From Candidatus Staskawiczbacteria bacterium (GTDB lineage: Bacteria > Patescibacteriota > Minisyncoccia > Minisyncoccales > Staskawiczbacteraceae): 64,000 bases of DNA. Of the stretch, positions 1 to 64,000 are shown in pieces. Positions within the stretch are counted from its first letter, which is position 1. The number at the start of each line of letters is the position of its first letter. The stretch spans positions 12,017 to 76,016 of the forward strand of contig JAPLZF010000017.1 of the NCBI GenBank assembly GCA_026395175.1, read 5' to 3'. Under the pieces are notes generated by a model, which was not told the origin of the DNA, did not search any database, and worked only from the letters and a program-made list of their open reading frames with translations. The position numbers and the translations under genes were made by a program.

Positions 1-873
1 CTGATGAGGATTGTCAGCAGTAGGCAAGTCAAGATTGGCTGTGCAAGGCAAGCTGTCTGTTCCGCCATCTGAGCCTTGGCATGTCCAAGTCCAGGGACCA
101 GAGCCGGAAACATTGGATGATGCGCCGGTCAAACAAAGGTTGCTGGTTGGAGCAAAAGAAACAATTGAACCATTGGCAGAACCGCAAACGCCGTTTATTT
201 TTGGAAGAAAAGAGAAAGTGGTTGCCACTTTATAATTGGAACTTAAACAAACGCTTTCGCCGTTTGCCCCTCCTTCCAAACAATTGAAAGTTCCCCAGCC
301 GACTACGGCTTGGTTAAGCGCTGAATCCGAGCTGGCAGAACTGCCTCCCCAAGTCCAGTAATGGAATTGAGACGGAGAACCGCTTGCATCTATCCAAAGA
401 TTCGGCAATTTTAGCCAGCCGTCCCATCCGCCTCTGTTTGAGCTTAACGTTCCGCTGCATCCTGATTGAAAAACAGAGCAGGCTCGCACCCAGCCGTTAA
501 TTGGATAACTTGCAGATAAAATTACTTGCGAGGAATAGCATGGCGTAGTTGGATATCCGCAACCAGGATAGGCGGTCAAATCGGGAGCCGGGTCAAATTT
601 AATCCAGCCGATGTTTTCTGACCAAGCATAGCCGGTGATGTCGCCATTTGTTTCAATGTTTGCTCCGTAATCAACATTTCCTCCGCCAGCCGGAATGCCA
701 GCCAGCCCAAGATTGTTAAAACTTATCCAGCCAATGTTTGATGTCCAAGCCCAGCCATAAACATTTCCGCTGGCTTTTATTTCGTTTGCCGGGAAAAAAG
801 AAAAAGCAAAAACTATTACAGCCAAAAATAATATAATTTTTATTTTGTTAAAATTTTTCTTTTTTTCCGGCAT
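1..873 (-). CDS. Secreted Trp/Cys-repeat protein, partial (C-terminus lies beyond window start)
   Basis: Hand translation: the ATG at 873 (complement) stays open for 291 codons to base 1. It is absent from the ORF track because there is no stop in the window. N-terminal signal/anchor MPEKKKNFNKIKIILFLAVIVFAFSFF. Repeats GWAWTSNIGWISF and GYAWSENIGWIKF. Cys-rich module NGVCGSANGS...GSGPWTWTCQGSDGG. Confidence 0.75.
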   Translation of the reverse strand, partial: MPEKKKNFNKIKIILFLAVIVFAFSFFPANEIKASGNVYGWAWTSNIGWISFNNLGLAGIPAGGGNVDYGANIETNGDITGYAWSENIGWIKFDPAPDLTAYPGCGYPTTPCYSSQVILSASYPINGWVRACSVFQSGCSGTLSSNRGGWDGWLKLPNLWIDASGSPSQFHYWTWGGSSASSDSALNQAVVGWGTFNCLEGGANGESVCLSSNYKVATTFSFLPKINGVCGSANGSIVSFAPTSNLCLTGASSNVSGSGPWTWTCQGSDGGTDSLPCTANLDLPTADNPHQ

Positions 874-896
874 AAAAATAAAATTATTGGTTATGA

Positions 897-1755
897 TTAT
901 TGTTGTGACACTGCAATTCCATAAGGATGGTTTCCCACATTATATGTTCCTATTATGATTCCCGAGGAATTAAGTTTTGTAACAGTATTCCCATTGAAAT
1001 TACCAACCCAGACATTTCCAGAAGCGTCAGCTGTAATTCTGTAAAGAGTATTCGCAATATGGTATGTTCCTACTGCGTTTCCCGACGAGTTAAGTTTTAT
1101 AACATTGTTATCACTATTAGTAACCCAAACATTTCCGGAAGAATCAGTTGCAACGCCAGAAGGATTATTTCCCACATCATATGTTCCTATTGTGTTTCCC
1201 GAGGAGCTAAGTTTTGTAACGGTGCCATCTAATCGATTAGCAACCCAGACATTTCCAGAAGCATCAACTGCAACTCCATAAGTTTCGTTCCCTGCCGAAT
1301 ATGTTCCTACCACACTTCCTGCGGAGTTAAGTTTTGTAACAGTATTACCATTTAAACTGCCAACCCAAACATTCCCCGAAGAATCAGTTGCAACTTGCCA
1401 AGTTAAACTTCCCACATTATATGTTCCTATTGTTGCTCCTGTTGAGCCATTAAGTTTTATAACTTTATTTCCGCCCGAACTGGCAACCCAGACATTTCCT
1501 GAAGAATCAGTTGCAATACCAGAAGGATAATATCCTCCTAAACTATATGTTCCCACCACGCTTCCTGAGGAGTTAAGTTTTGTAACAGTGCCATCCATCC
1601 AATTGCCAACCCAGACATTTCCTGAAGAATCAACCGCAACTCCATCAGGATTGTTTCCCACAGGATATGTTCCTAATAAATTTCCGTTTGAACCATCAAG
1701 TTTTGTAACAGTATTATCGCTAAAATTGGCAACCCAGACAAAAATTGAACTTGGA
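897..1755 (-). repeat. C-terminal array of about 7 tandem ~126-nt (42-aa) NHL-like blade repeats
   Basis: I counted seven VTKL/VIKL-centred units by eye between IFVWVANFSDNTVTKL and the C-terminus. Confidence 0.7.
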
Positions 1756-4700
1756 GTTGCAGGCGGAGTTGCAGGCGGAGAGGCAGAACCAGTTGAGCAT
1801 TCTTTCAATGCCTTGGTTCCAGAATTGGTTTGAATTCTTATTCCGGAATCATTTGGGTCTCCCGGATTTACCAAAACCACGCCCCAAATTCCTGAATTTT
1901 CTTTAATTCTTAAAGGAGAAGTTGCAGTTCCCGGAGCTTGGCCTGCAATATGAACTGATTCAGAACCATTCCAAATGCGAAGTCCGCTGTCAGCGCAAAG
2001 AGGCGCTTGAAGAGTGGCAGCGCAAGCAGTGCTATTTCCGCATGACCATGTTGTTGTCGGAGTATTTGTTGTCGGGAAAGTTGGAGTAAATCCTTTGTTA
2101 AAATATTGCAAAGCAAACCCTGTAAAGTCTCCAAAGGAATAAGGTCCTTTTCCTACTGAATATGTTCCTAATCTGCTTCCCGATGAATCAAGTTTTGTAA
2201 CAGTGCGTCCGCCGTTGTTGCCCGCGCCCGAATTGGCAACCCAAACATTTCCATAAGCGTCAACCGCAACTCCGTAAGGATTGTTGCCAAAAGCGCCGAC
2301 TCCTGAAGAATATGTCCCTATCACATTTCCTAATGAATTAAGTTCTGTGACAGTATTATCATCAAAATTAGCAACCCAGACATTTCCTGAAGAATCAACC
2401 GCAATCCCGCGAGGATTATTTCCTACTGGATATGTTCCCAACACATTTCCCGACGAATCAAGCTTTGTGACGCTGTTACTGCCCGCATTGGCAACCCAGA
2501 CATTCCCATAAGCATTAACCGCAATTCCATAGGGATTATTTCCTACAGAAGATATTGCTATAATTGCTCCAGTGGAGCTGTTTAGTTTTGTGACGCTGTT
2601 CCCTCCGCTGTCTGTAACCCAAGCATTCCCGGAAGGGTCAACTGCAATTCCGTAAGCGCCACTTTCTACAGAATATGGGCTTCCTGAATATTGGGTTCCG
2701 TCTGAGTGAAGTTTTGTGACATTATTTCCGCCGGAATTGGCAACCCAAACATTCCCGGCTTCATCAATTGCAATTCCGCGTGGGCCATATCCCACATTAT
2801 ATGTTCCTATTGTGTTTCCCGAGGAGTCAAGTTTTGTGACGCTGTTACCGCCATTATTGGCAACCCAGACATTCCCGGAAGCATCAACCGCAACTTCTTG
2901 GGGATTATTTCCCACATTATATGTTCCAATCACATTTCCGTTTGAAATATTAAGTTTTGTGACGGTATTGTCTCCGGAATTGGCAATCCAAATGTAAGGA
3001 TTAGAAATGGAAACAGGATTTCCGTGGTTGCAGAAGTTTCCTGTGAAAGCAGTAGAACCGGCTGTATAATTTTTAGCCGCCGAACCGCAAGCGTCGGGGC
3101 AAGATATGCTATAATTTTGATGAAGCTGAAGGGTTTCGTAGTAGTTTCCTTCCACAGCGTGAAGATCTAATGTAAAGTTAATAGTGCCAGTGTCGGCAAC
3201 AGGGACCAAAAAAGGCAGGGCTGAACGATCAAAAGTCATGATGCTTTCCGTCGTATGATCAGGAGTAGCAAATGTGTGAATACAATTTTGTCCTAAGCCC
3301 GGAGAAGAGAGGCAAAAATTATAAGATAAATTCTCACAGCCATGCCCTACAGCTGATACTTGCAAATATCCTTGGCTTCCGCAAGTTAATGTGTCTACGG
3401 GACTATTTACGAACACATTAGTAATAATTGCGAAAGTAGTATTAGCTGAGTAAGTCTCGCTGTCTAAGCATGTGTTGCCTACACATTCCATTGCTTCTGC
3501 TTTTCCTGCTTTGCTTATAAAAAAGAAAGCTGTGGCTAAAACAATTAAAATAATAATCAAAATTGCCAGCAGGATTTTTCTTTTGAGAAGTTTTTTTATA
3601 AAAATAATGCCAACAAAAAGTATCAGGACAAAAATAACTGCAAGAATTATTCTTAGAGAGAAATAATCTCTTGCGTCCATTTTGTCGGATTGCTTTGCAT
3701 AGTCAGAAGAAAGGTTTGTTTTGTAGGAAGCCAAAGTTTTACCATCTTTTGACGCGGTTATTTCTGCCCTCATTGCTAAGGCATTTGCCAGGGCTTTTAC
3801 AGAAATGGTTTTTGTGTATCCAGCATTGAAATCTGTCTTGTCTGAATAATTGGCAACAAGCTTGTTGTTTTGGTTGAATATTTTAACATTTAAGTCCGCT
3901 GGTCCTCCGCCGGAAACTTTATTGGTCATAATGTCAGTCGGACTGCCGGCATAATTTATAGTTATGTTTAATGTTTGTCCTTCTGCAATGCTCGATTTGT
4001 CGCTGGCAACAGAATCTATGGTAACAATATCGCCCCCAATTATATATCTGAAATTAACCGTAGTGGCTCTTTTTACATTATTGCTGTCTAAAAATGATAT
4101 TTCGCCAACATACACTTGAGGCGCGTAATTGAAAGCGGGCAAGTCTATGGAAATTTTTGATTCTGCATTTGGATTTATTGTTATTGTTTTGTCTTTGAAA
4201 GATGAAAGTATGTTATTCGGTTCCGGTCTTTTGTAAATATTTACAGAAGGAGTGATGGTAATTTTGTCTGCGGTATTATTTTCTAAAACAACATTCAAAA
4301 CAGCTTTCTGGCCGGCATAAATTGTCGGGCCTTCCTGAACATTGAAAGCAGTGTCTCCCACATAAACGCCGGCGCTTTTAATTTCTGCCATTCCGGTTCC
4401 ACCGGCAATATTGAGCATTGCATCGTCCCAGCCCATAGAACTGCCATTGTCAAGCATTGCCACAACTTCTATCCCAAGATTGGCTCCGCTTATTGACTCT
4501 GGAATTTTGTATGTAAAATTGACAACTTTTTTCTCGTTTCCAGCCAAAAAAATCGGGCCGTACATTATTGAGTTGTCATATTGCTTTTGAGGAATAGTGT
4601 TTTTATAATTTCCCATTAGAAACACTTCATAGCGAACATTCGGAACGCTCAGGTTTTTTGCATTCCAAAGAGTGAAAGTTCCGGTAACGGTTTCACCTGC

Positions 4701-4859
4701 CCTGTAATCTGTTTTTGAAAGTTTGAGGTCTTTTACATAAACCTCTATTGGGTTTACAATCACCAAAGCATTTGCTTTTGAATTTGCCGACAAAAACGTT
4801 GCAAAACAAAACAGGCAAAAAATTATGAAAACAGATACCTTTTTTTTATTCAACAGCAT
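897..4859 (-). CDS. Giant surface protein (1320 aa): signal peptide, Ig/CARDB-like N-terminal region, central TM hairpin, two NHL-type beta-propeller arrays
   Basis: Single ORF. N-terminal signal VSVFIIFCLFCFATFLSANSKANA. Two adjacent hydrophobic helices near aa 400-452. Fourteen ~42-aa repeats of the form GNVWVAN..N.VTKL...G..(I/V)GTY.VG..P.G(I/V)A(V/T)D. Confidence 0.85.
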   Translation of the reverse strand: MLLNKKKVSVFIIFCLFCFATFLSANSKANALVIVNPIEVYVKDLKLSKTDYRAGETVTGTFTLWNAKNLSVPNVRYEVFLMGNYKNTIPQKQYDNSIMYGPIFLAGNEKKVVNFTYKIPESISGANLGIEVVAMLDNGSSMGWDDAMLNIAGGTGMAEIKSAGVYVGDTAFNVQEGPTIYAGQKAVLNVVLENNTADKITITPSVNIYKRPEPNNILSSFKDKTITINPNAESKISIDLPAFNYAPQVYVGEISFLDSNNVKRATTVNFRYIIGGDIVTIDSVASDKSSIAEGQTLNITINYAGSPTDIMTNKVSGGGPADLNVKIFNQNNKLVANYSDKTDFNAGYTKTISVKALANALAMRAEITASKDGKTLASYKTNLSSDYAKQSDKMDARDYFSLRIILAVIFVLILFVGIIFIKKLLKRKILLAILIIILIVLATAFFFISKAGKAEAMECVGNTCLDSETYSANTTFAIITNVFVNSPVDTLTCGSQGYLQVSAVGHGCENLSYNFCLSSPGLGQNCIHTFATPDHTTESIMTFDRSALPFLVPVADTGTINFTLDLHAVEGNYYETLQLHQNYSISCPDACGSAAKNYTAGSTAFTGNFCNHGNPVSISNPYIWIANSGDNTVTKLNISNGNVIGTYNVGNNPQEVAVDASGNVWVANNGGNSVTKLDSSGNTIGTYNVGYGPRGIAIDEAGNVWVANSGGNNVTKLHSDGTQYSGSPYSVESGAYGIAVDPSGNAWVTDSGGNSVTKLNSSTGAIIAISSVGNNPYGIAVNAYGNVWVANAGSNSVTKLDSSGNVLGTYPVGNNPRGIAVDSSGNVWVANFDDNTVTELNSLGNVIGTYSSGVGAFGNNPYGVAVDAYGNVWVANSGAGNNGGRTVTKLDSSGSRLGTYSVGKGPYSFGDFTGFALQYFNKGFTPTFPTTNTPTTTWSCGNSTACAATLQAPLCADSGLRIWNGSESVHIAGQAPGTATSPLRIKENSGIWGVVLVNPGDPNDSGIRIQTNSGTKALKECSTGSASPPATPPATPSSIFVWVANFSDNTVTKLDGSNGNLLGTYPVGNNPDGVAVDSSGNVWVGNWMDGTVTKLNSSGSVVGTYSLGGYYPSGIATDSSGNVWVASSGGNKVIKLNGSTGATIGTYNVGSLTWQVATDSSGNVWVGSLNGNTVTKLNSAGSVVGTYSAGNETYGVAVDASGNVWVANRLDGTVTKLSSSGNTIGTYDVGNNPSGVATDSSGNVWVTNSDNNVIKLNSSGNAVGTYHIANTLYRITADASGNVWVGNFNGNTVTKLNSSGIIIGTYNVGNHPYGIAVSQQ
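2135..3005 (-). repeat. First array of about 7 tandem ~126-nt NHL-like blade repeats
   Basis: Seven VTKL/VTEL-centred units from NPYIWIANSGDNTVTKL to RTVTKLDSSGSRLGTYSVG. A Cys-rich insert and a PPATPPATP linker (1756-2134) separate this array from the second one. Confidence 0.7.
3492..3660 (-). other. Central transmembrane hairpin inside the 1320-aa protein
   Basis: FSLRIILAVIFVLILFVGIIFI, then KKLLKRK, then ILLAILIIILIVLATAFFFISKAGKAEA. This reads as an anchor-like helix, a basic loop, and a signal-peptide-like helix ending in AEA directly before Met457 (codon at 3491-3489). Confidence 0.7.
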
Positions 4860-4867
4860 TTTTTTAT

Positions 4868-6106
4868 TTAAGGATTAATGTCGGTTCTTAACCACAATTG
4901 GCCTGTGGCAGGGCTGGATGGGTCTGACCCATTTCTTGTTTCTATAATTAAACCGCCGGTTGTTTTGGTCAGTCCGCCGACTATTTCAAGTTTTGTTGCC
5001 GGAGTTGCTGTTCCAATTCCAACATTGCCGAAATTTACTGCATTGTGTCCTTCGGCGTTGTCGCCAGCACCAAGCGTGTCGGACAATGTGTCTATGAGAT
5101 TTCCTGTTCCGCTACCAGATGCGTCTGCCCCGCAAATAATATTTCCGCTTGCATCTGTCCACAGCTTATTGTTGCTGGTGGTTCCATTGCAAATAAGGCT
5201 GGTTTTAATTCCGCTTGTTCCGTTGCCGGTATAAATTTCCAGTTTTGCTGATGGCGTTGCTGTTCCAATTCCAACATTGACTGCAAAACCGCCGGTTCCG
5301 CCCAGCACGAGCATATTAGAACCGCCAACTTTAGCATAGTAGCCAATTGCCGTAGCATTGGTGAGGTTGCTCGATAAAACATCAGCGTTGTTGCCAATTG
5401 CCGTGTTATTGCTGCCTGTGGTGTTTGATTGAAGGGAATAATAACCGCTGGCGGTGTTGCCATTGCCTGCGGTGTTGGCGCTAAGAGAGAAAAAACCATC
5501 GGCGGTGTTGTTGGAACCAGTGGTATTGTAATAGAGAGCGCTTTGGCCGTCGGCGATGTTTTGATGTCCTGTGGTGTTGGAAAAGAGAGCATTTTTGCCA
5601 TTGGCGGTGTTTTCCCAACCTGTGGTGTTGGAGAAAAGGGCCTGGTAGCCGTTGGCGGTGTTTTCTGAACCGGTGGTGTTGGAATGCAGAGCCTGATAAC
5701 CAATTGCCAAACTGGTTTTTGCGTCGTCAAAAAAATTGATTAAATCAGCAACCTGCAAAAGGTTATTGGGAGTTGCTGTTCCAATTCCAACTTTGCCCAA
5801 AGGAATAAGCAAAGCATTTACTGCTCCTCCTGTGTTTAATATGGCTCCGCCGGTAGAACCAATAGTTCCTTCTATGTCTAATGTGGTGCCCAAAGTTCCA
5901 TTTCCTCCTATACTCAACGTTCCCAGCTTATATTGTCCTGCACTGCTGACATTCAAGGGAGCAGGGGCATTGTTTCCCGGTGGCGCGGCTGTTGGATTTT
6001 GCCAAGCGGCAAAAGAAACAGAAACAAGCGCAAAGCAGAGAACCGAAATGCTGAAAACCAGATAAGCTGATTTTGCTAATGAAATTTTTTTGTTATTTTT
6101 TTTCAT
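4868..6106 (-). CDS. Secreted fibre/adhesin-like protein (412 aa) with Asn/Thr/Gly repeats
   Basis: N-terminal signal anchor. Six tandem ~17-aa repeats (SNTTGxxNTAxGxxALF). Three copies of VGIGTATPxxxLE(I/V), a motif I associate with phage tail-fibre and trimeric-adhesin proteins. Confidence 0.75.
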   Translation of the reverse strand: MKKNNKKISLAKSAYLVFSISVLCFALVSVSFAAWQNPTAAPPGNNAPAPLNVSSAGQYKLGTLSIGGNGTLGTTLDIEGTIGSTGGAILNTGGAVNALLIPLGKVGIGTATPNNLLQVADLINFFDDAKTSLAIGYQALHSNTTGSENTANGYQALFSNTTGWENTANGKNALFSNTTGHQNIADGQSALYYNTTGSNNTADGFFSLSANTAGNGNTASGYYSLQSNTTGSNNTAIGNNADVLSSNLTNATAIGYYAKVGGSNMLVLGGTGGFAVNVGIGTATPSAKLEIYTGNGTSGIKTSLICNGTTSNNKLWTDASGNIICGADASGSGTGNLIDTLSDTLGAGDNAEGHNAVNFGNVGIGTATPATKLEIVGGLTKTTGGLIIETRNGSDPSSPATGQLWLRTDINP

Positions 6107-6133
6107 ATTTTTATATTTATAATTTTAATATTT

Positions 6134-6442
6134 TTATTTTGGAGCGCTTAAACTTTTTAAAATATCTTCAGAAATTTTTGTCTGCTTTTGATTTTCAGAA
6201 GGAGCGGATAAATTTTTTATAACTTCTTTTAAAACAGGTTGCGGCGTTTCTTTGCTTTCGGGAGCTGAGAGAGATTTTATTATTTCTTCTTTGGTCAGTT
6301 TTTCTTCAGGAGTTTTTGTTTTTGCATTTTTGTTTGAAAAGTAAAAAAACAGCCCGCCAAAAATAAGCAGAGCTATAATTAAAATTGCTCCTACTAATAG
6401 AAGAAGCTTTCTATTTGACCCAATTGATCCGATAGTTTCCAT
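6134..6442 (-). CDS. Small membrane-anchored protein with three (I/L)K(S/N)LSAP repeats
   Basis: TM helix LLLLVGAILIIALLIFGGLFFYF followed by the repeats IKSLSAPESK, IKNLSAPSEN and LKSLSAPK. First gene of the minus-strand surface operon. Confidence 0.6.
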   Translation of the reverse strand: METIGSIGSNRKLLLLVGAILIIALLIFGGLFFYFSNKNAKTKTPEEKLTKEEIIKSLSAPESKETPQPVLKEVIKNLSAPSENQKQTKISEDILKSLSAPK

Positions 6443-6610
6443 TTAGTTATTTTACCTTATTTTTTTATTGCAAGCAAAAGGTCAAGGGTGTGGATAACTT
6501 CGAGGATTCGCTTTAGCGAAGCCGAGACACTGAGCCGTAAGGCGAAGTGCTAGTTGCAAAAAACAATTGCTTGTGTTAAACTGAAAAAGTATAGTTTTAA
6601 TATAAAAAAT

Positions 6611-6853
6611 ATGGCAGTTCCAAGACATAAACATACGAGGTCAAAAGTGGGCCAGAGCCGAATGCACAAGAACATAAAGCATGTGTATTTGAATGTTTGC
6701 CCAAAATGCAAAAAGCCTGTTTTATCGCACACGGTTTGCTTGAATTGCGGGTTTTACAAAGGAAAAGAGGTGATAAACGTTTTGGCAAAACTTACCAAAA
6801 AAGAACAGAAAATAAAGCAAAAGGAAATAAAAACAGCAGAAAACCCAAAGTAA
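6611..6853 (+). CDS. rpmF: 50S ribosomal protein L32
   Basis: [19 protein letters not shown] plus a CPKC...CLNC zinc ribbon. The ORF-track start at 6554 is trimmed to the ATG at 6611. Lys-rich C-terminal tail. Confidence 0.9.
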
Positions 6854-6863
6854 TTTTAAATTT

Positions 6864-7289
6864 ATGGCATCTAGGCATCTTTCAAGAAGCATAGTTTTGC
6901 AAAGTTTATACGAGTGGGATTTTTACAATAAAAAACCAGCTTTAAAAGATATTGTCGAAAGAGATATCAAAGATTTTGGTCCTGGCCTGGAAGAATTAGA
7001 CTTTATATATGCGTTGTCTACAGGAATTGAAAGCCACATAGATAAAATTGATAAAATTATTGAACAGGCAGCTCCCGAGTGGCCAATTGCCCAAATTTCA
7101 ATGGTTGACAGGAATGTTTTGAGAATTGGATTGTTTGAACTTTTATACACAGACAAAAAGGAAGTTCCGCCAAAAGTTGCCATAAACGAATCAATTGAAT
7201 TGGCAAAAACATTTTCCGGGCCAACTTCCGGAAAATTTATTAATGGAGTTTTGGGAACAGTTTACAAACAAATTGAAAATAAAGAATAA
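6864..7289 (+). CDS. nusB: Transcription antitermination factor NusB
   Basis: [17 protein letters not shown] and [25 protein letters not shown] are typical of NusB. Confidence 0.85.
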
Positions 7290-7981
7290 TGATGGATTTT
7301 GAAATTTTTGAAAAAAAATTAGGATTAAAATTTAACAATAAAGACCTTTTAAAGCAGGCATTCACGCACAGGTCTTATTTGAATGAAAATCCCGATTTTA
7401 AATTAGACCACAACGAAAGGCTGGAATTTTTGGGAGACGCAGTTACCGAATTAATTATTACAGACCATTTATATAGAGATTATCCTGAAAAAGCAGAAGG
7501 GGAATTGACCAACTGGCGAGCGGCCTTAGTAAATGCTAAAATGATGACCAGCGTGGCAGAAGAACTTGGGTTTAATGATTTTCTTTTGCTGTCTCGCGGA
7601 GAATCAAAAGAAATGGGCAAGGCAAGAGCATATATTTTGGCAAACACATTTGAAGCATTATTGGGCGCATTATACTTGGATTCCGGATATAAGGCTTGTG
7701 ATGAATTCTTGCAAAAATATTTATTGAAAAATTTGGGAGAAATTATAAAAGACGGTTCGTATAAAGACGCAAAATCAAAATTTCAGGAAAAGGCTCAGGA
7801 AAAAGTTTCTATTACGCCAAATTATAAAGTTGTGAAAGAATCCGGACCTGACCACGACAAAATTTTTATAGTGGGAGTATTTCTTGGAGAACAGATTATT
7901 GCCGAAGGAAAAGGTTCGTCAAAACAAGAAGCAGAAGAATCAGCAGCCAAGTTGGCGCTGGAAGTAAAAAAGTGGAATTAA
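7289..7981 (+). CDS. rnc: Ribonuclease III
   Basis: RNase III signature NERLEFLGDAV. C-terminal dsRNA-binding domain (GPDHDKIFIVGV...GKGSSKQEAEESAA). Confidence 0.92.
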   Translation: MMDFEIFEKKLGLKFNNKDLLKQAFTHRSYLNENPDFKLDHNERLEFLGDAVTELIITDHLYRDYPEKAEGELTNWRAALVNAKMMTSVAEELGFNDFLLLSRGESKEMGKARAYILANTFEALLGALYLDSGYKACDEFLQKYLLKNLGEIIKDGSYKDAKSKFQEKAQEKVSITPNYKVVKESGPDHDKIFIVGVFLGEQIIAEGKGSSKQEAEESAAKLALEVKKWN

Positions 7982-8003
7982 AAAATAAAATAAAATTTAA
8001 AAA

Positions 8004-8405
8004 ATGCTTACAATAAGACTTACACGAAAAGGAAAAAAGAATCAGCCATTTTTTAGGGTGGTTTTAATTGATAAAAGGCGTTCAACAAAAGGCGGAAGAT
8101 CTGTTGAAGATTTGGGTTATGTTGACCCTTTGAAAAAAAGGAAAAGCTTTAACAAAGAAAGAATTTTATACTGGATTTCAAAAGGCGCGCAAACCAGTGC
8201 AACAATACATAATTTACTGGTTTCAGAAAAAATTATTGATGCCAAAAAAATTCACGTTTCAAGATTGTCAAAAAAAGCAGAAGCAAAAATAATTGAAACT
8301 AAAAAAGTTGAAGAAGCATCCGCCTCCGCCAAGGCTTCGGCGGACAAGGAAGCAGAGAAGCCGGTTGAAGAAGTAAAAGCAGAGGAGCCAGCTCCAGCAG
8401 AATAA
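8004..8405 (+). CDS. rpsP: 30S ribosomal protein S16 with charged C-terminal extension
   Basis: MLTIRLTRKGKKNQPFFRVVLIDKRRSTKGGRSVEDLGYVDP. Confidence 0.92.
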   Translation: MLTIRLTRKGKKNQPFFRVVLIDKRRSTKGGRSVEDLGYVDPLKKRKSFNKERILYWISKGAQTSATIHNLLVSEKIIDAKKIHVSRLSKKAEAKIIETKKVEEASASAKASADKEAEKPVEEVKAEEPAPAE

Positions 8406-8420
8406 ATAAAAATATTAAAA

Positions 8421-8445
8421 AAACCAGGACTGCCTGGTTTTTTGT
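8421..8445 (+). terminator. Intrinsic terminator after rpsP
   Basis: Stem aaaccagg / cctggttt with loop actg, followed by a T-run. Confidence 0.75.
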
Positions 8446-8452
8446 TGCGCGC

Positions 8453-8481
8453 TTGACTGGCGTGTTTCAAAGTAATATAAT
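8453..8481 (+). promoter_or_regulatory. Near-consensus sigma70-type promoter (TTGACT-17-TATAAT)
   Basis: ttgact at 8453-8458, a 17-nt spacer, tataat at 8476-8481. Lies about 135 nt upstream of the ATG at 8624. Confidence 0.6.
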
Positions 8482-8623
8482 TCAGTTTGTATTCAGCACA
8501 TTAAAAATTTAAGGGAGCAAGGAAATTGCCTTTTCTCTGAATGCAAATTTGGATGAAAGGTAGTTTCCTTACTCTTTACCGAATAGGCGGTGCGGAGTCA
8601 GGATACGATATTGGAGGTATAGT

Positions 8624-8845
8624 ATGGCCGATAGTATGAAGACAACGCCGTGGGGTCCCGCAGCAATAGAGTGGGCCGAGAAGAAGTTCAAAGAGTGGGA
8701 GAAAAAAGGGGCCAAAAAGACGAGAGCAGAGGTGCTTCTCGTCGGGCTTATTCTCAATAAGGTAGAGTTCCCTTATGAAATAAGCCCGTACACAATGAGC
8801 GTCGATGAGTTGCTCGAGTTTGTAAAGAAAGAGATCGAGGAGTAA
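8624..8845 (+). CDS. Hypothetical 73-aa protein (GC-rich island 1)
   Basis: GGAGG Shine-Dalgarno at 8613-8617, 6 nt before the ATG. About 52% G+C by hand count. Followed by hairpin ttctcgc/gcgagaa (8862-8878) and a terminator. Confidence 0.55.
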   Translation: MADSMKTTPWGPAAIEWAEKKFKEWEKKGAKKTRAEVLLVGLILNKVEFPYEISPYTMSVDELLEFVKKEIEE

Positions 8846-8883
8846 CCCGCAACCTCAAAGTTCTCGCTCGGCGAGAAGTGTAT

Positions 8884-8921
8884 GCTGGCGCGTGTAGCAT
8901 TTTGCGCGCCAGCCTTTTTTT
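8884..8921 (+). terminator. Intrinsic terminator
   Basis: 9-bp GC stem gctggcgcg / cgcgccagc, then T7. Confidence 0.8.
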
Positions 8922-8932
8922 ACGCTAAAATC

Positions 8933-8961
8933 TTGACAAGGTAGTTTATAAATGCTATAAT
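8933..8961 (+). promoter_or_regulatory. Consensus sigma70-type promoter (TTGACA-17-TATAAT)
   Basis: ttgaca at 8933-8938, a 17-nt spacer, tataat at 8956-8961. Confidence 0.65.
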
Positions 8962-8996
8962 AAACAAATTATAGAGTACATTGAAATTAGGACATG

Positions 8997-9115
8997 CCCT
9001 TGTTTCAAATCATTAGGATACCGAATCACTGACTACTAAGAAATAAAATTTGAGTAGAGCTTCAGAATGACAGGATTTAGTGATTTGAAACAAGGGATTG
9101 TGTCCCTCAAATGGA
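8997..9115 (+). promoter_or_regulatory. Structured 5' leader upstream of the DUF4177-like gene
   Basis: A 16-bp long-range stem, cccttgtttcaaatca (8997-9012) with tgatttgaaacaaggg (9081-9096), encloses inner hairpin cuacu/aguag. Hairpin aggga-uugug-ucccu follows immediately. Confidence 0.45.
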
Positions 9116-9172
9116 AATCATTCGCGCCGATGGTCGGTTGCGGATTGGAACCTCTCTGGAAAGGAAAAAGCC

Positions 9173-9427
9173 ATGAGGAAATGGAAATATGACACTCTTT
9201 TGTATTATGAACCTAAGCCCGTGATTGAGGACAATAAAGGACTCCTTGAATTTCTCAATAAGTGGGGGGATTGGGGATGGGAGGTAGTTACGATGCTTCC
9301 GCCTCGGGCAAACGCAGGGAGATTTCTTTTCGAATTTCTCATTAAGAAGCAGGAAATTCCCGAACCGTCGGTATCACCGGCATCGCCGATGACGACGCAA
9401 GAAATTCTCGACGATCCGCGACGGTAG
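9173..9427 (+). CDS. DUF4177-like small protein (84 aa; GC-rich island 1)
   Basis: MRKWKYDTLLYY...LLEFLNKWGDWGWEVVTM fits the W.Y...LN..G..GWE.V pattern I recall for DUF4177. The start was moved from the TTG at 9098 to the ATG at 9173, which follows aaagga. Confidence 0.5.
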   Translation: MRKWKYDTLLYYEPKPVIEDNKGLLEFLNKWGDWGWEVVTMLPPRANAGRFLFEFLIKKQEIPEPSVSPASPMTTQEILDDPRR

Positions 9428-9673
9428 CCGACATCGTCGGCAAAGTTCTTCTGGGGAAGGAGAGCAAGGTCGTAAAACAATTAGAGCCTGACCAGCTCTT
9501 TTTTATTGCAAAAATTAAGTCGTTTGGTGTAGGTTCACAATCTACGCTATCGCGTGATTTATGAACCTAGCTAAAAAGAGTTGATATCCTGAAAGGGTTG
9601 ACATCTTATGTCAGAAGAGTAAGATAAAAATAAAGGTCGCAGAATGAATAAAGATAATTAGACTTAAGAAAAA

Positions 9674-9991
9674 ATGGCAAAAGATAATGACAAAGAGTTT
9701 CTTGAGTACATTGTCAAAGAGTTAGTTGATAATCCTAAAGACGTCAAAGTTGAAAGAAAAGATGACGAAATGGGAGTATTGCTTTCATTGAAAGTTAACC
9801 CGGAAGACATGGGCCAAATCATTGGACGAGAAGGATCAACAGCCAAGGCAATCAGGAACTTAGTCCGAATTGTTGGACTTAAGAACCACGCCAGAGTGAA
9901 CCTCAAAATTGAGGAACCGGAAGGCGGACGTGCTCCAAGACCTGAAAGAACAGCAGTTTCTTCAGACGACATCGACAACATTTCTCTGTAA
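9674..9991 (+). CDS. khpA: KH-domain RNA-binding protein (KhpA/YlqC-like)
   Basis: KH GxxG loop in GQIIGREGSTAKAIRNLV. Sits between rpsP and trmD, as in the conserved rpsP cluster. Confidence 0.8.
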   Translation: MAKDNDKEFLEYIVKELVDNPKDVKVERKDDEMGVLLSLKVNPEDMGQIIGREGSTAKAIRNLVRIVGLKNHARVNLKIEEPEGGRAPRPERTAVSSDDIDNISL

Positions 9992-10040
9992 CCTGCCCGT
10001 CTAAATGCGCGAAGCGTTTTTGTCGGGTTTTACAGAAAGC

Positions 10041-10076
10041 AAAAACCGTGCTATTATAAACGCACGGTTTTTGTTT
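10041..10076 (+). terminator. Intrinsic terminator after the KH-domain gene
   Basis: Stem aaaaaccgtgc / gcacggttttt, followed by a T-run. Confidence 0.7.
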
Positions 10077-10093
10077 ATCGCTCGGCAGAAAAT

Positions 10094-10819
10094 ATGATAA
10101 AGTTTGATGTGATAACAATTTTTCCGGAGATGTTTAGTTCTTATTTAAGAGAGAGCTTGATTTCGCGCGCGCAAGAAAAAAAATTTATAAAAATAAATTT
10201 GCATAATTTAAGAAAGTGGACAAACGATGCGCACAAAACAGTTGACGATAGGCCGTTTGGCGGGGGATTGGGAATGGTTTTAAAAGTAGAGCCAATTTTT
10301 AAAGCAGTAACCCAAATAAAAGGCACTCCTACCCTCCGACGCGTAGGAGTGAGTGAAAAAAAGAAAACAAAGGTGATACTTTTCACGCCAAGAGGAAAAA
10401 AGTTTGACCAAAAGTTGGCATATAAATTTTCAAAGTTAGACCAAATAATTTTTATTTGCGGAAGATATGAAGGCGTTGACGAACGTGTTGCGCAAAAAAT
10501 TGCAGACATGGAAATTTCAATTGGGGATTATGACTTAATGGGTGGGGAATTGCCGGCAATGGTTTGCATTGAAACAATTTCAAGATTGGTGCCCGGAGTT
10601 ATTGGTAAAAAGCAATTGTTGAAAGAAAGAATTTCAAAAACAGGCGGATTTTTAGAATATGCGCAATATACCCGCCCTGAAATATTCAGGGCGAGGCTCG
10701 CCAAAGGCGACAAGGCTAAAACAGAAAGTTGGCGAGTTCCAAAAGTTTTAATATCGGGTAATCACAAAAAAATTGACGAGTGGAAAAAAGCGCACGGAAA
10801 GGTTATTGAAGAAAATTAA
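10094..10819 (+). CDS. trmD: tRNA (guanine37-N1)-methyltransferase
   Basis: MIKFDVITIFPEMF, GRYEGVDERV and DYDLMGGELPAMV. Confidence 0.92.
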   Translation: MIKFDVITIFPEMFSSYLRESLISRAQEKKFIKINLHNLRKWTNDAHKTVDDRPFGGGLGMVLKVEPIFKAVTQIKGTPTLRRVGVSEKKKTKVILFTPRGKKFDQKLAYKFSKLDQIIFICGRYEGVDERVAQKIADMEISIGDYDLMGGELPAMVCIETISRLVPGVIGKKQLLKERISKTGGFLEYAQYTRPEIFRARLAKGDKAKTESWRVPKVLISGNHKKIDEWKKAHGKVIEEN

Positions 10820-10844
10820 ATTTTGTGTTAATGTATTAATTACT

Positions 10845-10926
10845 GGGCGTGTGGCTGAGCAGCAAAGGCAACAGACTGTAAATCTGTCGGGGTAACCCTT
10901 CGTAGGTGCAAGTCCTACCGCGCCCA
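10845..10926 (+). tRNA. tRNA-Tyr (GTA)
   Basis: Hand-folded cloverleaf: acceptor gggcgtg/cgcgccc, anticodon stem acaga/tctgt with loop ctGTAaa, a long variable arm, T-arm gtagg/cctac. CCA is not encoded. Confidence 0.9.
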
Positions 10927-10940
10927 CTTTGCAAGGCAAA

Positions 10941-10965
10941 GTGCCCTGAGCCTGTCGAAGGGCAC
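10941..10965 (+). repeat. GC-rich palindromic element between the two tRNAs
   Basis: gtgccct/agggcac stem. The core cctgagcctgtcgaagg recurs reverse-complemented at 44194-44210 (16 of 17 nt). A related copy with the same 5' flank lies at about 32831-32876. Confidence 0.6.
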
Positions 10966-10969
10966 ATGT

Positions 10970-11041
10970 GCCGGAGTAGTTCAGTGGTAGAACATTTTCT
11001 TGGTAAGAAAAAGGTCATGGGTCCGATTCCCATCTTCGGCT
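10970..11041 (+). tRNA. tRNA-Thr (GGT)
   Basis: Acceptor gccggag/cttcggc, D-stem gttc/gaac, anticodon stem ttttc/gaaaa with loop ttGGTaa, T-stem atggg/cccat. Confidence 0.9.
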
Positions 11042-11129
11042 CAGAAAAAAATTAAAAATATTTAAATAATAAGGCATTCCCTCGCCTTTAGGCTCGGGAT
11101 GATTTTATTCATTTCATTCATAAAATCAC

Positions 11130-11290
11130 ATGGCAGGAAAAAAACCATTTTTGAAAGTTCAGTGCAGTGTTTGCAAGACAACTAATTATTTTACAAAAAA
11201 ATCCAAAAAAGTTGGAGAAAAAAAACTTGAGTTAAAAAAGTTTTGTTCAACCTGCAGAAAGCACAGCGTTCATAAAGAAGGCAAAAAATA
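11130..11290 (+). CDS. rpmG: 50S ribosomal protein L33, interrupted by a -1 frameshift at an A7 run
   Basis: Frame 0 reads MAGKKPFLKVQCSVCKTTNYFTKKSKKVGEKNLS and then stops (taa at 11232-11234). Starting from 11225, the -1 frame reads LELKKFCSTCRKHSVHKEGKK and stops at 11288-11290. Joined, they give a typical Zn-ribbon L33 (CxxC...CxxC). Confidence 0.7.
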
Positions 11291-11371
11291 ATTTGTAAAA
11301 AAAATCGGCGCGCACATCCCATAGTCGCCCGCATTAATTTTAATTTCCAATACTTATTATCTTGAATCTTT

Positions 11372-11830
11372 ATGAATAATTATAATTTTCAGTATTGCCA
11401 AAAAATAATAGTTTTTTCTAATGATTTGAAAAGCGTTCTTTTGTGCAGACGAAAAGGAGAAAGCGATTATGATAAGGTTTATTCCTTTATCGGTGGAAAA
11501 ATGGAAACAACCGATACCTCATTTGTTGAAGGATTGAAAAGAGAAAAAAATGAAGAAGTGGGCGCGGATTTTAAAATTGAAATTTATCCTTTTTTAAGCG
11601 CGAATGTTTTGTTTAAAAAGAACAGCGGAGATTTAATGGTACTTCCGCATTACTACGCAAGACATTTGGAAGGAAAAATAAATTTGAATGAGGAATATGA
11701 TGATTTCAAATGGGTTGGATTAAAGGACCTGAAAGATTTTGGACCAAAAATTCCGACAATTGATGAAATGGTGGAAAAAATATTGGCGCTCAAAAAAATA
11801 ATTTTGCCCGAAGAACTGGTCGTTATATAA
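11372..11830 (+). CDS. NUDIX hydrolase
   Basis: Nudix box GGKMETTDTSFVEGLKREKNEEVG. Confidence 0.8.
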   Translation: MNNYNFQYCQKIIVFSNDLKSVLLCRRKGESDYDKVYSFIGGKMETTDTSFVEGLKREKNEEVGADFKIEIYPFLSANVLFKKNSGDLMVLPHYYARHLEGKINLNEEYDDFKWVGLKDLKDFGPKIPTIDEMVEKILALKKIILPEELVVI

Positions 11831-11872
11831 ATATCTATGGTATAGTAAATAAATAGTAATTTTTATAAAATT

Positions 11873-12298
11873 ATGGCAGAAGAAATTATTCCTCCAGTAA
11901 AACAAAGCGCTCCAGCTTCTAATGCGGGAGCCGGCAAGAAAATTTTAATTGTTGAAGACGACAAGGATATTTTGTTTATTTTTAAAACAAAATTTACCGG
12001 CGAAGGATTTTCCGTTGTTATTGCCCAAGACGGCGAGGAGGGCGCAAATGTTGCTGAAAAAGAAAAGCCGGATTTGATTCTTGCGGATATTTTGCTTCCT
12101 AAAATGGACGGTTTAGCAATGGCGGAAAAAATAAAAAAATCCAACAACACCGCCAAAATCATATTTTTGACTAATATGAAAGACACTGAGTATATAAATA
12201 ATATAAAAAAATCCGGCGAATTCGATTATTTGATAAAATCCGATTTGAGGATTGAAGATATTGTTGACAAGGTAAAAATAAAATTGGGATTAAAATAA
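11873..12298 (+). CDS. Stand-alone response-regulator receiver protein (CheY-like)
   Basis: KKILIVEDD and DLILADILLPKMDG (phospho-acceptor Asp). No output domain. Lies immediately upstream of pilB. Confidence 0.8.
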   Translation: MAEEIIPPVKQSAPASNAGAGKKILIVEDDKDILFIFKTKFTGEGFSVVIAQDGEEGANVAEKEKPDLILADILLPKMDGLAMAEKIKKSNNTAKIIFLTNMKDTEYINNIKKSGEFDYLIKSDLRIEDIVDKVKIKLGLK

Positions 12299-12301
12299 CA
12301 G

Positions 12302-12334
12302 AATAAGCTCGGCTTTCACCGAGCTTATTTTTTT
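12302..12334 (+). terminator. Intrinsic terminator
   Basis: Stem aataagctcgg / ccgagcttatt with loop ctttca, followed by a T-run. Confidence 0.8.
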
Positions 12335-12418
12335 GCTGCAGTTATCCACTTTTTATGTTTTCATTTGATTTATTTTATGTGGTATAATTATAAAAGATAA
12401 TTATGAACTGAAAATTCC

Positions 12419-14173
12419 ATGAAAGTTGAATTACAGAAGCTGAAAAAATTTATTTTGGAAGCCGGCTTGATCGAAGCAAAAAAATTTGATGAAGCCATGG
12501 AAGAAAGCGAAAAATCCAAAAAGGGGATCAGCGAAGTTTTGATTTCCAAGGGTTTGATTACAGAAAAAGAACTGATAAAAATCGAGGCATACATTTTGGG
12601 AATCCCTTTTATAAATTTGGAAGAAGAAATTATTCCGCTGGACGTTTTAAAAATAATTCCTGAAACAATTGCCAGGGCCCACAACATAATTGCTTTCAAT
12701 AAAAAAGAAAACAATCTTGAAGTTGCCATGCTCGACCCGGAAGATTTGAGGACCATTGAGTTTATAAAAAAAGCCGCTCCTTCCCTGAAAATTTTAGCGC
12801 GGCTGACCACTTCAGAGGGCATAAAAAATGCCTTGGCGCAATATCAGGAAACTTTGGAAACGGAATTCGGAGATATTATGAAGAGCGGGGCCGGCGGAAT
12901 CAAGCATATAAAAATTGACGAATCAATCAGCGGAAAGAAAGAAGAATTGCAGAAAGTGGCCGAAGAAGTGTCTATAATAAGAGTTGTCGATACTTTAATG
13001 AAGCACGCCATTCTGCAGAGAACTTCCGATGTGCATATTGAGCCCTTGGAAAAGGAAGTTATTATACGCTATCGAATTGACGGGATTTTGCATGATGTTA
13101 TGTCTTTGCCCATAAATACGGCTTCCGGAATTGTTGCCAGGATAAAAGTTTTGTCCAATTTGAAGCTTGACGAGCACAGGCTTCCGCAGGACGGCAGATT
13201 TAAAATTGAAACAGAGGATTTCAAATATTCTGTCAGGGTTTCTGTTTTGCCTGTTTTGAACGGAGAAAAAATAGTGATGAGGCTTTTGGCGGAAGATAAC
13301 AAAGATTATACTTTGGAAGATTTGGGATTTGCCGGTTTAGGGCTGGAAAAAGTCCGTCACAGCCTGCTGAAAACAACAGGAATGGTGCTGATTACAGGCC
13401 CGACGGGCTCAGGAAAAACAACAACGCTTTACGCCATGATGGGAATTATAAACACAACCAGCGTAAATATTTCCACGGTGGAAGACCCAATTGAATACAG
13501 AATGCCAAGAATCAACCAGACGCAGATTAATGACAAAATAGATTTAACTTTTGCGTCGGGATTAAGGGCTTTGGTGAGGCAGGACCCGAATATTATTATG
13601 GTTGGAGAAATAAGAGACCGCGAAACAGCGGATTTGGCGATTAATGCGGCTTTGACAGGCCACTTGGTTTTGTCGACTTTGCACACAACCGAGGCCGGAG
13701 GAGCCATACCGCGTTTGATTGACATGGGAACAGAACCGTTTTTGCTGTCTTCAACTTTAAACATAATTATTGGGCAGAGGCTGGTGAGAAAATTTTACGG
13801 CGATAAGGAAAAATATAAGCTGAACGCGGCTGATTTGGAAAATCTGCAGAAATATTGCGATATGGAAAGAATCGTAAATTTGTTGAAAGAGGAAAAAATA
13901 TTGAAACAAAAGGACACAATCAAGGATTTGGAACTTTACAGGCCAAAACCTTCTAAAAATTCTTCTTCCGGATACAAGGGCAGAATTGGAATCTTTGAAA
14001 TTTTGTCGGTGAACGACGCGATAAAAAATCTGATAAATAAAAAAGCTTCGACGGTGGAAATCACCAAGCAGGCAATACAGGACGGAATGCGGACGATGGC
14101 GGAAGACGGATTTATAAAAGCCGCCCAAGGAATAACTTCATTGGAAGAAGTTTTGAGGGTGATAATGGATTAA
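12419..14173 (+). CDS. pilB: Type IV pilus assembly ATPase PilB (GspE family)
   Basis: Walker A GPTGSGKTTT, Walker B IIMVGEIRD, His box LTGHLVLSTLHT, and N-terminal T2SSE_N-like region. Confidence 0.9.
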   Translation: MKVELQKLKKFILEAGLIEAKKFDEAMEESEKSKKGISEVLISKGLITEKELIKIEAYILGIPFINLEEEIIPLDVLKIIPETIARAHNIIAFNKKENNLEVAMLDPEDLRTIEFIKKAAPSLKILARLTTSEGIKNALAQYQETLETEFGDIMKSGAGGIKHIKIDESISGKKEELQKVAEEVSIIRVVDTLMKHAILQRTSDVHIEPLEKEVIIRYRIDGILHDVMSLPINTASGIVARIKVLSNLKLDEHRLPQDGRFKIETEDFKYSVRVSVLPVLNGEKIVMRLLAEDNKDYTLEDLGFAGLGLEKVRHSLLKTTGMVLITGPTGSGKTTTLYAMMGIINTTSVNISTVEDPIEYRMPRINQTQINDKIDLTFASGLRALVRQDPNIIMVGEIRDRETADLAINAALTGHLVLSTLHTTEAGGAIPRLIDMGTEPFLLSSTLNIIIGQRLVRKFYGDKEKYKLNAADLENLQKYCDMERIVNLLKEEKILKQKDTIKDLELYRPKPSKNSSSGYKGRIGIFEILSVNDAIKNLINKKASTVEITKQAIQDGMRTMAEDGFIKAAQGITSLEEVLRVIMD

Positions 14174-14183
14174 AATACAGGAT

Positions 14184-14729
14184 ATGGAAAATAAAGTAGA
14201 AAATATTTTAGAAAAATATAAGGGAAAAACTGCTGGTATTTTTGTTGACGAAGCAAATTTATTTTATTCTCAAAAAGAACTCGGTTGGCATATAGATTGG
14301 CAGAAGTTTTCAGACTTTTTGAATAATTTTTGTAAAATAGAAATTAAAAGATACTACATGGGAATGCCACTTGATAAAAAAGCCTATGAACAAAATATTT
14401 TGATAAAAAATCGAATAGAAAGGTCTGGGTTTCAGGTTATTACCAAACCGATAAAAAAGATTTATTTAGACAATAAAAAGATTGATTTTAAAAATAAGTG
14501 TAATTTTGATGTTGAAATTACTAAAGATGTTATCAGAAATTTAGAAAAAGTTGACTTGGTTTTTGTGGCGAGTGGCGACAGCGATTTCGTTGCTTTGAGA
14601 AACGATATAATTTACAATAAAAAAGGTTTTATTTTTATATGCTTCGAGAGAAATGTGGCATGGGAGATAAGAAAATCTTATCACGTGTTTTTTGATGATA
14701 TCAGAAACGACATAGAGTATAAAAAATAA
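14184..14729 (+). CDS. NYN/LabA-like domain protein (putative RNase)
   Basis: GIFVDEANLFY and VFVASGDSDFVAL acidic motifs typical of LabA/NYN. Wedged between pilB and pilC. Confidence 0.65.
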   Translation: MENKVENILEKYKGKTAGIFVDEANLFYSQKELGWHIDWQKFSDFLNNFCKIEIKRYYMGMPLDKKAYEQNILIKNRIERSGFQVITKPIKKIYLDNKKIDFKNKCNFDVEITKDVIRNLEKVDLVFVASGDSDFVALRNDIIYNKKGFIFICFERNVAWEIRKSYHVFFDDIRNDIEYKK

Positions 14730-14845
14730 TAAAAAAAGCCCTGGAAAAAATCCAGGGTGAAGTAACTAAATTAAGTATAGCAAATCGAGAGCCGTTGTCA
14801 AGTTTTTGGCGCTAAAATAAAAATTATTATTAAATTATTAAAACT

Positions 14846-15463
14846 ATGCAGAAAGAAAAACAAAAAGGAATTTCTACTTTAACCGGCATAATAATTATAA
14901 TTGTTGTCGCAGTTGTTCTCTTCGGCGGAGTTTTTGCTTATCAATATTTTACAGCCAAATCACAGCAAAATAGTAAGTTTTTTGGCTCGAGCCAAAAAAC
15001 CAACCAAACACAAACCCAGACCACCGCTGGCTGGAAAACATATACAAATAGTCAGTATGGCTACGAAATTAAATATCCAGAGGATTGGAGAAAAAGTGGG
15101 ATAGAACCTCCAACTTGGATTTCTCCTGTAGAAGGAACCGTATATATCAGCATAGTTTCGTATCCGAAAATCGGATTAGGCACAATTATTAATGGTTGTC
15201 CAAATATTGCCGGCACAGATGTTTCCAGCGAAATAGCAGGAAAAGAAAAAGTAGGCGGTTTAGAATTTTGTAAATATACAGAAATCCAATCAGGTATGGG
15301 CGGAGCAAAATTTCAATCGTTTTCTTATTTTATTACAAATGATAATTACGGATATTTTATTGATTTAACAGCGCCATATAAGCCAAATCAAACAGAAAGC
15401 GATTTTAAATATGAATTGAATATTTTTGACCAAATGGTTTCTACTTTTAAATTTACGAAATAA
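14846..15463 (+). CDS. Hypothetical membrane-anchored extracytoplasmic protein
   Basis: N-terminal TM ISTLTGIIIIIVVAVVLFGGVFAYQYF, then WKTYTNSQYGYEIKYPEDW. Confidence 0.6.
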   Translation: MQKEKQKGISTLTGIIIIIVVAVVLFGGVFAYQYFTAKSQQNSKFFGSSQKTNQTQTQTTAGWKTYTNSQYGYEIKYPEDWRKSGIEPPTWISPVEGTVYISIVSYPKIGLGTIINGCPNIAGTDVSSEIAGKEKVGGLEFCKYTEIQSGMGGAKFQSFSYFITNDNYGYFIDLTAPYKPNQTESDFKYELNIFDQMVSTFKFTK

Positions 15464-15480
15464 TAAATAAAAATTAAATA

Positions 15481-16695
15481 ATGGCAAATTTTTCATATAC
15501 TGCAAAATCGCTCGACGGCGAAATAAAAACAGGAAATTCAGACGCCGAAAACATAAGAGAATTGGCCCAGAGCCTGAAAGGAGAAGGGCTGGTTTTGGTT
15601 AAGGCAAATATTAAAAAAGAGAAAAAGAAAAGCATTTTTAATTTTTCTTTTTTGTCCGGCAAAGTTTCCATATCTGAAAAAATGCTGATGACAAGGAATT
15701 TGTGGATTATGGTTTCCACCGGGCTTTCGCTTGTCAAAGGATTTTCTATTTTGTCGGCGCAGTCAAAAAGCAAAAAAATGAAAGAAGCCCTTTTGGACAT
15801 AGGGCAGGAAGTAAGCAAGGGAAAAACTTTGTCCGACGCCTTCAAAAAATATCCCGATGTTTTTTCCGAACTTTTCCAGAATATGATAAAGGCGGGCGAA
15901 GAATCGGGAACATTGGAAGATGTCCTGAAAGTATTGTCATTGCAGTTGGAAAAGGAAAAAGAGATGAATTCTAAAATAAAGAACGCGCTGATTTATCCGG
16001 CTATTTTAATAACTACAATGCTGATTGTCGGAGTTATGCTGGCAATTTTCGTGCTTCCGAAAATGAACACTTTTTTTATGAGCCTGCATACGAAGCTTCC
16101 CATAACCACAATAATAATATTGGGCTCGGGAAATTTTCTTTTGAAATACTGGTATCTTTTCTTAATAGCGCTGATTATCCTGATTTTTGTTTTTTTGACA
16201 TTGATAAGAACAAAAAAAGGCAGATTTTTTATAGATACAGCTTTGCTGAAAATACCGTTTGTCTCCTCGTTGGTCAAAAAAAGCAACTCGGCTTCATTAA
16301 TCAGGTCGTTAAGCTCGCTTTTGGCTTCGGGAGTTCCTTTAATAAAATGCCTGGAAATAACTTCCGGAACCTTAAGTAATTTTTATTTCAAGCAGGCGCT
16401 TTACGGAGCGTCCAAAAAAATAGAAAAAGGGGAAAAATTATTTGTCAGCTTGAAACCCTATCAGAATCTTTTTCCTTACGGCGCCATAGAAATGATTGAA
16501 ATTGGAGAGGAAACAGGCAAAACTTCCTTAATTTTAAAAAAATTGGCGGAGTTTTACGAAGAAGAAGTATCCAACGCCGCTGAAAACCTCTCTGTGATAA
16601 TTGAGCCGGTTTTGATAGTTTTTATCGGAGCTACAGTCGGCGTTTTCGCGGTTTCCATAATAGGGCCGTTATACTCAAGTTTAGGAAGTATATAA
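15481..16695 (+). CDS. pilC: Type IV pilus platform protein PilC (GspF family)
   Basis: Two T2SSF-type repeats (GEESGTLEDVL and GEETGKTSLIL) and three TM segments. Confidence 0.88.
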   Translation: MANFSYTAKSLDGEIKTGNSDAENIRELAQSLKGEGLVLVKANIKKEKKKSIFNFSFLSGKVSISEKMLMTRNLWIMVSTGLSLVKGFSILSAQSKSKKMKEALLDIGQEVSKGKTLSDAFKKYPDVFSELFQNMIKAGEESGTLEDVLKVLSLQLEKEKEMNSKIKNALIYPAILITTMLIVGVMLAIFVLPKMNTFFMSLHTKLPITTIIILGSGNFLLKYWYLFLIALIILIFVFLTLIRTKKGRFFIDTALLKIPFVSSLVKKSNSASLIRSLSSLLASGVPLIKCLEITSGTLSNFYFKQALYGASKKIEKGEKLFVSLKPYQNLFPYGAIEMIEIGEETGKTSLILKKLAEFYEEEVSNAAENLSVIIEPVLIVFIGATVGVFAVSIIGPLYSSLGSI

Positions 16696-16709
16696 TCCTA
16701 ATTTTAAAT

Positions 16710-26221: not shown

Positions 26222-27297
26222 AAATAAAAAAGAATTTATTTAAAAATATCACTGCGCTGAGGAACAAGGATTTTTCAAAAGTAAACGCAAAATTTTTGAG
26301 AAAAGTTGCGTCGGCAATGGGAGTTATTTTATTGCTGGCGTTCTTTTTCATATGTTTTGAAATTTACGTTCCAATAAATCCCGGTTCTCACGAAACAATC
26401 ACTTACACTGTCCAGAAGGGCTGGGGAGACGATGAAATTGCAGACAATCTGCAGAAATTGAAAATAATCAGAAGCAGTTATTTTTTTAAATTTTATGTCA
26501 TAGCCACTTTGCAGCACTCCAAATTGCAGGCAGGCGAATATAATATATCTCCTAAAATGTCCATATACCAGATTGCCAAAAAAATGGCGCAAGGAGATGT
26601 CATTAAAGACAATGTCATAATTTTGGAAGGCTGGGACATAAATGATATCGGAAAATATTTGGAATCGAAAAATATTTGCCAGCAAAATTATTTTATTTCT
26701 TTAACGCAGAAGGATTACTCGAATGATTTTGATTTTTTGCAGGACAAGCCGAAAAAAGCCGGCCTGGAAGGTTATCTTTTTCCAGATACCTACCAAATTG
26801 CCAGAGGAGAAACCTGCGAAGACATATTAAGCGCAATGCTGGCGAATTTCGACAAAAAATTAACTCCGGATATGAGAGCTGAAATTGCAAAAGATCCAAA
26901 GGGTACCCCAAAATCAATTTTTGACATAGTCACAATGGCTTCCATGATTGAAAAAGAAGTCAGAACTTTAGACGACAAAAAAATTGTTTCAGGAATTTTG
27001 TGGAAAAGAATAGCAATAGGAATGCCTTTGCAATTGGATGCGACAGTCAATTATGTTACAGACAAGAGCGATGCCAGCGTCAAAATAAAGGATACCCGGA
27101 TAGATTCGCCGTATAACACTTATAAATATAAAGGCTTGCCGGCCGGACCGATTTCAAACCCTGGAATTGATTCAATAGTTGCGGCAATTTATCCGAAAGC
27201 CACAAATTATTGGTATTATTTGTCAGACGGAAAAACATATTTCAGTGAAACGCTATCCCAGCACAACGCCGCCGCAGCAAAGTATTTAGGGCACTAA
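26218..27297 (+). CDS. mltG: Endolytic murein transglycosylase MltG (YceG-like)
   Basis: N-terminal TM, LEGYLFPDTY, and ASMIEKE catalytic-Glu motif. Confidence 0.88.
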   Translation: MKIKKNLFKNITALRNKDFSKVNAKFLRKVASAMGVILLLAFFFICFEIYVPINPGSHETITYTVQKGWGDDEIADNLQKLKIIRSSYFFKFYVIATLQHSKLQAGEYNISPKMSIYQIAKKMAQGDVIKDNVIILEGWDINDIGKYLESKNICQQNYFISLTQKDYSNDFDFLQDKPKKAGLEGYLFPDTYQIARGETCEDILSAMLANFDKKLTPDMRAEIAKDPKGTPKSIFDIVTMASMIEKEVRTLDDKKIVSGILWKRIAIGMPLQLDATVNYVTDKSDASVKIKDTRIDSPYNTYKYKGLPAGPISNPGIDSIVAAIYPKATNYWYYLSDGKTYFSETLSQHNAAAAKYLGH

Positions 27298-27300
27298 CTA

Positions 27301-27329
27301 TTGACATATAAAACCAGATAGATTAAGAT
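27301..27329 (+). promoter_or_regulatory. Promoter TTGACA-17-TAAGAT for rplJL
   Basis: ttgaca at 27301-27306 and taagat at 27324-27329. Confidence 0.5.
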
Positions 27330-27349
27330 ATAAACATAATTAAATAAAG

Positions 27350-27429
27350 CCATAGACAGCAGGCCGTAGGTCCCGAGCAAAGCGAGGGATTTGCTATAAG
27401 TCCTGCCCAGGCGAAGCTCTTGTCTGTGG
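27350..27429 (+). promoter_or_regulatory. Ribosomal protein L10 leader-like structure
   Basis: Outer stem ccatagacag / cttgtctgtgg, inner stem gcagg/cctgc, and hairpin cccGAgc-aaa-gcGAggg with tandem G.A. Sits directly upstream of rplJ. Confidence 0.6.
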
Positions 27430-27452
27430 TTAAAAACCGCATTTTTTATTAT

Positions 27453-27950
27453 ATGGCATTAACAAAAATACAAAAAACAAAGCAAATAGACAGCATAAAA
27501 GAAAAGCTTTCAAACCAAAAATCAATAGTTTTTGTTGATTTTAACAAAGTTCCTTCAAAGGAAATGTTTTCCTTGAGAAAAACCTTAAAAGAAGCCGGTT
27601 GCAATTTGAAAATTGCCAAAAAAACATTGGTAAGAGTTGCTTTTGGGCAATCAAACATTTCTTACTGGAATAAAATAAAGTCCAGCATTCCAGGACAATT
27701 GGCACTGGTTTTTGGAGTTGAAGATGAAATTGCCCCGGCAAGAATTGCCAACCAGTTTGCAAAAACTCAGGAAAATCTGAAAATTTTGGGAGGAATTTTT
27801 GAGAACAGATTTATAGACAGAGAAAAAGTATTAGTGTTGGCGAATATACCGCCAAGAAACGAATTATTGGGCAGATTGGTTGGCTCTATTTATAGTCCAG
27901 TTACAAGTTTTGTGAGAGTTTTAAATAAAATAAGTGAAAAAAATAACTAA
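27453..27950 (+). CDS. rplJ: 50S ribosomal protein L10
   Basis: MALTKIQKTKQIDSIKEKLSNQKSIVFVDFNKVPSKEMFSLRKTLKEAG. The start was trimmed from 27420 to the ATG at 27453. Confidence 0.9.
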   Translation: MALTKIQKTKQIDSIKEKLSNQKSIVFVDFNKVPSKEMFSLRKTLKEAGCNLKIAKKTLVRVAFGQSNISYWNKIKSSIPGQLALVFGVEDEIAPARIANQFAKTQENLKILGGIFENRFIDREKVLVLANIPPRNELLGRLVGSIYSPVTSFVRVLNKISEKNN

Positions 27951-27958
27951 TTAAATTT

Positions 27959-28031
27959 CGCTTGGCAATCAAATTTTTTTTCGCTAAGTCCTCGCTTCGC
28001 TGCGGAGCTCAAAAAAATTTATTGCCTCGCT
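27959..28031 (+). repeat. 73-nt palindromic intergenic element, copy 1 (12 nt before the rplL ATG)
   Basis: cgctTggcaatcaaattttttttcgctaagtcctcgcttcgctgcggagctcaaaaaaatttattgcctcgct. Differs from copies 2 and 3 at one base. Confidence 0.9.
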
Positions 28032-28043
28032 ACATTAAATATT

Positions 28044-28439
28044 ATGACAGACGACACAAAAGTTCCAGCTAAATTTGAAAAATTAGTTGGCGAGATAGAA
28101 AAAATGCCAGTTGTAGAATTGGCAGAATTAGTAAAAGTCTTAGAAGAAAAATTTGGCGTTTCGGCAGCAGCTCCAGTTGCAGTAGCAGCCGCCACCGCAG
28201 GACCTGTTGAGGAAAAAACATCTTTCAGTGTTGAATTGAAAGAAGTTGGAGCTCAGAAAATTGAAGTCATTAAAGTTGTTAGAGATGTTACTGCAAAAGG
28301 ATTGAAGGAATCAAAAGACCTGGTTGACGCAGCAGCAGCCGGCACCGCGCAAATGATTAAAGAAGACGTCAAAAAAGAAGAAGCCGATGAAATTGTAAAG
28401 AAATTTACAGCCGCCGGCGCCAAAGTGGAGATAAAATAA
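28044..28439 (+). CDS. rplL: 50S ribosomal protein L7/L12
   Basis: Ala-rich hinge [14 protein letters not shown] and C-terminal domain [24 protein letters not shown]...GAKVEIK. Confidence 0.92.
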
Positions 28440-28443
28440 CAAT

Positions 28444-28482
28444 AAAAAACAGCCCATTCGATTAACTCAGGGCTGTTTTTTT
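28444..28482 (+). terminator. Bidirectional-type terminator hairpin, repeated in inverted orientation at 36499-36537
   Basis: aaaaaacagccc / gggctgtttttt stem around the 14-nt loop attcgattaactca. Confidence 0.8.
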
Positions 28483-28509
28483 ATTACAAAAGTGATAAAA
28501 TTGTTTAAT

Positions 28510-28583
28510 GGACGATTAGCTCAGCTGGTTAGAGCGTTGCATTCACATTGCAAAGGCCGCAGGTTCGAGTCCTGCATCGTCCA
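28510..28583 (+). tRNA. tRNA-Val (CAC)
   Basis: Acceptor ggacgat/atcgtcc, D-stem gctc/gagc, anticodon stem ttgca/tgcaa with loop ttCACat, T-stem gcagg/cctgc. Confidence 0.9.
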
Positions 28584-28593
28584 CAAAAAAATC

Positions 28594-28971
28594 ATGAAAA
28601 TAGTATTTAATACAAAAAAATATTTTTGGACCGAGCATTCAAAAATAAAAATGCGTCAGTATGGGCTTTCAAAACAAAAGTTGCTGGGCATATTAGCCAG
28701 GCCAGAAAGAAAAGAGTTGGGGATTGTGCCGGGAACTTTTGCCATGATGAAAACCAACAAAGTATTTTTTAAGGCAAAACAAATAACTTTGGCAAAGGCC
28801 TGGCAGAAGCCCAAAAAAGCTCCGGGCGAAATTTGGATAATGTATAAAGACACAAAAGATTTTCGCAAAATAATTTCAGCCTGGCGGTATCCTGGAATTT
28901 CAAAACCCGGCGAAGAGATACCAATTCCAGAAGATATTAAAATTTTTTTAAAAAGTAGTATAATAGAATAA
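28594..28971 (+). CDS. Hypothetical 125-aa protein (possibly DUF4258-like)
   Basis: FWTEHSKIKMRQYGLSKQKLLGIL resembles the H-x3-(R/K)M-x3-G-x-S pattern of DUF4258. The ORF-track start at 28492 runs through tRNA-Val, so the start was moved to the ATG at 28594. Confidence 0.45.
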   Translation: MKIVFNTKKYFWTEHSKIKMRQYGLSKQKLLGILARPERKELGIVPGTFAMMKTNKVFFKAKQITLAKAWQKPKKAPGEIWIMYKDTKDFRKIISAWRYPGISKPGEEIPIPEDIKIFLKSSIIE

Positions 28972-29360
28972 TGCAAACAAGCGGAAGGCAAAATATTATA
29001 TCTTTGTGGTTCTTTTGGCATTTTTATGAAATGCCAAAGTTTTTGCTGGCAGTCTGGAAAAACTACATTATGTTTGCTTTGGATTATTTTTCGCTTCCGC
29101 TTTTGTTGAAATCTTTTTTTGCTCCTTGGCGGAAATATAGATGGAATTACCCAAAAGGATTTGACGTTGGAGAATTTTTCAGCACTTTAATTTCCAATAT
29201 ATTTTCCAGAATAATAGGGGCCATAATGCGGATTGTTTTAATTATAGCCGGAATTTTATTTCAAATTTTTGTTGTTCTCGCCGGCTTGATTATTTTTTTG
29301 TTATGGATATTAATTCCATTTATTATAATTGCGGGGTTTTTATTTGTCTTTATCTATTAA
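28971..29360 (+). CDS. Hypothetical membrane protein (129 aa)
   Basis: C-terminal TM helices IVLIIAGILFQIFVVLAGLIIFLLWILIPFIIIAGFLFVFI. Overlaps the preceding stop by 1 nt. Confidence 0.55.
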   Translation: MQTSGRQNIISLWFFWHFYEMPKFLLAVWKNYIMFALDYFSLPLLLKSFFAPWRKYRWNYPKGFDVGEFFSTLISNIFSRIIGAIMRIVLIIAGILFQIFVVLAGLIIFLLWILIPFIIIAGFLFVFIY

Positions 29361-29361
29361 A

Positions 29362-31893
29362 ATGCCATTCAATTTCCAACTAAAACATACAGCAATTTTA
29401 AAAGCAGTAAAAAGGGAAAAATTTCCTTTGTTTCGGTTCGCCAATTTTTTAAAAAATGTTTTTTCATTTTTATTTATTCTTTCCTTTTTGCTTGTTGGTT
29501 TTTCTTTTTTTAATTTTATTTCCGGATATTCAACTGCAAAAATGCTGGTTTTATTTTTATCTTTGTATCTCATTTTTTGGGATGTAGATTTATTTGTTGA
29601 TTCAAAAATAAAAAAGCCGGAAATTAAGCCAGAGGCTGACAACCTGGCGGAATTTTTGAATTTTAATTCAGCAAAAATTGTTTTAGATTCAATAAAATTT
29701 TGCAAAAAAAAGAAAATTATAGTTAATTCTGCTTCTCTTCTTTATTCTGCTATAAAAAACAGCCAAGACGTAAATTTGATTTGTTTTCGGCTGGGACTGG
29801 ATGTAAAAAAATTACAGAATGACCTTAAAAATTATTTGGAAAAAATGCCAAAAAATAATACTGCAGAAGAAGTTTTTTCAGATGATTTTCAAGAAACAAT
29901 AAAATGCGCGCTTTCGGTTTCAGTAGATAGAAAACACAATTATATTGGAGAAAAAGAAATTTTTGTTGGTTTGGCGAGAGAGGATGAATTTTTCAAAAAA
30001 ACTTTAGTTGAATTCGATTTGAAGCCAGAAGACATTGAAAACCTAACTTTGTGGCTGGATTCTGCAGAAGATTTGGCGGATAAAAATAAGGAATTTTGGA
30101 CTTTGGAAAATTTATTGAGAAACGGATCCTTGGGCAAAGATTTTTCTTCAGGGTATACCATAACGCTGGACCGGTTTTCCACTGATTGGAGAAAAGTTGT
30201 TTCAAAATGGAGGTTTCGCGAAATTATTGGCCACAAAAAAGAAATAGAAGAAACCGAAACAATTTTGGCAAAATCTGACATGGCAAATGTTTTGATTGTG
30301 GGAGAGCAGGGGACCGGCAGAAAAAGCATTGTTGAGGCTCTGGCGCAAAAATGTTATTTGGGCACTTCTATGCCCGAGTTAAACAGCAAGAGGGTGGTGG
30401 AGCTTGATTGCGTTTTGTTGGCAGCTCAAATTCCTGATTTTGAAAAATTAGAATCAACTTTAGACCAAATATTTGCAGAAGCGGAAACTGCGGGAAACGT
30501 AATTTTGGTAATTGACGACATTGAAAATTTTGTGGGGCAAAAAATTCAGAAAGCCGGAGCTTTTGATATTTCAGGAATACTTTCAAAATACCTTCCTTTG
30601 CCTAATTTTAAATTTATTGGAATTACATCTTATGAAGGGCTCCACAAAAACGTTGAAGAAAATGCTTCTTTTATAGATTTGTTTGAAAAAGTTGAAGTTT
30701 CAGAAATTACCGAGCAGGAAACAATAAATATTTTGCAGTCTTCGGCTTTGGAATTAGAATATAAGAATAAGGTTTTGGTTTTGTACCCAAGCATAAGGGA
30801 AATTGTAAATTTGACGGCAAGATATATGCCAAGCCTTCCTTTCCCAAAAAAAGCTTTGGACGTTTTAGACGAATCAGTTGTTTATGTCCGACGCCTGAAA
30901 GAAAAAGTTGTTTTGCCACATCACATTGCTGAAATTATTTCTAAAAAAACCGATATTCCGGTTGGAAAAATGGAAGTCAAAGAAAAAGAAGTTTTGCTTA
31001 ATTTGGAAAATTTAATTCATGGCAGAATTGTAAATCAGGAAGAGGCGGTAAAAGAAATATCAATTGCAATGAGGCGGGCAAGAATGGGAATTGGCTCAAA
31101 AACCCGCCCAATGGGAACATTTTTGTTCTTGGGCCCCACAGGAGTCGGCAAAACAGAAACAGCAAAAGCCTTGGCTCAAATTTATTTTGGCTCAGAACAA
31201 AAAATGATTCGGCTTGATATGTCTGAGTTCCAGTCCATTTCAGACATTCCACGACTAATTGGCGCAACCTCGCCCGTTGAAATGCAGGGGCTTTTGACAA
31301 CGCCTGTCAGAGAAACTCCATTTTCTTTGGTTTTGCTTGATGAAATTGAAAAAGCCCATCCAAATATTTTAAATTTATTTTTGCAGGTTTTAGACGAAGG
31401 CCACATAACAGACGGCCAGGGCAGAAAAGTTATTTTTACAAACACAATTATTATTTGCACGTCAAACGCCGCAGCAGACATGATTTTCAAACAAGTTGAG
31501 GCAAACCAGCCGTTAGAAAAGGAAAAGTTGCTGGATTCTCTTTTTGAAAAAAATATATTTCGACCGGAATTTATAAATCGTTTTGATGCTTCTGTGGTTT
31601 TTCATCCTTTAACAAAAGATAATTTAATGAAAATAGCCCAGCTGTCTTTGCAAAGCCTGCAGAAAAGTTTGAAAGAAAAAGATATTGATTTTATAATTAC
31701 CGAGCCCTTGAAAGAAAAAATTGTCGGGCTTTCTTACAAACCAGAATACGGCGCAAGAGAAATGAGAAGGGTTATTCAGGACAAAGTTGAAAATGCCGTG
31801 GCTCAGGCTCTTTTGACCGACTCAATAAAAAAAGGCGACAAATTTGAAGTCAATTCTGAAACCTTTGAAATAATAGCCAACCCCGTAGAATAA
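29362..31893 (+). CDS. Membrane-anchored Clp/Hsp100-type AAA+ ATPase with degenerate first nucleotide-binding domain
   Basis: Two N-terminal TM helices and two Clp_N-like repeats. D1 P-loop is GEQGTGRKS (canonical GEPGVGKT) and D1 Walker B is ILVIDDIENF. D2 is canonical (GPTGVGKTETAKALA, VLLDEIEKAHP). Confidence 0.8.
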   Translation: MPFNFQLKHTAILKAVKREKFPLFRFANFLKNVFSFLFILSFLLVGFSFFNFISGYSTAKMLVLFLSLYLIFWDVDLFVDSKIKKPEIKPEADNLAEFLNFNSAKIVLDSIKFCKKKKIIVNSASLLYSAIKNSQDVNLICFRLGLDVKKLQNDLKNYLEKMPKNNTAEEVFSDDFQETIKCALSVSVDRKHNYIGEKEIFVGLAREDEFFKKTLVEFDLKPEDIENLTLWLDSAEDLADKNKEFWTLENLLRNGSLGKDFSSGYTITLDRFSTDWRKVVSKWRFREIIGHKKEIEETETILAKSDMANVLIVGEQGTGRKSIVEALAQKCYLGTSMPELNSKRVVELDCVLLAAQIPDFEKLESTLDQIFAEAETAGNVILVIDDIENFVGQKIQKAGAFDISGILSKYLPLPNFKFIGITSYEGLHKNVEENASFIDLFEKVEVSEITEQETINILQSSALELEYKNKVLVLYPSIREIVNLTARYMPSLPFPKKALDVLDESVVYVRRLKEKVVLPHHIAEIISKKTDIPVGKMEVKEKEVLLNLENLIHGRIVNQEEAVKEISIAMRRARMGIGSKTRPMGTFLFLGPTGVGKTETAKALAQIYFGSEQKMIRLDMSEFQSISDIPRLIGATSPVEMQGLLTTPVRETPFSLVLLDEIEKAHPNILNLFLQVLDEGHITDGQGRKVIFTNTIIICTSNAAADMIFKQVEANQPLEKEKLLDSLFEKNIFRPEFINRFDASVVFHPLTKDNLMKIAQLSLQSLQKSLKEKDIDFIITEPLKEKIVGLSYKPEYGAREMRRVIQDKVENAVAQALLTDSIKKGDKFEVNSETFEIIANPVE

Positions 31894-31900
31894 TATTTTA

Positions 31901-31928
31901 AAAAGCCGAGTTTATAACTCGGTTTTTT
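31901..31928 (+). terminator. Intrinsic terminator
   Basis: Stem ccgagtt/aactcgg with loop tat, then T6. Confidence 0.7.
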
Positions 31929-32029
31929 GATTGCGTAAAATATTGCGGTATTTTTTAAAATATGGTATATTATTCGTAGCACAAGGGGCAGGGGATTCCC
32001 CTCTGCATTACAACCTAAGGAGCAGGAAG

Positions 32030-32563
32030 ATGAAGACTTTTTGGAAGTTAGCGACATTGTTTCTGTTTGTTGTCATTGTTACGGGGTTTTACTACGAAGC
32101 CCGGTGGTCTAACCAGCCGGTCGCTGCAGTTTCACTGCAGTTGCCGGCGTTCCAAGGACGGATTATGGAACTGGGGCAAGTTCGTCCGGGGATGTTCTTG
32201 ATAGAACGCCCGTTCAGCGAGATTTCGGGTTGGGGCAAAGATGGCATTATGACCTACGGCGCTTCGATAAAAGGCAAAGCGGTATGTATCGAGGCATGGA
32301 GGCCTGACCCTCTTTCATCGGCTGTGTTTGAGCACTCTGAGGAAATATTTGATATTAATTTTCCTCGCTTGTATTTGATAGACAAAGTGAAGAGGGATGA
32401 CGGACGGCTGATAATCACGCCACAGAAAGATATTTTCGGAGTTTTTATCTGCTGTGTCTCACCCTTGGTACTCCTGTTCCTTGGCATCCATTCCACTTTC
32501 AGAGCAGGCTGGCCAAAACAATGTCGTGGCAAAGAGAGAAAGGACTTCTCATGCAGATACTGA
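32030..32563 (+). CDS. Hypothetical membrane protein (177 aa; GC-rich island 2)
   Basis: AAGGAG Shine-Dalgarno 7 nt before the ATG at 32030. N-terminal and C-terminal TM helices. Hand count gives 59 G+C in 32101-32200. Confidence 0.55.
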   Translation: MKTFWKLATLFLFVVIVTGFYYEARWSNQPVAAVSLQLPAFQGRIMELGQVRPGMFLIERPFSEISGWGKDGIMTYGASIKGKAVCIEAWRPDPLSSAVFEHSEEIFDINFPRLYLIDKVKRDDGRLIITPQKDIFGVFICCVSPLVLLFLGIHSTFRAGWPKQCRGKERKDFSCRY

Positions 32564-32823
32564 AAGCAAGCGACGATGAGTTTCAGAATTGGGCCATACA
32601 AGAGAAACTCGGGTTGGACTACGATTTGAGGATGGCGTTGTTGGAGGAATTGACAGCGTCGCCAAGGACTGCCTTGGCAAGAATCCACGACTTGTTACGT
32701 TCCTGGGTTTTAGAATATTCTCGCGTTTATCGCGTAGAAATCGAAACTGCTCTGGATCGCGATTCGCTTGAACTGGCGGATATGATAAGAGAACGTTTCG
32801 CAGAGGAGTTAGATGCAATCTAA
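32551..32823 (+). CDS. Hypothetical acidic 90-aa protein (GC-rich island 2)
   Basis: In the ORF 32521-32823, the ATG at 32551 is preferred because gagaaagga precedes it. Overlaps the upstream gene by 13 nt. Confidence 0.45.
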   Translation: MQILKASDDEFQNWAIQEKLGLDYDLRMALLEELTASPRTALARIHDLLRSWVLEYSRVYRVEIETALDRDSLELADMIRERFAEELDAI

Positions 32824-32996
32824 AGGTTTTCCTTTGCAAGGAAAGCAAGTGCCCTGAGTAGAAAACGAAAGGGGCTTTTTTATTGCGTTAGTTTGTGGAT
32901 AACCTTATTGTGCGACAGATTTTAAACAGCAGGGTGTGGATAACTAGTGTAAATTTACCCTATTTTACGACTAAAATGGGCATTTGGGGCAAGGTG

Positions 32997-33026
32997 TTGA
33001 CGAGGTGCTATGAAGTGGACTATAAA
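32997..33026 (+). promoter_or_regulatory. Putative mraZ/dcw promoter (TTGACG-18-TATAAA)
   Basis: ttgacg at 32997-33002 and tataaa at 33021-33026. Confidence 0.45.
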
Positions 33027-33060
33027 TAAGGAGAAGTGGGCAGAAGTGGATAAGTGTGGT
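33012..33060 (+). promoter_or_regulatory. MraZ-box-like direct repeats (GTGG with 10-nt periodicity)
   Basis: gaaGTGGac begins at 33012. It is followed by gaaGTGGgca, gaaGTGGata and agtGTGGtaa, with GTGG starting at 33036, 33046 and 33056. Confidence 0.55.
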
Positions 33061-33102
33061 AAAACTGCCATAAAGGGTGCATAACTTCTATACACAAATT
33101 TT

Positions 33103-33534
33103 ATGTTGATAGGGCAATATGAGCATACAATTGACGCAAAAAAGCGCTTGGCTTTGCCGGTAAAATTCAGGGGCGAGCTGGGCGACAAAGTAATTGTAAC
33201 AAAGGGAATAGAAAATTGCCTGGTTGTTTATACAGAAACAGAATTTAAAATAATGTCGGAGAAAATAAGCAATTTAACAATTAGCCAAGCAGAAGCAAGA
33301 AGCTTTACCAGAACCATGCTGGCTTCAGCAATGGAGGTTAATTTGGACAAGCTGGGAAGAATATTGGTGCCGGATTATTTAAAAAAATATGCCGGCCTGA
33401 ATAAAAATGTTGTTATATGCGGTTTGTCCAACAGACTGGAAATATGGGATTCTGAAAATTGGAATATTTTGACAAAAGAAGACGAAAAAGGAGTAAGCGA
33501 TATTGTTTCAAAATTAGGAGGGCTTGGAATTTAA
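33103..33534 (+). CDS. mraZ: Transcriptional regulator MraZ
   Basis: MLIGQYEHTIDAKKRLALPVKFR plus a second repeat, KLGRILVPDYLKKYAGL. Confidence 0.92.
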   Translation: MLIGQYEHTIDAKKRLALPVKFRGELGDKVIVTKGIENCLVVYTETEFKIMSEKISNLTISQAEARSFTRTMLASAMEVNLDKLGRILVPDYLKKYAGLNKNVVICGLSNRLEIWDSENWNILTKEDEKGVSDIVSKLGGLGI

Positions 33535-33541
33535 AATAATT

Positions 33542-34432
33542 ATGATACATTCGGCAGTTCTTAAAAAAGAAGTTTTAGAATATCTTGACCCAAAAACAAA
33601 TGAAAATTTTGTTGATTGCACAATAGGCGAGGGCGGGCACGCAGAAGATATTCTCAATAAAAATGGTCCGGAAGGAAAAGTTTTGGGAATTGATTTAGAC
33701 CCTTTGCAAATTGCGGCAAGCCAATGGCTTCACGTGCAGTTTAAAGACAGGATAATTTTGGTAAACGATTCTTATACTAATTTGCAAAATATTATTGAAA
33801 GAAAAGAATTTGGTCAGGTTAACGGAATTTTGCTGGACTTGGGAATGTCATCGGCTCAACTGGAAGGCACGCACAAAGGATTTTCTTTCCAGGTAGACCA
33901 AAGCCTGGACATGAGATATAACGACGAAGGCGGATACCATTTGACGGCAGAAAAAATTGTCAACGAATGGCCGGAAGAAAAAATTGAAGAAATGCTGGAA
34001 AATTACGGCGAAGAAAAATTTGCCAGAAAAATTGCAAAAAATATTGTGGAGCAGAGAAAGCAGGGAAGAATTAAAACCACATTTCAACTTATAGAAATTA
34101 TAAAAGACGCAACGCCATCATCATATTGGAGAGGAAAAATTCATTATGCAACAAGAACATTCCAGGCGCTGAGGATTGCGGTTAACGACGAATTGGAAAA
34201 TGTAAAACACGTTTTGCCAGATGCGCTTTCAATTTTAGCTCCGCAAGGAAGATTGGCTGTAATATCATTTCATTCTTTAGAAGACAGGATTGTTAAAAAT
34301 TTTTTGGCAAGCGAAGCAAAAAAAGGAACAATAAAAATATTAACTAAAAAACCAATAACAGCAAGCAGAGACGAGCTGGCGAAAAATGCGCGGGCAAGGT
34401 CTGCAAAACTGCGGGCAGTAATAAAATTATGA
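33542..34432 (+). CDS. rsmH: 16S rRNA (cytosine1402-N4)-methyltransferase RsmH (MraW)
   Basis: DCTIGEGGHAE, GILLDLGMSS and SFHSLEDRIVK. The ATG at 33542 is preferred over 33524. Confidence 0.9.
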   Translation: MIHSAVLKKEVLEYLDPKTNENFVDCTIGEGGHAEDILNKNGPEGKVLGIDLDPLQIAASQWLHVQFKDRIILVNDSYTNLQNIIERKEFGQVNGILLDLGMSSAQLEGTHKGFSFQVDQSLDMRYNDEGGYHLTAEKIVNEWPEEKIEEMLENYGEEKFARKIAKNIVEQRKQGRIKTTFQLIEIIKDATPSSYWRGKIHYATRTFQALRIAVNDELENVKHVLPDALSILAPQGRLAVISFHSLEDRIVKNFLASEAKKGTIKILTKKPITASRDELAKNARARSAKLRAVIKL

Positions 34433-34794
34433 CAACAATAGCGCTGAATTATTCAATAGTTCAGAAAAAAATACAGGCAAAAGTTGATTCGGTGGAAGTT
34501 CCTTCAGTAAATTGGAAAGCAATTTGCTTTGCAGGATTTTTTATGAGCTTATTTTTATTGGTTTTTTATGTCTGGCAGATAAACGATTTAACTAAAGGCT
34601 CTTATTTAATGAACACCTATGAAAAACAAATCAGCCAGCTTTCTGACGAAAATAAAAATTTGCAAATTTCTTCTGCCGAAAGCAGTTTTCTTGGCCAGGC
34701 AGTTGTAAAAATACAAGCATTGAATTTTCAAAAAACCAGTTCGGTAAAATATATGCAGATTCCAGACAGCTCGGTTGCTGTCAACATTAAATGA
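34429..34794 (+). CDS. ftsL: FtsL-like cell-division protein
   Basis: Single TM (ICFAGFFMSLFLLVFYVW) plus a coiled-coil segment. Lies between rsmH and ftsI. Confidence 0.6.
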   Translation: MTTIALNYSIVQKKIQAKVDSVEVPSVNWKAICFAGFFMSLFLLVFYVWQINDLTKGSYLMNTYEKQISQLSDENKNLQISSAESSFLGQAVVKIQALNFQKTSSVKYMQIPDSSVAVNIK

Positions 34795-36500
34795 AAAGGC
34801 ATATTGATTGGCGAATAATCATAATTTTAATTTTGATTTTTATTATTGGGGCAGCTATTATTGGCCGCCTATTTTTTCTGCAGATTTTGGAGCGCAAACT
34901 TTTCGAGGCTCAGGCTTTAGGCCAGCAGATGGATTTTAATAATGTTGTCGGTTCGAGAGGTCAGATTTTATGCGCAGGTTCGCAGGAAACCAAAGAAAAA
35001 AGTCTGGCAATAAATAAAGACAGCTGGACAATTTCTGTGAACCCGAAAGACATCAAAGACAAGCCGGCTTTTGCGGAAGCGTTGAGCAAAGCTATAAGCC
35101 AGACAAAAGAACAGATAATTTCAGAATTGGAAAGCGCGGATTCTTATGTTGTCATACAAAAAAATTTGCCGTCTGATGATTATAACAAGATTAAAGCGCT
35201 GAATCTTAAAGGATTGTCTTTTGAAAATATTCCGCAAAGATTTTATCCGCAAGGACAAATGCTGTCTCAGGTTTTGGGGTTTTTAGGAGGGCAGGGCTCG
35301 GGGCAATATGGAGTTGAAGGCTATTATGAGGATGTTTTGAAAGGCAAATCCGGAGTTACAGAAGAATCATCGGGAATAAATTTTCTTTTTTCAAATGACA
35401 GCCAAATTTCTTTGAACGGTTCGGATGTTTATTTGACGATTGATTATAATATACAATTTCAGGCGGAACAATTGCTTGTAGCCGAACAGAAGAAGGACGG
35501 CATAGACGCGGGCCAGATAATTGTTATGAAGCCCGACACCGGAAAAATTTTGGCTTTGGCAAATTTTCCTAATTTTGACCCAAATAATTATTCCAAAGAA
35601 AAAGATTTGGGAATTTTCCAAAATTCAGCGGTGCAAAAACTTTTTGAGCCGGGTTCCATAATGAAATCGTTTACAATGGCGGCCGCTTTAAACGAAGGAA
35701 AAATAACTCCCGACACGACTTATGTGGATACCGGAACTGCAACATTCGGTTCCCAAACAATCCATAATTTTGCAAACGAAGTCTACGGCAAGCAGACGAT
35801 GACTCAGGTTTTGGAAAGCTCAATTAACACCGGAGCTGTTTTTGCCGAACAGCAAATTCCGCACAAAATATTTTTTGATTATATTGACAAATTCGGTTTC
35901 AATGAAAAAACAGGAATTGATTTACAGGGAGAAGTTTATTCGCGCAATGACTTGCTTAAAAACGGGCCGGACATTGAATTTGCCACAGCTGCTTTTGGCC
36001 AGGGAATTGAATTGACTCCCATGCAAATTGCCGTGGGTTATTGCGCCATTGCCAATGGAGGAAAATTGGTTAAGCCATATATAGTTGAAAAAATTGCCAA
36101 TGGAAAAGATGCAACTTATACAAAGCCGAATGTTTCCCAGCCAATTGTTTCGCAACAAACTATTACGCAATTAAATTCAATGTTAATCAATGTTGTTGAT
36201 AAGGGTTTTAACGGCGTTGCCAAAATTCCGGGTTATTATTTTGCCGGCAAAACAGGCACAGCTCAAATTCCTCTTAAAAACGGGAAAGGATATATGCCAG
36301 ACAACAACACAATCCAAAGTTTTGTGGCTTACGGCCCGGCTTTTAACCCGCAATTTTTAATATTGGTAAAATTGGACAATCCAAAGGTTCCAAAGTCATC
36401 TCTTTCAGCTGTTCCTGTTTATAAGCAACTGGCGCAGTATATAATCAATTATTGGCAAATCCCGCCCGACTACGATGCAAATGCTAAACCAACAAATTAA
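34791..36500 (+). CDS. ftsI: Penicillin-binding protein / peptidoglycan D,D-transpeptidase FtsI
   Basis: N-terminal TM and transpeptidase motifs SIMK (SxxK), SIN (SxN) and KTGTA. Confidence 0.88.
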   Translation: MKRHIDWRIIIILILIFIIGAAIIGRLFFLQILERKLFEAQALGQQMDFNNVVGSRGQILCAGSQETKEKSLAINKDSWTISVNPKDIKDKPAFAEALSKAISQTKEQIISELESADSYVVIQKNLPSDDYNKIKALNLKGLSFENIPQRFYPQGQMLSQVLGFLGGQGSGQYGVEGYYEDVLKGKSGVTEESSGINFLFSNDSQISLNGSDVYLTIDYNIQFQAEQLLVAEQKKDGIDAGQIIVMKPDTGKILALANFPNFDPNNYSKEKDLGIFQNSAVQKLFEPGSIMKSFTMAAALNEGKITPDTTYVDTGTATFGSQTIHNFANEVYGKQTMTQVLESSINTGAVFAEQQIPHKIFFDYIDKFGFNEKTGIDLQGEVYSRNDLLKNGPDIEFATAAFGQGIELTPMQIAVGYCAIANGGKLVKPYIVEKIANGKDATYTKPNVSQPIVSQQTITQLNSMLINVVDKGFNGVAKIPGYYFAGKTGTAQIPLKNGKGYMPDNNTIQSFVAYGPAFNPQFLILVKLDNPKVPKSSLSAVPVYKQLAQYIINYWQIPPDYDANAKPTN

Positions 36501-36537
36501 AAAACAGCCCTGAGTTTATCGAATGGGCTGTTTTTTA
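36499..36537. terminator. Bidirectional terminator hairpin (inverted copy of 28444-28482) serving convergent ftsI and tRNA-Glu
   Basis: aaaaacagccc / gggctgttttt stem. The loop tgagtttatcgaat is the reverse complement of the other copy's loop with 1 mismatch. Confidence 0.8.
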
Positions 36538-36540
36538 TTG

Positions 36541-36615
36541 TGGCCCCAACCAGATTTGAACTGGTGTTACTTGCTTGAGAAGCAAATGTCCTAGACCAGG
36601 CTAGACGATGGGGCC
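36541..36615 (-). tRNA. tRNA-Glu (CTC)
   Basis: The reverse complement folds with acceptor ggcccca/tggggcc, anticodon stem tttgc/gcaag with loop ttCTCaa, and T-stem accag/ctggt. Confidence 0.88.
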
Positions 36616-36681
36616 CTTTCTATATATTTATCATAAAAATAGCTTGTTGTCTATCGATATATTTAATGATAAAATATAATA

Positions 36682-37806
36682 ATGCTGAAAAATATTTTTA
36701 AAGATTATATCTATCCCATTTCTGCTTTTGCCGGCGGGATGATTGGCGTTGGTTTTTTGTCTTTGCCTTATATTGCGATGCAAGCAGGCATTTGGCTGAT
36801 GCTTTTGTATTTTTTAGTTTTAACAGCTTTAACAATTGCAATCAATTTGATTTTTTGCGACATAAGCTTGAAAACTCCTGACTTTAAAAGATTCCCAGGA
36901 TTCGTTGGGCATTATTTGGGGAAATGGCCGCAGGCTTTTACGATGATTTTAATGATTTTAGGAAGTTTCGGAGTGCTTTTGGTTTATTTGCTGATTGGCG
37001 GGGAATTTTTGACTTCAGTTTTTCAGCCGATATTTTCCGGAAGCAATTTGATTTACGTTCTAATTTATTTTTGCGCGGTAAGCATAATCGTTTACCTCGA
37101 TATAAAAATAATTGCCAGAGTGGAATTTTGGGTCATAGTTTTGCTTTTTATATCTATATTTTTAGTTTTCATAGAAGGTTTTTCCCACATAAAATTAAGC
37201 AATATTTTTATTCCAAATTCGAAATTTGAAATTCAAAATTTATTCCTGCCATACGGACCTTTGCTGTTTTCATTATGGGGAATCGGGCTGATACCGGAGA
37301 TAGAAGAAATGCTTATCGGAAAGAAAAAACATCTTAAAAAAATAGTTGTGATATCTACCATAGCAATTTCAGTTTTTTATTTTTTATTTGTTTTGCTGAT
37401 ATTGGGAATTACAGGAATCAAAACAGACCAAACCGGGCTTACAGGACTCAAAGATTTCTTGGGGGGAAATATGGTTTCAGTGTCGCTTTTGGTGGGAATT
37501 ATGGCAACCTTCACCGCTTTTGTCACGCAGGGAATTGTTTTTAAAAAAGTTTTAATGTTTGACCTTGGCATTAAGCATTGGCAGGCGTTTGTCATAACCT
37601 GCTTTACTCCAATGATACTTTTTTTGCTGGGACTGAAATCTTTTGTGACATTAATATCATTGACAGGAGGAGTTTTGCTGGGAATCGACGGAATTTTAAT
37701 TTTACTGATATACAAAAAGGTTGGAGGGAAAAATATCATAATTTATCCTTTGTCATTAGTATTTTTGCTGGGAATAATTTATGAAATAATATACTTTATC
37801 AAATAA
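36682..37806 (+). CDS. Putative amino-acid permease (Trp/Tyr-permease / AAAP-like), about 11 TM
   Basis: N-terminal GGMIGVGFLSLPYIAMQAGIWLMLL motif and polytopic hydrophobic profile. Confidence 0.5.
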   Translation: MLKNIFKDYIYPISAFAGGMIGVGFLSLPYIAMQAGIWLMLLYFLVLTALTIAINLIFCDISLKTPDFKRFPGFVGHYLGKWPQAFTMILMILGSFGVLLVYLLIGGEFLTSVFQPIFSGSNLIYVLIYFCAVSIIVYLDIKIIARVEFWVIVLLFISIFLVFIEGFSHIKLSNIFIPNSKFEIQNLFLPYGPLLFSLWGIGLIPEIEEMLIGKKKHLKKIVVISTIAISVFYFLFVLLILGITGIKTDQTGLTGLKDFLGGNMVSVSLLVGIMATFTAFVTQGIVFKKVLMFDLGIKHWQAFVITCFTPMILFLLGLKSFVTLISLTGGVLLGIDGILILLIYKKVGGKNIIIYPLSLVFLLGIIYEIIYFIK

Positions 37807-37812
37807 TTTAAA

Positions 37813-38775
37813 ATGGTTATTGAAATTACAATATTTTTAGCATCGTGTTTCGTTCTGTCGTGGCTCAGCTCGAAATTCATCAAAACTCTTACGGAAGTTG
37901 CCAAATATTTAGGCTGGAAAGAATTTATTGTCGCTTTTTTCGTGATGGGTTTTGCCGCTTCTCTGCCGAATTTATTTGTTGATTTGAACGCAGCTTTCCG
38001 CGGACTTCAGCAAATTTCCTTCGGAGACATTATGGGCGGAAATTTAATCGATTTGTCGCTTTCCATGGCAATAGTGGTTTTATTTAGCGGCAGTTTTGTT
38101 TCCACTGAAAGCAAAACAGTGCAGAGCAGCGCTGTTTTCACAACAATGATTGCTTTTTTGCCGTGGATTTTGGTGCTGAGGACAGGAGGATTGGACAGGT
38201 TGGACGGAGTGATATTGATTGCAGCATTTTTTATTTATGCTTTCTGGCTTTTTTCAAACGACGACAGGTTTAGGAAAGTTTACAGGAATAAAAAATTAAA
38301 AGATATCACGAAAAAATCCACTTTGATATGGGACTTAATTAAAATAATTGCCATACTCGCCATGCTTTTGGCGGCTTCTTACGCCGTAGTTTACACTGCC
38401 CAATATTTTGCCGCGACCATGAATGTTTCTCTGGCACTGGTCGGAGTTTTGATTGTTGCTTTGGGAAATTGCTTTCCCGAAATATATTTTGGAGTTATTT
38501 CCGCCAGGAAAAAAGAAAATTGGATGGTTTTGGGAGATATGATGGCTTCTGTGATTGTCTGCGCAACTCTTGTTTTGGGAATTGTCGCTCTTGTTGCGCC
38601 GTTTAAAATAAATGATTTTTCTCCGTTTCTGATAGCCAGGATTTTTATGGTGATAGCCTGCGCGCTTTATTTTTTCTTCATTGCCTCGGATAAAAAAATA
38701 ACCAAAAAAGAAGGATTGCTACTGCTTTTTGTATATGTTGCATTTTTGCTGACAGAAATATTTTTGCCTCGTTAA
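37813..38775 (+). CDS. Ca2+/cation antiporter (CaCA, YrbG-like)
   Basis: Alpha-repeat-like motifs GFAASLPNLFVDL and ALGNCFPEIYFGVIS. About 10 TM. Confidence 0.7.
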   Translation: MVIEITIFLASCFVLSWLSSKFIKTLTEVAKYLGWKEFIVAFFVMGFAASLPNLFVDLNAAFRGLQQISFGDIMGGNLIDLSLSMAIVVLFSGSFVSTESKTVQSSAVFTTMIAFLPWILVLRTGGLDRLDGVILIAAFFIYAFWLFSNDDRFRKVYRNKKLKDITKKSTLIWDLIKIIAILAMLLAASYAVVYTAQYFAATMNVSLALVGVLIVALGNCFPEIYFGVISARKKENWMVLGDMMASVIVCATLVLGIVALVAPFKINDFSPFLIARIFMVIACALYFFFIASDKKITKKEGLLLLFVYVAFLLTEIFLPR

Positions 38776-38781
38776 ATAAAA

Positions 38782-41319
38782 ATGGCATTTTCTCAATTCA
38801 CAAATAAATCTCCAGAAGAAGTTTTCAAGATTTTTAAAACTTCCGGCGGCGGCCTCTCAAAAAAAGAGGCGAATTTTGCTTTGGCAAAATTCGGTCTGAA
38901 CGAGGTGAAGACCAAAAATATCAATGCCCTGGAAATTTTTGTCAGGCAATTGAAATCTCCTTTTGCCTATTTGCTTTTAATTGCGGCGATAGTGTCTGTT
39001 TTTATCGGCCAGCCGGTTGACAGCATTGCAGTTTTGGCTTTTATTTTTATCAATGTTTCCATCGGATTTTTTCAGGAATATAGGGCGGAGAGAGCGGTGA
39101 TTCTTTTGCAAAGATTCATTCCCCAAAAAGTAAAAGTTTTGCGCGATTCAAAAGAAGAAGTCATCGATAAAAAATTTTTGGTGCCGGGTGATGTTGTTTT
39201 ATTGGAGGCCGGCGACAATGTTCCTGCCGACTTGCGGGCGATAAATCTGGAAAACTTTTTAGCCGACGAATCGGCTTTGACCGGCGAATCTGTTCCGGCT
39301 TCTAAAATTATAGAAGCTTTGCCAAGCGAAGAAAAAGAAATTTTCAAGGCAAAGAATATTATTTTTTCAGGCACTTCTGTTATTTCCGGCAAAGCCCGGG
39401 CTATTGTTGTGGCTGCCGGCAAAGACACGGTTTTTGGCAACATTGTCAAAATAATTTCCGGCATAAAAAGAGAATCAGCCTACGAAAAAAGCATCATATA
39501 TTTTTGCAAGCTGATTTTAAGGATTGTCGCCACCACAATAATCTTAATTTTTATTGCCAATATTCTGCTGAAAGGAATAAATGATATTTTGGAGCTTCTT
39601 TTGTTTTCTGTTGCCTTAATAGTGAGCATTCTGCCGGAAGCCCTGCCGGCCGTTGTGACTTTTGCGCTTTCTGAAGGAAGCTTGAAAATGGCGCGGCAAA
39701 AAGTTGTTGTGAAAAGATTGTCGGCAATTGAAGATTTGGGCAACATAGAAGTTTTATGCGCCGACAAAACAGGAACGCTGACTCAGAATAAATTATCTTT
39801 GGAAGAAATTGTTTCCTCTGACAAGAAAAAATGTTTTTTGTACGGAATTTTGACTTCGGGAGCCAAAGACAAAGACGACAAAATTTTGAATCCGTTTGAC
39901 TCGGCTTTATTTGCTCGTGTTCCGGATGATGTTTTGAGGCAGTCAAAAAAGTTTGAAATAATTTCAGAATTGCCGTTTGATTCTTACAGAATGAGGTCTG
40001 CATTTTTGGCGCAATCATCTAAAAACGAGAGATTTTTAATTGTTAAGGGAGCTCCGGAATCAATTTTGAAAAACTGCTCGAAGTTTGGCGGGAATTTTGA
40101 CAAAAAAGAGATTAAGGAAGATGTGGAAAAAGAAGGACTGGAAGGAAAAAGAGTTTTGGCGCTGGCGTTTAAAAAAGTTGATAAAGAAAAAAATAATTTA
40201 AAAGTTGAAGATGAAAAAGGGCTTACTTTTTTGGGATATTTTGTTTTTGAAGACCCTCTGAAAAATACAGCCAAAGAGGCGATAGAATTGTCAAAAAAAT
40301 TAGGAGTCCAAATTAAAATTATTACAGGAGATTCAAAAGAAGTTGCAGGATATGTCGCCAGAAAAACCGGCTTGGCTTCAAGCGAGCAGGATATTATTTC
40401 AGGCCAGGAATTGGAAAAATTGACAAAAGAAGAATTTGACGACGCCTGTCAGGAAAAATCTGTTTTTGCCAGAATTTCTCCGGACGTAAAGCACAATATA
40501 ATAAAATCTCTGCAGAAAAAATACGAAGTCGGATTTTTGGGAGAAGGAATAAATGACGCGCCGGCGCTAAAAACAGCCGATGTGGGAATTGCCGTTGTCG
40601 AGGCGTCTGATGTTGCCAGGGAAGCCGCAGATGTTGTGCTTTTGCAGAAAGATTTGCGGGTTATTGTAAATGGGATTAAAGACGGCAGAATGATTTTTGC
40701 CAATATCAACAAATATATAAAGTGCGCTTTGGCGAGCAATTTTGGTAATTTTTATTCAATTGCCGTAATTTCCTTGTTTATAAATTACTTGCCAATGCTT
40801 CCGGTGCAAATTTTATTGGGGAATATTTTGTCTGATTTTCCTTTAATTTCTGTTGCCACAGATTCGGTTGACATCGACGAATTAAGAAAGCCAAAATTGT
40901 ACCAGCTTCATAATATTTTGCCGTTAATAATTTCTTTAGCCTTGGTAAGCACAGTTTTTGATTTTATATTTTTTGCCATTTTTTTTAGGCAGGCGCCGGC
41001 GACCATACAAACTTTGTGGTTTATTGAAAGCATTTTAACCGAGCTTTTGCTGATATTCATCATTAGGACAAGGGGAAAATTTTGGCAGGCAAAAAGGCCG
41101 AGCGCTTGGATGATATGGCTAGCTGCAATTGACGCAATTTTTATTGTTGCTTTGCCATTTTTAAAAATTGGGCAGAGCTGGTTTCACTTTGTTGCTTTGC
41201 CAATTTTGCCGCTACTGATTGTGTTTTTGGAAATTGTTGCATATTTTTGGGTCAGCGAATTTGTAAAATTAATTTATTTCCATTATTGGAAAATTCCAAA
41301 TAGTGGTAATATCAAATAA
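38782..41319 (+). CDS. Cation-transporting P-type ATPase (Ca2+/Mg2+ type)
   Basis: CADKTGTLTQN phosphorylation site, LTGESVP actuator motif, GEGINDAPALKTADVGIA hinge, and N-terminal Cation_ATPase_N-like segment. Confidence 0.9.
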   Translation: MAFSQFTNKSPEEVFKIFKTSGGGLSKKEANFALAKFGLNEVKTKNINALEIFVRQLKSPFAYLLLIAAIVSVFIGQPVDSIAVLAFIFINVSIGFFQEYRAERAVILLQRFIPQKVKVLRDSKEEVIDKKFLVPGDVVLLEAGDNVPADLRAINLENFLADESALTGESVPASKIIEALPSEEKEIFKAKNIIFSGTSVISGKARAIVVAAGKDTVFGNIVKIISGIKRESAYEKSIIYFCKLILRIVATTIILIFIANILLKGINDILELLLFSVALIVSILPEALPAVVTFALSEGSLKMARQKVVVKRLSAIEDLGNIEVLCADKTGTLTQNKLSLEEIVSSDKKKCFLYGILTSGAKDKDDKILNPFDSALFARVPDDVLRQSKKFEIISELPFDSYRMRSAFLAQSSKNERFLIVKGAPESILKNCSKFGGNFDKKEIKEDVEKEGLEGKRVLALAFKKVDKEKNNLKVEDEKGLTFLGYFVFEDPLKNTAKEAIELSKKLGVQIKIITGDSKEVAGYVARKTGLASSEQDIISGQELEKLTKEEFDDACQEKSVFARISPDVKHNIIKSLQKKYEVGFLGEGINDAPALKTADVGIAVVEASDVAREAADVVLLQKDLRVIVNGIKDGRMIFANINKYIKCALASNFGNFYSIAVISLFINYLPMLPVQILLGNILSDFPLISVATDSVDIDELRKPKLYQLHNILPLIISLALVSTVFDFIFFAIFFRQAPATIQTLWFIESILTELLLIFIIRTRGKFWQAKRPSAWMIWLAAIDAIFIVALPFLKIGQSWFHFVALPILPLLIVFLEIVAYFWVSEFVKLIYFHYWKIPNSGNIK

Positions 41320-41320
41320 T

Positions 41321-41782
41321 ATGAAAATCAAATCTTTTTTAGTAATATCTTTTTTAGCAATAATAATTTTATGTTCTGCCAGTTTTGCCACGGCTCAAAC
41401 TGCAGATAATTCAACGCTAATTGCCCAGCTTCAGGCAGAAATTGAACAGTTGTCAGCGCAATTGGCTCAGCTTCAGGCAAAGCAAGAATCGTCGCCCGCG
41501 TCATCAGTTTGGTGCTACACTTTTTCTGATAATTTGAAAGCCGGAAATGCAGGTCCTGCGGTTTTGGCATTGCAGACAGCTCTTTTGAAAGAGGGTTTGT
41601 TTTCTGTTTCTGCCACAGGAACTTTCGGTCCAAAAACCGCTTTGGCTGTTGCAAGCTTCCAAGAAAAATATGCCAGCGACATTTTAACTTCAAGCGGATT
41701 AACAAAAGGCACAGGCTATGTTGGCCCGGCAACAAGAACAAAATTAAATGCGCTGTATGGTTGCGCAACAATTCCTAAATAA
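41321..41782 (+). CDS. Secreted peptidoglycan-binding-domain protein (153 aa)
   Basis: Signal peptide MKIKSFLVISFLAIIILCSASFATAQ and PG_binding_1-like GNAGPAVLALQTALLKEGL...FGPKTALAVASFQEKY...YVGPATRTKLNALYGC. Confidence 0.7.
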   Translation: MKIKSFLVISFLAIIILCSASFATAQTADNSTLIAQLQAEIEQLSAQLAQLQAKQESSPASSVWCYTFSDNLKAGNAGPAVLALQTALLKEGLFSVSATGTFGPKTALAVASFQEKYASDILTSSGLTKGTGYVGPATRTKLNALYGCATIPK

Positions 41783-41794
41783 TTTTTCAAACCC

Positions 41795-41824
41795 TTGCAT
41801 AACTCTGCTGGGGGGGGGTATTAT
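41795..41824 (+). promoter_or_regulatory. Putative promoter TTGCAT-18-TATTAT whose spacer contains a G9 homopolymer
   Basis: ttgcat at 41795-41800, spacer aactctgctgggggggg with G9 at 41810-41818, tattat at 41819-41824. Confidence 0.5.
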
Positions 41825-41854
41825 TAGATAATATAATTAAAATAATTAAAAACC

Positions 41855-43144
41855 ATGAAAATTAAGTCTATTATATTCACAGCTGTTTTAGCAACAGCAG
41901 TTTTGTGTTCGCCATTTATTGCTTCAGCCGCCAGTTTAACAAGCTCGCAAATATCTGCAATAATGAACCTGCTTTACGCATTTGGAGCAGATTCAGCAAC
42001 AATTGCCAATGTGCAAACCTCGTTAACCGGCGGAACGCCAAATATTTTGTCTAATTCTTGGTGCCACACTTTTAATGCAAATTTAGGAGTTGGCAATGCC
42101 GGCAACGAAATAGCCGCGTTACATGCAGCTTTAACTAAAGAAGGTTTTACTAGCACCTCATGGAGAGCCGACAATTTTACAGAAACTACGGCTTCAGCAG
42201 TAGTCCAGTTTCAACAGAAATATGGAATTAGCCGAACAGGTTATGTTGGTCCATTAACCCGAGCAAAATTAAATGCTTTATATGGATGTAGAATAATAAC
42301 CCCGCAAAATATTACAATTAATTCTGTTTCTGGGCCAAACTCGCTTAATGTTGGGCAAACAGGAACCTGGACAGTAAACGCAACAGCTCCAAGCGGAACA
42401 AATTTAACATACAGAGCAGCGTGGGGCGAATATGATGGCTATATGGGAATTTCTTCCCAAGCAATCCCAACTGGCTTAATTAATCAAACCGGCACATTCA
42501 CTCATTCTTATGCCAATGCAGGCACCTACACCGCAACATTTATTGTTTACAGCGGATATAATTGCGTAAATTATTCCACCGGAGCGCTAAATTCTGCTTG
42601 CAGCTCTACTCAAACCAGCCTAACTGTTGTTGTGGGAGCAGTTAATGGCAATTTATCAATAACTTATCCTTCCGACCCGGCTAATTGGCATGATTATGTT
42701 GGCGGAAATTATTCCAAAGTTTTTAGTGTTGTAAACTCATCGGCTAGCCGGCATTATTCGTGGTCAATTACCAGCGGTTCTTTGCCATCGGGTCTAAATT
42801 TAACTAATCAGTTGGTTGCCTGTGCTACATATGCTTGCGTTGTTGGCCAATATTGTCCGCCTTGCCCAGATGGTTCTAGTCAAATAATTATTACCGGCAC
42901 TCCAACTCAAGCCGGCAATTTTCCATTTACTTTGACTGTTCGCGACGACCTGGGCAACACCGGCTTAGTAAACCTCAACATTTACATTGAAACAATGTCA
43001 GGATGCGCTAACCTATATTGGGCAGACAATACAAATAGAAGCTGTCAGACAATGAGACAATTTTGCGGAGCATATATGTATTATGGTTTGTATACATTTA
43101 ATACCCAGCAAGATTGTATAAATGCAGTCACGTCTGGGCATTAA
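41855..43144 (+). CDS. Secreted protein: PG-binding domain plus PKD-like and Ig-like domains (429 aa)
   Basis: Signal peptide. PG_binding_1-like segment paralogous to the previous gene (YVGPLTRAKLNALYGC). PKD-like GQTGTWTVNA...HSYANAGTYTATFIV. Ig-like SLPSGLNL...ITGTPTQAGNFPFTLTVRD. Confidence 0.75.
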   Translation: MKIKSIIFTAVLATAVLCSPFIASAASLTSSQISAIMNLLYAFGADSATIANVQTSLTGGTPNILSNSWCHTFNANLGVGNAGNEIAALHAALTKEGFTSTSWRADNFTETTASAVVQFQQKYGISRTGYVGPLTRAKLNALYGCRIITPQNITINSVSGPNSLNVGQTGTWTVNATAPSGTNLTYRAAWGEYDGYMGISSQAIPTGLINQTGTFTHSYANAGTYTATFIVYSGYNCVNYSTGALNSACSSTQTSLTVVVGAVNGNLSITYPSDPANWHDYVGGNYSKVFSVVNSSASRHYSWSITSGSLPSGLNLTNQLVACATYACVVGQYCPPCPDGSSQIIITGTPTQAGNFPFTLTVRDDLGNTGLVNLNIYIETMSGCANLYWADNTNRSCQTMRQFCGAYMYYGLYTFNTQQDCINAVTSGH

Positions 43145-43158
43145 AAAATAGAATAAAA

Positions 43159-43185
43159 AGGCGGGAAGAAATTCTCGCCTTTTTT
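43159..43185 (+). terminator. Intrinsic terminator
   Basis: Stem aggcgggaa / ttctcgcct with loop gaaa, followed by a T-run. Confidence 0.7.
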
Positions 43186-43240
43186 AGTGGGATATAATAA
43201 CAAATGGTTGAATATAGTAACAAGAATATATAAGGAACAT

Positions 43241-43280
43241 ACCGGTAGCGTTTTTGCCTCCAGGCAAAAACGCTACCGGT
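43241..43280 (+). repeat. Perfect 18-bp-stem palindrome, copy 1 (upstream of PaaX-like gene 1)
   Basis: accggtagcgtttttgcc tcca ggcaaaaacgctaccggt. Confidence 0.9.
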
Positions 43281-43328
43281 AACATTAAATTCTTTTGTTG
43301 TGATATAATAGAAATATATAATAAAGAT

Positions 43329-43883
43329 ATGAGTTCTGTAACGGAAAAAATATTGTTGCATTTATATGATTGCGTTGATTATGGTTTTAGTTATCGGGCG
43401 AAGAAGGGGTTTTTTATTTCGGAATATTTTGACCACTGGAAAAATGAAATTAGTCCCAGTAAAATTAAAGACGGCATAAGGGATTTAAACAAGCAGAAAT
43501 TTATCAGGAAGAAAGAAAAATATGACGGTTCGGTGTTTGTCTCGCTTACAGAGAAGGGCAGGCTGAGAGCTCTTAACCTTAAATTCAGGTGCCTTGGGAA
43601 CAAAAAAGAAAAATGGGATGGAAAATGGCGGATGGTGGCTTTTGATATTCCCGATAAATATAAAAAAGGAAGAAGTGCATTAAGATACAGACTGAAAATG
43701 GCGGGCTTCTACGAACTTCAGGAAAGCTTATTTTTATATCCTTATGATTGCCAAGAAGAGATGAAAAATCTTGTAAATTTATTTAATTTGCGAAAGTATG
43801 TATGTTTTGCAGTAATCACCAGTATAGACGACGAAAGAATTATAAGAGTAGAGCAAAGAATAAAAAAGCTTAAAACGTCGTAA
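43329..43883 (+). CDS. PaaX-like regulator (winged helix plus Cas2-fold PaaX_C-like domain), paralog 1
   Basis: WDGKWRMVAFDIPDKYKKGRSALRYRLKMAGFYELQESLFLYPYD matches the W.G.W..V.FD.P...R..LR..L...GF..LQ.S pattern. The ATG at 43329 follows an extended -10, tgaTATAAT (43301-43309). Confidence 0.6.
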   Translation: MSSVTEKILLHLYDCVDYGFSYRAKKGFFISEYFDHWKNEISPSKIKDGIRDLNKQKFIRKKEKYDGSVFVSLTEKGRLRALNLKFRCLGNKKEKWDGKWRMVAFDIPDKYKKGRSALRYRLKMAGFYELQESLFLYPYDCQEEMKNLVNLFNLRKYVCFAVITSIDDERIIRVEQRIKKLKTS

Positions 43884-43889
43884 TTTGTG

Positions 43890-43933
43890 ATACTGGTAGC
43901 GTTTTTGCCTCCAGCCAAAAACGCTACCAGTAT
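43890..43933 (+). repeat. 18-bp-stem palindrome, copy 2 (downstream of PaaX-like gene 1)
   Basis: atactggtagcgtttttg cctccagc caaaaacgctaccagtat. Shares the core ggtagcgtttttgcctccag.caaaaacgctacc with copy 1. Confidence 0.9.
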
Positions 43934-43950
43934 ACCAGTAATATATTGGG

Positions 43951-44050
43951 TTTAGTTTAGTTTAGTTTAGTTTAGTTTAGTTTAGTTTAGTTTAGTTTAG
44001 TTTAGTTTAGTTTAGTTTAGTTTAGTTTAGTTTAGTTTAGTTTAGTTTAG
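43951..44050 (+). repeat. Pentanucleotide microsatellite (TTTAG)x20
   Basis: I counted 100 nt of perfect tttag units. Degenerate T/G-rich sequence follows to about 44100. Intergenic, upstream of rmuC. Confidence 0.95.
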
Positions 44051-44112
44051 TATTGTTCTGTTGTTTCTTGGTAAATTTTGCGTTGGGTTTAGTTTTGAGG
44101 TAGAATAATATT

Positions 44113-45132
44113 ATGGACATTACAACAATACTTTTAATTGTAATTGCGGTGGGGGTGGTGACGGCGATTTTTTTGTTGGTTGTGCGGAGAAGTCCTTCGA
44201 CGGGCTCAGGACAAAAGCAAGACGATAACTCGTTCTTGCTTTTGCATCAGCAGATAAATCAAATTGCGCAGGCAGTTGATTCAAAGTTGTCCGAGTCAAA
44301 TAAAAATGTTCAGGAGCAATTTAAGCATTCAGCCGACATTATTAGAAATGTTACCGAAAAATTAACCAAGCTGGACGAAACAAACAGGCAAGTGGTTGGG
44401 TTTGCCGACCAGTTGAAAGGCTTGCAGGACATTTTGAAAAATCCAAAACAGCGGGGGATTTTGGGCGAATATTATTTGGAAACTGTTTTAAAAAATGTTT
44501 TACCGCCGGGTTCTTACCAAATGCAATATGGGTTTTCAAACGGAGAAATTGTTGACGCGGTTGTTTTTGTGGACAAAAGAATAATTCCAATTGACTCAAA
44601 ATTTTCTTTAGATAACTACAACCGAATGCTTCAGACAAATGACCCTTTAGAGAAAAAAAGACTTGAAACAGCTTTTGTTAATGATTTAAAATTAAGAATT
44701 GATGAAACCTCAAAATATGTACGGCCAGAAGAAAAAACAATGGATTTTGCTTTTATGTTTATTCCGTCTGAAGCTGTTTATTATGACTTGCTGATAAACA
44801 AAGTGGGAGTTGTTTCTGAAGACACAAATAATTTAATTTATTATGCCGGCAAGAAAAAAGTTATTGTTGTTTCGCCAACTTCATTTTTGGCATATTTGCA
44901 GACGGTTTTGCAGGGGCTGAGAAATCAAAAAATTTCAGACCAGGCGCAGACAATAATTAAAGAAGTTGAAAGGCTGGGCAAACATTTGTTTACGTATTCA
45001 GAACATTTTAACCGGCTGGGCACGCATTTGGAAGCAACAACAAGCAGCTTTAACAAGGCAAAAGTTGAATTTGGCAAAATTGACAAAGACGTTGTAAAAC
45101 TTACGGGCAGCAACCCAACGCTTGACGAATAA
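44113..45132 (+). CDS. rmuC: DNA recombination protein RmuC
   Basis: N-terminal TM, coiled coil, GILGEYYLETVLKNVLP...VDAVVFVDKRIIPIDSKFSLDNY and FMFIPSEAVY. The -10 tagaat (44101-44106) ends 6 nt before the ATG, so the mRNA may be leaderless. Confidence 0.8.
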   Translation: MDITTILLIVIAVGVVTAIFLLVVRRSPSTGSGQKQDDNSFLLLHQQINQIAQAVDSKLSESNKNVQEQFKHSADIIRNVTEKLTKLDETNRQVVGFADQLKGLQDILKNPKQRGILGEYYLETVLKNVLPPGSYQMQYGFSNGEIVDAVVFVDKRIIPIDSKFSLDNYNRMLQTNDPLEKKRLETAFVNDLKLRIDETSKYVRPEEKTMDFAFMFIPSEAVYYDLLINKVGVVSEDTNNLIYYAGKKKVIVVSPTSFLAYLQTVLQGLRNQKISDQAQTIIKEVERLGKHLFTYSEHFNRLGTHLEATTSSFNKAKVEFGKIDKDVVKLTGSNPTLDE

Positions 45133-45160
45133 GCCATTTTTTGCTAAACTATATCTATTA

Positions 45161-45233
45161 CGCTCGGCAATCAAATTTTTTTTCGCTAAGTCCTCGCTTC
45201 GCTGCGGAGCTCAAAAAAATTTATTGCCTCGCT
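45161..45233 (+). repeat. 73-nt palindromic intergenic element, copy 2 (9 nt before the rplU ATG)
   Basis: Identical to copy 3 and 1 nt different from copy 1. Confidence 0.9.
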
Positions 45234-45242
45234 TATACTTAC

Positions 45243-45548
45243 ATGTTAGCTATTATAAAAACCGGAGGTAAGCAATATATTGTTAAACCCGGAGACAAAT
45301 TAAAAGTGGAAAAATTGGACAAGAAAGAAGGTGAAGCCTTTTATTTTTCAGATGTTTTATTGGTTGAAAAAAATAAAAAAATTGAAATTGGAACTCCTTT
45401 AGTAAAAGCAGAAGTGCAGGCAAAAGTTGTAAGCCATGGGAAAGGAGACAAAATAATTGTTTATAAATACAAACCGAAAAAAAGAGAAAGCAGAAAAATT
45501 GGCCACAGACAGCCATATACAGAAATAGAAATTATTGGCATTAAGTAA
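45243..45548 (+). CDS. rplU: 50S ribosomal protein L21
   Basis: MLAIIKTGGKQYIVKPGDKLKVEKL...GHRQPYTEIEI. The ORF-track start at 45141 runs through the repeat, so the start was moved to the ATG at 45243. Confidence 0.9.
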   Translation: MLAIIKTGGKQYIVKPGDKLKVEKLDKKEGEAFYFSDVLLVEKNKKIEIGTPLVKAEVQAKVVSHGKGDKIIVYKYKPKKRESRKIGHRQPYTEIEIIGIK

Positions 45549-45565
45549 ATTTATTTAAAAATTTT

Positions 45566-45588
45566 AAACCCGCAAAGGCGGGTTTTTT
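45566..45588 (+). terminator. Intrinsic terminator after rplU
   Basis: Stem aaacccgc / gcgggttt with loop aaag, followed by a T-run. Confidence 0.8.
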
Positions 45589-45718
45589 GTTGCATGCAAA
45601 AATGGAAAAGGCTTGACAAGGTTTTTGGTTGGAGTAGCATAGAAAAACCAATATAAAGAATGGTTTAGGACAAGAATTATTCTTTAATGATTTATTATTA
45701 AAAGTAATTTTTAATTAC

Positions 45719-47734
45719 ATGAGCAAAACATTTCATAAGAGTTTTGTATTTTTGTTTGCCGCAATTTTTGCAATGTGCGGTTTTTTTATTGCCAGCGATG
45801 TACTCGCAGCAAGAACCCTTAATTCTGTAACGATTAATGGGGTAAGCAGTGTTTTTGTTAAGGGAGGACAAGCAGTTACCATCGCCGTAACCGTTACATT
45901 GTCTGGTACATCCTCAAACTCATGGTATTCCACGAGGTATCAGATTGGTACTTTGGGATGGGTTTGTGTTGATACTCCCGATCATCTTTCTGGTCACAAT
46001 GGAACCTATACAGAGACGTTTTCAATAACAGCACCAGTAGCACAAGGAAACTATAATCTTGCTATTACCGCACACGGTCGAGATAATACCTGTAATACTT
46101 CTTACAGCACAAACCAGATCACATTAACGAATGGAATTATTGTTGATAATACCGCGCCGACGCTGAATTTACCTGCCGATATAATCCAGCAGGCAACGGG
46201 GATAACTGGTAAAATAATAGATTACACAGCAACCGCCAATGATTCCTATCCAGCACATCCTGCAGTAAATTGCACTCCGCCGTCTGGCTCAGTCTTTCCA
46301 ATTGGACTAACAACTGTGAATTGTTCTGCGACCGATAATGCAGGCAATATTTCAAATGGCAGTTTTAAGGTTGAAATAACAAAATTAGACCAGACAATTT
46401 CTGTGACAAAATCTGCGCCGGTGAGCGCGATTTATGGAGATAATTTTGATGTTTCGGCGAGTGCGACTTCAGGATTAGATGTTGTCATCACAACTTCGGG
46501 TTCTTGTTTTGGTGATGGGACAAATTCTGCGACAATCACAATGACAAGTGGCGCAGGAACTTGCGCAGTGCATTATAATCAAGCGGGTGATCCGTCTTAT
46601 AATCCTGCTCCCGAAGTTATAGAAAATACAACAGCTCAACCAAAAATTATAAATGTTACCGCTGATGCTAAAGGCAAAAATTACGGCGACGCCGGCTCGG
46701 CTTTGACTTATGTAAATGATCCGTTAGTCGGCAGTGATTCTTTTACCGGCGACCTATCCCGCGACCCTGGCGAAGATGTTGGTGTCTACGCCATCACGCA
46801 AGGAACATTAGCTTTAAGCGGTAATTATACTTTAAATTATGTTCCAGCAAACTTAACGATTTCGCAGTTTATTCCTGTCATCAATGTTATAATTGAAGCT
46901 AAAAACAAAACCTACGGCGATGCCGACCCTGCTTTGACTTATACTTTTTCTCCTGCGTTGTATGACGGAGATACTTTCAGCGGTTCGTTGAGCCGGGCAA
47001 GCGGAGAAGATGTCGGTTTTTATGTCATTGCTCAAGGCACTTTAACGGCTGGTCCTAATTATAATTTAAGTTTTGCAGGAGCCGACCTAACAATTAATCA
47101 GAAAGATATTACCACAACCGCCGATGTCAAAAACAAAACCTACGGCGATGCCGACCCGGCATTTACTTACCAAATTACCAGCGGTTCGTTGGTCGGTAGT
47201 GATGCTTTTTCCGGTGACCTAACTCGCAATGCAGGTGAAGATGTCGGCATTTACGCTATCACGCAAGGAACGTTGTCTGCCGGTCCTAATTATAATTTAA
47301 GTTTTGCAGGAGCCGACCTAATAATTAATCAGAAAGATATTACTGTTACTGCCAATCCTAAAAATAAAATTTACAATGATGCCGACCCGGCTTTGACTTA
47401 CACCAGTGACCCGTTAGCTTTTGGCGATTCTTTTACTGGCGCGTTAATCCGCGATGACGGCGAAAGCGTTGGCAGTTATGCTATCAACCAAGGAACATTA
47501 AGCGCTGGGACAAATTATAATATAACATTTGTTCCTTCTATTTTTACTATTATGCCTTTGACAGGCGGAAGCGGAGGCAACGGATACAACAAACCATCGG
47601 AAATCAAAACTAATGATTTTGATATGTTGATTGCAGATTGGGGCAAAAATGGATCAAGCGCAGAGGATTTAAATCATGACGGCGTGGTTGATGAATATGA
47701 TTTGGCATTATTAATGTCCAATTGGAGCTTATAA
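45719..47734 (+). CDS. Secreted adhesin-like protein: HYR-like domain, five MBG-type repeats, C-terminal dockerin-like module
   Basis: Signal peptide. HYR-like DNTAPTLNLPADI...CSATDNAGN. Five ~75-aa repeats (KNKTYGDADPALTY...GEDVG.YAI.QGTL....NY.L.....LTI), with near-identical ~60-nt stretches starting about 47051 and 47282. C-terminal DLNHDGVVDEYDLALLMSNW. Confidence 0.75.
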   Translation: MSKTFHKSFVFLFAAIFAMCGFFIASDVLAARTLNSVTINGVSSVFVKGGQAVTIAVTVTLSGTSSNSWYSTRYQIGTLGWVCVDTPDHLSGHNGTYTETFSITAPVAQGNYNLAITAHGRDNTCNTSYSTNQITLTNGIIVDNTAPTLNLPADIIQQATGITGKIIDYTATANDSYPAHPAVNCTPPSGSVFPIGLTTVNCSATDNAGNISNGSFKVEITKLDQTISVTKSAPVSAIYGDNFDVSASATSGLDVVITTSGSCFGDGTNSATITMTSGAGTCAVHYNQAGDPSYNPAPEVIENTTAQPKIINVTADAKGKNYGDAGSALTYVNDPLVGSDSFTGDLSRDPGEDVGVYAITQGTLALSGNYTLNYVPANLTISQFIPVINVIIEAKNKTYGDADPALTYTFSPALYDGDTFSGSLSRASGEDVGFYVIAQGTLTAGPNYNLSFAGADLTINQKDITTTADVKNKTYGDADPAFTYQITSGSLVGSDAFSGDLTRNAGEDVGIYAITQGTLSAGPNYNLSFAGADLIINQKDITVTANPKNKIYNDADPALTYTSDPLAFGDSFTGALIRDDGESVGSYAINQGTLSAGTNYNITFVPSIFTIMPLTGGSGGNGYNKPSEIKTNDFDMLIADWGKNGSSAEDLNHDGVVDEYDLALLMSNWSL

Positions 47735-47762
47735 ATCTAATATAAATTAAAAAAACATAACT

Positions 47763-48500
47763 ATGAAAAAAATAATTTTATTAGCATTGATAATTGCTGG
47801 GACATTGTCATTGTCAGTAGGACAAATAGTTTTAGCCGATGCTTCAACATTGTCTGTGTCGCCTGCATCAGCCAATAATTCTGTTGGCGCAGAGTTTGAT
47901 GTTTTAGTCCAGCTGAATCCGGCCAATAATAAAGTTTGCGTTGTTAAGGGAACAATAGACCTGACAAATTTGTCTTGCCAAAGCATTACTCTTGCAAGTG
48001 GCGTTATGGCTCAAACAACTCCAACTTGCGCTTCTCCAAACTTTGTTTTAGGAATTCCAAAATGTTCAGCAGTTGAACAAAATCTTTTTTCAGTATCAGT
48101 TCAAGGAATTCAAGCCGGACCGGCAACTTTGTCTATTGAAGGAGCAAAAGTCATTGGAGCAGGAGCGGATGTGGCTTCCACTTTACAGAACGGAACATAT
48201 AACATTACAGCTGTAATTCCAACGCCAGTTTTGGCGCCAATTGTTGCGCCAAAAACGCCTAAACCTGTTCAGCCAGTTGCTCAGCAAGAATTGCAACCGG
48301 CTCAAGAATCTCAAACTTTTATTGAGCAGACAACAACTCCTGAAAATTCTGAAAATAATGTCCCAACAACTGCTGGGACAGCCGGCTTGTCGTCAATAGT
48401 TAAATCTGTTTATTTTTGGCCGATATTAATCATACTTATTATTGTTTTGGCAGGATACGGCATTTATTATTTCTTGGAAAGAAAAAAGGAGAAAAAATAA
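47763..48500 (+). CDS. Membrane-anchored cohesin-like protein
   Basis: Signal peptide. LSVSPASANNSVGAEFDVLVQLNP...VKGTIDL...FSVSVQGIQAGPATLSIEGAKV resembles a cohesin beta-sandwich. Pro-rich linker and C-terminal TM VYFWPILIILIIVLAGYGIYYF followed by ERKKEKK. Confidence 0.55.
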   Translation: MKKIILLALIIAGTLSLSVGQIVLADASTLSVSPASANNSVGAEFDVLVQLNPANNKVCVVKGTIDLTNLSCQSITLASGVMAQTTPTCASPNFVLGIPKCSAVEQNLFSVSVQGIQAGPATLSIEGAKVIGAGADVASTLQNGTYNITAVIPTPVLAPIVAPKTPKPVQPVAQQELQPAQESQTFIEQTTTPENSENNVPTTAGTAGLSSIVKSVYFWPILIILIIVLAGYGIYYFLERKKEKK

Positions 48501-48524
48501 TTGTTTATTGCCACAAAGCAAACG

Positions 48525-48549
48525 AAAGCCCGCAAAAGCCGGGCTTTTT
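48525..48549 (+). terminator. Intrinsic terminator
   Basis: Stem agcccg/cgggct with loop caaaagc, followed by a T-run. Confidence 0.7.
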
Positions 48550-48560
48550 AGTTATCCACA

Positions 48561-48588
48561 TTGACATTGTTTTTGATGAGAGTAGAAT
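48561..48588 (+). promoter_or_regulatory. Promoter TTGACA-16-TAGAAT abutted by a TTATCCACA box
   Basis: ttatccaca at 48552-48560 directly precedes ttgaca at 48561-48566. tagaat is at 48583-48588. Confidence 0.55.
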
Positions 48589-48684
48589 TAGAAAAAATGT
48601 GTCTGAATTCTAAATAAGGATAGAGGCGAAAGCCCTTTTCCAATATAACATAACCGGAACCAAGTCAACGAGGAGGAATTAGCT

Positions 48685-49641
48685 ATGAGCAAGTACTTTG
48701 ATGGATGGCCACATGTTATTGAATCGCAGCAGTTTTCGCGGGAATGGCTTGAAAGGGAATTTTTGCCGCTTGGCGATGAAATGCAAGTTATTTTTGAACA
48801 AGGAGGATGTGATATTCTGCATGGCAAAAAGATGGTATCGTTTTTTTATAAGCCGTCAACAAGGACAAGAATGTCTTTTCAGATGGCAATGGAATATCTT
48901 GGCGGACGAACTGTTTTTGCGACAGAGAACGCCAGGGAATTTTCATCGGCAAGGAAAGGCGAAACCCTGTCCGATACCATCAAGGTAATCAGCCGATACC
49001 GTCCAGATGTTATTGTAATCCGGTACGATTTCGAGCTTGGCGCGAAATTCGCTTCCGAAGTTTCCACTGTGCCAATTCTTAATGCCGGCGACCGCGAACC
49101 GGGTCAGCATCCAACGCAGGCATTGCTGGACTGGCGCACGATTTATAAGCGCCGTGGAGCCATTGACGGATTGCGAATTGCCATGGTCGGCGACTTGAAA
49201 AATGGACGCACTGTCCGGTCGCTATGCTATCTGCTCGGCAAGTTCAAAGGCGTGATTATCGATTTCATCTCTCCGCCGGAAATGATAATGGGAAGTGATG
49301 TGAAGGCCTATCTTAGTCGCCATGGAGTAGGGTTTACAGAGTCGACCGATCTGCGCGAAATTGCGCCACATGTTGGCGCGATTTATCAAACTCGCACTCA
49401 GGCAGAGTGCGGAGCGGCGCTGGACAGAAACGACCATGAGCTGGGTTATTTCACCGTTGATGCCGAGATTGTTATGGCAATGAAGAAAGATGCGATTATT
49501 ATGCATCCTTTGCCTCGCGTAGACGAGATTGCCACCGAAGTTGACTCAGACCCTCGCGCGGTTTACCTAACCGAGCAAATCGATAGCGGGCTGGTCACTC
49601 GGATGGCGCTACTTGATATGATATTGGTTCCTGATTCATAG
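48685..49641 (+). CDS. pyrB: Aspartate carbamoyltransferase catalytic-subunit-like protein (GC-rich island 3)
   Basis: FYKPSTRTRMSF (STRTR), HPTQALLD, and MHPLPRVDEI (HPLPR is the ATCase type; OTCase has HCLP). GAGGAGG Shine-Dalgarno. Hand count gives 57 G+C in 49021-49120. Confidence 0.8.
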   Translation: MSKYFDGWPHVIESQQFSREWLEREFLPLGDEMQVIFEQGGCDILHGKKMVSFFYKPSTRTRMSFQMAMEYLGGRTVFATENAREFSSARKGETLSDTIKVISRYRPDVIVIRYDFELGAKFASEVSTVPILNAGDREPGQHPTQALLDWRTIYKRRGAIDGLRIAMVGDLKNGRTVRSLCYLLGKFKGVIIDFISPPEMIMGSDVKAYLSRHGVGFTESTDLREIAPHVGAIYQTRTQAECGAALDRNDHELGYFTVDAEIVMAMKKDAIIMHPLPRVDEIATEVDSDPRAVYLTEQIDSGLVTRMALLDMILVPDS

Positions 49642-49671
49642 AACCAATTAAGCTTCGGCTTTCTTGGTTGT

Positions 49672-49697
49672 GGGGCAACGAAAGTTGCCCCTTTTTA
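49672..49697 (+). terminator. Intrinsic terminator (GNRA-loop hairpin)
   Basis: ggggcaac gaaa gttgcccc, then T5. Confidence 0.85.
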
Positions 49698-49725
49698 TTT
49701 TTAGAAAATTTGGTAAGGTATAAAT

Positions 49726-50418
49726 ATGGCAGATATAAATCAGGAGATAAAATGGCTTTTGAGGGATAAATACTTTGGGAACCTGACTGCCGGCAGGCAG
49801 GGCCAAAAAAATTTTATAAAAGATGTTAAACGGCTCAAGGCGGGTGAGCCGTTGGATTATGTAATTGGTTTTACTGAGTTTTTGGGATGCAAAATTGATT
49901 TGTCAAAAAAGCCTTTAATTCCCAGGCAAGAAACCGAGTATTGGGTGGAGGAAGCGATGAAAAAAATAAAAGGCGGAAAAGTTTTGGACTTATTTGCCGG
50001 TTCCGGATGCATTGGAATTGCTATTTCACGCCACGTGAAAAAAGCTAAAGTTGATTTTGCAGATAAGCGCCAATATTTTAAAAATAAAAATTTTATTAAG
50101 TCAGATGTTTTTTCTAATATTCATGAAAAATACGATTATATCTTTGCCAATCCTCCGTATATTCCAAAAACAAGAAAAAACAAATTGCCAAAGTCGGTTT
50201 TAAATTTTGAACCGCATAATGCATTGTTTGCAGGAAAGGACGGACTTTTTTATATCAGGAAATTTTTAAAAGACGCCAAAAAATATTTGAATGCCGGCGG
50301 GAAAATTTTCATGGAATTTGATTGCGCGCAGAAGAAAGAAATAGAAAAGCTATTAAAACCCCCTTATGAATTTCACAAAGACCAGTTTGCCCGCTGGCGC
50401 TGGGTTGAAATATCTTAA
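49726..50418 (+). CDS. prmC: Release-factor glutamine N5-methyltransferase PrmC (HemK)
   Basis: [15 protein letters not shown] motif and FANPPYI (NPPY). Confidence 0.8.
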
Positions 50419-50515
50419 TTAAACAGGTAGTATAAAATAATAAGCCCGGTGGTCGGGTTTTTTGCCCTTTGAAATTTAATAAGCGAGGAATCGCTTAAAC
50501 GATAAGGAGATGATT

Positions 50516-51013
50516 ATGAATACCGTAAAACCTGTAAAGAATGTTCTGATAATTTGCGGCAGAGACATAGACTTGCGCCAAGTCATGGAGATGAGCGCTG
50601 ATTCTGTAGTAAAAGACCGCATCAACATTCATGTAATGAACTGCCACAGAAACCTTTGGTCGATAATGAACTTTGTCGGGCGCAACGATTTGTCCACGTA
50701 TAGCGTGGTAATCGGCATTGCCACAAAAGCGCTGCCCGTGCCTACTGTTGTTGATACTTGGGTTCGTTTTTACAAGCGGAATGTCCGGGTTGTTGGAGTT
50801 GCCTTCGGCGCGCCGGACAGCAGAGATTTAAGGATAGCACAGATTTATATTAAGCGAATTCCCGGCCAGTCTGATGTTTTGGACGCAACCGGCAATGTTT
50901 ACAGCAATTCTGAGGGATTGGCCGAACTGCTTTTGCGCATCAGCAATGAAGACTTGCCACAAATTGCGCCAAGAGAAGAAAAGTCAGCCAAGACAAGATG
51001 CTGGCTGGGCTGA
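50516..51013 (+). CDS. Divergent PurE (AIR carboxylase)-fold protein with degenerate active-site motifs (GC-rich island 4)
   Basis: By-eye alignment to PurE: LIICGRDID vs IMGSKSD, IHVMNCHRN vs VVSAHRT, VVIGIATKALPVP vs IIAGAGGAAHLPG, VVGVAF vs VIGVPV. AAGGAG Shine-Dalgarno 6 nt before the ATG at 50516. Confidence 0.4.
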   Translation: MNTVKPVKNVLIICGRDIDLRQVMEMSADSVVKDRINIHVMNCHRNLWSIMNFVGRNDLSTYSVVIGIATKALPVPTVVDTWVRFYKRNVRVVGVAFGAPDSRDLRIAQIYIKRIPGQSDVLDATGNVYSNSEGLAELLLRISNEDLPQIAPREEKSAKTRCWLG

Positions 51014-51059
51014 AAGCTGTGTGGATAATGTTCATTGAAAAGGAAGGAGGTGTTTGCGC

Positions 51060-51209
51060 ATGTCTGAGATGATTAAGGATCTGCGAGATTCCGATCAAAT
51101 AATGAAGTTGTTGCTACAACTTCTAAATGAGAGCCGTATTACAAAAGAGGAGTATGAAATTTTGGTAGACGCCGTAGAACGGCGCTGCGAAGCTTACAGC
51201 ATGGCGTGA
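51060..51209 (+). CDS. Small hypothetical protein (49 aa; GC-rich island 4)
   Basis: MSEMIKDLRDSDQIMKLLLQLLNESRITKEEYEILVDAVERRCEAYSMA. GGAGG lies 9 nt before the ATG. Below the ORF-track size cutoff. Confidence 0.45.
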   Translation: MSEMIKDLRDSDQIMKLLLQLLNESRITKEEYEILVDAVERRCEAYSMA

Positions 51210-51240
51210 AGGCGTGAATCGGTCATGAATCGGCTATTAT

Positions 51241-51277
51241 GTCCTTTGGAATCTTTTAGAAACCAAGGGACTTTTTT
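51241..51277 (+). terminator. Intrinsic terminator
   Basis: Stem gtcctttgg / ccaagggac, then T6. Confidence 0.7.
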
Positions 51278-51310
51278 ATTATTTTAATTTTTATGATATA
51301 ATAACTAAAC

Positions 51311-52000
51311 ATGGCTGATGAGAAACCAATAAAACTTTCACCCAATTCCTTGAATTTATTTTTAGAATGTCCGCATTGCTTTTGGCTGGACAAAAAACAG
51401 GGAATTAAACGGCCCCAGCCGTTTCCTTATGCTTTAAATTCTGCAGTGGATGCCTTGCTAAAAGAAGAGTTTGACACATACAGAACAAAAAATTTGCCGC
51501 ACCCGTTGTTAAAAGACAACAACATAAAAGCGCATTTATTTTCAAACCAAAAATTACTAAACCAGTGGAGAAATAATTTGGCAGGCATAAGATATTTTGA
51601 TGAAGAATTACAGGCAACGCTTTTTGGCGCAGTAGACGATGTTTTGGAATTTTCTGACGGGAAAATAGCTCCGCTTGATTATAAATCAACCGGAAGCACA
51701 GCTGCCAATGTTTACGACAGATTCCAATTGCAACTTGATACGTATACATTCTTAATGGAGAAAAACGGATATCAGACTGCGCGAAAAGGATACTTGGCAT
51801 TTTATATTGTAGACAAGAGTAGGGGATTTATTGACCGCTTGCCCTTTAGAAAAGAAATAATGGAAATTGAAACAAACCCATCTGACGTATACGAAATTTT
51901 TAAAGATGGAGTTGAGTGCTTAAGAAAAGAAACTCCGCCAAAACATAGCCAAGATTGCAAATTTAAAAAATGGATGGACGGAGCAATAAAATATAATTAA
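51311..52000 (+). CDS. PD-(D/E)XK nuclease family protein (Cas4/RecB-like fold)
   Basis: GAVDDVLEFSDGKIAPLDYKS (D...D/ExK). Four Cys: N-terminal CPHC plus two C-terminal (VECLRKE, QDCKFKKW). Confidence 0.6.
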   Translation: MADEKPIKLSPNSLNLFLECPHCFWLDKKQGIKRPQPFPYALNSAVDALLKEEFDTYRTKNLPHPLLKDNNIKAHLFSNQKLLNQWRNNLAGIRYFDEELQATLFGAVDDVLEFSDGKIAPLDYKSTGSTAANVYDRFQLQLDTYTFLMEKNGYQTARKGYLAFYIVDKSRGFIDRLPFRKEIMEIETNPSDVYEIFKDGVECLRKETPPKHSQDCKFKKWMDGAIKYN

Positions 52001-52011
52001 AAATAAAAAAT

Positions 52012-53568
52012 ATGAAAATCAAAGTACCGAAATTTTTAAAGAACCTGCCTGCCGGTAGGCATGGAAAAAGAAACATCTGGATTACTGCAATTCTGGCACT
52101 AATTTTAATTATTATTTTGTATTTTATTTTTGGCAGGGGAAATAATCCTGGTTCTATCCAGACAGGTTTTGCCACAAAACAGAATTTGCAGGAAACCGTG
52201 CTGTCAACCGGACAGGTTGTCAGCGGAACAGACCTTAGTTTGAGTTTCCAGGGAAGCGGAGTTGTCAGGCGAGTTTCGGTTAAAGAAGGCGACAAAGTAT
52301 ATCAGGGGCAGGTTTTGGCTTCGCTCGACCAGTCGTCGGCTCTTGCCACTTTAACTTCGGCTAAAGGAGCTTTGGCGCAGGCTCAGGCAAGTTATGACAA
52401 ACTGGTAAACGGATTGTCTCAAAGCGACATACAAGTTTATCAAAATGCCGTTTCATCGGCGCAGGTGAATTTAAACAACACATACAACAGCGCCTTGATA
52501 ACTTTGAACAATTCGTACACGGCAATTTATAATGCTTATTCTAATGTGGCAAATCTTCAGATCAATTATTTTTCAGCAAGCGACCAGCAGGGAATTGTGG
52601 TGCAGGAAAATAGAAATAGTATAGGCAATAATTTGGCAAATGCCAAAGCCAGCATCAGCCAGGCAAATAATCCGGGCAATATAGATTTGGCAATTTCCAA
52701 TATGCAGAATTATTTAAACAGTGCTTTTAATTCTTTGCAAATTATACGCGACCAGTGCGACCAGGCAGCTTATTATTCTAATGTTCCGGCTGCTGACAAA
52801 GCATCTTTAGACGCCCAAAAAACAGCCATAATAACCGCCACCACCAGCATTAACACTTTGCAAAGCAGTATTGCTTCTTATAAGACAGCCCTTCAGACAG
52901 CGCAGGATAATTTGTCTGCAAAACAGGCAAAACCCCGGCAGGAAGATGTTGATTTGGCAGAAGGCCAGGTGCTTTCGGCACAAGGCCAGGTTGAATCGGC
53001 TCAGGCTGTTTTGAACAATTCAATTGTTGCAGCTCCCACATCGGGCACAATCACGCAAGTTGACATTAAAGTCGGCGAATTGGCAACTCCGTCAAAAGAA
53101 GTAATAGTTTTGCAAGACATCGGAAATTTGCATGCAGAGGCCGATGTGTCGGAAGCCAATGTTGCGTCTTTGCAAATTGGACAGCCAATTGATTACACAT
53201 TTGACGCGCTGGGTCCTGACCGGCATTTTGCCGGAAAGGTTTTGACAATTAATCCTGCTTCAACGGTTATTTCCGGAGTTGTTGATTATAAAGTTACAGG
53301 CAGTTTGGACAATGTGCCGGATATTAAGCCGGGAATGACGGCAAACATGACAATTTTAGTTGCCAAAAAAGACAATGTTTTGGCGGTTCCGTCTACTGCA
53401 ATAATAAACAGTAACAGCAAGCAGTATGTAAAGGTTATTGATGACCCAAAAAAGAAAACCTATCATCAGGTGCAGGTGCAGACAGGATTGCAAGCAGACG
53501 GGGGATTGGTTGAAATAATTTCCGGAATAACAGATGGGCAAGAAATTGTAACTTATATAAAACCATGA
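52012..53568 (+). CDS. Efflux-transporter periplasmic adaptor (HlyD/MacA family)
   Basis: N-terminal TM, lipoyl-like GDKVYQGQVLASLD, a long Ala/Gln/Asn coiled coil, and a C-terminal beta-barrel. Confidence 0.8.
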   Translation: MKIKVPKFLKNLPAGRHGKRNIWITAILALILIIILYFIFGRGNNPGSIQTGFATKQNLQETVLSTGQVVSGTDLSLSFQGSGVVRRVSVKEGDKVYQGQVLASLDQSSALATLTSAKGALAQAQASYDKLVNGLSQSDIQVYQNAVSSAQVNLNNTYNSALITLNNSYTAIYNAYSNVANLQINYFSASDQQGIVVQENRNSIGNNLANAKASISQANNPGNIDLAISNMQNYLNSAFNSLQIIRDQCDQAAYYSNVPAADKASLDAQKTAIITATTSINTLQSSIASYKTALQTAQDNLSAKQAKPRQEDVDLAEGQVLSAQGQVESAQAVLNNSIVAAPTSGTITQVDIKVGELATPSKEVIVLQDIGNLHAEADVSEANVASLQIGQPIDYTFDALGPDRHFAGKVLTINPASTVISGVVDYKVTGSLDNVPDIKPGMTANMTILVAKKDNVLAVPSTAIINSNSKQYVKVIDDPKKKTYHQVQVQTGLQADGGLVEIISGITDGQEIVTYIKP

Positions 53569-54281
53569 GCCTGATTGAAATAGAAAATCTTAAAAAAAAT
53601 TATGTAAATGACGAAGTTGTCACCCATGTTTTGCATGACATAAATTTTAAAATTGAAGAAGGGGAGTTTGTGGCAATTATGGGGCCGTCGGGCTCTGGCA
53701 AATCAACTTTAATGCATATTTTGAGTTTTTTGGACAGGCCGACTTCCGGAATTTATAAATTTGAAGGCGAAAACACAAAAGATTTTGACGACAATTATTT
53801 GGCAAAATTAAGAAATGAAAGAGTTGGTTTTGTTTTTCAATCTTTTAATTTGCTGGCGAGGACATCTGTTTTAGACAACGTTAGGTTGCCTTTGGTTTAC
53901 AGCAAAAAAAAAGACCCCGATGAATTAGCGGAAAAAGCGCTGGAGTCGGTTGGGTTGTCTCACAGGTTGGAATATTTTACCAATCAAATTTCCGGCGGAG
54001 AAAAACAGCGCGTGGCAATTGCCAGAGCTTTGGTGAATAACCCTGCTGTAATTTTTGCCGATGAGCCAACCGGAAATTTGGATTCAAAATCAGGAAATAC
54101 GGTAATGCATATTTTGCAAAAATTAAACGCAGACGGCCATACAATCATTTTAGTGACTCACGAAACCGACACGGCAAATCATGCAAAAAGAATTATCCGC
54201 ATTAAAGATGGCAACATAATTTCCGACGAAAGGGTGCACACCCGAACAATTGCTAAAACCGACGCCGATTTAGTAAAATAA
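53565..54281 (+). CDS. ABC transporter ATP-binding protein (MacB/LolD-type)
   Basis: Walker [10 protein letters not shown], signature [15 protein letters not shown], Walker [13 protein letters not shown]. Confidence 0.92.
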
Positions 54282-54347
54282 TTTTTTACAAAAAAAGAGA
54301 GCGACAATGTGTGCAGCTCATGTCTGATTGCCTGATGGTAGCGAGAG

Positions 54348-54443
54348 TTATCCTTGTGGTTTTCCCACGAAAAACGTGCCGAAAACGAGGGCGATAATCA
54401 CCGCCACCAACAAAATCAATCCAAGCGCAATGATCATTTTCAT
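54348..54443 (-). CDS. 31-aa hydrophobic peptide (GC-rich island 5)
   Basis: MKMIIALGLILLVAVIIALVFGTFFVGKPQG. AAGGAG lies 7 nt upstream. Its ATG overlaps the upstream gene's TGA (ATGA). Below the ORF-track cutoff. Confidence 0.5.
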   Translation of the reverse strand: MKMIIALGLILLVAVIIALVFGTFFVGKPQG

Positions 54444-54715
54444 AGTATTTCTCCTTTCGAGAAAACGTGTTGATTGTCAATTTGCTGCGGGGCGATGCGG
54501 ACTTTGATCAGTTTCCCGACATTGAACTTGACGACGGTAATTCGGTTCAGGAAGCATTGATCTGCGAAAAAGCCTTTGCCACCGAAGGCATAGCCGATTC
54601 CTGCCAACAGATTGACGCATCTGGTTGGCATTGCCACAGGACTTTCACCTTCAATTTCGACTACAAACCCTTCTGGGCATGGAGTCTTCTGCAAATCTAC
54701 GTATGTTGCATACAT
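54440..54715 (-). CDS. Hypothetical 91-aa protein (GC-rich island 5)
   Basis: In the ORF 54440-54733, the ATG at 54715 is preferred because it gives 8-nt spacing from AAGGAG. No family recognised. Confidence 0.5.
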   Translation of the reverse strand: MYATYVDLQKTPCPEGFVVEIEGESPVAMPTRCVNLLAGIGYAFGGKGFFADQCFLNRITVVKFNVGKLIKVRIAPQQIDNQHVFSKGEIL

Positions 54716-54763
54716 GGGCATTTCTCCTTTCAAAAGAAATGAGCCTAAGTGTCAATAATAAAT

Positions 54764-54790
54764 ATTATAACAAAATTATTTTATTGTCAA
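54764..54790 (-). promoter_or_regulatory. Putative minus-strand promoter TTGACA-15-(TGT)TATAAT for island 5
   Basis: Reverse complement of 54785-54790 is ttgaca. Reverse complement of 54764-54772 is tgttataat (extended -10). Confidence 0.4.
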
Positions 54791-54800
54791 ATATTTTTCT

Positions 54801-56072
54801 ATGGATTTTGTTGGAACCATAAAATTAGTTTTTAGGACATTGCTTGCCAGGAAAGGCAGGTCATTTTTAACTATACTGGGAATTGTTATTGGAGTTGCCG
54901 GAGTGATTATTATAATTGCCTTGGGAGCAGGAGCTCAAAGTTTAATTTTGGGGCAGGTAACAAAATTGGGCTCCAACCTTTTGAGTGTTTCTCCCGGAGG
55001 CGGAAGCGCCAATGGCCCACCATCGGCAATTTATGGAATTACGGTTACAACTTTGGTAAATTCCGATGCAGATGGGTTGCGGAGCAAATCCCAAGTTCCA
55101 CACGCTGTTGGTGTAAACGCCATAGTTCGGGGACCTGCAACAGTTATGTGGCAGAACAAAAGTGTTGATACTAATTTTGCCGGCACCGACAGCTATTATC
55201 CAAGTGTGGTGAGTTTTACAATGCAGGAAGGGCAATTTTTTGACCAACAGGATGCGCAGGGTAATGCTAATGTTGCTGTTTTGGGCTCTACAGTTGCAAC
55301 AGAATTATTTGCCAATACCGGCGTTGACCCAATTGGTCAGGTTATAAAAGTAAAAAATTCTTCGCAGTCGCAGCCGGGCGGAATTCCTTTGCGGGTTATA
55401 GGAGTTATATCTCCCCGCGGCTCTTCTTTTTTCCAGGACAATGACGACCAGGTTTTTTTGCCTTTGGTTATTGGCCAGCAACAATTGCTTGGCATACATT
55501 ATTTGCAAGCAATAAATATAAAAGTTGATTCAGCAGATAATATTGACCAAACAACAGCTGACATTAAAAGAGTTTTAGACCAAAATCACCACATACAGCG
55601 CGCTGTTGACGAAGATTTCACTATTTATAGCATTGCCGACGCAGTAAAAGTTTTGAGCACAATTACAGACGCTTTAAGATTATTTTTAACTGCAATGGCG
55701 GCAATTGCCTTGGTTGTGGGCGGAATTGGAATTTTAAATATTATGCTTGCAACAGTAGCAGAACGCACAAGAGAAATTGGTTTAAGAAAAGCAGTGGGAG
55801 CAACAAACAGGGCAGTAATGGACCAATTTTTACTTGAAGCGGGAATGCTGACTTTTTTGGGTGGAGTAATAGGAATTGTTATCGGCACAATAATTTCTTA
55901 TTTGATAAGCGTTTTGATGCATTACCTGGGGTACGACTGGGCTTTTGTGGTTTCCATACTTTCTATTTTATTGGCAGTTTCGGTTTCAATTTTAACAGGC
56001 GTAATTTTTGGATTATATCCGGCGCTAAAAGCATCAAGATTAAATCCAATCGACGCATTACGTTACGAATAA
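54801..56072 (+). CDS. ABC transporter permease 1 (FtsX/MacB type with large extracytoplasmic domain)
   Basis: N-terminal TM, an extracytoplasmic domain of about 250 aa, three C-terminal TMs, and ERTREIGLRKAVGAT. Confidence 0.85.
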   Translation: MDFVGTIKLVFRTLLARKGRSFLTILGIVIGVAGVIIIIALGAGAQSLILGQVTKLGSNLLSVSPGGGSANGPPSAIYGITVTTLVNSDADGLRSKSQVPHAVGVNAIVRGPATVMWQNKSVDTNFAGTDSYYPSVVSFTMQEGQFFDQQDAQGNANVAVLGSTVATELFANTGVDPIGQVIKVKNSSQSQPGGIPLRVIGVISPRGSSFFQDNDDQVFLPLVIGQQQLLGIHYLQAINIKVDSADNIDQTTADIKRVLDQNHHIQRAVDEDFTIYSIADAVKVLSTITDALRLFLTAMAAIALVVGGIGILNIMLATVAERTREIGLRKAVGATNRAVMDQFLLEAGMLTFLGGVIGIVIGTIISYLISVLMHYLGYDWAFVVSILSILLAVSVSILTGVIFGLYPALKASRLNPIDALRYE

Positions 56073-56082
56073 TATAAAACGA

Positions 56083-56120
56083 TATACCACAAATTATACA
56101 GGTGCATAAATTATGGTATA
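56083..56120 (+). promoter_or_regulatory. 38-nt palindromic operator-like site A (TATACC-N26-GGTATA) upstream of PaaX-like gene 2
   Basis: tataccacaaattatacaggtgcataaattatggtata. The right half overlaps a -10-like tatagt. Confidence 0.55.
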
Positions 56121-56144
56121 GTTAAAAAAGAAACAAAATTATTG

Positions 56145-56666
56145 ATGAAGCTACCAATAACGGATCAATTTTTATGGGATATCTATAATATAGCAAGCAA
56201 AGCAGGTAATGCTTTTGATTTTAAATCTATAAATATGGCAAATTATCTTCCTGGAGTACAAAATCCTGTTTTCAAAAAATATAGAAGCGATAGAGATAAA
56301 GCAAAATTTGCGAAATTAATTTATTATTTAAAAACTAATAACTATATACAGGTTAAAGATTTACAGGGTAAGAAAGCTATTATTTTAACGAAAGAAGGAT
56401 TCAGCAAGGCGTTAAAGGCAAGCTTTGCAATGGAAGGGAAGAAAAAAAGAAAAGATGGTAAGTGGACAATGTTGATTTTCGATATGCCATCGAAAAATCG
56501 ACAGAGGCGAACCCTGATGCGAAGTATTTTACAAAATTTAGGCTATAAAATGTTCCAGCAAAGCGTTTGGATAACCCCTTATGACGTTTCAGATAAAACA
56601 GAATCATATTTACAAATTTATTCGTTAGACAAGTACGTCAAAATATTTTTAATAGAGGAAATATGA
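56145..56666 (+). CDS. PaaX-like regulator, paralog 2
   Basis: DGKWTMLIFDMPSKNRQRRTLMRSILQNLGYKMFQQSVWITPYD parallels the motif in 43329-43883. Confidence 0.6.
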   Translation: MKLPITDQFLWDIYNIASKAGNAFDFKSINMANYLPGVQNPVFKKYRSDRDKAKFAKLIYYLKTNNYIQVKDLQGKKAIILTKEGFSKALKASFAMEGKKKRKDGKWTMLIFDMPSKNRQRRTLMRSILQNLGYKMFQQSVWITPYDVSDKTESYLQIYSLDKYVKIFLIEEI

Positions 56667-56668
56667 AA

Positions 56669-56706
56669 TATACCATAAATATAGTAGGTGCTGAAATTAG
56701 GGTATA
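56669..56706 (+). promoter_or_regulatory. 38-nt palindromic operator-like site B, a direct repeat of site A, upstream of the 194-aa gene
   Basis: tataccataaatatagtaggtgctgaaattagggtata. The right half overlaps tataat (56703-56708). Confidence 0.55.
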
Positions 56707-56729
56707 ATTAAAAAATAATAAATAAAATT

Positions 56730-57314
56730 ATGAGTGAAATAAATTTTAAAATTGGTTTTTGGCATCCATTCGGTCCGCACGGTTATAAGGAAAACGGTGA
56801 AGTGGAAAGTCGCGAAGAAATAATAGATAGAAAGGAAAAGGAAATAAAGAAGAATAAAGGGTGGACGCTATGGGCTTTCTCAGAAAAAAGGGATGAAACA
56901 ATAAATCAATGGCGTAAAGAGATCGGAAAAAACAAGCGAGTTTTTGTTTTATGCTCGGACAGCAAAACAACAAAAAATCCCACTGGCGATTGTTTGTATG
57001 CGAAGTATTTAATAGAAAATGGAAAACCACAAGAAATTTCTAAAAAGATAAAAGTTAGTTTTTTCGGCAAGAAAGAATCGGCTTGTGCATTTAAGGTAAA
57101 AGCTGTTTATAAGCCAGAAATGATAAAAATACCAAACAATATTAAATGGTTTAAAACAACAAGTGGGGAGTGGAAAGACGGATCCAGCCCAAGTTTTGGC
57201 GGTTTGCCTACTATCAGTGAATCTTTGATAAAGTCGGGAGGAAAATCGAAGCTGAGAAAAGTTTTTTTAGTTTTAGAATTAGAATATCCGTATGTTGTTA
57301 AAATTAAAAAATAG
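56730..57314 (+). CDS. Hypothetical 194-aa cytoplasmic protein
   Basis: Intact ORF with no TM helix and no motif I recognise. Preceded by operator-like site B. Confidence 0.55.
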   Translation: MSEINFKIGFWHPFGPHGYKENGEVESREEIIDRKEKEIKKNKGWTLWAFSEKRDETINQWRKEIGKNKRVFVLCSDSKTTKNPTGDCLYAKYLIENGKPQEISKKIKVSFFGKKESACAFKVKAVYKPEMIKIPNNIKWFKTTSGEWKDGSSPSFGGLPTISESLIKSGGKSKLRKVFLVLELEYPYVVKIKK

Positions 57315-57353
57315 GAAAAGGAAAATATATTTTTATTGTGCGACTAAAATAAA

Positions 57354-58604
57354 ATGAATAGTAAAGCATTGCAACAATCAATAAGGGCGCTGTCGGCAAA
57401 TCCTGTGAGGACGGTTTTGACAACACTTGGAATTGTGATTGGAATTGCCACGGTAATTATGGTTTTGTCGGCTGGCGCCGGATTTCAAAGCTTAATAAAC
57501 GACCAAATAAAATCTTTGGGAAGCGATACTTTATTTATAAAAACAAAAGTTCCGCCAACAACAAAAAACCGGGCGGCAGGTTCTTCTTTAACTCCGGGAA
57601 TTGCGGTTGGAATTACAACTTTCAAACAACGCGATTTGGACGACATAAAAAAATTGAATAATGTTGTAAACGATTATGGTTTGGTAACCGGAATGGCAGT
57701 TGCAAGCTATCGGGACAACCAAAAAAATTCAATTTATTACGGCTCATCCGCTGAAAAATTTTCAATTGACCAACACACATTAAAAGAGGGCAGATTTTAT
57801 ACTCCAGCCGAAGATTCAGGGGCCGCTCAGGTTGTAATTTTGGGAAGCAATATTGCAAGCAAATTATTTTTGCAGGATGATCCGTTGGGAAAATTAATGC
57901 GCATTGGCAATTTAAATTTTCAGGTTATTGGAATTTATAATCCTCAAAGCGGAGGAATTGGCGGATCGGGTCCCGATGACATTCTTTACATGCCTTTGCA
58001 GACCGCGCAGAAAAAAATGTTGGGAATAGATTACATGACAGTTGGAGTTGTGCAGTTAAAAGATACAAATTTGGCTGACGCAACATCTGCGCAAATAAGC
58101 CTGACTTTGATGAGAAACCACAACATAACAGACCCTGCAAAAGATGATTTTATGATTATGACGCAGGCGCAGACTCTAGATACTTTCAACACAATTTTTA
58201 GCGGAATTACTATTTTGCTCATTTGCATTGCCTCAATTTCTTTGGTTGTGGGCGGGGTGGGAATTATGAATATTATGTATGTTGTTGTTACAGAAAGAAC
58301 TGCAGAAATTGGATTGAAAAAAGCTTTAGGAGCCACTAACTCTGATGTTTTGAAGGAATTTTTAATTGAGTCAGTTTTGGTTACGGTTTTGGGCGGAATT
58401 ATTGGAATTTTGCTGGGAGCTTTATTGAGCTGGTTTGTATCTTTGGCGGCGGGATACGCCGGTTTAACTTGGACGTTTGTTGTGCCAATTTATGCAATAG
58501 TAATTGCGGTGGCGGTTTCGGCTGCAATTGGAATTTCTTTTGGAGTTTTGCCGGCAAGGTCTGCTGCAAAACTTGACCCCATTGAAGCCTTGCGCTATGA
58601 ATAG
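57354..58604 (+). CDS. ABC transporter permease 2 (FtsX/MacB type), paralog of 54801-56072
   Basis: Same architecture. ERTAEIGLKKALGAT and C-terminal LDPIEALRYE (compare LNPIDALRYE in permease 1). Confidence 0.85.
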   Translation: MNSKALQQSIRALSANPVRTVLTTLGIVIGIATVIMVLSAGAGFQSLINDQIKSLGSDTLFIKTKVPPTTKNRAAGSSLTPGIAVGITTFKQRDLDDIKKLNNVVNDYGLVTGMAVASYRDNQKNSIYYGSSAEKFSIDQHTLKEGRFYTPAEDSGAAQVVILGSNIASKLFLQDDPLGKLMRIGNLNFQVIGIYNPQSGGIGGSGPDDILYMPLQTAQKKMLGIDYMTVGVVQLKDTNLADATSAQISLTLMRNHNITDPAKDDFMIMTQAQTLDTFNTIFSGITILLICIASISLVVGGVGIMNIMYVVVTERTAEIGLKKALGATNSDVLKEFLIESVLVTVLGGIIGILLGALLSWFVSLAAGYAGLTWTFVVPIYAIVIAVAVSAAIGISFGVLPARSAAKLDPIEALRYE

Positions 58605-58659
58605 TTGCTATTTATTTTTAAAATAGTAAAATTAGATAATATTATTATTTATAAAAAAT

Positions 58660-59286
58660 ATGTTCAAATTCAATAAATCGGCCGGGCAGGCGTCAAGACT
58701 GCTTTTGGTTTTGGCGGTTGTAGTTTTTGTTGCCGTAATAATAACTTTTTTAATTATGAAAATGGCGACAAAACCGCCAGCTCCCAGCAACCCTGCAACA
58801 ACCGTTCCTTTGCCGGTTTACGAGCAGACTTTGGGCGACATAAGATTTGTTTTTGAATCTGCGCTGGACAAAGGAAATGTTTTAAGGGCGTCTGAAATTG
58901 CAAACACTCAATATAATTATTCCGGGCAGAAAGATTTTGTCATCGACAACTTGGGGGCAAAATTTATAGAGGTTACGGTTGGCGCGCAGAATATGGGCAC
59001 GGAAAATACGGCACAAAACGCGTGGGACATAGAAAATATTGTTGATTCAAAAGGCAGAAATTTTGTTCCATTGGAGAATGGCGCGGTCAACCCCTGGCTT
59101 CCTAACCCTGATTTGTGCGGCTCATTGTTAAAGCCGGCATTTGACCCGACTCCGTGCACCAAAATATACGAAGTTTCAAAAGCATCAACAGGGCTTAAAA
59201 TAAGAGTCGTATCCGGAAAAGATAATAAATCTGTTTCTTCCGGTTCCGGCAATATGGAATTTTTATTAGATTTAATAGTCAAATAA
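58660..59286 (+). CDS. Hypothetical membrane-anchored extracytoplasmic protein (208 aa)
   Basis: TM LLLVLAVVVFVAVIITFLIM, then a Pro-rich linker and a beta-rich domain. Confidence 0.55.
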   Translation: MFKFNKSAGQASRLLLVLAVVVFVAVIITFLIMKMATKPPAPSNPATTVPLPVYEQTLGDIRFVFESALDKGNVLRASEIANTQYNYSGQKDFVIDNLGAKFIEVTVGAQNMGTENTAQNAWDIENIVDSKGRNFVPLENGAVNPWLPNPDLCGSLLKPAFDPTPCTKIYEVSKASTGLKIRVVSGKDNKSVSSGSGNMEFLLDLIVK

Positions 59287-59290
59287 TTTT

Positions 59291-59677
59291 ATGGCAGACG
59301 ATAAAAATGAAGAAAATATAGTTCCCGAAAAAAGAGTTTCTCCTCCAGAAGAAGCCGGGCATTTTGATTGGAAGCAGGAGAAGGGAATTGAAAAAAAAGA
59401 AATTTCGCCGGATGATGAAAGAGTTTCAAAAGAGTTGAGACAGGAAATAGAAAAAATGGAACTTGATGACAATGCAAAAGCTGAAGCGGAAAAAAAAGCT
59501 CAAAAAATTGAATTTTTGGGCGAAAAAGAAAAAATCGAGCATCTTTTGCAGATGGCGCGCGAAAAAGGAGTGGTTTTTGCAATTCAGGTTGCCAGAAGAA
59601 TGAACGAGCCGTATCTTTTGGATATTTTACACGACACTTTGGCGCAGGAAGGATTTTACAAAGATTTTACAAAATAA
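59291..59677 (+). CDS. Hypothetical charged 128-aa protein
   Basis: Glu/Lys-rich N-terminal half and conserved-looking C-terminus GVVFAIQVARRMNEPYLLDILHDTLA. Confidence 0.5.
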   Translation: MADDKNEENIVPEKRVSPPEEAGHFDWKQEKGIEKKEISPDDERVSKELRQEIEKMELDDNAKAEAEKKAQKIEFLGEKEKIEHLLQMAREKGVVFAIQVARRMNEPYLLDILHDTLAQEGFYKDFTK

Positions 59678-59681
59678 ATAT

Positions 59682-59754
59682 CGCTCGGCAATCAAATTTT
59701 TTTTCGCTAAGTCCTCGCTTCGCTGCGGAGCTCAAAAAAATTTATTGCCTCGCT
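59682..59754 (+). repeat. 73-nt palindromic intergenic element, copy 3 (11 nt before the ATG at 59766)
   Basis: Identical to copy 2. Confidence 0.9.
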
Positions 59755-59765
59755 TTATTTCAGAC

Positions 59766-62246
59766 ATGTCTATAATTATTCCGGGTTTAATTTTAGTTTT
59801 TCTTTTGATTGTTTTGGCTTTTATTATGGTTTTAAATGCCGAAACAAACGAGAAAAATTCGGTTTTTGGAGGACTGGAGATGATTTTGTTTTTGGTTATG
59901 ATGCCAAAAAATCCTCCTAAAAAAGAAGGAGAAGCGCAAAAAGAGCAAAAAATTATGATTGCCCAGATGGAGCAGGTTTTTGCCAATTTTTTGTATTTGA
60001 AAAAACCGAGAATTTTTCAAGACTCGCCGGCAATCGCTTTTGAAATTGCCTCGCAAATTGGAAGCGCTGACATATCTTTTTATGTTGCGGTTCCAAAATA
60101 CTTGGAATCTGTTTTTGAAAAATATGTGCAGGGCGTTTATCCTAATGCCGTGGTTGACAAGGTTCCGCAGGATTACACAATTTTCGAGCCACAGGGAGCT
60201 TCAGCGGCCGCTTATTTAAAACTTTCAGAAAGCCCGCTTTTTCCAATAAGCACTTACCAAACCTTGGAAATGGATCCTCTGTCTTTGATAACAAATACTC
60301 TAAGCAAAATTTCAGCCAACGAAGGCGGAGCAGTTCAGGTTTTGATTAGGCCTTTGTCAAAATCAAATTTCAGGAAAAAAGGAGAAAAAGCCTTGAGAAA
60401 AATCAGGGAAGGAAAAGCTTTGAGAGTTGCTGTGCGCTGGGCAACTTATGGTTTTTTTATGCAGATAGTCGATGAATTGATATTAAATCCGCCGAAAGAT
60501 CCAAAAAAAGATCCTTCAAATCCAACCGCCAATCCAATGATGAGAAGAGAGCAGGGATTCGACCAAAAAGGTTACGACGCCATACAAAGCAAAATTCAAA
60601 AACAGCCTTTTGAAGTTGACATAAGAGTTGTTGCATCCGCCCAATCAGAAGGAAGAGCTGAAGAAATTTTAGACCATTTGGCGTCGGCTTTCAGCCAATT
60701 TTCTTTGTCGGCAATAAACAGCTTGGAACCAAAAAAAGTTTCTAAAAGGGAATTGCGAAAATTAATTTACGATTATAGCTTTAGGAATTTCAACCAAAGC
60801 CATTCAAACATTTTAAATTTGGAAGAACTGGCGAGCATCTATCATTTTCCGTCGCATTATGTTGAAACTCCGTACATCAAAGCTGCAAAATCAATAACAG
60901 CGGCTCCGCCGACTGATTTGCCCGAGCAAGGCGAAATTTGCATTGGAAAAGTTAATTTTAGGAACGAAGAGAAAAAAGTTTATTTTGCCGACAAGCAGGA
61001 CAGACGAAGGCATTTATATATTATTGGGCAAACTGGCACCGGCAAATCTGCTTTTATGGAAGGAATGATTGCTCAAGATATTTTAAATGGCGAAGGAGTT
61101 GCCGTGGTTGACCCGCATGGAGAGCTGGTTGAGCATGTTTTGGCAATGATTCCAAAAGAAAGAATTGATGATGTTGTAATTTTTGAGCCTTCGGACATAG
61201 AAAGGCCGTGCGGTTTGAATATGTTAGAATACGACAGTCCCGAGCAAAAAGATTTTGCGGTGCAGGAAATGATTGCAATTTTTATGAAACTTTTTCCGCC
61301 CGAAATTATTGGGCCAATGTTTGAGCATTATATGAGAAACGCAATGCTGGCGTTGATGGCAGACAAAAATAATCCCGGAACTTTGGTTGAAATTCCAAAA
61401 ATGTTTACCGATCCGACGTTTTTGCAGACACGATTGGCAAAAGTTTCAGACCCCATTGTGCGAAGTTTTTGGACAAAAGAATGGGCGCAGACAACCGGAA
61501 GCACAAGGTCTGATATGTTGGGATATGTTGTTTCAAAACTTGGCAGATTTATTGAAAATGAAATGATGAGAAATATAATTGGACAGTCGCATTCCGGGTT
61601 TGACTTGGCTGAAATTATGGATAAGAAAAAAATATTTTTGGCAAATTTGTCCAAAGGTTTAACCGGAGAAGTAAACAGCTCTTTGTTGGGTCTAATTCTA
61701 ATTTCAAAAATACAAATGGCGGCAATGCGACGCGCAAGAGTTGCAGAAGAGTTGAGAACAGATTTTTATTTGTATGTTGACGAATTCCAAAATTTTACAA
61801 CCGATTCAATTTCCACAATTTTGTCTGAGGCCAGAAAATACAAATTGAATTTGATAATGGCGCACCAATATATGCCTCAGTTGAAGCAAGAAATTAGAGA
61901 CGCTGTTTTGGGAAACGTGGGCACGATTGGCGCGTTTCGCATTGGCGCTGAAGATGCCGAAAATCTGCAAAAGCAATTCGAGCCCGGGTTTTCAAGGTTT
62001 GACTTGGTGAATTTGGACAACTTCAACGTGATAATCAAAATGATGATAAATAATAAAACTTCCACTCCGTTTAAAATGCAGACTTTGCCTCCGCCGAAAG
62101 GCAAACCGGAAATTGTTGAGGCAATCAAGAAAATTTCAAAACTAAAATATTCCCGCGCCAAAGCAATTGTAGAGGAAGAAATCACCCAGCGTTCTTTTGC
62201 CGAATTGCCACCCATGCAACCGCCAGTTCCTCCGCCTAAGCAATAG
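59766..62246 (+). CDS. Type IV secretion coupling-protein-like ATPase (VirD4/TraG/TraD family), membrane-anchored
   Basis: N-terminal TM IIIPGLILVFLLIVLAFIMVL, Walker A IIGQTGTGKSAF, DPHGELVEHVL, Walker B-like FYLYVDEFQNF, and LIMAHQYMPQL. The start was trimmed to the ATG at 59766, outside the repeat. Confidence 0.75.
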   Translation: MSIIIPGLILVFLLIVLAFIMVLNAETNEKNSVFGGLEMILFLVMMPKNPPKKEGEAQKEQKIMIAQMEQVFANFLYLKKPRIFQDSPAIAFEIASQIGSADISFYVAVPKYLESVFEKYVQGVYPNAVVDKVPQDYTIFEPQGASAAAYLKLSESPLFPISTYQTLEMDPLSLITNTLSKISANEGGAVQVLIRPLSKSNFRKKGEKALRKIREGKALRVAVRWATYGFFMQIVDELILNPPKDPKKDPSNPTANPMMRREQGFDQKGYDAIQSKIQKQPFEVDIRVVASAQSEGRAEEILDHLASAFSQFSLSAINSLEPKKVSKRELRKLIYDYSFRNFNQSHSNILNLEELASIYHFPSHYVETPYIKAAKSITAAPPTDLPEQGEICIGKVNFRNEEKKVYFADKQDRRRHLYIIGQTGTGKSAFMEGMIAQDILNGEGVAVVDPHGELVEHVLAMIPKERIDDVVIFEPSDIERPCGLNMLEYDSPEQKDFAVQEMIAIFMKLFPPEIIGPMFEHYMRNAMLALMADKNNPGTLVEIPKMFTDPTFLQTRLAKVSDPIVRSFWTKEWAQTTGSTRSDMLGYVVSKLGRFIENEMMRNIIGQSHSGFDLAEIMDKKKIFLANLSKGLTGEVNSSLLGLILISKIQMAAMRRARVAEELRTDFYLYVDEFQNFTTDSISTILSEARKYKLNLIMAHQYMPQLKQEIRDAVLGNVGTIGAFRIGAEDAENLQKQFEPGFSRFDLVNLDNFNVIIKMMINNKTSTPFKMQTLPPPKGKPEIVEAIKKISKLKYSRAKAIVEEEITQRSFAELPPMQPPVPPPKQ

Positions 62247-62260
62247 TAAAATAAAATTTT

Positions 62261-64000
62261 ATGACCAAAATCCCAAAGACAATAAAAATAAACGCATTTT
62301 TGTTTTGCGCTGTTTTTTTGTTTTTAGGACTGGCTGGACAAGCTTTCGCCGCCACTTATTACGTGGCTAAAACCGGCAGTGATTCTGCCGACGGTTCACA
62401 AGGCAGTCCATGGCTGACCATTCAGCATGCGGTTAACATTGCTGACGCAGGAGATACCGTCAATGTGCTTTCAGGCACATATTATGAAAAAGTAAATTTT
62501 ACAAAAAGCGGAACCGCTGGAAATCCCATAACCTTTCAAAGCAGTCCCGAAGGCGCCGCGATTATTGACGGCACCGGACTAACGTTTGTATCATGGGAAG
62601 GTCTGGTGACGATAACAGGCGCTAGTTACATTACAATATCGGGGTTTGAAATACGCAATTCAGGCTGGTATAACATCCTTCTCAAAGGGGATGCCACGCA
62701 CACCAGGCTGCTGAACCTTGATGTGCATAATGACTTAGGCGAAGACCAAATAGACATTAACGGACCTATCACAAAACCAGCCTTTTCGGTAATATCGGGT
62801 TGTAAAGTGCACGACGGTCCAGGCGGCGGAATCAATTTGTGGCAGGGCGGAGGCGGTTATTGGCTGGTAGAGAATAATGAAGTTTACAATAATGCCGGCG
62901 CCGGCAACTACGACGGTATACAGGTAGAGGGCGGTGGCAATATGCACCACATAATTATCAAGAACAACTTAATTCATGACAATGCTTCGTCGGATAATGG
63001 TGAAGGAGGAGCCGACAATCTTGACCTGACGAGTGGCCGATTAACTCATCATTATTTGGTGGAAGGCAATGATATTTACGGAAGCGAGGGATCGTTCAAG
63101 CTTCACAGCGGCGCTAAATACACGCCGGGCGTATCATCTTTTCATATAGCCCGATTTAATCGGTTAACGGGCTTAGAATATGTGTGCTATGGTTTCCCAA
63201 ATCCAATAGTCCTCTATAACAACACTTTTGTCGATGCCGGCCAGTTTGTGCATTTTTCCGGAGATGGGGGGTCAAAGGTTAACACCATGGGCGACTCAAC
63301 CTATACCGGTGGCGATACCGGCAGGATGAACTTCAAGAATAATATCTTTTTCCAGGAGAAACCCAGTTATGCCTATGCGCTTATTGTAGAGCCAGATGGG
63401 TGGAACGTAAACGTTACTTACGCGTCTGTGCGTATGCAGCATTCGCTTTATAGAATGACAAACAACCAGTGGGGTTGGGGTACAGTTTTCGATTTATACG
63501 AACCAATGACTCCAGAGTTTTTTGCCGATTTTCAAGCCTCCGGCGCCCCGGATTATCCCGACACCGGAAGCATTCTCACCACCACCGACGCTTCCCAGAA
63601 CTTCGTCGGTTACGCCACCAAAGACTACCACCTTACATCCACCAGCCCCGCAATTGACGCAGGAATGGCTTTAACCACAGCAACCAGCTCTGGCACCAAC
63701 TCCACAACATTAGTTGTTGACCGAGCCAGCTATTTCTTCGACGGCTATTGCGTCAACGGAGAGTGTTTGGACACCCCAGACTCCATTGTAGTCGGAAGCA
63801 ACCTTACTCCTGTCCAAATTGTTTCTATCACAGATTCCACCAACACCATCACATTAGCTTCACCAAGGACATGGTCTTCAGGCGACCCTGTTACTTTAGC
63901 TTACAGCGGTTCAGCCCCGGACATTGGAGCATTCGAGTATGATTCAGGATATGTATACACTCCACCTGCTTGCACCCCCAGCTGGTCGTGCGGTTCATGG
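62261..64000 (+). CDS. Secreted right-handed beta-helix (pectin-lyase-fold) protein, partial (continues beyond window end)
   Basis: Hand translation: the ATG at 62261 stays open for 580 codons to base 64000; not in the ORF track. Signal peptide ...LGLAGQAFA. ATYYVAKTGSDSADGSQGSPWLTIQHAVNIADAGDTVNV is a typical beta-helix N-cap. DYHLTSTSPAIDAG. Confidence 0.75.
   Translation, partial: MTKIPKTIKINAFLFCAVFLFLGLAGQAFAATYYVAKTGSDSADGSQGSPWLTIQHAVNIADAGDTVNVLSGTYYEKVNFTKSGTAGNPITFQSSPEGAAIIDGTGLTFVSWEGLVTITGASYITISGFEIRNSGWYNILLKGDATHTRLLNLDVHNDLGEDQIDINGPITKPAFSVISGCKVHDGPGGGINLWQGGGGYWLVENNEVYNNAGAGNYDGIQVEGGGNMHHIIIKNNLIHDNASSDNGEGGADNLDLTSGRLTHHYLVEGNDIYGSEGSFKLHSGAKYTPGVSSFHIARFNRLTGLEYVCYGFPNPIVLYNNTFVDAGQFVHFSGDGGSKVNTMGDSTYTGGDTGRMNFKNNIFFQEKPSYAYALIVEPDGWNVNVTYASVRMQHSLYRMTNNQWGWGTVFDLYEPMTPEFFADFQASGAPDYPDTGSILTTTDASQNFVGYATKDYHLTSTSPAIDAGMALTTATSSGTNSTTLVVDRASYFFDGYCVNGECLDTPDSIVVGSNLTPVQIVSITDSTNTITLASPRTWSSGDPVTLAYSGSAPDIGAFEYDSGYVYTPPACTPSWSCGSW

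Follow-up and report, generated by a model that had tools for sequence, protein, structure and literature searches.

A membrane-anchored cohesin-fold protein and a dockerin-tailed, adhesin-like partner as a probable one-to-one tether in Staskawiczbacteria

By analogy, the closest counterpart of the locus described here appears to be ScaE–CttA of Ruminococcus flavefaciens, in which a single-cohesin, cell-anchored protein holds a non-enzymatic, substrate-binding XDoc protein (PMC4266597). How such modules recognize each other has been described for Clostridium thermocellum type I (1OHZ), where recognition is encoded at dockerin positions 10 and 11 of each repeat, which touch cohesin strands 3 and 8 (PMC5772552). 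In Clostridium perfringens, modules such as the NagH dockerin and the NagJ cohesin (2OZN/2JNK) play no part in cellulose degradation and join secreted glycoside hydrolases and toxins in complexes. We know of no dedicated adjacent cohesin/dockerin gene pair in this species. That cohesin–dockerin modules exist outside cellulolytic organisms is also exemplified by Archaeoglobus fulgidus 2XDH, an archaeal protein for which we know of neither a role nor a conserved anchor/cargo operon. To our knowledge, little has been learned about how CPR/Patescibacteria cells attach to a host or surface, and the majority of their surface proteins lack annotation.

Here we describe, in a 64,000-nucleotide stretch of a Candidatus Staskawiczbacteria contig (the window), two adjacent plus-strand genes, ORF1 (45719..47734, 671 aa) and ORF2 (47763..48500, 245 aa), which probably form a dedicated 1:1 cohesin–dockerin tether displaying an exchangeable adhesin on the Patescibacteria cell. 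As in ScaE–CttA, one cohesin on a cell-anchored protein would be combined with a dockerin-tailed adhesion protein, here a predicted one, and not with an enzyme, the cohesin C-terminus pointing toward the cell and the N-terminal cargo modules outward (PMC4266597). R. flavefaciens cohesins are indeed among the best fold matches of ORF2 (5n5p, TM 0.73). In contrast to the R. flavefaciens system, ORF1 has only a Gly-rich linker in place of an X-module, the pair is a predicted 1:1 bicistronic unit without enzymes whereas ScaE serves a whole cellulosome, and the ORF2 cohesin is invisible to the Pfam HMM.

The sequence-only reading of this DNA had taken ORF1 for a secreted HYR/MBG-repeat protein, and Pfam bears out the HYR and MBG domains. 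Its N-terminus (aa 1–31, 45719..45811), as read from the sequence, resembles a signal peptide ending in SDVLAA/RT and is followed by a HYR domain (aa 142–220, 46142..46378; PF02494, 35.4 bits, 1.4e-8) and by four MBG_2 repeats of the YGX type (aa ~309–614, 46643..47560, outer bounds approximate; PF18676, four stretches, 232.7 bits, 4.4e-70). This adhesin-like body suggests a role as an adhesin. It is joined to the dockerin tail by the Gly-rich linker GGSGGN (47564..47581), which has poly-Gly counterparts at the same place in relatives, and the protein closes with NDFDMLIADWGKNGSSAEDLNHDGVVDEYDLALLMSNWSL ahead of the stop codon.

Dockerins are defined by two repeats of about 22 residues, each a 12-residue Ca loop (D/N at positions 1, 3, 5, 9 and 12) followed by a helix, and the tail family of ORF1 has this layout in common with C. 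thermocellum type I. Its second repeat (aa 650–671, 47666..47731) is intact according to Pfam, motif scan, tail profile, AF2 and Foldseek: the loop DLNHDGVVDEYD (D650-L-N-H-D-G-V-V-D-E-Y-D661) satisfies all Ca-ligand positions and leads into a helix, and the D-x-N-x-D-G...D pattern occurs only once in the six frames of the window. The stretch NDFDMLIADWG, earlier called a partial repeat, belongs to a true first repeat (aa 622–642, 47582..47644), albeit a degenerate one. Aligned with 34 orthologous tails, this repeat has retained the helix DFDMLIADWG and lost the Ca loop (GYNKPSEIKTND), ligand positions 1, 5 and 9 being G, P and K and not D/N. Because of this degeneration, the dual-binding symmetry of C. 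thermocellum type I is lost in the window; both Ca loops are intact in most orthologous tails.

Owing to the degenerate first loop, the window copy also stays under the curated cutoff of Pfam Dockerin_1 (PF00404, 22.9 bits), reaching 12.9 bits as a whole protein and 19.3 bits as the tail alone. At the family level, by contrast, Dockerin_1 matched 30 of 30 orthologous tails at E≤0.01 (best 9.2e-13), several of them above the cutoff (40.1, 38.0, 35.7 and 34.5 bits), and the tail-family profile retrieved solved dockerins, with the C. perfringens structures as best sequence match (2jnk/2ozn, 2.3e-9) and 2y3n_B at 2.8e-7; the window tail on its own gave an E of 0.02 against 2jnk/2ozn. In its AF2 model, helices at residues 16–24 and 44–52 (pLDDT 74–93 over residues 11–56) and a disordered repeat 1 loop region are predicted, in keeping with the dockerin fold of two main antiparallel helices around Ca loops, and the top 16 Foldseek matches are all dockerins (2y3n_B, TM 0.71), at weak E values of 0.1 or above for this small domain. 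The tail family is a dockerin family and the window copy a degenerate member of it, so that the earlier assignment of a dockerin-type C-terminus stands for the family while the window copy itself scores below threshold. The helices of the family end in a conserved LMxxWG motif, which, like the two putative cohesin disulfides discussed below, distinguishes the system from C. thermocellum type I.

For ORF2, ORF translation, AF2 and alignment agree with the architecture proposed earlier, namely a signal peptide, a Pro-rich stalk and a C-terminal TM anchor. The signal peptide (aa 1–25, 47763..47837; Ala25 invariant in 75 homologs, low-confidence AF2 helix at 4–18) precedes a beta-sandwich ectodomain (aa 28–149, 47844..48209), a Pro/Gln/Thr-rich disordered stalk (aa 150–215, 48210..48407; pLDDT 53–73) and a TM helix (aa 216–238) with the Lys-rich, predicted cytoplasmic tail ERKKEKK (48408..48497 including the helix; AF2 helix 218–243, kept in the 75 homologs). 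At the end of the stalk lies the pre-TM motif NVPTTAGTAG, which the C-terminal alignment shows to be semi-conserved as NNIPAxxGAASF and unlike LPXTG. While ScaE is linked to the wall by a sortase motif (PMC4266597), no LPXTG signal was found in the C-terminal alignment of ORF2 and its homologs, which carry the TM helix and Lys-rich tail instead.

Cohesins are defined by a nine-stranded jelly-roll beta-sandwich of about 130–150 residues. The AF2 model of the ectodomain (pLDDT ~97) conforms to this fold, and cohesins make up about 25 of its top 27 Foldseek matches in the PDB (E 4e-9 to 1e-5, TM up to 0.73). These span types I, II and III as well as non-cellulosomal ones and include C. perfringens 2w1n and 2jh2 and, as third-best match with the highest identity, A. 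fulgidus 2XDH (E 1.3e-8, 19% id). As modelled, the ORF2 ectodomain is a cohesin fold. Pfam Cohesin (PF00963) matched neither ORF2 nor any of its 75 homologs, NCBIfam likewise gave no cohesin match for ORF2, and PDB sequence searches with the single ORF2 sequence and two profiles returned nothing significant (best 7rpy_A, a "cohesin-containing protein", E 0.3). The Cys-free N-domain of P0213 is homologous to the ORF2 family (hhalign 94%); tried as a bridge to canonical cohesins, it gave no Pfam Cohesin match and its own homolog search came back empty. Homology to cohesins, as opposed to convergence on their fold, is unproven for ORF2, as neither HMM nor sequence-profile support was obtained. 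The two Pfam models proposed earlier as a check thus part ways, Dockerin_1 responding at the family level and Cohesin remaining silent, and the cohesin-like claim is upheld by the fold without HMM support at any level. Judged on HMM support, the refutation criterion set by the sequence-only reading would have dismissed the cohesin wrongly, the fold having been found without any HMM signal.

The ectodomain probably contains the disulfides Cys59–Cys101 and Cys72–Cys89. In 27 homologs both Cys59 and Cys101 are missing, a joint loss consistent with positions on strands 3 and 6, which are neighbors in the binding sheet of cohesins. Clustered at 50% identity, the ORF2 family falls into 416 groups, every one annotated as "hypothetical".

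Predicted signals bracket the two genes as a single unit, all of them consensus matches only. A terminator-like hairpin 3′ of rplU (L21) (45566..45585, plus strand; 8-bp stem with 5 GC pairs and a T-run) is the likely upstream boundary, and the promoter-like site TTGACA-16-TAGCAT (45613..45640, plus strand; 10/12 matches) lies 5′ of ORF1. Because the A/T-rich spacer of 28 nt that begins after the ORF1 stop codon (47735..47762) holds no terminator-like site in the consensus scan, ORF1 and ORF2 are probably co-transcribed. Directly 3′ of ORF2, a GC-rich hairpin (48525..48547, scored on the minus strand, its stem palindromic) likely marks the downstream boundary, followed by a strong promoter-like site, TTGACA-16-TAGAAT (48561..48588, plus strand; 11/12 matches), that would serve the next gene, a carbamoyltransferase.

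Related loci were searched with a 20-sequence subset of the 75-homolog ORF2 alignment, and in 51 of 51 assessable loci the cohesin-fold gene is immediately preceded by a dockerin-tailed gene on the same strand. This pairing holds despite unrelated cargo bodies and differing genomic neighborhoods, and its recurrence places the arrangement far beyond chance. Each module occurs once per locus; the tail HMM and the cohesin-fold-domain HMM have exactly one match each in the window, and nearly all of the 150 representatives listed carry a single cohesin-fold domain per anchor. The dockerin tail always occupies the extreme C-terminus of the cargo, after a Gly-rich linker. Ahead of it, the roughly 20 cargo proteins show only Ig-like, HYR, MBG/YDG, VWA, LTD, SdrD_B, CHB_HEX_C_1/Fn3_assoc, TSP1/EGF and Flg_new modules, and no catalytic domain was detected among them except for one sub-threshold SQHop_cyclase_C-like region, so the earlier view of an adhesin rather than an enzyme as cargo extends to the whole set. 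Between the window and the syntenic locus L003, flanking genes are 71–89% identical and the anchor 49%, whereas the cargo can be aligned only in its last 49 aa. Anchor and plug are fixed across relatives while the cargo body is replaced.

The system is not a cellulosome. Where cellulosomes, including that of C. thermocellum, have scaffoldins with multiple cohesins and carbohydrate-active enzymes as cargo, each locus, like the window as a whole, has a single cohesin and a single dockerin, and enzyme cargo is absent from the proteins surveyed. The pairing and the covariation described below support anchoring of the kind suggested earlier; the composition is not cellulosome-like. The C. perfringens modules are similar in that neither system serves cellulose degradation, but there secreted enzymes and toxins are assembled, while here a membrane anchor would hold an adhesin.

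Overall, tail and cohesin co-diverge only weakly (Mantel r 0.156, p ~0.08), so that site-specific covariation alone was used as evidence for recognition between the two modules. The two strongest among 7182 column pairs couple dockerin position 11, in both repeats, with cohesin column 111, corresponding in the window to Tyr660 of repeat 2 (47696–47698) and to Asp136 (48168–48170), the residue just after strand 8. Tyr occurs with Asp in 19 of 23 cases and non-Tyr with non-Asp in 10 of 11 (Fisher 7e-5, the sequences being phylogenetically related); Leu or Ile at position 11 goes with a hydrophobic residue 136, and in L052 the cohesin residue follows repeat 2. This covariation was first found post hoc, with a family-wise permutation p of ~0.07. 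At least four sister contrasts on the tree agree with it, and the prediction, fixed beforehand, proved correct in 8 of 8 new loci (a test set of eight), giving a combined p of 5e-7 over 42 pairs. Position 11 is also one of the two positions contacting strands 3 and 8 in 1OHZ (PMC5772552), although the recognition residues are Ser-Thr in C. thermocellum type I and Glu-Tyr or Glu-Leu here. The Asp136 covariation and the joint loss of Cys59 and Cys101 lend indirect support to binding via the strand 8-3-6-5 face.

We propose that ORF2 is exported, its signal peptide being cleaved, and would be kept in the membrane by the C-terminal TM helix, the Lys-rich end lying on the cytoplasmic side and its Pro-rich stalk of ~65 residues holding a single disulfide-braced cohesin-fold domain off the membrane. 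ORF1 would be secreted, and its C-terminal dockerin would plug non-covalently, and presumably in a Ca-dependent manner, into the ORF2 cohesin. As the first Ca loop is degenerate, the plug would work via the intact second Ca-loop/helix, with Tyr660 lying against Asp136 beside strand 8. The HYR/MBG body would thereby be tethered at the cell surface, possibly so that an episymbiotic CPR cell can attach to a host or to particles, and because anchor and plug stay constant while the cargo body changes across relatives, the locus may act as a socket for interchangeable adhesins. We offer a wider version of this proposal only tentatively, regarding it as possible but rather doubtful as a whole. In Staskawiczbacteria and related Patescibacteria, an HMM-cryptic membrane cohesin and a dockerin plug would be retained while recombination at the Gly-rich joint exchanges entire adhesin bodies. 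At least two orthogonal specificity classes would be set apart by the Tyr/Asp versus Leu/hydrophobic contact, and the adhesin would set the host or surface of these ultra-small, probably episymbiotic cells.

Strict pairing and covariation require recognition, not permanence, and the tail might instead be a C-terminal sorting or assembly signal read transiently by ORF2 as receptor or chaperone, with the cargo handed to the wall, an S-layer or a pilus-like structure and then released or attached elsewhere. That the tail invariably ends the cargo protein and comes after a Gly-rich linker would be typical of a sorting signal, and in three loci the anchor gene is followed by one for a PrsW-type protease. 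Neither the window nor L003 has this protease gene, however; Pfam and NCBIfam revealed no catalytic or transport domain in ORF2, no sorting-signal family of NCBIfam matches it, and characterised cohesin–dockerin pairs are all stable structural tethers. We consider such a handover unlikely and favor the lasting tether.

Little credence can be given to two co-functional neighbors that do not touch, with the ORF2 domain as an unspecialized beta-sandwich at the surface (a stalk, S-layer or glycan-binding module), the dockerin as a Ca-binding stabilizing or glycan-binding module and both acting on a third partner. Such a reading would account for the missing sequence-level link between ORF2 and cohesins, and a dockerin protein of Saccharibacteria has been interpreted as glycan-targeting (PMC10633639). 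Folds with other roles, CLIPPER/DUF11 (1e-5) and copper-binding YcnI (6e-5), do occur further down the Foldseek list of ORF2, but they rank below the cohesins that dominate its top 27. Both candidates were rejected, as neither a DUF11 nor a YcnI HMM matches ORF2, its domain is single and not part of a tandem stalk, and the YcnI-type N-terminal His is missing. Covariation at the canonical recognition position, with the prediction correct in all 8 out-of-sample loci, is hard to explain without contact. Chance adjacency, or an EF-hand-like motif over-read beside an unrelated membrane protein, might be suspected from the sub-threshold Dockerin and absent Cohesin matches in the window, but is effectively refuted by the census of 51 conserved loci with unrelated cargo and different neighborhoods, and by the family-level dockerin significance of 9e-13.

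With the tether as the preferred reading, the members of an unannotated family are recognized as anchors of cohesin fold, each with a dedicated partner that carries a dockerin tail. Cohesin–dockerin tethering would thereby reach CPR bacteria, in a minimal 1:1 version that is membrane-anchored and free of enzymes; the Pfam Cohesin model overlooks this whole clade. A testable partner search is thereby opened for dockerin-domain proteins in Patescibacteria, one of which has been reported as essential in a cultivated Saccharibacterium, with no cohesin mentioned there (PMC10633639). The compact natural pair with its Tyr/Asp versus Leu/Ile switch might serve as orthogonal protein-assembly parts, and the locus, with its rapidly exchanged cargo, is a candidate marker of specificity for a host or niche.

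A tail-profile search of a 5.8-billion-protein set returned only fragments of less than 100 aa. Among the related loci, an extra weak tail match in L017, considered as a second cargo, turned out to be a PEP-CTERM protein, and the apparent dockerin-only mini-protein of L009 is the remnant of an IS insertion.

The two reading frames are exactly as the sequence-only reading had described them in coordinates, adjacency and the 28-nt gap. ORF1 (45719-47734, plus strand) encodes 671 aa with a signal-peptide-like N-terminus, a HYR domain (aa 142-220; Pfam, 1.4e-8) and four MBG_2 repeats (Pfam, 4.4e-70), and ends in GGSGGNGYNKPSEIKTNDFDMLIADWGKNGSSAEDLNHDGVVDEYDLALLMSNWSL, directly followed by the stop. 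A six-frame search of the 64 kb window finds the Ca-loop motif a single time, and the tail HMM and the ORF2-domain HMM, both built here, each have exactly one match there. Against Pfam Dockerin_1, ORF1 scored 12.9 bits, below the cutoff of 22.9 bits and with a match limited to the model's second half; Pfam Cohesin matched neither ORF2 nor any of its 75 homologs. Taken literally, the HMM check proposed for the pair thus came close to showing no support, a result that deeper evidence reversed.

All 30 orthologous tails from related loci match Dockerin_1 (best E 9.2e-13), and the tail profile retrieved solved dockerins, among them C. perfringens NagH (2jnk/2ozn, 2.3e-9), B. cellulosolvens 2y3n_B (2.8e-7) and many type I dockerins. 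The tail consensus, ..GDINxDGxVDEYDFAILMxQWGxTGSxLSADLNxDGxVDEYDFAILMANWG, comprises two Ca-loop/helix repeats that close the protein, with a poly-Gly linker before them. In the window protein repeat 2 is intact (D650...D661); repeat 1 keeps its helix DFDMLIADWG and has lost the loop ligands at positions 1, 5 and 9 (G, P, K), the same loop being partly degenerate in the closest relatives (L006, L026 and L033). The window tail, modelled by AF2, shows two helices (pLDDT 74-93 over residues 11-56) and a disordered degenerate loop, and all of its top 16 PDB fold matches were dockerins (best TM 0.71), with E-values that are weak for this 56-residue query. The tail family is a dockerin family, in line with the dockerin-type reading, and the window copy is a degenerate member of it.

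ORF2 (47763-48500, plus strand, 245 aa), starting 28 nt downstream of ORF1, matches an NCBI 'hypothetical protein' of a Candidatus Staskawiczbacteria MAG (Patescibacteria/CPR) at 100% identity, which assigns the window to such an organism. NCBIfam returned nothing for it, and PDB sequence searches with ORF2, a full-length profile and a domain-only profile gave no significant cohesin (best 7rpy_A, E 0.3). The predicted signal peptide ends at an invariant Ala25. At the C-terminus ORF2 has a hydrophobic helix and then ERKKEKK, an arrangement whose pattern is kept across 75 homologs; the positive-inside rule predicts that the cohesin-fold domain lies outside the cell on a stalk of ~65 residues. 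ORF2 has no LPXTG motif and matches no known sorting-signal model. Its four cysteines (Cys59, Cys72, Cys89 and Cys101; window 47937-48065) are lost in pairs among 210 homologs, Cys59 with Cys101 27 times and Cys72 with Cys89 twice, with one exception, which implies two disulfides; we found none described for cohesins in the literature examined.

About half of the anchors carry a semi-conserved motif, (E/N)NNIPAxxGAA(S/G)F, ~10 residues before the TM helix (window form NNVPTTAGTAG, 48345-48407, ORF2 aa ~195-215) in a stalk that is hypervariable elsewhere. The motif could serve as a so far unrecognised signal for sorting, processing or wall attachment, and no NCBIfam sorting-signal model matches it. 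Four family members of 420-575 aa (P0213, P0230, P0275 and P0238) have added Flg_new_2, fn3 or DUF5018 modules. In P0213 there is also a second domain, free of Cys, that is homologous to the ORF2 family (hhalign 94%) and likewise missed by Pfam Cohesin, a hint of a broader, divergent superfamily of cohesin-like proteins in CPR.

Related loci were drawn from contigs encoding ORF2 homologs, GTDB species genomes and metagenomes. A dockerin-tailed gene lies immediately upstream of the cohesin-fold gene on the same strand in 51 of the 51 loci with upstream sequence (about 44 non-redundant, one judged from Pfam annotation only; five more at contig edges are outside this count), the gap after the cargo stop being about 10-120 nt. 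The tail HMM found exactly one protein per locus in the DNA of the related loci, apart from a single weak extra match in L017, which was rejected as a second cargo because it is a PEP-CTERM protein. This protein (L017:95-232), directly 5' of the cargo/anchor pair on a 2 kb contig, ends in a dockerin-like repeat and a PEP-CTERM-type tail (VPEPTTMLLLGPGAFALIRRRHR), unexpected for Patescibacteria; a chimeric assembly is possible. On a 594-kb Staskawiczbacteria contig (L009:4639-5954) insertion of an IS3-type element, its transposase pair lying on the minus strand, has wrecked the cargo gene and left only a dockerin remnant of 61-96 aa (P0085) beside an intact anchor, a natural knock-out of the cargo.

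Covariation, as evidence for direct contact, was assessed by APC-corrected MI in 34 non-redundant dockerin/cohesin pairs. The two highest values of 7182 inter-protein column pairs join tail columns 46 and 17, which correspond to position 11 in repeat 2 and in repeat 1, to cohesin column 111, the column of ORF2 Asp136 in IGAGADV just past strand 8; a family-wise permutation test was borderline (observed 0.524 vs null 95th percentile 0.537). Tyr occurs with Asp in 19 of 23 cases, and Leu/Ile/Met/Phe with non-Asp, mostly Ile/Val/Leu, in 10 of 11 (Fisher 7e-5, for descent-related sequences). The non-Tyr class is scattered over an NJ tree, in which both residues change together in four or more sister contrasts.

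As this Tyr/Asp rule had been found post hoc, the prediction was fixed before new loci were fetched for nine homologs not looked at before, none of them more than 75% identical to a training cohesin, with DNA for eight. It was correct in 8/8, a small test set: cohesins with Ile/Ile/Ile/Val/Leu had the partner residues Ser/Leu/Leu/Leu/Leu and three Asp cohesins had Tyr (Fisher p 0.018, and 5e-7 for all 42 pairs combined, sequences related by descent). In L052 repeat 1 has Tyr, repeat 2 Leu and the cohesin Leu, which means that the cohesin follows repeat 2, the sole intact repeat of the window protein, where the pair is Tyr660/Asp136. In the C. thermocellum structure 1OHZ the recognition code is the positions 10/11 pair of each repeat (Ser11/Thr12, Ser45/Thr46), touching cohesin Asn37/Asp39 and Gly123/Ala125 on strands 3 and 8 (PMC5772552). 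Exchange of a Tyr-OH/Asp for a Leu/aliphatic pair is chemically sensible. In the wider cohesin-fold family of 210 members column 111 is Ser in 70 and Asp in 68, and the Ser residues may mark a third specificity class.

The best-supported reading, which we consider likely, is a dedicated 1:1 cohesin-dockerin tether. ORF2 would be the membrane socket and ORF1 a secreted adhesin-like cargo plugging in by its C-terminal dockerin, in the window organism through repeat 2 only and therefore, as we propose, in a single binding mode. Transient recognition for sorting or assembly is improbable. Co-function without contact appears equally improbable beside the residue pairing predicted in the new loci. 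Chance adjacency is hardly credible at 51 loci.

The upstream cargo proteins range from ~200 to >2200 aa and bear mutually unrelated adhesion-type modules (Bact_surface_Ig-like, aBig_2/Big_2/Big_3/Big_13, HYR and YDG/MBG, further VWA+LTD+SdrD_B, CHB_HEX_C_1/Fn3_assoc, TSP1/EGF and Flg_new_2). No catalytic domain was found in them except one sub-threshold SQHop_cyclase_C-like region, in agreement with the earlier suggestion of an adhesin rather than an enzyme. The window and the related locus L003 are syntenic (cation ATPase, PG-binding surface protein, RmuC, L21, cargo, anchor, carbamoyltransferase, methyltransferase, PD-(D/E)XK). Between window 45719-48500 and L003:3729-6699, flanking housekeeping proteins are 71-89% identical but the anchors only 49%, so the anchor evolves faster than its neighbours; the cargos are alignable solely over the final 49 residues (51%), the body being without detectable similarity, and hence the two close relatives differ by replacement of the body, with the plug retained. 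These comparisons indicate that the locus evolves rapidly and has undergone cassette replacement. A second secreted surface protein (window 41855-43144, 429 aa, PG_binding_1, PKD and He_PIG, without dockerin) is conserved with its L003 ortholog only in its N- and C-terminal parts, so its middle is variable too.

The proposed cellulosome-type anchoring is supported as an interpretation, but the module, which has a single cohesin and a single cargo and lacks enzymes, is not a cellulosome. In function it most resembles R. flavefaciens ScaE-CttA, where a single wall-anchored cohesin holds a non-enzymatic substrate-binding protein (PMC4266597); unlike ORF1/ORF2, that system has a sortase motif and an X-module dockerin. 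By sequence, the non-cellulosomal C. perfringens NagH dockerin is nearest to the ORF1-type tail. The openly accessible literature searched describes no CPR/Patescibacteria cohesin partner or pair of this type; in a cultivated Saccharibacterium a dockerin-domain protein is reported to be essential, and a cohesin is not mentioned (PMC10633639). Our data support the ORF2 family as a cryptic cohesin family in CPR bacteria, within a minimal, membrane-anchored, bicistronic module for adhesin display with exchangeable cargo.

Candidate operon signals come from consensus matches alone. ORF1 is preceded by a promoter-like site (45613-45640) and, before that, by a terminator-like hairpin (45566-45585); ORF2 is followed by a hairpin (48525-48547) and then by a promoter-like site with an 11/12 match (48561-48588). 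The consensus scan gave no signal in the 28-nt spacer. Three loci (L048:4278-5000, L049:4253-4975 and the P0018 locus) have a gene for a membrane protease of the PrsW family immediately 3' of the anchor. The window and L003 lack this gene, whose product might process anchor or cargo in that sub-lineage. DUF4430 is encoded separately just 5' of the cargo in L001 (L001:2752-3285), whose cargo is the one with the SQHop_cyclase_C-like region, and is fused C-terminally to the anchor P0052 past the TM helix, a recurrent association with cargo/anchor loci. Na+/Ca2+ exchanger and P-type cation ATPase genes (window 37813-41319), the latter syntenic in L003, lie a few kb 5' of the dockerin module; such Ca-handling genes near a Ca-binding surface system are probably coincidental.
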